IMG/VR virus record: IMGVR_UViG_3300025696_000025
Span: 1 to 31,731 of that record
Length of the DNA: 31,731 nt
DNA from: a virus
Taxonomy: Duplodnaviria; Caudoviricetes
Direction: 5' to 3' (one strand)
Shown here: positions 1 to 31,731 of the stretch, piece by piece
How positions within the stretch are numbered: the first letter of the stretch is position 1
Layout of the letters: every line of letters starts with the position of its first letter
The notes under the pieces: model-generated
Seen by the model: only the letters and a program-made list of their open reading frames with translations
Database searches by the model: none
What the model was told of the DNA's origin: nothing
Translations under genes and position numbers: made by a program

Positions 1-75
1 TATTGCACCAACAACTATTATGCTTATAGTTTTCAAGTCTAAAGTTACTTGAGTGTTTTCTGATATATTAGTCAT
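1..75 (-). CDS. Small probable membrane protein, 3'-truncated by the window edge (possible holin-like protein)
   Basis: Manual translation from ATG at 75 gives MTNISENTQVTLDLKTISIIVVGAI..., with a hydrophobic stretch starting at the edge. The leader is A-rich (TAAAAACT-ATG) directly after the previous stop. Confidence 0.6.
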   Translation of the reverse strand, partial: MTNISENTQVTLDLKTISIIVVGAI

Positions 76-80
76 AGTTT

Positions 81-158
81 TTATTTGTACTTCTTAAACA
101 TTAGTTTATATAGTAGGCTGTTCCAAGTTTTCTGTATTTTGTCGATTACTTTTTGCAT
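81..158 (-). CDS. 25-aa basic amphipathic peptide
   Basis: Manual translation gives MQKVIDKIQKTWNSLLYKLMFKKYK*. It has an A-rich leader (AAAAATTTAAGC-ATG) and tiles tightly between neighbouring minus-strand ORFs. It is below the ORF-track cutoff. Confidence 0.55.
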   Translation of the reverse strand: MQKVIDKIQKTWNSLLYKLMFKKYK

Positions 159-170
159 GCTTAAATTTTT

Positions 171-293
171 TTATTTTGGTACACAGTTAGGAACCTTTCT
201 ATTACCTTTCATTTTCATACCAACTTGCTTATATTTTTTCCAGCAAGGCCCTTTTTTAATTAATTTTTTTAGTAACGGTGCTTCTTCTTTCAT
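171..293 (-). CDS. 40-aa basic protein with a CW-K-x-Y...K-V-P-N-C-V-P motif
   Basis: Manual translation gives MKEEAPLLKKLIKKGPCWKKYKQVGMKMKGNRKVPNCVPK*. The leader is ATATATT-ATG, 9 nt after the stop of the giant gene. The two-Cys motif resembles a small module I recall from marine phage proteins. Confidence 0.7.
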   Translation of the reverse strand: MKEEAPLLKKLIKKGPCWKKYKQVGMKMKGNRKVPNCVPK

Positions 294-302
294 AATATAT
301 TT

Positions 303-3300
303 TTAAAATTCATCAAATGTTATCCCTCCGGATCGTTTTTTCTTTTTTGTAGTTTTCTTTTTCTTACTCTTTTTATTTTTCTCTATACCTAATTCCCAGT
401 CTTGCCAACCAGCTGCCATAGCTATTCTTTCCCACACATCATAATCCTCGTTTAAAGCGCCTTGTATGTTTTGCGACTTACGTAAAGCTCTATCAACCGG
501 AATATTTGTTGTTGCTGAAATAACGTTAGCCATAGCCATGTATGCTGGATTATCTAAACTAAACTTCATGTCATCAAATGCTCCATATTCAGCTGCTTTT
601 GATGCGTTTACTAATTTCTTATACTTAGATCCCACGGTTGGAGATATGCTAACTATTTCTTTAACAGCTTTAGAGTATTTAGGATTCTTCTTGCTAGACT
701 CACTGTTTATAACCATAAGAGCATTCTTCACTTGAGCTGTTATTGCTCCTGGTATACCAGTACCTCTAAGTAATGAATCAGCCATACCATTAGCAACTCT
801 TCCTGATTTAGACAATAATTTTTCATCTTGCTCATCATCAGCGAAAGCTAAGCCAAATAAAGCATTTTGCACTACATTAAATATTAAGTTCTGCACAAAA
901 CCGTAGTAAACGATTTTAGACGTGTTTTCTCTCCAATCACCTCTTTTATTAGCAAGGTCTAACATAGCTTTTTTCTGCAACCTAGCATACTGCATTGGTG
1001 TATTAGCAAAAGCTAAAACAACTCTACCTAAGTTACTAGCCTGTTGTTGACTTATCTTGTCTGTTCCAGATGACTGTTGAGATTTTTCAGATATATCCTT
1101 AAAATCTAAAAAAGCTTTTTCTTTAGCCTCTACCTCAGATAGCCCTTGCTTTTTATAAGTGTTTATTCTATTTCTATAGAAAGTCGCACCACCTGAAGCT
1201 ATAGCAAAACTATCAGCGTATTTAGTAAATACAAAACCTTTTTTTAGTATTGTGTTTATTATACCTCTAGCACCTGAATCAGCAGCTATTTCAGCCTCAC
1301 TTACATTTAATTTTAATCCATCACGTCTAGCTGTTAAGTAGTCAGAGTTCATTATCTCTAAGAAATCTTTAGAATATTGCTTTACATCTACCAACCTAGC
1401 ACTAGCTTTTAAAGGATTGTTATCTGTCCAGTTTATAAAGTTTATACTAGATAACGTCTGTAAAACCGCAGATCTAGTGTTTAAAAACATTATGGCACCT
1501 ACAGAATTATTTATATAATCTAAAGCTCTATCACCCGCAGTGTTTTGTGAACTTCTATTTTTACCAGACTGCATCCTTTCTAAAGTACCTTCTAATGCTT
1601 TTCTATATTTCTTACCATAAGCTGCCTCTAGCTTATTCAAATTAGCTTCTGAAAATATTTCATCTTTATTTTGCTTCCACTGCTCTAAGTACTTAGCTCT
1701 TTTAACTTTACCAAGCAATGTTCTAGCATCGCTAGTTAACGTACCACTAAGCCAGTTTTTACCTGGTTCAGCCCAGCCATCACCTTTAGTTGTTGACAAA
1801 AGTTCATTAGCAAAAGCTTCATATGTTGGGTTATCTTTTATAACTTTATTTAGTTCAGCTAAATCAGATTTGCTTAAACCAGGAACTTCTACACCCATTT
1901 TTGTCCACATGCGAACTCTTAAAGCTTGCTCGTTAGTAAAACCTGTTTCATTTTTCTTTCTTAGTTTCTTAGGTATTATACCTAGTTTATTTTTTAAAGC
2001 TTTAACATCGTTAGCTAATGATATTTGATCTCTAATAATATTATCCTCAGCTCTAGCAAATGGATCAAATAAGTTTTCTTTGTAGAATTTAAGTGCCTGT
2101 TCACCTTTTTTACCTTTAGGTAGAGTCTTGTATAACAAACCAGCAAAATCTTCAGCAGTAGGTGATATAAATATATCAAATCTACCCTTACCTTTACCCA
2201 TTATTTCAGCCTTAGCTGATCCAAACGTTTTTTCTGAAGCTATGCCTGTTTTTTCCTGTATTATATCGTTAAATGTTTTTCCTAACTTTTTGCTAAATTT
2301 AGCTTGCTGAACTTTACTTTTAACATCTACTACACTTAATATTTCTTTAACAGCTCTAACATTTCCTAAATGATCATCAGCAAAGTAAAAATCATTGTAA
2401 CCGTCAGCCGCTTTATCTATCATCCATCTAGCTTTAGCTTGCGGAGTACCATCACCTAGACCTGTTATGTTTTCCAGTGGAATATTTAATCCCATGCTAT
2501 CTAAAAACTCTTTTATAGGTCCAGCAGCGTCAGCTGGTCTAGCAGTTAATACAAACATGTCTCTTTTACCTGGGCTTTCACTTATGAACTTAGCTACATC
2601 AAACAAAGGTCCTTTAGCACCTTTCATAACTTTACTAAACTCAGAAAAATCCCACTCAGCACCTTTAGCCTCAAGCTCACCTGCTCTTTTTGCAAACTCA
2701 GTAGCGGTTAAAGACCCTTTCTTTCCATCAGGCATTTCATACAACACATTACTTTTAGTTGTAGCTAATGTATCATCAAAATCAAATACTCTTATTTTTT
2801 TAACAGGAGATTTAAGGTTTCTAGCTATAGATAAAGCTTTATCTATTTTACTTAAGTTTTCTAAAGACTCTTCATTAGATACTTTTTTAGAAAATCTAAG
2901 AATTTTAGGTGTATTTTCATTATTTACTAAAGTTGCTTTTGTTATAACATCAGCCAACTTAACGTATTCGTTAATTAAACCTTTAGCTTCGCTTCTAGTT
3001 ACAGTGTTTAATCCTTCTAGTAAACCAGCCTCGCTTAATATAACAGATTCCATTATTTTATTCTGTTCTATTACAACATTTTTATTTTGCTCAAACTTCT
3101 TAGGTACAACTACATTATACTCCTTAGCCTTAGTTTCGTTACCTTTATATATATTGTTTGGATTTAAACCTACGTACTCATTTTTAGCATTTTTATACGT
3201 ATTAAAGTATCTTAAATCAGAGCTAGGAACTTTGTCCCAATCTTCTTTTTTACCAGACTCTACAGCTTTATTAAGTTGCTTCATCAACACTGGATGAGAT

Positions 3301-6300
3301 GTTCCACCTGAGTTAGACCACTTATTTCCCTCAGAGTCTACTAAATTTCCTTTTAAGGTGTCATTTTCATTCTTTAAAGTATACTGTATATAATTATCTT
3401 TTATCCACTTTTTATAATACTCTAATGATTGTTTAGCGTTAGGTTTTCCTTCTATAATATTCTTATACAACTGCACGCGTATATTAGCATGTTCAATAGC
3501 TTGAAAAACGTGCTCATCTGTTGTTTCTTTTTTTCTTTCTAAAGCTCCTACCTCTCTACCTATAGCTGTTGCTTGATTTCTATTAGCATTTGCATTTAAA
3601 CTAGGGTTATATATATACTCTCTTAAAACAGCAAAATCCTCAGGACCTGTTTTAGCAATAGCTAATTCTGCGTCTATTTGAAGATCTACACCTTTATCAT
3701 GTAGCTTTTTTAATTGTAAGTTCTTTTTCCAACTAGGACCATTTTTACCTCTAAAGGATTCTTTAAAAGCTTCTAGCTCTTTATCATTAAAACTTCTCTC
3801 ATTCTTCTTAGCATCCTCTTTAACTTTAGTTAAATTTATTAACTCGTCATTAAGTATAGCTTGCTCAGCCTCAGTCCTAAGCTTTTTATCAACTATTCTT
3901 CTAGGATCTGATATAATATCAAAACCTCTCTTACGCAGCGAGCTGATTTTATTGCCTGACGTCCAGTTTGTTGGTCTAGCAAATCGATCAACTGGTAGAA
4001 ACTTAGGAAAAGTATTTACTAATACCTTTTGCTTGGCGACTCTATCCGTTCTAATTTTATTTAACGCTTTTTTATCTACCTTAGAGTCTAGTTTTGCTTG
4101 ACCAGATTCTTTTCTTTTCTGAAATTTAGCACCAGCCTGTATTCTCTTACCTTGTTCAGGTATTAAAGTTTCTAACGCTCTATTTCTTATATGAAAATCT
4201 AACGCTGCTTTTATATGCTGAGCATCTCTATATATTGGTTTTTTCTTACCTTCACTGTCGAGTTGATTAAACTCGTACTGCTTACCATCATACCCTTCTA
4301 GTGTGACGTTTTTACCCTTTATTATATCTGTATATGTTTTTAAACCACCAGTTAATTCACCTGCCTTATTGTATAATACCTTACCTATCTTTGTTTGTAA
4401 TATTCCAGTAGCTTTACCAGTGTCATCCTTACTTCTAGGTAATCTAGCAAAATCCGATGCTGCATTATCTATTAAAAACTGTCTAGCTCTAACAGCTCCT
4501 TGTTGATCAAGTTTTTGTAAGTTTCTTTGTTTTTCTATAAGAGCAGAGACTGTTTTTATACCAAACATGTCTGCATAAAGCTGCGCTAATTCCTGAGGTA
4601 TTTTACCAGTCTCTTTAAATCTACTAACTGATCTATCTTTAAAAGATTCTTTTACAGTACTAGATATCTTATCCTCAATAGCTTGTTTTTCACTCTTGTC
4701 AGTGTCTAAGGATTTTTTAAACTCTGGAGATATATAGTTAGATTTGAATTTAGTTGTTTCTGTAGGTTTTTTAGCCAACTTATCTACAGCAACACTGGTC
4801 TTAGTAGATGTGTCTACAATTTGTTTAGCTTGCTCAGAATCTGTACTAGTTCCATCTAGTTTTTTCTCACCTATGTTTTTAGCTCTTTCTAATATTTCAG
4901 CTTGTCTTCTACCAAGAAAATTTGGACCTAGAACTGTAGTTACCTTACTTTTCTCTGCATCAAAATCTTTTAAAAATTCTTTATTCCGACCTGGAAATAT
5001 ACCTTGAAGTTGCTCCTTTACAGCTGTCTTGACAGACTCTATAGGTATAGAACCTGTTGGGTTAAACTTTATAGAGTTACTTATAACTGGCCAATTAGCC
5101 TCTACTATAGCATCTATAGCTCCAAACTTTTCTTCAGGTTTAGAAGAAGGTGAGTTTATGATATCAACTAATTGCTCGTTTTCTATAAGACCTTCTTTGA
5201 ATAAATCTATATATTGCTTACCTTTAGGTGATATGTCAGAGTCCCGTCTACTTATCGACTTTGAAGGCTTTTGACCCTCTACCTGAACACCTTCAGCAGC
5301 TATTGAGATATCTTTAGCAGCTTGTATACCTTTTTCTTCTCCTTTAGAGTAGCTCTTTATCAGCTCAAACAAGTTTTTACCAGTGTCAGCATTTAACTCC
5401 AGTTCTGGCATACCTTTTTTACGTAGAAATGGAACAAACTTTTCCATAGCGTTACCTACGTTTTCTTTAAACACTATACTTTTTTCTGTTATAGCATCTG
5501 ATAAAACAGTTAAATACTCTTCATAGTATTTACTAGCATCTAGCTCCTTACCTTTAGAATCATATCTGTAGTTATCGTCAATACGTTTTTGAACTAATTC
5601 TTTTTGCTTAGGAGTTAACTCATTTAAAACATCGTCAATTAGTTTTATACCTTCTTCAGTTACGTTACCAGTTTTATCTTTAAAAGAATCTCTTAAAACA
5701 AAGTGTCCAGCCTCGTGTTTATCTACAGTTATATTTCTAGTTTCTTTAACTACAGCTTCATTTACATAATATACCTTATTATTAGGATCGTAAAAGCCGT
5801 CAGTTTGTTTAACATCTTCTTTACCATCAAAAACTTCTTCATATTTTTTCTGAAAATCATCAACAGATCTAATTGATACGGACTCACCCTCTTTAGTAGC
5901 ACCTAACACATCCTCAGCTTGAGCTTTGTTTTCTTGTCTTTGTTTTAGGTAGTATTGATCTAGTTTGTCTTGTAGTTTATCGTACTTGTAACCTCCAGGA
6001 TTATAAGCTTCAAGGTCTTTTGTTAAAGACTCTAGCTCTTTTTCCTGTCCTTGATTTTTATTTTTTATGTTTTCAAGAGCCTTTACCTTACCTCCTATCT
6101 CGAAATACTCATCAATAAACTTATAAGATTCTGCTCTTTCTTTAGTACCATAGCCAGCTTTAAAGCTAATATTGTTATTTAAAATATCTTCAATAACAAA
6201 TTCTCTATTCCAGAGACCGTCAAGTGATTTAGAAGAAGGGTTCGCACCCATCCTAGCATAAATTATAGGTAGAGGAGTATTAACTAGAGCATTATTATCC

Positions 6301-8717
6301 TTATCGTTAAACTTCTCACCTTTTTTCATTTTCTGTATAAGTATTCTTACACTTTCATCTGTAGGTTTTAAAGCACTTTTATCCTCAGCCTCAAATCTTT
6401 CTTTAGCTAAATTAAGTTCAGCCTCGGCTTCTAATATGTTATAGTTTTTGTTAGCAGACTCTGCTTCTTTTTTAGCTTGTTCCTCTGTTATTTGTTGTGT
6501 CTTAAGCTTAGCATCTATACCTGCCATTTTTTCAGCTCTAGCGGCATCTATTTCGTTTATAGTTTCCTCACCTGGTTTCCTAACCGACTCAGCATCTATA
6601 CCAGTTATTTTAGCAGCTTTATTCACGTATGCTGGGTTTAAGTTTAATAAACGCATATCTCTCTGAGCAGCCGCAAGTATACCGTTTTTACTAAACGCTG
6701 ATTTAGTTCCTAGTAAAGCCATTTTAGCGGTTTCACCAAGATAATGAAGAATAAATTCTTCTGGACTTTGTTCGAAGTAAGTACTCTCACCTCTAGGCCC
6801 ATAACCAATACCTTCTGGATTCTGTATAGCCTCTAAAACTGTAGCAAATTCAAAAGAAAAAGCACCAGCACTAGCGTTAACAAATCTACCACCAACATCT
6901 TTAAGAACGTCAGATTTAGATAATTGTGCCATTACCGGGGAAAATATTGTTTTCGAAGGTATAGCTCTTAGTAAGCCAGAACCTAAAGAATTACCTCCAC
7001 CTAGTGAAAATCCAAATGTAGCTGTAGCCCATTCTTGCTCTCTAGTAGCTTGTTGAGATAAACCTAGTGTTGTTTTTGTTGTTTCTAAGCCTGTGAAAAC
7101 AGCGGCTTCATCTAGACCTTTTATAACAAAGTCACCAGCTTTTCTAAGCACTTTACTTGACTTAGCGGCTTTACTACTTTTAAAAGACTTATCCAGTAAC
7201 TTGAACCCTTTTTGTATCTTATTTCCTCCTGCGCCTTTAAACAACATCAACTCTCCAACAAACATAGTCAGGTCAACAGTACCACCACCCACTACACTCA
7301 ACCAATTTTGAGATAAAGCTTCATCTAGGTATTCGTCGTTTATACCACCTAACCCAGCTTTTTTAGCTTCTTTTACAAATGCTCTATTAATAGTGTACTG
7401 GGGTTTAGGCATAGCATCACCGCCAGTCATGTCTATTTTTTCTAAAATATTTTGACCCGCACTAAACCAAAAACCTTCCTGCTCTTTACTTAATGGATCC
7501 GTGTTTGTTTGAATTGCTTTATTTAAAACAACATAATTTTCCAAAGCAGTGTTATAAGCTTTAGCTAAAGGATGATTACCATTGATTTTACTTATATTTT
7601 CAGGTAATTCGTTTGTTGATGCTATTTGTTGCGCTCTTTCTAAATCTCCATACACAGTTTCTTCTGATCCAAAAAAATCTTTAACTACATTTGATATGAT
7701 AGCTGGACCTGTTTGAGACTCTTTAGTTATTTCTTCTTCACCATTTTCCTTTATAAAATCTGATATTCTATTAGATATACCCACTAAATTAGAGTATGAC
7801 TTAGTTAATTGATCTTGTATTTTGCTTAACTCTGTAGTTTTTGCTATTTCAGTTGCTTTTTCAGATCTCGAGTTCTCTTGTTTTTTATCTTCTTCAGATA
7901 AATCCTTATACTGTACTAAGTCTCCGGTGTTTATATTATAAAGTTCTCTTGACTCATCATTTCTTATCTCTTGTATCTTGTCTAGTATACTTTGTTTGTC
8001 TTTGTCACTTACTGTTTTTAAACTAGAGTAAAGTGTTTTTAGTTCTTTATCAGCACCCTTTAATATATTACCTCCTTGGTTTAATACAAAATCATTTGAC
8101 TTATCGCCATACTTTTTTATTATAACATTTAGAGCGCTGTTAGCTGCTTTATTTTGATCTTCAGCTTGAAGCTCAGCTATAGATACACCGTTTATTTTTT
8201 CATTTTGAGCGAAATCATCATAAGAAAAGCCACCTGTTATAGCACTACTATGATCGCCAAATATACCAGTATATTTCACCCCAGGCCCTCCAAGACCTAA
8301 AATACTAGGTGTATTTATAGTTTGGTATTCGACACCCTTTCCAGTAGTTTTAAGGTATAAATCTGAAATATTGTCAGGAGAGTAGTTCCATATACTAGAA
8401 CCAGCTTTACTTAAGGTTTTATTTATATTGTCTAACTTTAAATCTTCTTTAGTCTTTGGTGATTCCAAAGAAATATCTTCCGAAGGTGAATCCGTAACGC
8501 CCGCTTGTGATGCTGTCATTGGTTGAGACACCACATCCGCACCCGCTGCAGCGTCTTGTTGAAAATTTGGATCAAGTAAGTCACTGTGTTTTATTTTAGG
8601 TTCAGGGTCTTTATCTCCCTTGATCTTTTTTAAGTATTCTTTAACAGTCATATTAGATTGTTCAGCTGCTTTCTTTATTTGATCGTCAGTATATGAAACA
8701 TCCTTGTAAGTATACAT
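303..8717 (-). CDS. Giant (2804 aa) internal virion/ejection protein, polyvalent: zincin metallopeptidase, sigma70-r2-like segment, HAD phosphatase and helical C-terminal region
   Basis: It is the last and largest gene after GNAT and two smaller internal proteins (T7 gp16-like position). Motifs: GFYD...HEAGH (aa 1001-1005)...EE (1066-1067); HAD motifs DFDDT (1979), LTARP, K and FADD. Confidence 0.85.
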   Translation of the reverse strand: MYTYKDVSYTDDQIKKAAEQSNMTVKEYLKKIKGDKDPEPKIKHSDLLDPNFQQDAAAGADVVSQPMTASQAGVTDSPSEDISLESPKTKEDLKLDNINKTLSKAGSSIWNYSPDNISDLYLKTTGKGVEYQTINTPSILGLGGPGVKYTGIFGDHSSAITGGFSYDDFAQNEKINGVSIAELQAEDQNKAANSALNVIIKKYGDKSNDFVLNQGGNILKGADKELKTLYSSLKTVSDKDKQSILDKIQEIRNDESRELYNINTGDLVQYKDLSEEDKKQENSRSEKATEIAKTTELSKIQDQLTKSYSNLVGISNRISDFIKENGEEEITKESQTGPAIISNVVKDFFGSEETVYGDLERAQQIASTNELPENISKINGNHPLAKAYNTALENYVVLNKAIQTNTDPLSKEQEGFWFSAGQNILEKIDMTGGDAMPKPQYTINRAFVKEAKKAGLGGINDEYLDEALSQNWLSVVGGGTVDLTMFVGELMLFKGAGGNKIQKGFKLLDKSFKSSKAAKSSKVLRKAGDFVIKGLDEAAVFTGLETTKTTLGLSQQATREQEWATATFGFSLGGGNSLGSGLLRAIPSKTIFSPVMAQLSKSDVLKDVGGRFVNASAGAFSFEFATVLEAIQNPEGIGYGPRGESTYFEQSPEEFILHYLGETAKMALLGTKSAFSKNGILAAAQRDMRLLNLNPAYVNKAAKITGIDAESVRKPGEETINEIDAARAEKMAGIDAKLKTQQITEEQAKKEAESANKNYNILEAEAELNLAKERFEAEDKSALKPTDESVRILIQKMKKGEKFNDKDNNALVNTPLPIIYARMGANPSSKSLDGLWNREFVIEDILNNNISFKAGYGTKERAESYKFIDEYFEIGGKVKALENIKNKNQGQEKELESLTKDLEAYNPGGYKYDKLQDKLDQYYLKQRQENKAQAEDVLGATKEGESVSIRSVDDFQKKYEEVFDGKEDVKQTDGFYDPNNKVYYVNEAVVKETRNITVDKHEAGHFVLRDSFKDKTGNVTEEGIKLIDDVLNELTPKQKELVQKRIDDNYRYDSKGKELDASKYYEEYLTVLSDAITEKSIVFKENVGNAMEKFVPFLRKKGMPELELNADTGKNLFELIKSYSKGEEKGIQAAKDISIAAEGVQVEGQKPSKSISRRDSDISPKGKQYIDLFKEGLIENEQLVDIINSPSSKPEEKFGAIDAIVEANWPVISNSIKFNPTGSIPIESVKTAVKEQLQGIFPGRNKEFLKDFDAEKSKVTTVLGPNFLGRRQAEILERAKNIGEKKLDGTSTDSEQAKQIVDTSTKTSVAVDKLAKKPTETTKFKSNYISPEFKKSLDTDKSEKQAIEDKISSTVKESFKDRSVSRFKETGKIPQELAQLYADMFGIKTVSALIEKQRNLQKLDQQGAVRARQFLIDNAASDFARLPRSKDDTGKATGILQTKIGKVLYNKAGELTGGLKTYTDIIKGKNVTLEGYDGKQYEFNQLDSEGKKKPIYRDAQHIKAALDFHIRNRALETLIPEQGKRIQAGAKFQKRKESGQAKLDSKVDKKALNKIRTDRVAKQKVLVNTFPKFLPVDRFARPTNWTSGNKISSLRKRGFDIISDPRRIVDKKLRTEAEQAILNDELINLTKVKEDAKKNERSFNDKELEAFKESFRGKNGPSWKKNLQLKKLHDKGVDLQIDAELAIAKTGPEDFAVLREYIYNPSLNANANRNQATAIGREVGALERKKETTDEHVFQAIEHANIRVQLYKNIIEGKPNAKQSLEYYKKWIKDNYIQYTLKNENDTLKGNLVDSEGNKWSNSGGTSHPVLMKQLNKAVESGKKEDWDKVPSSDLRYFNTYKNAKNEYVGLNPNNIYKGNETKAKEYNVVVPKKFEQNKNVVIEQNKIMESVILSEAGLLEGLNTVTRSEAKGLINEYVKLADVITKATLVNNENTPKILRFSKKVSNEESLENLSKIDKALSIARNLKSPVKKIRVFDFDDTLATTKSNVLYEMPDGKKGSLTATEFAKRAGELEAKGAEWDFSEFSKVMKGAKGPLFDVAKFISESPGKRDMFVLTARPADAAGPIKEFLDSMGLNIPLENITGLGDGTPQAKARWMIDKAADGYNDFYFADDHLGNVRAVKEILSVVDVKSKVQQAKFSKKLGKTFNDIIQEKTGIASEKTFGSAKAEIMGKGKGRFDIFISPTAEDFAGLLYKTLPKGKKGEQALKFYKENLFDPFARAEDNIIRDQISLANDVKALKNKLGIIPKKLRKKNETGFTNEQALRVRMWTKMGVEVPGLSKSDLAELNKVIKDNPTYEAFANELLSTTKGDGWAEPGKNWLSGTLTSDARTLLGKVKRAKYLEQWKQNKDEIFSEANLNKLEAAYGKKYRKALEGTLERMQSGKNRSSQNTAGDRALDYINNSVGAIMFLNTRSAVLQTLSSINFINWTDNNPLKASARLVDVKQYSKDFLEIMNSDYLTARRDGLKLNVSEAEIAADSGARGIINTILKKGFVFTKYADSFAIASGGATFYRNRINTYKKQGLSEVEAKEKAFLDFKDISEKSQQSSGTDKISQQQASNLGRVVLAFANTPMQYARLQKKAMLDLANKRGDWRENTSKIVYYGFVQNLIFNVVQNALFGLAFADDEQDEKLLSKSGRVANGMADSLLRGTGIPGAITAQVKNALMVINSESSKKNPKYSKAVKEIVSISPTVGSKYKKLVNASKAAEYGAFDDMKFSLDNPAYMAMANVISATTNIPVDRALRKSQNIQGALNEDYDVWERIAMAAGWQDWELGIEKNKKSKKKKTTKKKKRSGGITFDEF
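8449..8568 (-). other. Putative -1 programmed ribosomal frameshift signal (slippery heptamer plus pseudoknot) and 37-codon -1 frame extension
   Basis: In-frame A_AAT_TTT at 8568-8562, a 5-nt spacer, a 10-bp stem (8556-8547 with 8535-8526), and loop GGUGC pairing with GCAUC (8513-8509). The -1 frame stop is at 8451-8449. Confidence 0.6.
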
Positions 8718-8737
8718 ATTTTATTTTATTTTAATTG

Positions 8738-10318
8738 TTAAAAAATTGGTAAATCACCAGTATCACTAAAGTCAAATATTTTATCAACTACACTATCTAT
8801 ATTTTCAGAAACCTCTAAACTCTTGTTGCCTCTAAAATTAAACAGTGTTCTAGCTAAATTTTTAACTTGAGATTTATCTGACAAATCAAACTTCTTCATT
8901 TTTTTATTTCCAGTGCTTTTATCTGTCATAGTAAATTCAAGTATCTTAGTTTCTTCGTCGTAGTTTCTATCAGTAACTCTACTAGCATCTGGGCCACCAA
9001 TATTTGTCAAGTAAGATATAGGATCTTCTAAAAGATCATTAACAGCTCTATTAGCAGCGTTCATCTTGAAGTCTGTTTCTTCTTCTCCTCCTTCTTCTTG
9101 CTCTTCAACTTCTACAGCTGTAGGTTTTCCAATATTTTTAGTGTATATTGGATCGTTAACCTTCAAGTTAGGTATACCTAAGTTTTTCACATCATCTGGT
9201 GTTGCCAACCTCTTAGTGCCTAGTGATTCTAGATTTTTATGTACCATTTGACCAATTATAAAAGCCTCTCTAAGGGCTTCTGGAACTGATTCATACATAA
9301 CTGCGGTTTCTTTATCCCATTTCAATCTACCTGTAATAAACTGTTTTTGCTGCTTCATCGAGTAAGACATTATTCCTTTAGCTTGAGATTTAATTAAATC
9401 CATGTAAGCTACATTGTCTTCGATAGCAGCGTTGTTTACAACCTGCTCTTTATACTGAAAACCACCTACAGTTCTAGTAGTTATATTTGGATAAACAAAT
9501 TCCTTTGTTAGTTGATTTTTATCATCAAATATATCAGCCTCTTGAAGTGTTTTATTTCTATCACTTTCAGCCATTACAGGTTCGAAAAATGATCCGTCCC
9601 ATTTTGATAAATCTCTTTCAAATTTTATATTGACATATCCATCAGACTCTTTATAATCACCTAATAAATCAGCTTCTTTAAATTTATTATACACATCACT
9701 TCCAACTTTTATCCGTGAGTTTATTTTAAGTATATTTGAATTATTATCGTTAGGAGCAATATTTATAGTACTTTCAACACCTGGCGTTTTTTTACCATTA
9801 ATAGCCATAACACCTATCAAATTAGATATTTCATCCCCACTAGCAGGTGCGTGACCATCTACTACTTGATCTATAGTTAAATCGTTAAACTCTTGCGCTC
9901 CAGTAGAAATATTGTTTATCTGGTCTTTACTATTTACCATGTAAGATTGAAAATTGCTTATAGCTTTTCTATACTCTTGCCTTTGTTTTTTATTTAAATT
10001 AGTATTCATACCTAGTTCAGCTGACGCATTCATAGCTGCTCCACCTTTTTCTTGAAATATTTTAGTAAGTTCATCTCTAACTCTAGTGTCTTTTACACCT
10101 GAAACAATTTTTAATATATCTTTATCTTGCTGTAACTCTGTGTTTACTAAAAACCTATTCTTAGCCTCGTCTATTTTTTTTTGTTTTTCTGCAGCTATTC
10201 TCTTAGCTTCACTGTATTTATCTATACCGGAGCTAACAATGTCACCTATCTTACTAACACCTTGAGCCCATATCTCAGCTGATCTATCTACTATTATTTG
10301 TGGATTTCTATAACTCAT
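8738..10318 (-). CDS. Internal virion/ejection protein (526 aa, T7 gp15-like position)
   Basis: Charged and helical with an N-terminal coiled coil. It lies between the Ala/Gly-rich small ejection protein and the giant protein. Assignment is by synteny. Confidence 0.6.
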   Translation of the reverse strand: MSYRNPQIIVDRSAEIWAQGVSKIGDIVSSGIDKYSEAKRIAAEKQKKIDEAKNRFLVNTELQQDKDILKIVSGVKDTRVRDELTKIFQEKGGAAMNASAELGMNTNLNKKQRQEYRKAISNFQSYMVNSKDQINNISTGAQEFNDLTIDQVVDGHAPASGDEISNLIGVMAINGKKTPGVESTINIAPNDNNSNILKINSRIKVGSDVYNKFKEADLLGDYKESDGYVNIKFERDLSKWDGSFFEPVMAESDRNKTLQEADIFDDKNQLTKEFVYPNITTRTVGGFQYKEQVVNNAAIEDNVAYMDLIKSQAKGIMSYSMKQQKQFITGRLKWDKETAVMYESVPEALREAFIIGQMVHKNLESLGTKRLATPDDVKNLGIPNLKVNDPIYTKNIGKPTAVEVEEQEEGGEEETDFKMNAANRAVNDLLEDPISYLTNIGGPDASRVTDRNYDEETKILEFTMTDKSTGNKKMKKFDLSDKSQVKNLARTLFNFRGNKSLEVSENIDSVVDKIFDFSDTGDLPIF

Positions 10319-10332
10319 ATTATATTTTTTTT

Positions 10333-11055
10333 TTAACCAGCGGCAATTAAAGAAGAGGCTATGTTACCAACACCACTTAAAGCACCGCTCCACGCTTGCG
10401 CTTTAGCTTGATTAGCTGAAGCTTCAGCGGCTTGTGCCTGTGATATTTTACCAGCCGCTCTATCAAGGTCTGCATCTGTTCTATTTTCTCGAGCTTGAAA
10501 CATAAACTGTTTACCTGCCGCTTCTGTTGCTTGTACTCTCTGACCTTCTGATATAGCTATGCTTTGCATACGTTGTTGCTCAGCCATTTTAGCATTCATT
10601 AGGTTTTGCTCTCCTTGAGCTTTTAGTTTTTGGTTTTGAGCTTCTTGCTGTTCTATATTAGCAGCAACACCTTGTTTACTTTGTAACGCAGCTTGAGCTA
10701 AAGCTGTAGCGCCACCAGCAGAAGCACCTGTAGCTCTTATTGTGTCTAGTGTATTCGCTAAAGATATATCGGCTTGTTCTATCTGTATCTCAGCTGCTTT
10801 AGTTGCAACACCTAAATTTTCAAACGGGTTAGATAATTGACTACTAAGATCAGTAGCTAAACTACTAAGATCTTCTGTTGAAGCGTATGGATTTGTTATT
10901 TGCTGTCTAGAATTTTTTATTGATCTAAGCTCAGCTTCAGCTCTTTGCTTTTCTGATCTAGCTCTTCTAGCTGCTTTACCTGCCGCTCCACCAGCTATAG
11001 CTCCACCTGCTAAACTTGCTGCCGCTCCAACGGCTAATGCTGTTACTACACCCAT
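10333..11055 (-). CDS. Small ejection/pilot protein (240 aa, T7 gp14-like position)
   Basis: Hydrophobic Gly/Ala-rich termini (MGVVTALAVGAAASLAGGAIAGG; WSGALSGVGNIASSLIAAG) flank an Ala/Gln-rich coiled coil, as is typical of podovirus ejection proteins. Confidence 0.75.
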   Translation of the reverse strand: MGVVTALAVGAAASLAGGAIAGGAAGKAARRARSEKQRAEAELRSIKNSRQQITNPYASTEDLSSLATDLSSQLSNPFENLGVATKAAEIQIEQADISLANTLDTIRATGASAGGATALAQAALQSKQGVAANIEQQEAQNQKLKAQGEQNLMNAKMAEQQRMQSIAISEGQRVQATEAAGKQFMFQARENRTDADLDRAAGKISQAQAAEASANQAKAQAWSGALSGVGNIASSLIAAG

Positions 11056-11058
11056 AAT

Positions 11059-11463
11059 TTATATTTTTTTTACTAATTCTTTAGAAGATTTATTGTCTAT
11101 ACTCCAACCAAGCTCTTCATGAGTTTTAATTAATGATTCATTTCTACCTATAGAGAACATATATTTTACGCCATTACTTCTACAAACTTCTTCAGCTGCA
11201 TTTATTAAAAGTGCTATAGCTTGTTTTCTGTCAGCTTCTTTGTAATCTGGATTAGATACAACCCATTCTAATAAAGCTCCCTTAGAGTTAGTGTAATATA
11301 TGAAACCTGCCACGATAGGCACGTCTTTTTCAACCATCAAACCTCCTTTACCATTATCAGGTAAAAAATCTCTAGGTGGATTTTGCCATTCAGGCCACTC
11401 ATCCCACCAAGAACATAAGGTTTCCCAGTCGCTCTCTTTTAATTTTCTAATATTTAATTGCAT
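11059..11463 (-). CDS. GNAT-fold acetyltransferase-like protein (T7 gp13-like position)
   Basis: 134 aa with the GNAT pattern: N-terminal IRKLKESDW, central beta strands (IVAGFIY, ALLEWVVSNPDY), helix AIALLINAAEE and C-terminal LIKTHEELGW. Confidence 0.75.
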   Translation of the reverse strand: MQLNIRKLKESDWETLCSWWDEWPEWQNPPRDFLPDNGKGGLMVEKDVPIVAGFIYYTNSKGALLEWVVSNPDYKEADRKQAIALLINAAEEVCRSNGVKYMFSIGRNESLIKTHEELGWSIDNKSSKELVKKI

Positions 11464-11473
11464 TTAATTTTAT

Positions 11474-13129
11474 TTAGTAAGCAGATGTCACATAGTCTGA
11501 GGACACCGCGAATAATTCAAGTGGTAAACTTCTGTTATCACTATCTGATTTTATTGTAACTGTTGAATAATACCCTTTAACACCGGTCATACTAGCTCCA
11601 AATACAACTTCTCCAGTTGTAGCTGGACTAGAGTTGACTAGATTAGCGTAGTATTTACCTTCTTTATTATCAAATCCAGCATGCACCGTAACTCCATAAT
11701 CTGGATCTGTATAAGCACCATCATCGAAACTAAGTACCTTGTTAGCGGTATCATTAAGCTCAAAACTTCTAGCCGCATTAAAGCTTGATACTTCCCAACC
11801 ATTTGATCCTTCGTAATTTATAGTTTTAAACACTTTTGAAGTACTAGGATTTGGGTTGAATATAAACTCTATTGATGAATTATATTGAACACCATATAAG
11901 TTGTTTCTGCTAGATATGTGATCGTAATGTTTCCAAAGCTTACCGCCGTTTACTGAATAGTAACAACTACCTAAACTAAAAGCTTGCTCTGGTTCATAGT
12001 TAAAAAAGCTTGTCCAACCAAGAACAGACTCGTCAAAAGAAAGTGTTTCGTAATCAAAGAAGTTTATAGTTTCTCCATTACCTATTGTTTGTGCTTTGTT
12101 TACTGTTATATCTAAGCCATTTACCTCTGTAACTATTGTACCAGTTTTTAAGCTATTACCTCTAACCATTAAACCTACAACAATACCTTCTGCTGTATCT
12201 ACAGGTATAATATCACCTGTCACAGCGCTTGTCGTAGTTGTTACTAGAGTAGTTGCTGCTTCTTGCAAACTAACAACATACTGTTTATTGTGTATGTCCC
12301 AAGCTCCATAAGATTTTCCACTTTCAGAAGTAGTATCTAATGAAGATAATTCATCTCTAAAGTAATCAATCATACCATAGTTAGATATCTCCGTTATACC
12401 ATCTCTAGATAATCTACCTACGATGTTCCTTCTCTTGTCTGTAAAGTATTTTCTGTAGCCATACACCGCAAAACTTTCTGGATTTTTACTTATACCGAAG
12501 TTTCCAGCGTAAGGTATTATCTGACCTATAACCAGGTTTGATGAAGTAACACTACCACCTCCTTCAGCGGAGTATATAGCGTCTTTATCTATAAGTGCTC
12601 TGTTTATTTTGTCTTCTTGAAATATTATAAGGTTTGTATCTTCAGCGTATAGTTTTTGTATACTACCATTAGCTGGATCAACAGATTTAGTTATATCTTG
12701 ACCAACGTTAAATACATTAGTATTATTAATACCTGTTCTAGAGTTAAATATACCTGAATATATTAAAGAGTTAAATCTAATAGATGAATTAGGTTCTGTT
12801 TCAACTAAATATGCTCTAGCACCATAACTAATGCTAGTATTATTAAAACCACCTCTTATTCTAGATTCTTCAACATACCAGCTAGTAAACGGCACATCTG
12901 GAGCTGGAGAATTTTGAACTAAAGTTCCTTCTTGAATAGTACCACCATTAGGCCAAGTACCAGTAGGGTTTTGTGGAAAAGAACCAGCCAAGCCATCCGG
13001 CACACCTGTAGATCCATTCCATGCGGCTGATACAATTCCTTTAGCCGTTTGTATATTGACTGGAGCATGAAGTACTGTCTTTTTCAAAAGAAAAGAATTA
13101 AAATATTTTACTTCTATAGTTGCTGCCAT
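11474..13129 (-). CDS. Tail stabilisation/nozzle protein, C-terminal-type half (P22 gp10/crAss muzzle-like beta-propeller)
   Basis: Motifs SLIYSG, GSIQKL, NFGISKNPESFAVYG, YFTD, GITEISNYGM, GWTSFF and KVFKTINYEGS are characteristic of crAss-like stabilisation proteins. Confidence 0.7.
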   Translation of the reverse strand: MAATIEVKYFNSFLLKKTVLHAPVNIQTAKGIVSAAWNGSTGVPDGLAGSFPQNPTGTWPNGGTIQEGTLVQNSPAPDVPFTSWYVEESRIRGGFNNTSISYGARAYLVETEPNSSIRFNSLIYSGIFNSRTGINNTNVFNVGQDITKSVDPANGSIQKLYAEDTNLIIFQEDKINRALIDKDAIYSAEGGGSVTSSNLVIGQIIPYAGNFGISKNPESFAVYGYRKYFTDKRRNIVGRLSRDGITEISNYGMIDYFRDELSSLDTTSESGKSYGAWDIHNKQYVVSLQEAATTLVTTTTSAVTGDIIPVDTAEGIVVGLMVRGNSLKTGTIVTEVNGLDITVNKAQTIGNGETINFFDYETLSFDESVLGWTSFFNYEPEQAFSLGSCYYSVNGGKLWKHYDHISSRNNLYGVQYNSSIEFIFNPNPSTSKVFKTINYEGSNGWEVSSFNAARSFELNDTANKVLSFDDGAYTDPDYGVTVHAGFDNKEGKYYANLVNSSPATTGEVVFGASMTGVKGYYSTVTIKSDSDNRSLPLELFAVSSDYVTSAY

Positions 13130-13134
13130 TGTTT

Positions 13135-13148
13135 TATTATTACTTGTT
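13135..13148 (-). promoter_or_regulatory. Repeated intergenic motif AACAAGTAATAATA (candidate phage late promoter)
   Basis: 13/14 identical to 18555-18568. Both copies lie at gene junctions in the same orientation. Confidence 0.4.
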
Positions 13149-13164
13149 TATTATGTAAATTACT

Positions 13165-16100
13165 TTAAGGTATTGGAGTAAATTTAACAAAAAACTTTCT
13201 TCTACTAACTAAGTTAATTGGGCTACCATTGTCAGACACCACTAGAGAGAAGCTACTGTCAAATCCTGGAGTTGTACCCGTGAAAGGATTAGTATTTACT
13301 ACAGTTGTACCGTTTTGTATTTCAAAAACCCCAACACCCCGACTCCACTCTATAGAGTATGTTAAATTATCTCCTTGTCTATTTCCACTAGCGTTAGATC
13401 CATTAATACCTGTTATTGTTTGTATTACTATTGAACCACCAAATCCAAAAACTTCTATTTCATTATTAGGTATAACGTTCGTTATAGTTGGTGTTATATT
13501 TATCAATGGTTGATTAAACATAGAAACAGTATTTTGAGCGTCTCCCGGGTTTACTACTGTAACAAATTTGTAGTCAAAAATATTAGCAGGTGTATTTGTT
13601 TTGTATAAGAAGTATTCACCAACAGCTACTTGTACCTTAAATGTACCGTCTAGGTTATCTATAAGAGTAAACTTAGATGTTACGTCTTCAAGAGCATCAT
13701 CGGTAACCGTCATTACAATACTATCGAAGCTAGCTATATCGTTACCTAGTATATCTATAAACTTGAAATTAGTAGTTATATCATCTCCAGGTCCGTTCGC
13801 TTCAGAATGATTATATTGCCAATCAACGATCTGAGCTGCTTGAGGACTACCTTGTGATGCTATTGCTATGTTTAAATCAGATATTAAGCCTGATGTTGAA
13901 GTTTCCCAATATATATCTAATCTTGATTCTGTAGGTTTTGTTTCGAATATATTTATATTTTCAAACCTTTGATATGTTTGGTTTGGTACGTATGGTAAAT
14001 TTATTAAACCAAATTGATCTTCTACTACATTAGATGTAACAAACTCTGCCACAAAAGGATTTGATTCTGATCTAAAGAAAGCATAGTAAGGGCTGTTAGG
14101 ATCAGTTACTGGTATAATATCGGTACCTCCTTGGCCATAAAATTGAAGTACGTCGAAAGAATCAAATAAGTCTTCTATTTGGTTTACAGTAAAAGATTTT
14201 CTTTCTGGAAAATACTGTTTACTACCAACAGTGTTAAATTCTGACGCTGTGTTTTCAACTCTACCAAATAGCTGAACAGAGCTTCTAAATTGTTTATCTT
14301 GAGCACCTACTTCTGATAAATCTCTTGGTATTTTATTTATGTTGTCGTTTAAAAGTGTTATAAATGTAGCGTTTTCATCTCTTAGCGGTATACTTCCAGT
14401 GTTATAATACGGTAGACCTTTCATAGCTCCAGCAGTATATACGTTGTAATAGTCTTGTTCTGTTTGTTTTACAACTATCTTGTAAGAATACCATCCAAGT
14501 GGATTATAATCAAGACTAGTTACATCTGAATTATACAAACCAGGTGTACCAGTTGTTTCGTTCCTGTCTATACCAACACCACTAAGTATTGAGTTAAATA
14601 ACATTTTAATGGAGTTTCCTGAAAAATCTATAGAATTGTTATTTGGGTTATATGGTAAATAAACTGTGTCGGCTCCAAAACCACCAGCACTAGCTTCACC
14701 AACGTTGTTAGATAATATAACCGTTGATTGTCTACCAAATTTATCTGATAAAACAACTCCAACTTGATAGTTTCTGTTTTCTTTTAAGTTGTGATTTGGA
14801 TATTCTACAGTTGTTAGAGATGATCCAACCGATGAAACTTGTGCTTTAGTAGATGCAGCAACTTGGTAATCTATAAAGTTAGGCGGTGTGTGTTTATCTT
14901 GAAAATTACCATAAATAACTCTATTGCTGGAAACTTCCTGACTTAAAGCTTTTACTGGTATTTTATCATAAACCCTTATTATTTCGTCACTTGGAAGAGT
15001 TTTATAAGGTTTTTGTGATAAATAAGTATAATTAAGTACGTTTTCATTTCCTTGTATCTGTGAAACAGGTATTGTTTCAATAACCCTAACAGCCGTAGAG
15101 TCTGATTCTTTATATATAATATCTATGTCTGTTATTAAATAACTAGAAGATAAGTCATCAACCGCAGACGGAAGAGGTATCTGTAGATCTATTTTGTTTA
15201 CTTTATTTTCCATAAAGCCAACAATAGTACTAACAGGTGTTTGCTGCTCATCACCAAATATAAAATAACCATCTTGTTTAGGTATAAATGCTTCTTGAGT
15301 AAAAGGAGCTAATATAGAGTATTCACCATCAACAAATCTAAATCTATAGCTAAATCTAATAAATTTATCTTCTAGGTATTGAGGATCACCTGGAAAATCT
15401 TGCTCATAATAGGGGTTTTCTTTATGAAAAAATAATTGATTATCATCTAGTAGTGTTTGATTTTGACTAACAACTAATTCACCTTCATCACTCGCAGCTC
15501 CCGGAGTAAAACTAACAACTGTAGTGCCAGCAACAATACCCCCACCGGTGACAACATCGCCAGGGCTTATAAAACCTTGAACTTTATCAATATCAAAAGT
15601 ATCTGTATTTACTACAGCCGCATCGTCCACGTAAGAAGTTCCTAAGCTAGGTAGTAGCTCACTGAAATTATCATACATTGTAGTTTCTAAACCTACAAAA
15701 TTAATATTTTCTGAGGTTGAAGATATGGTTTGAGGTTTATTAACTGTTATATCTAAACCATTAACAGCTGTGACATATGTATTAGTTGCTATTTCTAAGC
15801 CAGTAACACCTAAACCAGAGCTTATTCCAGTCGCATCAGCCACGGAGAACGTTTTGCTATCTGTAACAGTAGCTGTTGCATTTGTAGTTACTGTTGTTAC
15901 TCCAGTAGTTTCGCTTGGTTTGAATAGCTCTATTGATTGATAAGGATTATATTTAGCTACAGATATTTGATCCTCATTAACGTAATATACTGGATCTGTA
16001 AGTTCAGATGGATTTGCTAAAGTTGTGTTTATTTTTCTAGGTTGATTTCTATTATCTGTCCAGAATAGTAAATTTTCTAAAATATTTACACCTATAATAG

Positions 16101-16503
16101 GTCTGTTAGTAGAGAAGTTTAAAAAAGAGCCTTGAACAAGTTTGTTTTTTTGTCCACTTGATACGTTGTATGAATATATAAAGTTTTTAGCACTTTCATT
16201 ATATGTAGAAACACCTGAAGCGTAGGAATCTGTATAGTCTGTGAAGAATAAATATATTAAATTACTAGAATCATCAACAACATAGCCTATGCAAGTTAAG
16301 TTATCGCTGCCAGCATCAGCACCAAAATCACCGTTTACAGCTACAGCATTACCAAATATGTTTTCTAAAGCACCAACGTCTTCACCTTGAGATTTACTAA
16401 CCTGTATATTGTTAGCGTCTCTATATTCACCGTTTGGTATGAGTCTAGCATCTAAGTCCTTATTCATTTTGGACTTGATAAAAGCATTTTTAACTTCAGC
16501 CAT
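13165..16503 (-). CDS. Tail stabilisation/nozzle protein, N-terminal-type half (1112 aa), with inserted beta modules and a C-terminal Ig/cadherin-like region
   Basis: N-terminus KMNKDLDARLIPNGEYRDANNI...GALENI, plus LLFWTDNRNQPRKIN, RFSYRFR, NRVIYGNF and LKENRNYQVGVVLSDKFGRQS, all typical of crAss-like stabilisation proteins. Confidence 0.75.
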   Translation of the reverse strand: MAEVKNAFIKSKMNKDLDARLIPNGEYRDANNIQVSKSQGEDVGALENIFGNAVAVNGDFGADAGSDNLTCIGYVVDDSSNLIYLFFTDYTDSYASGVSTYNESAKNFIYSYNVSSGQKNKLVQGSFLNFSTNRPIIGVNILENLLFWTDNRNQPRKINTTLANPSELTDPVYYVNEDQISVAKYNPYQSIELFKPSETTGVTTVTTNATATVTDSKTFSVADATGISSGLGVTGLEIATNTYVTAVNGLDITVNKPQTISSTSENINFVGLETTMYDNFSELLPSLGTSYVDDAAVVNTDTFDIDKVQGFISPGDVVTGGGIVAGTTVVSFTPGAASDEGELVVSQNQTLLDDNQLFFHKENPYYEQDFPGDPQYLEDKFIRFSYRFRFVDGEYSILAPFTQEAFIPKQDGYFIFGDEQQTPVSTIVGFMENKVNKIDLQIPLPSAVDDLSSSYLITDIDIIYKESDSTAVRVIETIPVSQIQGNENVLNYTYLSQKPYKTLPSDEIIRVYDKIPVKALSQEVSSNRVIYGNFQDKHTPPNFIDYQVAASTKAQVSSVGSSLTTVEYPNHNLKENRNYQVGVVLSDKFGRQSTVILSNNVGEASAGGFGADTVYLPYNPNNNSIDFSGNSIKMLFNSILSGVGIDRNETTGTPGLYNSDVTSLDYNPLGWYSYKIVVKQTEQDYYNVYTAGAMKGLPYYNTGSIPLRDENATFITLLNDNINKIPRDLSEVGAQDKQFRSSVQLFGRVENTASEFNTVGSKQYFPERKSFTVNQIEDLFDSFDVLQFYGQGGTDIIPVTDPNSPYYAFFRSESNPFVAEFVTSNVVEDQFGLINLPYVPNQTYQRFENINIFETKPTESRLDIYWETSTSGLISDLNIAIASQGSPQAAQIVDWQYNHSEANGPGDDITTNFKFIDILGNDIASFDSIVMTVTDDALEDVTSKFTLIDNLDGTFKVQVAVGEYFLYKTNTPANIFDYKFVTVVNPGDAQNTVSMFNQPLINITPTITNVIPNNEIEVFGFGGSIVIQTITGINGSNASGNRQGDNLTYSIEWSRGVGVFEIQNGTTVVNTNPFTGTTPGFDSSFSLVVSDNGSPINLVSRRKFFVKFTPIP

Positions 16504-16509
16504 TTAATT

Positions 16510-17736
16510 CTAGTGTTTTAACCATTTAGATTTACCTCTCATTGTTTGAACTATTTCATCAAGTTTAATGTTAGATAATCTTATCTTTGCATTTCTAAGT
16601 TTTGCAGACTTTTCCTTTTTAAGTCTCTGTACTATATACTCTGGTTGATTTATTCTAGTAGAGATTATAGCATGCGATATATAAGCATACATAGCTTCTT
16701 CAGCCATTTTAGGTACTCTAGTGTCTAAACTAGAAGATAAACCATCAGACACATATTCTAATACTATTAGTTTATCAACCAAGTTGGAAGAGAAAGAGAA
16801 TTTACCTTCTCTGTCGTTTATAGTAAACCAGCCATTAGCGTTTGCGTATTGAGGATCTAATCCATAAACGCCTCCGTAGCCATGACTAAAACCACTTCCA
16901 TAAGGACCATTTGCAAGTACGTCGTCTACATTTACATTTCTATCATTTTTGTAGAAGTTAGTTTTCCATCTCTCCTCTACAACTGAAGTACCTTCTATAT
17001 TGTTGCTATTAGCATCTTGAGTTGGTTGACCTTCACCGTCTTGTACAGGTGTTTGATATGGATTTGTGGTAAGTTTTGTTGGGTATATTTTATGAGCGAT
17101 ACCTTGACTATCATACCAAGACATGCTAACATAATTAACATAATCTTGAGGAATTATAATACTTAAGCTATTTGGTATCGTTAATTCTTGAGAGTTTATA
17201 CTTCTCAATGTATCGTAGCTAAATTCCTGCATTGCACGTTTAGCGTGAAATATAATATCTGTTCTTTTGCAACTTGGTATTAACTTACCGTTACCAACGT
17301 AAGCAACTATAAAGTTGTTTATAACATCGTTAAGTTTAATATAGCTATAAGATCCATAGTTGTCTTCAGTAGTATTTCCGTAAGCTTTGTCAGATGCTGT
17401 ATTACCATATACTCCACCATCTAATCTTTTCAACTGAACAATTACAGTTGCATCTGATGGTATACCGACTCCTATAGTAACTGTATTGTTTGATACAGTG
17501 TAAGATGTAACCTCTGTAAAACTACCACCAACACCAGTTGGACTAACATAAACTTTAAAATTGTTTAAAGCATATTGAGGATCAGTCGTTACAGTTGAGT
17601 AAAATACTAGATCAGTATCAAAATTAGTGGTAAAGCTTTGCCCAGAATCACCACCGTTATTACCTGAAAAACTTTGTGCGCCTTCGTAGTATTGTCTATT
17701 GTTTTCGGTTATTAAACCACCATTTGGTAAGGGCAT
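16510..17736 (-). CDS. Tail ring / head-tail adaptor protein (408 aa)
   Basis: IIPQDYVNYV and IVLEYVSDGL...VPKMAEEAMYAYI resemble tail tubular/ring (P22 gp4/T7 gp11-like) proteins. It lies directly upstream of the stabilisation gene. Confidence 0.6.
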   Translation of the reverse strand: MPLPNGGLITENNRQYYEGAQSFSGNNGGDSGQSFTTNFDTDLVFYSTVTTDPQYALNNFKVYVSPTGVGGSFTEVTSYTVSNNTVTIGVGIPSDATVIVQLKRLDGGVYGNTASDKAYGNTTEDNYGSYSYIKLNDVINNFIVAYVGNGKLIPSCKRTDIIFHAKRAMQEFSYDTLRSINSQELTIPNSLSIIIPQDYVNYVSMSWYDSQGIAHKIYPTKLTTNPYQTPVQDGEGQPTQDANSNNIEGTSVVEERWKTNFYKNDRNVNVDDVLANGPYGSGFSHGYGGVYGLDPQYANANGWFTINDREGKFSFSSNLVDKLIVLEYVSDGLSSSLDTRVPKMAEEAMYAYISHAIISTRINQPEYIVQRLKKEKSAKLRNAKIRLSNIKLDEIVQTMRGKSKWLKH

Positions 17737-17742
17737 ATCTTA

Positions 17743-18510
17743 TTAGCTTTTTTGATTTATTTCGTTTTGTTGTACTTCACTAGCCGCTGCTTGTACTATT
17801 TGAGGATCTCTTATTATTATACCAGCATATAGTAGTATCTTTAATATAAGCCTAGTCTGCTCAGATTCTTGTAGTTCAAAGTTTTGAGAACTTGCAGAAT
17901 CGTAAACATATTGACCTTGTGCTCCTACAGTAAACGCCCATACTATATTTTTAGGCTTTCTTAAGAAATCTACGGTTATATTACCAATTTGATTTATGCT
18001 AGTTGGTCTAACATATAGTTTTTTATTTTCGTATAAGTAAGTAGGAAAGTCTTTTGTCGATGCTGTTAATGGTGATTTTTCTATATTGTAAAACTCGCTA
18101 CGTGGTAACCTTTGTAGCTCTACTGGTAATCCAAGTGAAGGATTGTATGTCACAGTCCCTAATTTATAGAAGGAAACTTGACCGGCGCTAGGCTCTTGAC
18201 CATTATATAATATTGTGTTTGAGTAAGTGTCTGTAGCTGGTAACTGCCAAGTTCCAGCGTTATATGTACAATCACCAAATGTTTTAAACGGAGATATTTT
18301 CTCGTCTATGTTTAATTGTCTATCTGAGTAATCTAGATCGACTTGTGGCACTCGTAACTGCTGGTTTAAATCTTCGAAGTATTGCTCGAATATATCAAGT
18401 TGTGATTGTGTGGCTATTCTATTATACTCTACAGGTGTCATATATCCACGCTGCTCTTTGTTTAGTATTAATAAAACGGTTTGATATACAGTATTTACGT
18501 TTATTGCCAT
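17743..18510 (-). CDS. Tail ring / head-tail connector protein (255 aa)
   Basis: LNKEQRGYMTPVEYN...QLDIF N-terminus, VDFLRKP and C-terminal helix LILKILLYAGI match the crAss-like ring protein pattern and position. Confidence 0.6.
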   Translation of the reverse strand: MAINVNTVYQTVLLILNKEQRGYMTPVEYNRIATQSQLDIFEQYFEDLNQQLRVPQVDLDYSDRQLNIDEKISPFKTFGDCTYNAGTWQLPATDTYSNTILYNGQEPSAGQVSFYKLGTVTYNPSLGLPVELQRLPRSEFYNIEKSPLTASTKDFPTYLYENKKLYVRPTSINQIGNITVDFLRKPKNIVWAFTVGAQGQYVYDSASSQNFELQESEQTRLILKILLYAGIIIRDPQIVQAAASEVQQNEINQKS

Positions 18511-18524
18511 TATTTTATATTTAA

Positions 18525-18557
18525 ATATATGGAGCGGTTTTACCCGCCCCTATATAT
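18525..18557 (-). terminator. Intergenic RNA hairpin (terminator or processing/stability element)
   Basis: Minus-strand GGGGCGG-GUAAAA-CCGCUCC forms a 7-bp stem with one G-U, extendable by AUAUAU arms. Only a weak U-tract follows. Confidence 0.5.
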
Positions 18558-18568
18558 TATTACCTGTT
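18555..18568 (-). promoter_or_regulatory. Repeated intergenic motif AACAGGTAATAATA (candidate phage late promoter)
   Basis: 13/14 identical to 13135-13148. Confidence 0.4.
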
Positions 18569-19397
18569 AATTAATCTTTTTATCTATAGATTTATAAATT
18601 TCAACACCTTCATCTGTTTTTAAGAAGTATGCAAATGCTGAATAAGGATTTTCATCGAAAGGAACCTCCATTAGTTTTCTTCCGTTGCTAGCCCAAGTGA
18701 AGTATCTTTGATCATCTGATAATCTTATGATACCAGCCTCGGTAGCTTGTATTGCAAAATTCCTTAATTGCACGTTCTCATCATTAGCTAAATCTAGGAA
18801 CAAACCTGGACTCATCTTTGCAAACAGTAGCAAGTCTCTTTTAAGCTCCTTAGAACTCATCTTAGATACCTTAGATCCTAACTCAACCCTTAATATTGCT
18901 TCAGCATGGTCTATATCCATACCTCTAGCAGCATTTAAAGCATCAATCTGTAGCTCTAATATATCTAATTCATCTTCTGCTATTTCAACTTGATCTAATT
19001 CGTTATATAATCTGTTTTTCAAGGGGTGATATAGAGATAATATCTTTTGAAGATTTTGTTTTTCTTTTGGAACAAATAACGCACCGTCCTTAAATATAAT
19101 GTGACCTAAGGTTGCTTCACCTTGTTGCTCTTTTACAAATGGCGAAGGTTGGTTTGTTGCATATCTTATTTCTTTTTGTTCACGACTATCTTTATCAAAA
19201 TACAGTAAAGCATGTTTTGAAGTATGTTTGCTGGGTATTGTAAATGTTAATGGTGATTTGTTAGAGTTTAATATATATGTTCTATCTTTTATTTCCCAAC
19301 TTGGTTTAGCTGGTTGTGTTTTTGTAGGAGTTTTTACTACTACTTTTTGCTGAGGAGCAACCTCAACTTTATTTGCTGGTGCTTTTTTTGCAGCCAT
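18567..19397 (-). CDS. Conserved post-capsid protein (276 aa; structural or assembly role by synteny)
   Basis: Lies immediately downstream of the MCP gene. It has a low-complexity K/P/A N-terminus followed by a globular region (EIRYATNQPSPFV, HIIFKDGALFVPK). Confidence 0.6.
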   Translation of the reverse strand: MAAKKAPANKVEVAPQQKVVVKTPTKTQPAKPSWEIKDRTYILNSNKSPLTFTIPSKHTSKHALLYFDKDSREQKEIRYATNQPSPFVKEQQGEATLGHIIFKDGALFVPKEKQNLQKILSLYHPLKNRLYNELDQVEIAEDELDILELQIDALNAARGMDIDHAEAILRVELGSKVSKMSSKELKRDLLLFAKMSPGLFLDLANDENVQLRNFAIQATEAGIIRLSDDQRYFTWASNGRKLMEVPFDENPYSAFAYFLKTDEGVEIYKSIDKKIN

Positions 19398-19426
19398 AAT
19401 ATAATATAATTAAATAGTTTATAAGG

Positions 19427-19467
19427 GTAATAATTACCCCCGTCAGTCCAACGAGGGTAAGAATTAC
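19427..19467 (-). terminator. RNA hairpin immediately after the major capsid gene
   Basis: Minus-strand UUACCCUCGUUG-GAC-UGACGGGGGUAA forms an 11-12 bp stem. Its G-U pairs form only on the coding strand, and there is an outer GUAAU/AUUAC extension. Confidence 0.6.
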
Positions 19468-19481
19468 ATTTGTTGAATCAA

Positions 19482-20945
19482 TTAGATTCCTTTGAATAAT
19501 ACAAAGTTGTTAGCACCTTGTACACATAAACATCTTTCAGATAAGAAGTTTACTTCCATAGCATCTAGATCAGATGTAGCAGCACCACCAGCAGAACCAG
19601 TAACCCATTGCTTCATTCTTCTGTCATTTGCTTGAGAAGCTCTATATCTTACGTGTAAGAAAGGACGTCTAATGTTTGTACCTAATACTTGATCATAAAC
19701 CGTAGAAGTTCCAGCTGGTACTAATACACCTTCGATAGAAGAAGTTCCAGTCATAGCTCCACGAGTAGAAGCATCGTTTAAGTATTTCCAGTCAGTCTTG
19801 TAGAAGTCATAAGAACCTCTTCTGAATCCAGAGAAACCTAAGTTCAATGCCATTTCTTCAGAGTTTTCAAATAATCCATAAGCAGTACCACCTTGAGCAC
19901 CTCCAGAGATTGCAGCTAACATATCGTCAAAATCTAAAGACGTTTGTCTTTGTAAGAATAACATGTTTTCTTCAATAGCTCCTTGAGTATCTAAGTTTTT
20001 CAAGATGTCATCGAAAGTGTCAAGACCTGCAGAAGCAGTGAATCCTACGTTTACATTACCTCTATCTTCGATAGCAGCAAATAAACCTTGAGTACCTTTG
20101 TAACCAGCATTAGCAGCAGATCCAGCTCCAGTACCTGTAGCTTTTTCTCCTTCTACTACAGACATTTCTAGGTAGTCTTCAAAACGTAATCTTGTTTCAG
20201 ATTCAGCTTTTAAGTACCATAAATATCCAGATGTTCCGTCTTCAGTAGCAACTTCTACCCAACCGATTTGAGCCATATCAGATCCGTTTACAACGTATTT
20301 ATTTCTGATAATAATTGGTGAGTTAGAGAATTGAGTGAAAGAAGGCTCAACAGATACATATCCGTCAGCAGCTCCAGCATTTACAGTGGAGTTAGGTGTA
20401 GATGAACCTTTTCCATATTCAGATCCAAATACAAATATTTTAACACCTGTAGTGGCTAAACCAGCTATAGTAGCTGCGCTGTAAGGACTTACAACTAAAG
20501 CTCCAGTTGTTAAGTTAGATGAAATTACAACAGCCTTTATTTCGAATCCTGTTGAATCCATAGCAACGATAGTAGCTCCAGGAGATACAACGTTAGCAAC
20601 ATAATCTTTAGGATCAGCTGGAGTTAAAGCAACAGGAATAGTAATTGTACTTGTTGTTCCTGATACACCACTAGTACATTCTTCGTAAGAGATGTGTAAT
20701 CTGTTTTGCTCAGACCAAATTACTTGATCAGAAGTCATTGGCATTTCTGCCCCTACCATTCTTAAGAATCCAGATAATGTTCTGTTTCCGTAACGCTCTA
20801 CTTCTTGTTCGTAGATCTCTGGTAAGTATTGTTGTGCGAAAGTGTCTGTTCCGTTAGCACCGTCGTTAAACTTTAGATAATTGCTATCTAAAATTTCTTG
20901 TTTTTGAGATGGTTTCAATGAACCAAATTGTGGAGTTAAACTCAT
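19482..20945 (-). CDS. Major capsid protein (487 aa)
   Basis: Follows the portal and scaffold genes. Motifs include QQYLPEIYEQEVERYGNRT, VIWSEQNRLH, GTQGLFAAIEDRGN and LNLGFSGFRRGSYDFYK. Codon choice is visibly that of a highly expressed gene (TTC/TAC/AAC/GAC). Confidence 0.85.
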   Translation of the reverse strand: MSLTPQFGSLKPSQKQEILDSNYLKFNDGANGTDTFAQQYLPEIYEQEVERYGNRTLSGFLRMVGAEMPMTSDQVIWSEQNRLHISYEECTSGVSGTTSTITIPVALTPADPKDYVANVVSPGATIVAMDSTGFEIKAVVISSNLTTGALVVSPYSAATIAGLATTGVKIFVFGSEYGKGSSTPNSTVNAGAADGYVSVEPSFTQFSNSPIIIRNKYVVNGSDMAQIGWVEVATEDGTSGYLWYLKAESETRLRFEDYLEMSVVEGEKATGTGAGSAANAGYKGTQGLFAAIEDRGNVNVGFTASAGLDTFDDILKNLDTQGAIEENMLFLQRQTSLDFDDMLAAISGGAQGGTAYGLFENSEEMALNLGFSGFRRGSYDFYKTDWKYLNDASTRGAMTGTSSIEGVLVPAGTSTVYDQVLGTNIRRPFLHVRYRASQANDRRMKQWVTGSAGGAATSDLDAMEVNFLSERCLCVQGANNFVLFKGI

Positions 20946-20959
20946 TTTGTTTAATTTTG

Positions 20960-22087
20960 TTAGTTAAATTTTCTTGTTTTTATCTTTAATTTTGAAGAAT
21001 CAGCACCAGAAATAGCTTTAACTTTTAAACCATTAATAAACACATCACCGCCACTAGTTTTCCTAGGTTCAGTTGAAATGTTTTTTGATTTAATCATAAC
21101 ATCTCTAACAGCATCGGCTTTGCCTTGCTCATAAAAATGTTGTGCTATTGTATCAGCGTTTCTAGCAGCATATAAAGCTTTGTGGTAACCTTTAGTATCT
21201 TTTACCTCTCCTTTATCATTTAGGAACGTCCCAATGAAGTTAGAGATATCAGATTGTGCTTCTGCTACCTTTTGTGGATTTTTTACACTGTACCTGAATT
21301 TACTTTCACCAACATTAAAATCAAAACCTTTGAAGTCGTTAGTTAATAATTCATTAGTACGTTTTAAAAATTCCGAGTGTTTTGCTTTACCAGCTTTCTG
21401 CTCTTCATTATATCGGTTAAAAAAGTCAGTGGCTTTTTGTTGGTCTTGAGTTACGCCTGGTCTCAACTTGATCTCATCGTAGTATTTACTCTTTGTTTCC
21501 TCTAAAAAGTTTCTAGCTTTTGCAACTTCTTCTTTAAATGCAAGTTTTTTCTTGCGTATATCCCTCTGCTCGTCAATGTCTTCATCGTATGAAAAATCTT
21601 CTAGCATAAGACTTATATCGTCACCTTCTAAATAAGGCTTCGTTTGTTTATAGTATTCTTTTAATAATGTTTCGTTATCAACATTAGAGTAATCAGCGTT
21701 AAGTCTAACATAGTCGTTTATATTACCACCTGTTTCCTCCATAAAAGAAACTAGCTTTTCGATGTTTTCTGGTAAGGGCTTGCCAATTACTTTTTCATCT
21801 CTAATAGCTTCTTTGTATTCAGCCTCCACCTCTTTAACTTCTTCCTCAACCTCTTCAACTAATTGTATAGGTGAGTTAGATTCTTCGTCGGCTACCACTG
21901 TTTCTTCAACAACTGGTACTTCTTTTTCTTCCTTGATAACTACTTTTGTAACCTCTGGCTCTGTTTCAATCAAAGGTTCTTTCATGCTAACCTTAGTGAT
22001 ATTATTCTCTGGTGTAGCTAATTTCTTAGGTGTCTTTTTTTTCTTTAATTTAAATTCACCCTCTTGTTTTACTGTTTGTTCTGACAT
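20960..22087 (-). CDS. Scaffolding-like protein (375 aa)
   Basis: Lies between portal and MCP. It has an acidic low-complexity N-terminal half, a helical core and the C-terminal HFYEQGKADAV motif. Confidence 0.65.
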   Translation of the reverse strand: MSEQTVKQEGEFKLKKKKTPKKLATPENNITKVSMKEPLIETEPEVTKVVIKEEKEVPVVEETVVADEESNSPIQLVEEVEEEVKEVEAEYKEAIRDEKVIGKPLPENIEKLVSFMEETGGNINDYVRLNADYSNVDNETLLKEYYKQTKPYLEGDDISLMLEDFSYDEDIDEQRDIRKKKLAFKEEVAKARNFLEETKSKYYDEIKLRPGVTQDQQKATDFFNRYNEEQKAGKAKHSEFLKRTNELLTNDFKGFDFNVGESKFRYSVKNPQKVAEAQSDISNFIGTFLNDKGEVKDTKGYHKALYAARNADTIAQHFYEQGKADAVRDVMIKSKNISTEPRKTSGGDVFINGLKVKAISGADSSKLKIKTRKFN

Positions 22088-22119
22088 AATATAATAATAT
22101 AAAATTAATAAAGTTTTTT

Positions 22120-24540
22120 TTATCTAGGGTCGAATTGTTCTAATCCAAATCCGCCTAGTGAGTCAAAACCTGACGACTCAAAATTCTTAGGTAGTTCATC
22201 GTTCTGACGTTGCGCTATAAGCTCTGATTGTTGTGTAGCTTGTATTCTAGTTCTTTCGTCCTTACGATCTTCTATATCTTTTTCTTTTCCTTTTTCAGCC
22301 TCAGCTCTAGCTTTCGCTAATTGAATATTGTAGTTAAACTCTTCAGCCATAAGCTCTTTCTTGATTTGAGCTTCAGTCTGCATACGTTGCATTTCAAACT
22401 GAGACTTACCCTGTTCTATTTGAAGTGTTGTTTGAGCTAACGCTTGTTGTTTCTGAACCTCAGCCATAGCGGCTTTTTCAGCACCTTCGGCATTTGCTTG
22501 AGCTTGAGCTTGTATGTTTTGCATTTGAGCCTGCCTATCAGCCTCCATCTTTTGCTTACGTTTTATTTTAAGCATTTGATTTGCTAACTTAATATTGGAT
22601 ATTTGTCTTAAATCTATAACATCTTCAAGATCAATACCTCCAGACTGTAACGCTATTTGTATATTTCTTTCTAACATTTGTCTTTCTTCTTCATCAGGCT
22701 CTAGATCTAAAAATATACCGAACTCATGCATGTTTAATTTTTCAATCTGCTCTAGTGTATTAACATTAAAGCTACTTATAGAATTCATTAAAGCGTTCTT
22801 AGTTAAAGGGAAGTTTAACATATCCGCCGCTCTTAGACTTATATTCTCACATATTCTAACAGTGATATACATTAATGATTGAAGTATATGCTTTGTTGCT
22901 GTATTTGATGCAGCTGCGGCTAGTTTCTGTAAACCAACTAAAGAATCTTTTGCCGGTTGACTACCGTCTCTAGCTTCATTAAGCCCTGTCACATCTCTTA
23001 TCATCTGTAAGTAGTATTGATAAGTTTGTATAAGCGCTTGTATCTTGCTCATACCTGACGATGTTTGTAATTCTTGTATTGGTACTTTAGCTCTGTTAGG
23101 ATCACCATCTTGTGTTAATGATCTACCAACTATACTACCAGTTTGGAAATACATATTAAGTGCTTCCTGTGGATTATAATTTGTTCCATTACCAAGATCA
23201 ACTTCAGCTAATCCGTCAACATCTACAAAAACACCATCTGGTACCATACGTGCTAACACTTGTTGTATCTTTAAGTGAGTCAACTGTATCATATCAGCAA
23301 AACCTATAGTTTTACTTACTATACTCTCAACTCTACCTTTGTACATTCTAGGAGCAGATATAGTATAATTCATATTAACCCTAGTTTGATCACTAAAAGG
23401 TCTAGTCATATTTTCTGCTAACTCCCACTTAAGCATCTTTTCGTAACCTAATATCTTAGCACCGCTATATAATACTTCTATAGATCTACTTACTTTATTG
23501 AAGTTATCACTCTCAGGCGGATCAAATGTATCGTCCTTTTGTAAAGCTTTTTCAAGACCTTGATCTGTTTGCTTTATTTTAAATACTTGATTACTATATG
23601 TTTTGTATTCAAAGTATAAAACTTGAACATTATCGTTATTACTATCTTGACCGTTAAAATTCCTGGTTCTAGTTGAATCACCTGGATAACGCTGTATCTC
23701 TATAAGATCTTCATCTGTTAGGTTCGGAAATTGTTTTTTAACTTCTTCCAACGGTACACTTTTAACTTCTCCTACGTAGTATATATCCTCAAAGTTTGGA
23801 TCTTCTGTGTAAGAGTGTACTAGATTAACTGGATCTACATAATCAACAGTAACTCCATTAGCTAGATTAAAATCAGTTTTACTAGCACCTATACCTAGTA
23901 CAACTAAATCGTATGCTACTCTTTTCTTAACCTCTTCGTATTTATTATAATCTAATACATTATTTATAAGCTCTTCTTCTGCTATTTCTACAGCTTGCTT
24001 ATATGTTAACTGCATATGTAACTCTAGCTCTTCTTTACTTTTAGGTAGCTGATCTTTAGGTACGTTAGTTCTACTTAAATCAATACCAAAATTCTGTTGA
24101 GCTTCTTGTATAAGGTTTTGTGAAAAAGCATCTTCAGCTAAATCAGTGGCATGCTGTGTTCTTTCTTTTACAGCAAACGGATCTGATGCAAATGATTTTA
24201 TCTCATAACCTTTATCTGTCATACCGTTAACAACAATGTCAACAAACTTAGATAACACCGCTACAGGTTTCCAGTCTAGGTTTAAGTAGCTTAAGTCACC
24301 GTTTATAGATAACTCATCTTTATATTTTTGCACAGACTGTTCTCCTCTTGCGTAGAGTCTTAACTTGTGAAAGTATTGCCAATTACCTGCAAATCTACCA
24401 CCGACGTTTGTACCTCTATCGCCTTTGAACCATTCATCTTCAATGGCTCTACCTACAGCATAACCATATTCTAAGGTTTGCTTTTCTGCGTCTGGTACTA
24501 CCTGACTAGGGAAAGAACTATTTGTGTTAGTATAAATCAT
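22120..24540 (-). CDS. Portal protein (806 aa)
   Basis: Abuts the terL stop (TAA-ATG). Motifs are LRLYARGEQ, KFVDIVVNG, VDYVDPVNL and IRDVTGLNEARDG, with a long Gln/Ala-rich C-terminal barrel coiled coil as in podovirus portals. Confidence 0.85.
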   Translation of the reverse strand: MIYTNTNSSFPSQVVPDAEKQTLEYGYAVGRAIEDEWFKGDRGTNVGGRFAGNWQYFHKLRLYARGEQSVQKYKDELSINGDLSYLNLDWKPVAVLSKFVDIVVNGMTDKGYEIKSFASDPFAVKERTQHATDLAEDAFSQNLIQEAQQNFGIDLSRTNVPKDQLPKSKEELELHMQLTYKQAVEIAEEELINNVLDYNKYEEVKKRVAYDLVVLGIGASKTDFNLANGVTVDYVDPVNLVHSYTEDPNFEDIYYVGEVKSVPLEEVKKQFPNLTDEDLIEIQRYPGDSTRTRNFNGQDSNNDNVQVLYFEYKTYSNQVFKIKQTDQGLEKALQKDDTFDPPESDNFNKVSRSIEVLYSGAKILGYEKMLKWELAENMTRPFSDQTRVNMNYTISAPRMYKGRVESIVSKTIGFADMIQLTHLKIQQVLARMVPDGVFVDVDGLAEVDLGNGTNYNPQEALNMYFQTGSIVGRSLTQDGDPNRAKVPIQELQTSSGMSKIQALIQTYQYYLQMIRDVTGLNEARDGSQPAKDSLVGLQKLAAAASNTATKHILQSLMYITVRICENISLRAADMLNFPLTKNALMNSISSFNVNTLEQIEKLNMHEFGIFLDLEPDEEERQMLERNIQIALQSGGIDLEDVIDLRQISNIKLANQMLKIKRKQKMEADRQAQMQNIQAQAQANAEGAEKAAMAEVQKQQALAQTTLQIEQGKSQFEMQRMQTEAQIKKELMAEEFNYNIQLAKARAEAEKGKEKDIEDRKDERTRIQATQQSELIAQRQNDELPKNFESSGFDSLGGFGLEQFDPR

Positions 24541-26769
24541 TTATTTTATTATTTTTGAAATACTTCCGTTGTTGTCATATCGGTTAAAAGATAATTGCAC
24601 TTTTCTCCTCTGTGTTCTATATACTGGTGAATACTTATTTTTATTGCAAGCCATAGCAGCAAGTCCAGAACTTATCGTAGCATCATGCTTTGTTCTATTG
24701 TTTATATTAAATCTTGCCCAGTCTTCTAATGTTCTTTGAAAATACATTTGACCGTAGCCTTCACCTGTGTAGCCAACGTGATCTTCTATGTATGTTTCAA
24801 TAGAAGCCGCATGAGCTTGTTTTATATCCTCGCTAGAGTTTGGTATTCCACCAATTTCCTTTTCAGTTACAGATAACTTATTGTATGCTTTATCAGGTCT
24901 ATTTATAGAGAAGTTTCTATAACCTCTTCTTTTTAAATAGTACAGTAATCTTGGTTTGTTGTTCTCTGCTAGTATTGGCATTCCATAAAAATGCAAAGCC
25001 ATAAGCACGTCTTCAAAAAATATCTCAGCTGTCTGAGGTCTAGCTATGTATTCTAAGAAAAACATATTAGACGGAGCATTATCCATATTAAATTTAGTTA
25101 AACCGTGCAGAGATCCGTTAGAACCTCTCTTGTCAACCGTACCTGATATATCATAGCTATCACATCCAAAAGCACCTATATGCTCGCTACCTGGATATTT
25201 AAGGCCATTTTTAACAATAACATTGTTTTGTAAGTTCATAGACGGAATCCACGATACATAAAACCTACCATTGTTATTTGGTTTAAATTCAACCACTGTA
25301 TCTTTTACATCACCTCTCCATTGAAAACTACCTCTTGTGACTAAACTTTTATTTCTAACTTCTTCATTGTAATCTATCTGCTCGTATATCTTAGTTAGAT
25401 TATATAAAGATAATTTTGCTTCATCTCTAAAAGCATGTTTCTCTGTTCTTGGAAACTGACGGTAGTATTCGTTTAATCCATCTTGATCACTCTTTAAACC
25501 ATCAACTTCGTTCTCCCAATGCTCTATTACTCCTGTTGTAATTATGTCACCCGCTGGATCTACTGCTTTATCTTTTGGCGTATCGAATACAGGTAAGCCA
25601 TAAGCGTCGATGAATCCTTCGTAATTCCATTCCATAGGTATGAACAAACTATATAATCCTGAGCTAGTCTGTCCGTTGCGGTTTCTCTCCCTGACGTCTG
25701 AAGCATAATATAATTTTTTAAAATTAGCACCACCTTTGTCTAAAGCGTTTGAGGTACTACCCATCATACATTTACCAACTATCTTTTTACCTAATCGTAA
25801 ACAAGTTTTTGTAACTCTCCAGTTATTTAGTATGTTATCAGGTCTTTCCCACTTACCACTTTCATCGTGTACTAGTATCTTTAGTTTCTCACCATCGTAC
25901 GAGTTGTCCCCGGTGTTCTTCCAGTCGATCGTTGTGTCGAGCCCCTGTTTATCCTCTGACGCGATACCCTCGTCGAGTTTCTTACGGGTAAGTTTCGAGG
26001 CTGGGACCCTATAAGCGAGTTCTGTCTTCGGCCTGTCCATACCGTCCTGGATCGGCTTGAAGAAGAAGGGATAATTAACCGAGATGGGGACGACCTTATC
26101 AGTAAACATCTTTTTAGCGTCTTGTCCTGACTTTGATAAAATGCCAAATCTTGAATCTGTGGATATTGTAGCAAGGTTAACCGCCTCACTTGATGCCATG
26201 AAAGAGAAACCTGATCGTCTGTTCTTAAGATAGCACATTCCGTAACACCGTACATCCGCTTTACAAGCTTCCCAGAAGATAAAGAATAATCTGTTTGATT
26301 CTCTATAGTCTGCTGCCCCAACATCAATCTTGGACCACTGCAAGAACATATAGTGAGTACCAGTAATATAATTGCTATTACCATTGTTTTTGAACCAAAA
26401 ACCCTGCTCCCTTCTCTTAAACTCTTCATCAATATAGTCATACCATTTTTCTTTAAACACGTTAGGGTATTTCTCCCAATCAAATACACTCTTTATTTTT
26501 AAAAGCTCTTTAGGATAATCTAACTTCTCCCATTTTTGTTCTTGCTTTTTATTAGAGCGTTTATATACCTTTTCAGGTTCCAAAGGTAATCCTATGACCA
26601 AGTTCTGTATTTGTATAACATCACCTAGAGTACCGTCCTTACTGATAATGACTATGTCATGCTCAATATCATAACCATAACTCCATTTTTTGTATCTGTT
26701 ATTTTTCTTTACAATACCTGGTTTTATGTAGTCGTCAAGTGTTTTTACTAATGTTTGCTCGTACATCAT
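24541..26769 (-). CDS. terL: Terminase large subunit (742 aa)
   Basis: Walker A-like YLKNRRSGFS, Walker B ILVHDESGK, coupling motif MMGSTSN, and RNase H-like nuclease residues AFGCDSYD, LAENN and KHDATIS. Confidence 0.93.
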   Translation of the reverse strand: MMYEQTLVKTLDDYIKPGIVKKNNRYKKWSYGYDIEHDIVIISKDGTLGDVIQIQNLVIGLPLEPEKVYKRSNKKQEQKWEKLDYPKELLKIKSVFDWEKYPNVFKEKWYDYIDEEFKRREQGFWFKNNGNSNYITGTHYMFLQWSKIDVGAADYRESNRLFFIFWEACKADVRCYGMCYLKNRRSGFSFMASSEAVNLATISTDSRFGILSKSGQDAKKMFTDKVVPISVNYPFFFKPIQDGMDRPKTELAYRVPASKLTRKKLDEGIASEDKQGLDTTIDWKNTGDNSYDGEKLKILVHDESGKWERPDNILNNWRVTKTCLRLGKKIVGKCMMGSTSNALDKGGANFKKLYYASDVRERNRNGQTSSGLYSLFIPMEWNYEGFIDAYGLPVFDTPKDKAVDPAGDIITTGVIEHWENEVDGLKSDQDGLNEYYRQFPRTEKHAFRDEAKLSLYNLTKIYEQIDYNEEVRNKSLVTRGSFQWRGDVKDTVVEFKPNNNGRFYVSWIPSMNLQNNVIVKNGLKYPGSEHIGAFGCDSYDISGTVDKRGSNGSLHGLTKFNMDNAPSNMFFLEYIARPQTAEIFFEDVLMALHFYGMPILAENNKPRLLYYLKRRGYRNFSINRPDKAYNKLSVTEKEIGGIPNSSEDIKQAHAASIETYIEDHVGYTGEGYGQMYFQRTLEDWARFNINNRTKHDATISSGLAAMACNKNKYSPVYRTQRRKVQLSFNRYDNNGSISKIIK
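25560..25706 (-). CDS. Candidate second overprinted ORF (48 aa) in the +1 frame of terL
   Basis: ATG at 25706 is preceded by AAAAAATTATATT, the same ATTATATTATG context as two real genes. Translation: MLQTSGRETATDRLAQDYIVCSYLWNGITKDSSTLMAYLYSIRQKIKQ*. Local GC is about 44%. Confidence 0.35.
   Translation of the reverse strand: MLQTSGRETATDRLAQDYIVCSYLWNGITKDSSTLMAYLYSIRQKIKQ
25881..26429 (-). CDS. Overprinted putative lipoprotein in the +1 frame of terL (start at 26441, 26429 or 26384)
   Basis: The frame is open from 26492 to 25881. Hydrophobic VIAIILLVLTI is followed by CSC (lipobox-like, Cys at 26342-26340) and the tail is Arg/Ser/Thr-rich. GC is 53% over 25891-26100 and falls to 32% just past its stop. 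Confidence 0.65.
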   Translation of the reverse strand: MKSLREGSRVFGSKTMVIAIILLVLTICSCSGPRLMLGQQTIENQTDYSLSSGKLVKRMYGVTECAILRTDDQVSLSWHQVRRLTLLQYPQIQDLAFYQSQDKTLKRCLLIRSSPSRLIIPSSSSRSRTVWTGRRQNSLIGSQPRNLPVRNSTRVSRQRINRGSTQRSTGRTPGTTRTMVRN

Positions 26770-27035
26770 TTAGATCTCCCTTCTGCAAAACCTTTAAAAG
26801 ATTTCTCTTTAGTATTACCACTTTCATTTATCATACTTTTTTCTTCTTCAATACGAGTTAGTATTTCAAAAGCGTCAAATATAGCTAGCTTTTTTGTAGC
26901 AGCAGCGTTCTTTAATCTATCAGCAGTTATATCATCACCTGAATCTACTATAGGTTCTTTAGCTACTTTTATTAACTCCTCAACTGCTTTTTGCCCAGCT
27001 TGGATTATACTGAGCTTGGTTTTTTTTGTGCTCAT
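26766..27035 (-). CDS. Probable terminase small subunit (89 aa)
   Basis: Small helical protein overlapping the terL start by ATGA. Assignment is by position only. Confidence 0.55.
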   Translation of the reverse strand: MSTKKTKLSIIQAGQKAVEELIKVAKEPIVDSGDDITADRLKNAAATKKLAIFDAFEILTRIEEEKSMINESGNTKEKSFKGFAEGRSK

Positions 27036-27585
27036 ATTTAATTACAATATCTTTTGATTTCATACAATATAATAATTCATCGTTAACGACAAATTCAAAT
27101 TCGCTGTTAGGTGTAAAACCTACAACGTCTCCATTACTTATTTTAAGAGCTTCTAAGGAACTATTACCATACTTTAGTATTCCAATATGGTTTTTCTCTT
27201 TCTTTAGCTCTAGATTATCCTTATTAATTATAGGTGCCACAAAGCATCTATTGTTAAAAGGTTTCCACGAGTTATCTTTACCGTATAAGTATATCTGATC
27301 TAATTGACAGAAATACCTATTATCTTTGAAGTATTTACTACTGTTTACTTCTTTACCTTTTTGGTTGTAGTATCTTCTAAATACATTGTGGTGTATAATA
27401 ACCTCATCACCTACTCTTATAGGGGTTTTAAAGGCTATTGGCACAGATATCACTTTAGCTTTATTATTTATAAACTTGTGACTTTCTATTTTAGAATTTA
27501 AAACTAGTTTTTTATCACCTACTTTTAACTCGTTGTCGTATCTCTCTCCTACTGGTTCTACAATAAAATCGTATACACTTCTCAT
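26980..27585 (-). CDS. Tandem GroES-like (co-chaperonin fold) protein (201 aa)
   Basis: Two GroES-like repeats: DFIVEP...AKVISVP...IRVGDEVII...DQI and KPFNNRCFVAPI...GILKYG...ISNGDVVGF...LYCMKSKDI. Confidence 0.7.
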   Translation of the reverse strand: MRSVYDFIVEPVGERYDNELKVGDKKLVLNSKIESHKFINNKAKVISVPIAFKTPIRVGDEVIIHHNVFRRYYNQKGKEVNSSKYFKDNRYFCQLDQIYLYGKDNSWKPFNNRCFVAPIINKDNLELKKEKNHIGILKYGNSSLEALKISNGDVVGFTPNSEFEFVVNDELLYCMKSKDIVIKYEHKKNQAQYNPSWAKSS

Positions 27586-27812
27586 TAATACTGAAGATCA
27601 TACTCAATGGATATAGCCATGTTAGAATTAAACTTCTTCCATGGCAATACCTCATTGTTCTTTTTTATATGTATGTTATAAGAATTATCTTCTTCATCCA
27701 GTAGTATATAAGCTATTTTATGACCACCATAAACTTCTTGACCTATAGAATAATGCATGGCATCATTTTTATAGTCAGAGCCTATACTGATCTTTCTTAT
27801 AATATTACTCAT
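27585..27812 (-). CDS. Hypothetical protein (75 aa, beta-rich)
   Basis: Translationally coupled to both neighbours (1-nt and 8-nt overlaps). Sequence begins IRKISIGSDYKNDAMHYSIGQEV. Confidence 0.75.
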   Translation of the reverse strand: MSNIIRKISIGSDYKNDAMHYSIGQEVYGGHKIAYILLDEEDNSYNIHIKKNNEVLPWKKFNSNMAISIEYDLQY

Positions 27813-28038
27813 CTTCTTCTATTTCAGTGTACTCACCTGTAGACAAGTCTATGGATATTTTACCATACTCTTCTTCTAGCTCAGCCTTGTACTCTTCTAT
27901 CTTTATATTTATATCAGCGATAGCATGTAATAGACTATGTTTCTGTGACTCTAAAGCACCTATTTGACCTAACACACTTGATAGTTCGTTCTGTTGCTTA
28001 ACCACTTTCTTTAACTGATCTTCTTTAATTTTTCCCAT
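27805..28038 (-). CDS. Hypothetical coiled-coil protein (77 aa)
   Basis: Heptad pattern ending LEEEYGKISIDLSTGEY, with a strong A-rich leader (AATTAAATTTAATCAAA-ATG). Confidence 0.75.
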   Translation of the reverse strand: MGKIKEDQLKKVVKQQNELSSVLGQIGALESQKHSLLHAIADINIKIEEYKAELEEEYGKISIDLSTGEYTEIEEDE

Positions 28039-28081
28039 TTTGATTAAATTTAATTGTTATTTTTCTATATAGTTACACTAT

Positions 28082-28447
28082 TTATTCTGAAATTACTTCT
28101 TCCTCTTCAATTGGTTGTGGAACCTCTGCATTTCTTGGAAATCCATAGAATTGATGCGCTGAAGCATCACCTGGGTAAACCTCATTTGAGCCAAAGTCTA
28201 AGTCGTCTGTACTCATTATATCATAAGCCCATCCTGGGTAATATACAGGTGGAGTTATTTCTTTTCCATCTGGATCATAAGTACCAGGTGTTTTTACTAC
28301 TTTACCGATATTAACAACTGCTTTTGTTCCGTTGATATACTGCATAGATGTAACACCTTCTTCTGTTACTTCTTGCCACACGCTTTTTTGTATTAAAACG
28401 TCTTTTCCTTGTTGTTCTGTATCAAATACTGTCTTGTAAATATTCAT
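28082..28447 (-). CDS. Small protein downstream of the tail/receptor-binding gene (possible fibre chaperone or accessory protein)
   Basis: 121 aa, starting 5 nt after the tail gene stop, with TPGTYDPDGKEITPPVYYPGW. Function is inferred from position. Confidence 0.55.
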   Translation of the reverse strand: MNIYKTVFDTEQQGKDVLIQKSVWQEVTEEGVTSMQYINGTKAVVNIGKVVKTPGTYDPDGKEITPPVYYPGWAYDIMSTDDLDFGSNEVYPGDASAHQFYGFPRNAEVPQPIEEEEVISE

Positions 28448-28452
28448 AGTTA

Positions 28453-31400
28453 TTATATTGTTGTTAAATCTTCTAATTGTACGTCTGCTAATGCTTTTGG
28501 ATAATATTTTAAACCTTTTGTGTTACCGTAGAAGTTTAAATTGCCAACTGAACCAATATTAAAAGCCAATTTACTTAATCCAATAGGTGAACTTCCACTT
28601 GTATCTGTAAATCTTTCAACACCATCAATCCATAAGGCAAAATCATTTTCTTTATATTTTATCGCTATCTTGTGATAATTTAAAGTAGATGTAACAGTAT
28701 ATTCTTTATCAAATGAATTAGAGGTATTAGATTTAACTATTGTTCTTATCTTGTTTGAACCAGTTCCAAAAAGTATATTTACTCTGTTTAAAGTAGTTCC
28801 GTCTGATAAAGCAATACCTCTATTAGTTCCATCATCTGCCAAAGCACTTATCTCTGCATACAATGTTCCTTCCTCGCTATTAATAACTGGTGTTGCATTG
28901 TTACATAATTCTTGATTTCTAGTAGCTGTTGCTCCAGAGGTTGGGATATACGAGGTTGCGTAGGATTGTTGTTCAAGCATTGCTCCGAATATGTAAAGTC
29001 CATCTGTACCATTACCAGTATAATTAGTACTTCCGTTTTTTGCTAAATAAATACCAAATTTACTATCAGTGCTAGTTAATGTTGTTGTTATAGAACATCT
29101 ATACCAACCATTGCCAAAGTTTTCTATTTTAGAACTATTAGGTGCAGAAATAAAATCCCCATATACAACACCATTTTCTAAATCAAATATACTTCCTTGA
29201 GAGGGGTTTGAACCAAGTAATCCAACTTGTTTAATTTCATTTGCTTTTGCGAAAAAAGAATATGTATATTGTGAACCTGAAGATAAGCTAAATATCCTTT
29301 CTTCTATTGCGTGTGTTCCACTATCTGATGTATCTATTAATTTATCAGAATTTAAAGTTCCATCAGGAGAAATTGTAGTATTAGGAGAAATAGATGACCT
29401 ATAATTAACCCAAATAATATCACTAAAAAGTTCAGATTGTGTTATCAAATTCGTACTCTGTGGTTCAAGTAAAAATGCTTTTTCACCAGTTGAGTAATCT
29501 ATTCTTGGTGTGTTAGTTGCAGTTGTTACTTCTTTAACTGAAACGTTGTCTATTGAGCCATCAAAACCCCCATCCCTTGCTTGTAAAGTTAAAGTACCAA
29601 AGTTACCGCTTGTTTCATATAACGTATATGTTCCACTTTCGGTTATAGTTGTTGTTGTACCACTACTACCCAATAAAATTCTAAAAGAACCTGTATTAAC
29701 AACTATATCAAATTGCAACTTACAAGGTTTTTGCGTTGGTGCAACACTTGATTGCGTAGCTATTGTTGTATTTTGTGCAGCATTACTTACTATTAGTTTA
29801 TTTTGGCTTATACTCGCACTCGATTGTAAACTCCAATCACTATCTGTTGCAAAATCACCATTAGTTACCAATTCTGGACCTATCTGATTTGTACTTTCAA
29901 TTAACCCTTGCTCGTTTACAAACGTAGCTTCTGAGCCTCTAGTAAAAGTAAACTGCTCTGCAATAGTATCAAAGTCTAAATCAAATGTTGTTGCAACTGG
30001 ATTTGGATATGTAAGGCATCTTAGATTTGCATCTGTTAATGCTTCTTTGTAAACTGCTATTGCTTTGTTTTTTCCGTAGAAAGCTCCACCACTACCACTA
30101 TTAAAAGCCAACTTGGTTAGTGTATTTGCACTAAACATAGTTCCAGATGTATCTGTTGCTACTTTTGTTCCGTTTAGCCAAAAACTCATATCGTTAGTCT
30201 TGTATTTTAGCGCTATTTTGTTAAATATTGAAACATCTACTTGATTAGCTGGAATTGTATATTCTGCTACATAAACACCATTAACCCTAACAAATAAAAT
30301 AATTGTATCATTGGTGTTCCAATAAATCATTACTCTATTTGTATTAGTACCATCTGTTAAGGAAATTATACTTGCAGCTCCTAAATTTTCATAAGTAGCT
30401 TCTGCATACAATACTCCCTCTGTACTATTTATCAAAGTAGAGTTACCACTATTGTTTGCAATATCTTGTAGCCTAGTGTTTGTTGCTCCGTTAGTTGGAA
30501 TGTATGAGGTTGTGTAGGATTGTTGTTCAAGTTGTGCGCCCCAAATGTATACTCCGTTAGTTGTATTAGTGTAACCTGTTGTTAAAGTACCATCTACTGA
30601 AGGAGAGATAAATAAAATTTCACTTCCTGATGTATTGGTAGTATCTAATATACACCTAAACCAACCATTACCATAATCTTCTATACTTGCTGTAGTTCCT
30701 GATGCTGTTGGTGATGTGCTAATTGTTCCGTTAGATAAATTAAATATTGCGTAATATCCACCTGCATAAGTGCCAATGCCTAATACTAAATAATCATACT
30801 CGCCTTTTTTAGCAAAAATACTTGAAGCATATGGTGCTGATGCACTTGTAGATGCTCCTATATAAGATTGACTAGGGTTTTTACTTGTGTCATTACCTAT
30901 TATTTTAGTTGCATTGTTTTCTCCACTTGGAGATGTAGCTGCGTTAGGTGTTCTTGTTATATTTTTTTCAGAAACATCTAAATCCCAACTACTATCACTA
31001 AAATCCTCACTATAAGTTATCAAATTCGTACTCTGTGGCTCTAGCAACCAACTTCCACAACCACTATCTGGTACTACTTCTTGACCAAGATATTCTTTTA
31101 CAGATACGTTGTCTATTGATACATCTCCTAAACTTCTTAAAGCAAAACCTAAAAAAACACTTGACTGACTTGTAAAAATATACTCATATTCTCCAACGTT
31201 TGATATTAAAACAGATGCTGGACTATTACCCATATATATTTGAACAAATCCACCCCCACTAACTGATGTTACACTTATATTAACTTTGTATTGTGTGTTT
31301 GCATTTAAAATTGATTGTGATAAATAAGATGCTCCTCCCGTATGTGTTGCTACACCATTTGCAATAGACCAACCAGCTCCTTTACTCCAAGCCGTATCGC

Positions 31401-31731
31401 TATCAAACCCTCCATTTACAACTAACTCACTCCCTAAAGAATCTTGATAACTAAACCCTTCGTAGTTTATTCTTGGTAAATCTGTATCGTCTGTTATTTC
31501 TTTAACTGATATGTTTGATATAGAGCCTACAAAAGAAGAATTAGCATTAAACAAAAGTCTTGGTAAAGAATCAGTAGATGTTATATTAATTTCATAAACT
31601 CCATTAGCTGCAAGATTATTAAATTCAATCCCTCCTGTTCCTTGTAAAGTTACCGAAACTGCTCCAGCAGAATAATCTTTAATTTCAAAAGATAATTTTA
31701 CTAAATCATTTTGAATATTACTTATACCTTG
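28453..31731 (-). CDS. Modular tail fibre / receptor-binding protein with duplicated LamG(ConA)-like and carbohydrate-binding-like modules; 5'-truncated
   Basis: The frame stays open from the track's TTG at 31554 to the window end (QGISNIQNDLVKLSFEIKDY...). It contains two ~520-aa repeats (LLEPQSTNLIT...GAxLEQQSYxTSYIPT...EGxLYAE...KIAxKYK) and three modules ending SIxNxSVKE. Confidence 0.8.
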   Translation of the reverse strand, partial: QGISNIQNDLVKLSFEIKDYSAGAVSVTLQGTGGIEFNNLAANGVYEINITSTDSLPRLLFNANSSFVGSISNISVKEITDDTDLPRINYEGFSYQDSLGSELVVNGGFDSDTAWSKGAGWSIANGVATHTGGASYLSQSILNANTQYKVNISVTSVSGGGFVQIYMGNSPASVLISNVGEYEYIFTSQSSVFLGFALRSLGDVSIDNVSVKEYLGQEVVPDSGCGSWLLEPQSTNLITYSEDFSDSSWDLDVSEKNITRTPNAATSPSGENNATKIIGNDTSKNPSQSYIGASTSASAPYASSIFAKKGEYDYLVLGIGTYAGGYYAIFNLSNGTISTSPTASGTTASIEDYGNGWFRCILDTTNTSGSEILFISPSVDGTLTTGYTNTTNGVYIWGAQLEQQSYTTSYIPTNGATNTRLQDIANNSGNSTLINSTEGVLYAEATYENLGAASIISLTDGTNTNRVMIYWNTNDTIILFVRVNGVYVAEYTIPANQVDVSIFNKIALKYKTNDMSFWLNGTKVATDTSGTMFSANTLTKLAFNSGSGGAFYGKNKAIAVYKEALTDANLRCLTYPNPVATTFDLDFDTIAEQFTFTRGSEATFVNEQGLIESTNQIGPELVTNGDFATDSDWSLQSSASISQNKLIVSNAAQNTTIATQSSVAPTQKPCKLQFDIVVNTGSFRILLGSSGTTTTITESGTYTLYETSGNFGTLTLQARDGGFDGSIDNVSVKEVTTATNTPRIDYSTGEKAFLLEPQSTNLITQSELFSDIIWVNYRSSISPNTTISPDGTLNSDKLIDTSDSGTHAIEERIFSLSSGSQYTYSFFAKANEIKQVGLLGSNPSQGSIFDLENGVVYGDFISAPNSSKIENFGNGWYRCSITTTLTSTDSKFGIYLAKNGSTNYTGNGTDGLYIFGAMLEQQSYATSYIPTSGATATRNQELCNNATPVINSEEGTLYAEISALADDGTNRGIALSDGTTLNRVNILFGTGSNKIRTIVKSNTSNSFDKEYTVTSTLNYHKIAIKYKENDFALWIDGVERFTDTSGSSPIGLSKLAFNIGSVGNLNFYGNTKGLKYYPKALADVQLEDLTTI
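29441..31038. repeat. Exact 23-nt direct repeat (29441-29463 and 31016-31038) within the tail gene
   Basis: gttatcaaattcgtactctgtgg occurs at both sites, 1575 nt (525 codons) apart. There are also exact 18-nt (28960-28977 / 30514-30531) and 14-nt (29543-29556 / 31106-31119) matches. Confidence 0.9.

Follow-up and report, generated by a model that had tools for sequence, protein, structure and literature searches.

The question raised by this locus is whether one gene start specifies two proteins. The window, 31,731 nt of viral DNA, corresponds to a virion module, that of a marine Flavobacteriia podovirus akin to Elemovirus, Pachyviridae and Callevirus. Close to the start of one giant gene (303..8717, minus strand), whose zero-frame product is 2804 aa long, it has a slippery sequence followed by a predicted pseudoknot. 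We asked whether this arrangement is likely to direct a programmed −1 frameshift, and what a short product would be for.

A putative recoding signal near the 5' end of a giant gene

The giant gene (33.7% G+C) is the third of a trio coding for 240, 526 and 2804 aa, which follows the tail genes; upstream (8738..11463, −) are found a gene encoding a GNAT-like protein of 134 aa and the two smaller, putative ejection genes. The first-pass annotation had named the 2804-aa product an ejection protein, and we infer the same function, i.e., an internal virion protein. Gene order favours the label, a small-medium-giant trio after tail genes being the arrangement of podovirus ejection proteins, as do an Atlas lead, and only a lead, from the C-terminal part to LPD38 clusters (0.94) and a weak HAD-like stretch (phrog_415, E 2e-4). 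A family match did not follow: no Pfam or NCBIfam family matched the giant gene, and blastp against the giants of phi18:3, phi38:1 and elemoA gave no match at E 1e-5. In phi18:3, gp123 occupies the same position and is annotated as seen by MS/MS, the equivalence being positional only.

The recoding signal is read on the minus strand, where all features below lie. An in-frame heptamer, A_AAU_UUU (AAATTTT, 8562..8568; P50-N51-F52), with the conserved core U_UUU, is followed by the 5-nt spacer CAACA (8557..8561) and by stem 1 of the pseudoknot, in which 8547..8556 pairs with 8526..8535 through 10 bp, three of them G-U. Within the loop of stem 1, GGTGC (8539..8543) can form stem 2 with GCATC (8509..8513), 12 nt past stem 1. 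Beyond the slip site, the −1 frame runs for 37 codons to a stop at 8449..8451, predicting an 89-aa product. Four codons ahead of this stop ends the motif YGFTFGRYFFG (8464..8496), where the zero frame encodes an acidic Ser/Thr linker. Upstream of the slip site the −1 frame is closed by a stop, and no ATG occurs between that stop and the site. Local G+C is high in an otherwise AT-rich gene: positions 8481-8560 contain 45 G+C in 80, a value reached by 9 of the 8335 segments of 80 nt in the giant gene, all starting at 8474-8482. Heptamer, spacer, both stems, base composition and the 89-aa reading had all been described in the first-pass annotation, and all of them were borne out.

The site stands out from its surroundings when pseudoknots are considered. 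A pseudoknot scorer that we made for the purpose, applied to the in-frame Z_ZZN sites of 14 window genes, ranked it first of 745; a score as good was obtained at 4 of the 9721 codon positions of these genes and in 0 of 20 dinucleotide shuffles. Nested folding without pseudoknots found the site unremarkable (z −0.11) and paired the 5' arm of stem 1 differently, in a competing helix. No Rfam family fits, the four weak matches all being far below the gathering score.

Conservation of the slip site, the pseudoknot and the −1 peptide

With the GNAT-like gene as a synteny anchor, we gathered 67 distinct giant-gene starts, 58 of which have an in-frame slip site (picked by eye) together with a −1 peptide. 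The pseudoknot type accounts for 42 of the 58: A_AAG/A_AAA or U_UUU is followed by an H-type pseudoknot, which was detected in 41 genes, beat at least 19 of 20 shuffles in 39, and is separated from the site by 5-7 nt in 39 of the 41. The slip site reads G_GGA_AAG, as in lambda, in 19 of the 42. A conserved in-frame heptamer in homologues had been proposed as a test at first pass; the slip site is indeed kept, its core being a tetramer, U_UUU or A_AAG, while the perfect XXX heptamer is present in 26 of the 42 genes and the tetramer alone in 16. A variant breaking the A_AA part at 8566 and retaining U_UUU was found in the four sequencing runs examined. Covarying stems, likewise a proposed test, are apparent. 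In a plain MAFFT alignment 88.8% of stem cells pair, compared to 26-43% in slid controls, and changes on both sides compensate each other in 11 of 16 pairs; 0 of 500 shuffles were as high. On the tree, 52 joint changes were counted against 21 for mismatched columns (maximum 31, n=60); covariation is thinner in stem 2, to which 7 of the 52 belong.

The cassette is absent from 9 of the 67 starts, and, in a scan around a phage without the cassette, from 9 of the 21 listed. Comparison of L349 with L351 and L363 reveals a clean loss with the module kept. The motif profile had no match anywhere in two complete genomes, although one bearer, whose A-run form is divergent, also escaped this profile. 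The contigs of relatives stack on the cassette and diverge on either side, which makes the cassette look like an island of conservation whose flanks are unrelated. RNA-library contigs, uninformative on transcription or strand, displayed no indels over the cassette.

Past the site, the −1 frame remains open for 25-65 codons (null median 4), and most of the 58 peptides end with YG(I)x(I)G(R/K)(Y/W)FFG, with the stop some four codons further on; this is the FGRxFFG-like peptide to be looked for in homologues according to the first-pass annotation. Among 51 anchored relatives, the distance from motif to stop has a median of 4 codons (range 3-16), and predicted short products are 71-128 aa long. 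In 44 blocks anchored on the motif, pN/pS was 0.36 in the −1 frame versus 1.37 in the main frame and 2.08 in the +1 frame, a skew likewise seen without such anchoring, and all four third bases are in use at the three Gly codons of the motif. Judged by these substitutions, it is the −1 frame in which the motif evolves as a protein. Searching with the motif only, we recovered 119 IMG/VR loci; the motif is one base off a frame open to the flank end in 118, and an ATG of that offset frame lies 42-119 codons upstream in 116. The Cys cluster of the window's peptide, highlighted at first pass, recurs in pseudoknot types (median 4 Cys) but is not the conserved part, A-run types having 0-3. Net charge ranges from +2 to +10 (median +5.5). 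AlphaFold models the tail with low confidence (pLDDT 55.5), a PDB sequence search with the motif profile returned 0 matches, and an Atlas search with P0025 gave a top score of 0.80, a lead at best. Cultured phages gave no tblastn match to the −1 peptide, and the forms of the isolates were recognised by reading their gene starts.

A profile of the −1 peptide was also compared with 1.84 billion proteins, and 29 of 30 matches were proteins of 58-112 aa with module and motif in one frame. Hard-wired one-frame genes were considered and rejected. Ten that were looked up belong to clusters of one or two members, each from one contig, and the closest relatives of P0005 (85-94%) possess the normal two-frame cassette; for these reasons indels or chimeras are the simpler reading.

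In the remaining 16 of the 58 starts, a run of A10-11 replaces the pseudoknot-type site and no structure is conserved; 26 sequences yielded no consensus fold that could act as a stimulator, and some A-run types place the motif 2-5 nt past the run. Relatives with A9-11 runs probably reach the same frame, by either RNA-polymerase slippage or ribosome sliding. In phi18:3, phi46:3, phi13:2, phi19:3 and Panino, A9 runs leave the module out of frame. The Cellulophaga phages were reportedly sequenced by 454. Because Panino was sequenced by MinION only (PMC11590407), and because phi38:1 and Calle_1 have A10 in that same context, the A9 runs are probably one-base homopolymer undercalls; they may otherwise represent true obligatory slippage.

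Given the site and −1 peptide in 58 of 67 starts, the compensatory changes in the pseudoknot and the selection on the motif in the −1 frame, a programmed −1 frameshift yielding the 89-residue product is likely.

A possible accessory isoform and its rivals

Both products would begin with the same N-terminal module of about 35 aa (8613..8717, −), modelled by AlphaFold as a beta-hairpin and two helices (pLDDT 76.7). This acidic module belongs to a type with 34 members among 162 modules, found only at the starts of giant genes; modules are interchangeable among relatives, the tail being fixed. No convincing match was found elsewhere in the proteome. The module weakly resembles Arc by sequence (E 0.077), and its best Foldseek match is also weak (E 1.2, rmsd about 6). 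Ribbon-helix-helix domains are obligate dimers with a single strand and two helices, whereas the module model has a beta-hairpin.

Our main reading, to which we assign a probability of about 0.8, is that a conserved recoding cassette between the module and the main part of the giant gene leads to a predicted 89-residue protein besides the 2804-residue one. A minority of ribosomes would slip back one base at the cassette: with the ribosome stalled at the pseudoknot and UUU in the A site, tRNA-Phe would re-pair one base back, and 37 new residues would be added before the stop. Tentatively, the short protein could serve beside the injected protein as an accessory isoform, its basic-aromatic tail holding the shared module in place. 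Because both carry one address module, the two would reach a common partner regardless of the module type in a given phage, and the tail that replaces the giant body would attach, while loading or ejection takes place, to a membrane or to a conserved part of the virion. Such a protein would be helpful rather than essential. It is conceivable, on similarly tentative grounds, that an abundant group of Flavobacteriia podoviruses maintains a portable 'tail-swap' cassette, grafting a YGIxIGRWFFG anchor onto any N-terminal module and switched between polymerase slippage on A10 runs and pseudoknot frameshifting, and that its product is an unrecognised part of DNA-ejection machines.

The shift could be real and mainly regulatory, keeping the giant protein at few copies per virion, with a tail acting as degradation tag or ribosome-arrest peptide. 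C-terminal signals and stall peptides keep a near-fixed distance to the stop, as the motif does, and clean loss of the cassette with the module retained also suits this reading. Nevertheless, the dose could be lowered more simply by a stop directly after the shift, purifying selection on as many as 11 residues goes beyond what dose control requires, and tails reach 16 residues, so that we regard a mainly regulatory role as rather unlikely. A lysis accessory, i.e., a late cationic aromatic peptide that weakens the host envelope, would agree with the positive charge of the −1 peptides; it is distinctly unlikely, as a lysis peptide does not need an acidic N-terminal module and as holin-like or other small membrane genes did not differ consistently between two complete cassette-less genomes and seven bearers (a small sample with simple ORF calling). 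The search for compensating genes in cassette-less genomes produced nothing convincing.

Free swapping of modules among relatives, as in conflict systems, and the patchy presence of the cassette evoke a decoy, namely a copy of the module held at a membrane and blocking ejection by a related second phage or absorbing a host factor that attacks the giant protein. Such a role appears improbable, since the gene lies in the virion operon and its short product would therefore be made late, and since cassette-less phages keep the module. Finally, there may be no frameshift at all, the −1 peptide being the shadow of a conserved DNA or RNA element such as a recombination boundary of swapped modules or a pause structure. 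The diverging flanks of the island would be explained, but motif variation is synonymous only when read in the −1 frame, the structure always lies downstream of an in-frame slip site, and A-run types retain the peptide without the structure, which makes this the least credible of the readings.

If the recoding cassette is real, gene callers have missed a protein in a large group of aquatic phages, one strict pattern alone corresponding to about 480 IMG/VR stretches (extrapolated from a quarter of the collection). Recoding in phages would then reach the place where internal-protein genes begin, frameshift rules in Bacteroidota could be studied on a natural set of bacterial pseudoknots that differ in slip site, and there would be a further instance of one product served by two recoding devices. 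The A-run cultured relatives phi38:1, Calle_1, phi18:3 and Panino make the proposal testable now.

Relation to known recoding systems

No description of the cassette came up in searches of paper listings with few subscription journals, or in main-text passages of PMC10028833 and PMC10386132. IS3-family signals (PMC4066793, PMC5009743) have the slip cores found here, placed about 5 nt ahead of a pseudoknot, and are read by bacterial ribosomes; the cassette likewise combines a Z_ZZN slip motif, a structure 5-9 nt downstream and a −1 frame that is open and under coding selection. According to PMC4066793, the tetramers that work best in E. coli with the IS3 pseudoknot are A_AAG and U_UUY, R_RRU_UUY heptamers are shift-prone, and tetramer-only sites shift at 0.26-5.6%, rules that are those of E. 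coli and may differ in Flavobacteriia. In IS elements the shift joins two ORFs into a longer transposase, whereas the cassette would shorten a giant virion protein and add a conserved tail.

The E. coli copA gene and its 70-aa copper chaperone (PMC5009743) resemble the cassette in that a −1 shift near the 5' end frees the N-terminal domain of a far longer gene. Truncation of the copA/dnaX type shares with the cassette a short N-terminal product, predicted here, but not its near-immediate stop without a conserved tail. In copA the −1 frame ends almost at once; here 25-65 codons follow, with a selected motif. The tau and gamma products of dnaX arise by a ribosomal shift in E. coli, whereas in Thermus thermophilus the polymerase slips on a run of 9 bases (PMC5009743); two devices thus give one gene family the same product pair, much as seems to hold for the pseudoknot and A-run types. 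Unlike the cassette, dnaX belongs to cellular replication; its shift occurs late in the gene, truncates at stops close by and adds no conserved tail.

Closest in setting are lambda gpG/gpGT and the coat-protein extensions of T7 and T3 (PMC5009743), phage morphogenesis genes that also give two proteins with a common N-terminus. Lambda G/GT has a chaperone gene next to the tape-measure gene of a long-tailed phage, and its shifted product is the longer one; this locus differs, with podovirus gene order, a site inside the giant gene and a shifted product that is the shorter one (89 vs 2804 aa). The lambda, T7 and T3 shifts take place near the gene end and lengthen the product of chaperone, capsid or tail genes, while the cassette lies at the start of a gene for a giant, putatively internal podovirus protein.

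Conservation and selection of the probable recoding cassette

Relatives were collected through the GNAT-like gene neighbouring the cassette (43, 80 and 4 loci, plus one annotated record), and provided 93 readable third-gene starts, loci ending too early being left out, of which 67 were distinct. Inspection by eye identified, in 58 of these, a slip site in frame and after it a -1 frame of 25-65 codons; at control positions the median was 4 codons and 25 codons were reached by 2.5% of 2241, a comparison made partly circular by the picking. The cassette is absent from the other nine starts. Two types were recognized, 42 with a pseudoknot and 16 with a run of 10-11 A's. All 42 pseudoknot-type genes keep a core A_AAG, A_AAA or U_UUU, within the heptamers G_GGA_AAG (19), A_AAU_UUU (6), G_GAU_UUU (5), A_GUA_AAG (5) and rarer others. 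A pseudoknot was detected in 41 of them, 39 being better than at least 19 of 20 shuffles. Only 1 of the 16 A-run cassettes beats its own shuffles, and no consensus fold emerged for the 26 A-run sequences taken from the motif-pattern search.

When the 42 pseudoknot-type sequences are aligned with plain MAFFT, 88.8% of cells pair and both sides change in 11 of 16 stem pairs, which none of 500 shuffles matched. Slid stem partners pair in 26-43% of cells, the true structure being favoured here by its derivation from one alignment row. Counted along the phylogeny of the GNAT-like gene, 52 changes are common to both sides of true pairs (only 7 of them in stem 2), against an average of 21, and 31 at most, for 60 mismatched pairings.

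Near their C-terminus, the -1 peptides carry YG(I)x(I/F/L)G(R/K)(Y/W)F(F/I)G, at a median of 4 residues from the stop in the 51 of 58 that could be anchored; seven carry looser forms. Across 44 distinct blocks (six anchored blocks were dropped for different spacing and one as a duplicate), the motif has a pN/pS of 0.36 when read in the -1 frame, compared with 1.37 for the main frame and 2.08 for +1. All four third bases occur at the three motif Gly codons and, without motif anchoring, the third position of -1 codons continues to vary most (entropy 1.12 vs. 0.58 and 0.72). By these sequence measures, the -1 frame is the selected one. Reciprocally, a DNA pattern built from just the motif retrieved 119 loci from a quarter of IMG/VR. 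Of these, 118 are offset by one base from a frame open to the flank end and 116 have the ATG of that frame 42-119 codons upstream; a permissive script located a slip motif in 113 of the 117 distinct loci (39 being A9-10 runs). The covarying stems and conserved -1 peptide that the first-pass annotation expected of homologues were recovered, as was an in-frame slip site, of which the four-base core rather than the full heptamer is conserved. The recoding cassette is real and conserved, and is very likely functional.

The site in the window and its probable mechanism

Each element predicted in the window, from the slip site A_AAU_UUU (8562..8568) to the -1 frame motif, was located where the first-pass annotation had put it. 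Our own H-type scorer, based solely on stem energies, ranks the site first among 745 in-frame Z_ZZN sites of 14 window genes, with an equal or better score at 4 of 9721 codon positions. Nested folding alone shows nothing unusual (z -0.11) and proposes a helix that would compete with the pseudoknot. The Cys cluster of the -1 product is present in the window but is no conserved need: since the motif begins 2-5 nt past the run in several A-run phages, the cluster would be either optional or a side effect of the G+C-rich stems. Among natural variants of 8443-8604 in four sequencing runs, one at 8542 replaces a stem 2 G-U with A-U, and another at 8566 leaves U_UUU intact. Relatives share the cassette yet diverge on either side of it, so it may also be a swap point.

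In E. coli, PMC4066793 ranks the tetramer A_AAG before U_UUY with the IS3 pseudoknot, at 0.26-5.6%, and lists R_RRU_UUY heptamers as shift-prone. Because the cassettes keep these cores, we predict -1 ribosomal frameshifting at U_UUU, with the pseudoknot as stimulator (probability about 0.85). Ribosome sliding is an alternative route on A-runs. A-run relatives would obtain the same product by such sliding or by slippage, since a single extra A shifts reading to the -1 frame. Polymerases can slip on runs of 9 A's or T's, and dnaX relies on such slippage in T. thermophilus vs. a ribosomal shift in E. coli (PMC5009743).

An A9 run puts the module, the N-terminal part that both products would share (8613..8717 in the window), out of frame in four Pachyviridae records and Maribacter phage Panino (L134:7310-7640; L135:6119-6450; L136:6119-6400; L137:5620-5940, minus strand; L049:31586-31800), where it is annotated apart from the giant gene or left off; this is probably a one-base sequencing error splitting one gene. 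In phi38:1, Calle_1 and the elemo phages (L259:14423-14700; L138:3283-3600), an in-frame A10 run precedes a degenerate basic-aromatic -1 peptide, and the phi38:1 'module' is a short motif in two copies. In the GNAT-like neighbour tree (72 rows), the cultured, most distant phages are of the A-run type, a clade of 11 A-run members is nested, on starred branches, within the pseudoknot types, and at least 4 changes are required to explain the U_UUU sites; built from one short, unrooted gene, with a cassette that may recombine, the tree gives no order of events.

The giant gene and the predicted short product

The window, found in marine metagenomes, contains a single minus-strand operon with terminase, portal, capsid-like, tail-like and GNAT-like genes followed by genes of 240, 526 and 2804 aa. 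Its capsid-like and portal proteins share 28-50% identity with those of Elemovirus, Maribacter phage Panino, Callevirus (phi38:1) and Pachyviridae, and the 2804-aa gene (303..8717, minus strand) occupies the position of the largest structural gene in these phages. From gene order and a lead to LPD38 clusters we infer an ejection protein, and only infer it because no Pfam or NCBIfam family matched and blastp gave no match to three isolate giants. The giant protein carries an HExxH-like motif (HEAGH) at about residue 1000 and a HAD/polynucleotide-kinase-like domain (residues 1971-2151); its N-terminal half is highly variable, and its C-terminal 850 residues retain 51-55% identity even in cassette-less phages. 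Breaks further downstream in three giant genes (L008:10333-10373; L154; L268:11478-11609) may be assembly errors or further recoding sites. The GNAT-like acetyltransferase gene (11059-11463, minus strand; PF00583, E 0.008, below cut-off) is retained by most relatives immediately upstream of the putative ejection genes. The 240-aa protein (10333-11055, minus strand) weakly matches an NCBIfam model of a pore-forming toxin subunit (18 bits, cut-off 125), most likely on account of its hydrophobic helical N-terminus.

Members of the phage group can do without the cassette, since the motif was not found in two complete genomes and the cassette is missing from 9 of the 21 starts listed for a scan centred on one of these; comparison of nine near-complete genomes, with and without the cassette, brought out no compensating gene. 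Module and motif lie in one frame in 29 of 30 database matches. These same-frame proteins were not counted as support: the ten checked are near-singletons, one having normal two-frame relatives.

The model of the module, in which a beta-hairpin is combined with two helices (pLDDT 76.7), resembles ribbon-helix-helix proteins only weakly; module families are interchangeable and found at giant-gene starts only. The tail, or -1 frame C-terminus, is fixed among relatives and net positive, with a low-confidence predicted helix. Since frameshifting would guarantee the same module on both products, we tentatively favour an accessory isoform that would trail the giant protein to its partner and anchor there via the tail. 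Dose control, with the tail as a degradation or arrest tag, seems less probable; that the short product aids lysis is doubtful, and a decoy slightly more so. The N-terminal modules form many unrelated small families (the largest with 34, 29, 21 and 10 of 162); by eye, helical modules duplicated in tandem are seen mainly alongside A-run types, and single modules mainly alongside pseudoknot types.

Our search of the available main texts found no description of this cassette. Its signal is of the IS3 type and its product logic is nearest to that of copA and dnaX, whereas the known phage shifts, those of lambda G/GT and the T7/T3 coat genes (PMC5009743), lengthen the product near the gene end.

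What the first reader, a model, noticed from the sequence alone, without database searches (positions are those of the whole stretch)
25881..26492. Hidden lipoprotein-like gene overprinted on the terminase ATPase domain
Seen: the +1 frame of terL is stop-free for about 203 codons, the only long same-strand nested ORF in the track. It encodes (MKSLREGSRVFGSKT)MVIAIILLVLTICSC-SGP..., a hydrophobic core ending in a lipobox-like Cys, and finishes with an Arg/Ser/Thr/Pro-rich tail. The ATG at 26384 has the context AAAACAATGG, the same as the real gene starting at 13129. terL wobble positions are codon position 2 of this frame. GC is 53% (111/210) over 25891-26100 and falls to 32% (58/180) immediately past the nested stop, as expected from dual-coding constraint. 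Established: nested +1-frame lipoproteins exist in phages (lambda Rz1 in Rz), but I know of none inside terL. Inference: this could be an outer-membrane lipoprotein for lysis (o-spanin-like) or superinfection exclusion, co-expressed with DNA packaging. No C-terminal transmembrane segment is present, so it is not a unimolecular spanin.
Basis: partly seen in the sequence, partly recalled or inferred. Interest (0 to 1): 0.88.

Follow-up and report, generated by a model that had tools for sequence, protein, structure and literature searches.

The report
Lysis lipoprotein gene hidden inside terminase
A marine phage keeps a second reading frame open inside its DNA-packaging motor gene, and related phages carry either this hidden frame or an ordinary lipoprotein gene among their cell-bursting genes, so the hidden gene likely encodes a membrane-anchored protein that would help break the host's outer membrane.

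Summary
The +1 frame of terL is open for 203 codons; the longest run in 20,000 resamplings was 146. It is open in 57 of 81 related loci where 0.1 are expected. In open loci, silent terL sites keep a hydrophobic leader and a polar tail, and the GC patch follows ORF length. A second clade moved the leader and Cys about 15 codons upstream.

The open frame and a stand-alone lipoprotein gene of the lysis cassette exclude each other: 0 of 54 open versus 17 of 24 closed contigs carry it. All 10 new lipoprotein-bearing contigs were closed, as predicted. That gene usually abuts an i-spanin-like gene, whose start lies at the window's left end, 26 kb away.

Best reading: a de novo, overprinted o-spanin-like lipoprotein standing in for the ordinary one (0.55). 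Translation, lipidation and lysis are untested, the lipobox is imperfect, and some complete open genomes lack a recognisable partner. ATG 26384 is not conserved; 26441 is likelier. T7 already has ORFs nested in terL. The scan found this gene, and the either/or pattern, before on other DNA.

The parts
25881..26441 (-). Nested gene in the +1 frame of terL, 186 aa from the likely ATG at 26441; the stop-free frame reaches up to 26492
   Evidence: start usage in relatives; gene callers called 186-aa homologues elsewhere
26340..26441 (-). Predicted signal peptide: basic n-region, hydrophobic h-region (about 26384-26351), Cys32 (codon at 26348) and Cys34 (codon at 26342)
   Evidence: h-region hydropathy z +2.2 in open loci versus +0.5 in closed; T at four-fold sites 0.87 versus 0.52; Cys coordinates
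25884..26139 (-). Basic, Ser/Thr/Pro/Asn-rich, predicted disordered tail; coincides with the GC3 island
   Evidence: Last 85 aa: 19 K+R, 1 D+E, 41% S/T/P/N; pLDDT below 50; GC3 follows ORF length in relatives
24541..26769 (-). Host gene: terminase large subunit, 742 aa; the nested ORF lies over terL codons 110-295
   Evidence: phrog_6681, E 1e-167; 44% identity to Elemovirus terL
1..75 (-). 5' end of the i-spanin-like gene (ISL: N-terminal membrane segment plus acidic coiled-coil-like domain), cut by the window end; no stand-alone lipoprotein gene lies between it and the giant gene ending at 303
   Evidence: ATG at window 75; full gene in G095, which is 99.9% identical to the window here

Best explanation
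The +1 frame inside terL is kept open by selection and likely encodes an exported lipoprotein that would act as the outer-membrane half of a spanin-like lysis pair, in place of the ordinary lipoprotein gene that closed-frame relatives carry in their lysis cassette. Shown: selection on the frame, on a hydrophobic leader and on a polar tail; either/or occurrence with the stand-alone lipoprotein (SAL); and SAL's place next to the i-spanin-like gene, endolysin and holin. Inferred steps: (1) ribosomes start at 26441 on the late terL message; (2) the protein is exported, lipidated at Cys32 or Cys34 and sent to the outer membrane; (3) its basic unstructured tail binds the acidic periplasmic domain of the type II inner-membrane protein ISL; (4) after holin and M15 endolysin act, the pair fuses or disrupts the membranes. 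The gene probably arose once by overprinting near the base of this phage group. It decays where SAL is present.
For: Open over terL codons 129-250 in 57 of 81 loci where 0.10 are expected; six control windows gave 0 of 73-77. Leader hydrophobic (z +2.25, 72 of 72 type-A open loci above their null) and tail polar (z -3.0, 0 of 72 above). Clade B: 28 of 28 loci have G-S-C behind a different selected h-region (z +2.4), while the usual h-region is polar there (z -1.3). Among 78 contigs with ISL and a scoreable terL, SAL is in 0 of 54 open and 17 of 24 closed. Tree simulations gave 0 of 23,124 with no open SAL carrier, and a Pagel-type likelihood ratio was 39.7 on 4 df. In records at least 90% complete, SAL is in 0 of 21 open and 5 of 6 closed (with states). 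Prospective test: 10 of 10 new SAL contigs that hold terL are closed (13 searched). SAL was the strongest of 20 neighbour clusters (0/36 versus 15/19). 25 of 29 SAL loci have ISL or the M15 endolysin within 2.5 kb, and in 6 SAL lies between endolysin and holin (families). Both proteins are basic and predicted unstructured, and ISL's outer domain is acidic (18 D+E, 10 K+R in 60 aa). Lambda Rz1 is likewise unstructured (PMC6139136, passages).
Against: There is no evidence of translation, lipidation, localisation or binding. The type-A lipobox is imperfect: the first Cys is forced by terL, the second is in 57 of 72 open loci, and only 5 of 72 have Ser before it (mostly Thr), against the consensus [LVI][ASTVI][GAS]C quoted in PMC6139136. 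ISL was found in only 7 of 13 records at least 90% complete. Of the six without it, five were inspected: G108 has an analogue, while G101, G122, G135 and G011 show none by an insensitive heuristic. 7 of 24 closed contigs lack SAL: four keep the leader with a first stop at codon 197-231, two are 53% complete, and G145 (89%) is a real exception. The strict independent-pairs test is not significant (6 pairs, about 4 same, 0 opposite, p about 0.125). Neither SAL nor ISL matches any spanin profile. The G002 SAL has no Cys after its lipobox and the ISL alignment shows none in the outer domain; only 21 of 526 pairs lack Cys in PMC6139136. A few open genomes carry other lipoprotein-like genes (G027, G109, G135). 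The basic charge is partly forced by the frame (inference from the code).
Confidence: 0.55

Rival explanations
1. It is a real envelope protein that replaces SAL in the lysis module but is not a fusion spanin. It could be a lysis-timing regulator, an endolysin helper, or a cationic outer-membrane disruptor that needs no i-spanin.
For: The same either/or pattern and cassette position. ISL is missing from several complete open genomes. The tail is selected for composition rather than sequence, with synonymous divergence 0.50 versus 0.35-0.39 elsewhere, and ends anywhere from codon 251 to 326, which fits a charge-based action.
Against: SAL most often directly precedes or overlaps the 5' end of a type II membrane coiled-coil gene, the pairing by which two-component spanins are recognised (PMC6139136 section 15).
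Confidence: 0.22
2. It is a late lipoprotein that blocks the phage receptor or superinfection, as T5 Llp or Cor do (recalled), and SAL does the same job.
For: Phage lipoproteins with this role are known (recalled). Fast divergence of the mature part (median 43% identity to the window's protein) would suit a host-interaction protein. Late expression fits the protection of released progeny.
Against: SAL sits with ISL, endolysin and holin. No Pfam or PHROG match. An unstructured tail selected only for polarity is a poor receptor-specific plug (inference). No sign of a separate promoter or transcript was found.
Confidence: 0.13
3. The protein is exported but not lipidated: an uncleaved inner-membrane anchor or a signal-peptidase-I product of young, loosely defined function.
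For: The lipobox is non-consensus in most type-A loci, the first Cys is forced by terL, and the second Cys is lost in 15 of 72.
Against: Clade B rebuilt leader plus G-S-C at another place. There terL carries Cys or Arg after Met127 (28 loci), whereas the 17 loci with Met-Asn have a stop at that site. The gene it alternates with has a clear lipobox.
Confidence: 0.07
4. No protein is made from its own start. The open frame and GC patch come from recombination with a GC-richer phage, from a DNA or RNA signal, or from a programmed frameshift of terL.
For: Start codons vary among relatives. Databases hold terL/+1 chimeric proteins.
Against: GC3 is raised in 56 of 57 open but 7 of 24 closed loci. 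Over codons 275-295 it is 0.64 where the ORF extends that far and 0.27 where it stops earlier. All 57 open loci have an ATG, GTG or TTG ahead of the h-region, 53 of them ATG. The chimeras switch frame at different places, as assembly errors would.
Confidence: 0.03

Closest known systems
Embedded o-spanins: lambda Rz1 in Rz (PMC6139136, passages and section 15) and T7 18.7 in 18.5
   Same: Out-of-frame nested gene with a lipoprotein-type leader and an unstructured mature part; a type II membrane coiled-coil partner candidate, holin and endolysin exist in the closest relatives.
   Different: The host gene is terL, not the i-spanin. The partner candidate lies 26 kb away, whereas the largest separation in that survey was about 1 kb, and the survey says larger ones could not be detected. 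The mature part is about 153 aa with 7 Pro, against 40 aa with 10 Pro. No sequence similarity.
T7 genes 19.2 and 19.3
   Same: ORFs annotated inside the terminase large subunit gene.
   Different: 85 and 57 codons, annotated hypothetical; a different terL family; I did not test them for selection or signals.
SAL, the stand-alone 140-150 aa lipoprotein of closed-frame relatives (alignment A2; no family name)
   Same: Leader plus Cys, basic S/T/P/N-rich unstructured tail, alternates with the nested gene.
   Different: Not homologous (hhalign probability 0.4%); it has a conserved core, a clear lipobox and its own gene in the lysis cassette.
Pachyviridae, Pervagoviridae and Elemovirus phages of Flavobacteriia
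   Same: terL 32-44% identical, with the same GroES-terminase-portal-capsid order in phi13:2, phi38:1, elemoF and Panino.
   Different: The +1 frame is closed in all five cultured records examined and in MW202828; no cultured phage with the open frame was found.

Membership tests
Overprinted gene | Alternative frame open beyond chance and conserved | tested here: met
   0 of 20,000; 57 of 81 against 0.10 expected
Overprinted gene | Selection on the second protein at sites silent in the host gene | tested here: met
   leader hydrophobicity, tail polarity, GC3 following ORF length
Overprinted gene | Younger than the host gene, no homologue outside the overlap | tested here: inconclusive
   Closed in outgroups. 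The 16 of 45 database hits read are terL +1 products or chimeras. Only near-length proteins were searched; the full-library profile search never ran.
Overprinted gene | Translated | not testable with these tools
   No proteomics or ribosome profiling; RNA-library contigs cover the region but cannot show frame or level
Bacterial lipoprotein | Basic n-region and hydrophobic h-region | tested here: met
Bacterial lipoprotein | Lipobox [LVI][ASTVI][GAS]C | tested here: inconclusive
   Window I-C-S-C deviates at -2. Most type-A loci have Thr at -1. Clade B has I/T-G-S-C in 28 of 28. No signal-peptide predictor was available.
Bacterial lipoprotein | Lipidation and signal peptidase II cleavage | not testable with these tools
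   Needs experiment
Two-component o-spanin | No C-terminal membrane segment (rules out u-spanin) | tested here: met
   One hydrophobic segment only; tail polar
Two-component o-spanin | Type II inner-membrane partner with coiled-coil-like periplasmic domain in the genome | tested here: inconclusive
   Present in the window's species and its four closest relatives; found in 7 of 13 near-complete records
Two-component o-spanin | Gene embedded in, overlapping or adjacent to the i-spanin gene | tested here: not met
   26 kb apart in the window; met by SAL, the gene it alternates with
Two-component o-spanin | Sequence match to a spanin family | tested here: not met
   No Pfam or PHROG hit for the nested protein; no spanin hit for SAL or ISL
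Two-component o-spanin | Binds the i-spanin and is needed for outer-membrane disruption | not testable with these tools
Receptor-blocking lipoprotein (Llp/Cor type, recalled) | Blocks adsorption when expressed | not testable with these tools
   No family match; needs experiment

The most novel reading that the evidence does not exclude
A gene born de novo inside the terminase ATPase region serves as the o-spanin of a large group of marine Bacteroidota phages. It pairs with an i-spanin encoded about 26 kb away, has re-evolved its lipoprotein signal at a second position in one clade, and is swapped repeatedly against an unrelated ordinary lipoprotein. That would be a fourth spanin gene architecture and a natural, repeated case of a de novo protein doing an essential job by composition alone.
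Probability: 0.5. Interest if true: 0.88.

Novelty: new variant of a known kind. Interest (0 to 1): 0.78.

Why it matters
Many phages appear to lack spanins because searches look for a lipoprotein next to a type II membrane gene; PMC6139136 says widely separated pairs would be missed. This case shows where such a gene can hide and how to find it. It also gives a testable case of de novo gene birth with a function suggested by gene swapping: two unrelated proteins, one overprinted on an essential motor gene, alternate at least nine times on the tree. The group is abundant, with about 14,000 stored IMG/VR stretches matching this terL region, so annotation misses a probable lysis gene in many marine phages.

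Tried and rejected
Family and atlas searches of the nested protein found nothing useful (best atlas score 0.90 to an unnamed cluster, recognition below threshold). AlphaFold2 models of the nested protein (mean pLDDT 39) and of SAL (45) were too poor for a fold search.

RNA-library contigs seemed deeper over the nested ORF at 90% likeness. At 97% two of the three covering runs were roughly flat and one showed a two- to four-fold bump; contigs cannot give levels, so I do not use this. A Bacteroidota promoter motif (TAnnTTTG, recalled) upstream was no commoner in open loci (30 of 93) than in closed (23 of 57).

General suppression of synonymous change was not found outside the leader. Recombination and programmed frameshifting were rejected. 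Homology of the nested protein to SAL was rejected. A second neighbour family leaned towards open genomes (14/36 versus 0/19), but it is a membrane-protein family absent from most open loci. ISL and SAL have no match among GenBank phages.

Literature: three searches returned no paper (terminase + overprinted + spanin; overlapping gene + terminase large subunit + lipoprotein + alternative reading frame; gp19.2/gp19.3). Five more gave listings whose titles and abstract starts do not describe this gene. Subscription papers and supplements were not seen.

Full report
Setting. The window is a 31.7-kb virus record holding the late genes of a podophage-like virus on the minus strand: terL at 24541-26769 (phrog_6681), portal, capsid and virion genes. 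Its nearest named relatives are Elemovirus, Pachyviridae and Pervagoviridae phages of Flavobacteriia, at 32-44% terL identity, and one spring-water record at 63%. The Bacteroidota host is inferred from these.

The observation. The +1 frame of terL has no stop from 26492 to 25881. Resampling terL's synonymous codons 20,000 times from the phage's own usage gave a longest run of 146 and a median of 51, and no other of the 17 genes has a same-strand alternative run above 64 codons.

It is a gene under selection. I took the best 80 of 600 scanned IMG/VR matches to this terL region (70-99% identity). With the window, 57 of 81 have no +1 stop over terL codons 129-250. Each locus's own codon usage predicts 0.10 such cases, and six equal-length control windows gave 0 of 73-77. 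The 24 closed loci have about the expected number of stops (4.1 against 4.9). A second scan seeded with a distant terL gave 23 open and 33 closed among 56 new loci, scored over codons 150-250.

Silent sites show what is selected. Over codons 128-139, four-fold sites are T in 87% of cases in open loci, 52% in closed and 49% outside, which makes the +1 segment hydrophobic. Over 151-250 the +1 product is more polar than its null (z -3.1 against -0.3). GC3 is raised there in 56 of 57 open but 7 of 24 closed loci. Over codons 275-295 it is 0.64 in the 26 loci whose ORF reaches that far and 0.27 in the 31 that stop earlier. This explains the GC patch and rules out recombination with a GC-richer phage. 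Synonymous divergence falls only in the leader (0.32 against 0.49 in closed loci) and rises in the tail (0.50 against 0.35-0.39), so the tail is held by composition, not sequence.

Start and signal. All 57 open loci have a start codon between the last upstream stop and the hydrophobic core, 53 of them ATG. I therefore read a 186-aa precursor with a basic n-region. The lipobox is the weak point. The first Cys comes from terL Met141 and is present in closed loci too. The second is in 57 of 72 type-A open loci and is mostly preceded by Thr.

Independent support comes from clade B, at 59-71% terL identity. I first reached it through a +1 protein, which biases towards open frames, and then re-sampled it with a terL query. 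In 28 of 28 distinct loci the frame carries G-S-C about 15 codons further upstream, behind a different, selected h-region (z +2.4, 26 of 26 scoreable loci above null), and the usual h-region has become polar. On a terL tree built outside the overlap, clade B is one group, the deepest ingroup rows are open type A, and closed loci are nested among open ones (140 rows, root support only 86). One origin, one leader shift and repeated loss is the simplest reading. The five cultured relatives examined and MW202828 are closed.

What it does. The complete closed genome G002 has a stand-alone lipoprotein (SAL, 145 aa) overlapping the start of a 96-aa gene with an N-terminal membrane segment and an acidic coiled-coil-like domain (ISL). 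The open genome G001 has ISL without SAL. I fetched the best 80 of 243 ISL loci and could score terL in 55: 35 open without a nearby lipoprotein, 1 open with an unrelated one, 15 closed with one, 4 closed without. Whole-contig profile searches over 140 records, including 60 chosen by an unrelated virion gene, found no SAL in any open contig.

Over 78 contigs with ISL and a scoreable terL, SAL is in 0 of 54 open and 17 of 24 closed (Fisher p 5.5e-12, not corrected for kinship; two of the 17 are weak matches checked by eye). On a 77-row tree (G027 left out as too short) SAL changes 9 times. Simulations of SAL independent of the frame never gave zero open carriers in 23,124 kept runs, and a four-state model preferred dependence (LR 39.7, 4 df). 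The strict independent-pairs test had only 6 pairs and was not significant. As a prospective test, 13 new SAL contigs were searched; 10 held terL and all 10 were closed, with 2-8 stops; some of the 10 are near-copies. SAL was the strongest of 20 neighbour clusters.

SAL is a lysis-cassette gene: 25 of 29 loci have ISL or the M15 endolysin within 2.5 kb, the other four end at a contig edge, and in six SAL lies between endolysin and holin. The window's own species fits. G095 is 99.9% identical at the window's left end and has ISL but no SAL match in its 47 kb (73% complete), and ISL's ATG is at window position 75. The near-complete close relatives G097 and G098 have ISL and no SAL, and a heuristic scan flagged the nested ORF as the only lipoprotein-like gene in G097 and one of two in G098, which also has holin- and endolysin-like genes.

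Results against. The SAL profile was built from closed genomes and could miss other lipoproteins; G027, G109 and G135 are open and carry unrelated lipoprotein-like genes. Seven closed contigs lack SAL. Four keep the leader and stop at codon 197-231, so they may still make a shorter protein; two are half-complete; G145 is unexplained, as is the large closed clade. ISL was found in 7 of 13 near-complete records; G108 has an analogue, four others inspected show none. No spanin profile matches either partner. The nested protein and SAL are not homologous, and both fold only as a leader helix plus low-confidence chain.

Comparison. PMC6139136 (passages, section 15 whole) defines two-component spanins as a type II inner-membrane coiled-coil protein plus an outer-membrane lipoprotein. 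It describes Rz1 as unstructured, knows embedded, overlapped and separated architectures with at most about 1 kb of separation, and says more distant pairs would be missed. SAL and ISL have that anatomy and arrangement. The nested gene has the anatomy but fails adjacency and family-match tests, so I say it likely works like an o-spanin and do not file it as a member. T7 has ORFs 19.2 and 19.3 inside terL, annotated hypothetical. PMC8776804 (passages) reports only unimolecular spanin candidates in other flavobacterial phages. Passages of the LambdaSo preprint and PMC10136315 added only general background. My eight answered literature searches showed no description of this gene.

Earlier scan notes. 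The scan noted this gene on other DNA several times. Two notes state the either/or pattern; I saw them, after my own result. They are not counted as support.

Verdict. A real overprinted gene (about 0.95). Exported and lipid-anchored (about 0.75). A stand-in for SAL in lysis (about 0.77). An o-spanin in the strict sense (0.55). New variant of a known kind; interest 0.78.

Noticed in passing
window 1-75 (minus strand); G095 14113-14373: Start of the i-spanin-like gene ISL, cut by the window end; in G095 it is followed by a 106-aa secreted-looking protein with a weak thioredoxin match.
   Followed up: yes
L210-L289, around position 1300-3700: Conserved cassette of unknown function beside the lysis genes: a roughly 400-aa secreted-looking protein with no Pfam match (54 of 55 loci), ISL, a thioredoxin-like protein with a signal peptide (52 of 55) and an M15 endolysin (45 of 55). 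The 400-aa protein could be an outer-membrane partner.
   Followed up: partly
L222 3146-3502 and relatives: A small membrane-protein family near ISL occurs in 14 of 36 open and 0 of 19 closed loci.
   Followed up: partly
window 2467-3297 (+ strand): 276-aa antisense ORF opposite the 2804-aa virion gene; no Pfam or PHROG match; probably a shadow frame.
   Followed up: no
G011 549-965; G135 51821-52243; G108 18516-18875; L222 3679-4044: A two-membrane-segment plus coiled-coil protein in several open genomes, including the two near-complete clade B records that lack ISL; a possible alternative inner-membrane partner.
   Followed up: partly
L279 1779-2492; L287 548-1297: Unrelated 114-115 kb phages without this terL carry ISL, the 400-aa protein and a Tyr/Trp/Asn-rich lipoprotein in the same cassette; a possible source pool for SAL-type genes.
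   Followed up: no
G029, G164, G017, G035 terL codons 197-199: Apparent transitional states: leader still largely intact but stops at codons 197/199; three of the four carry SAL, G035 does not.
   Followed up: partly
window 11474-13129: Virion protein with a crAss muzzle C-terminal domain (PF25729, E 1e-14).
   Followed up: no
P0005, P0010, P0012, P0013, P0024, P0033, P0038, P0043, P0045: Database proteins that switch between the terL and +1 frames at different places; likely assembly indels read through by gene callers.
   Followed up: partly
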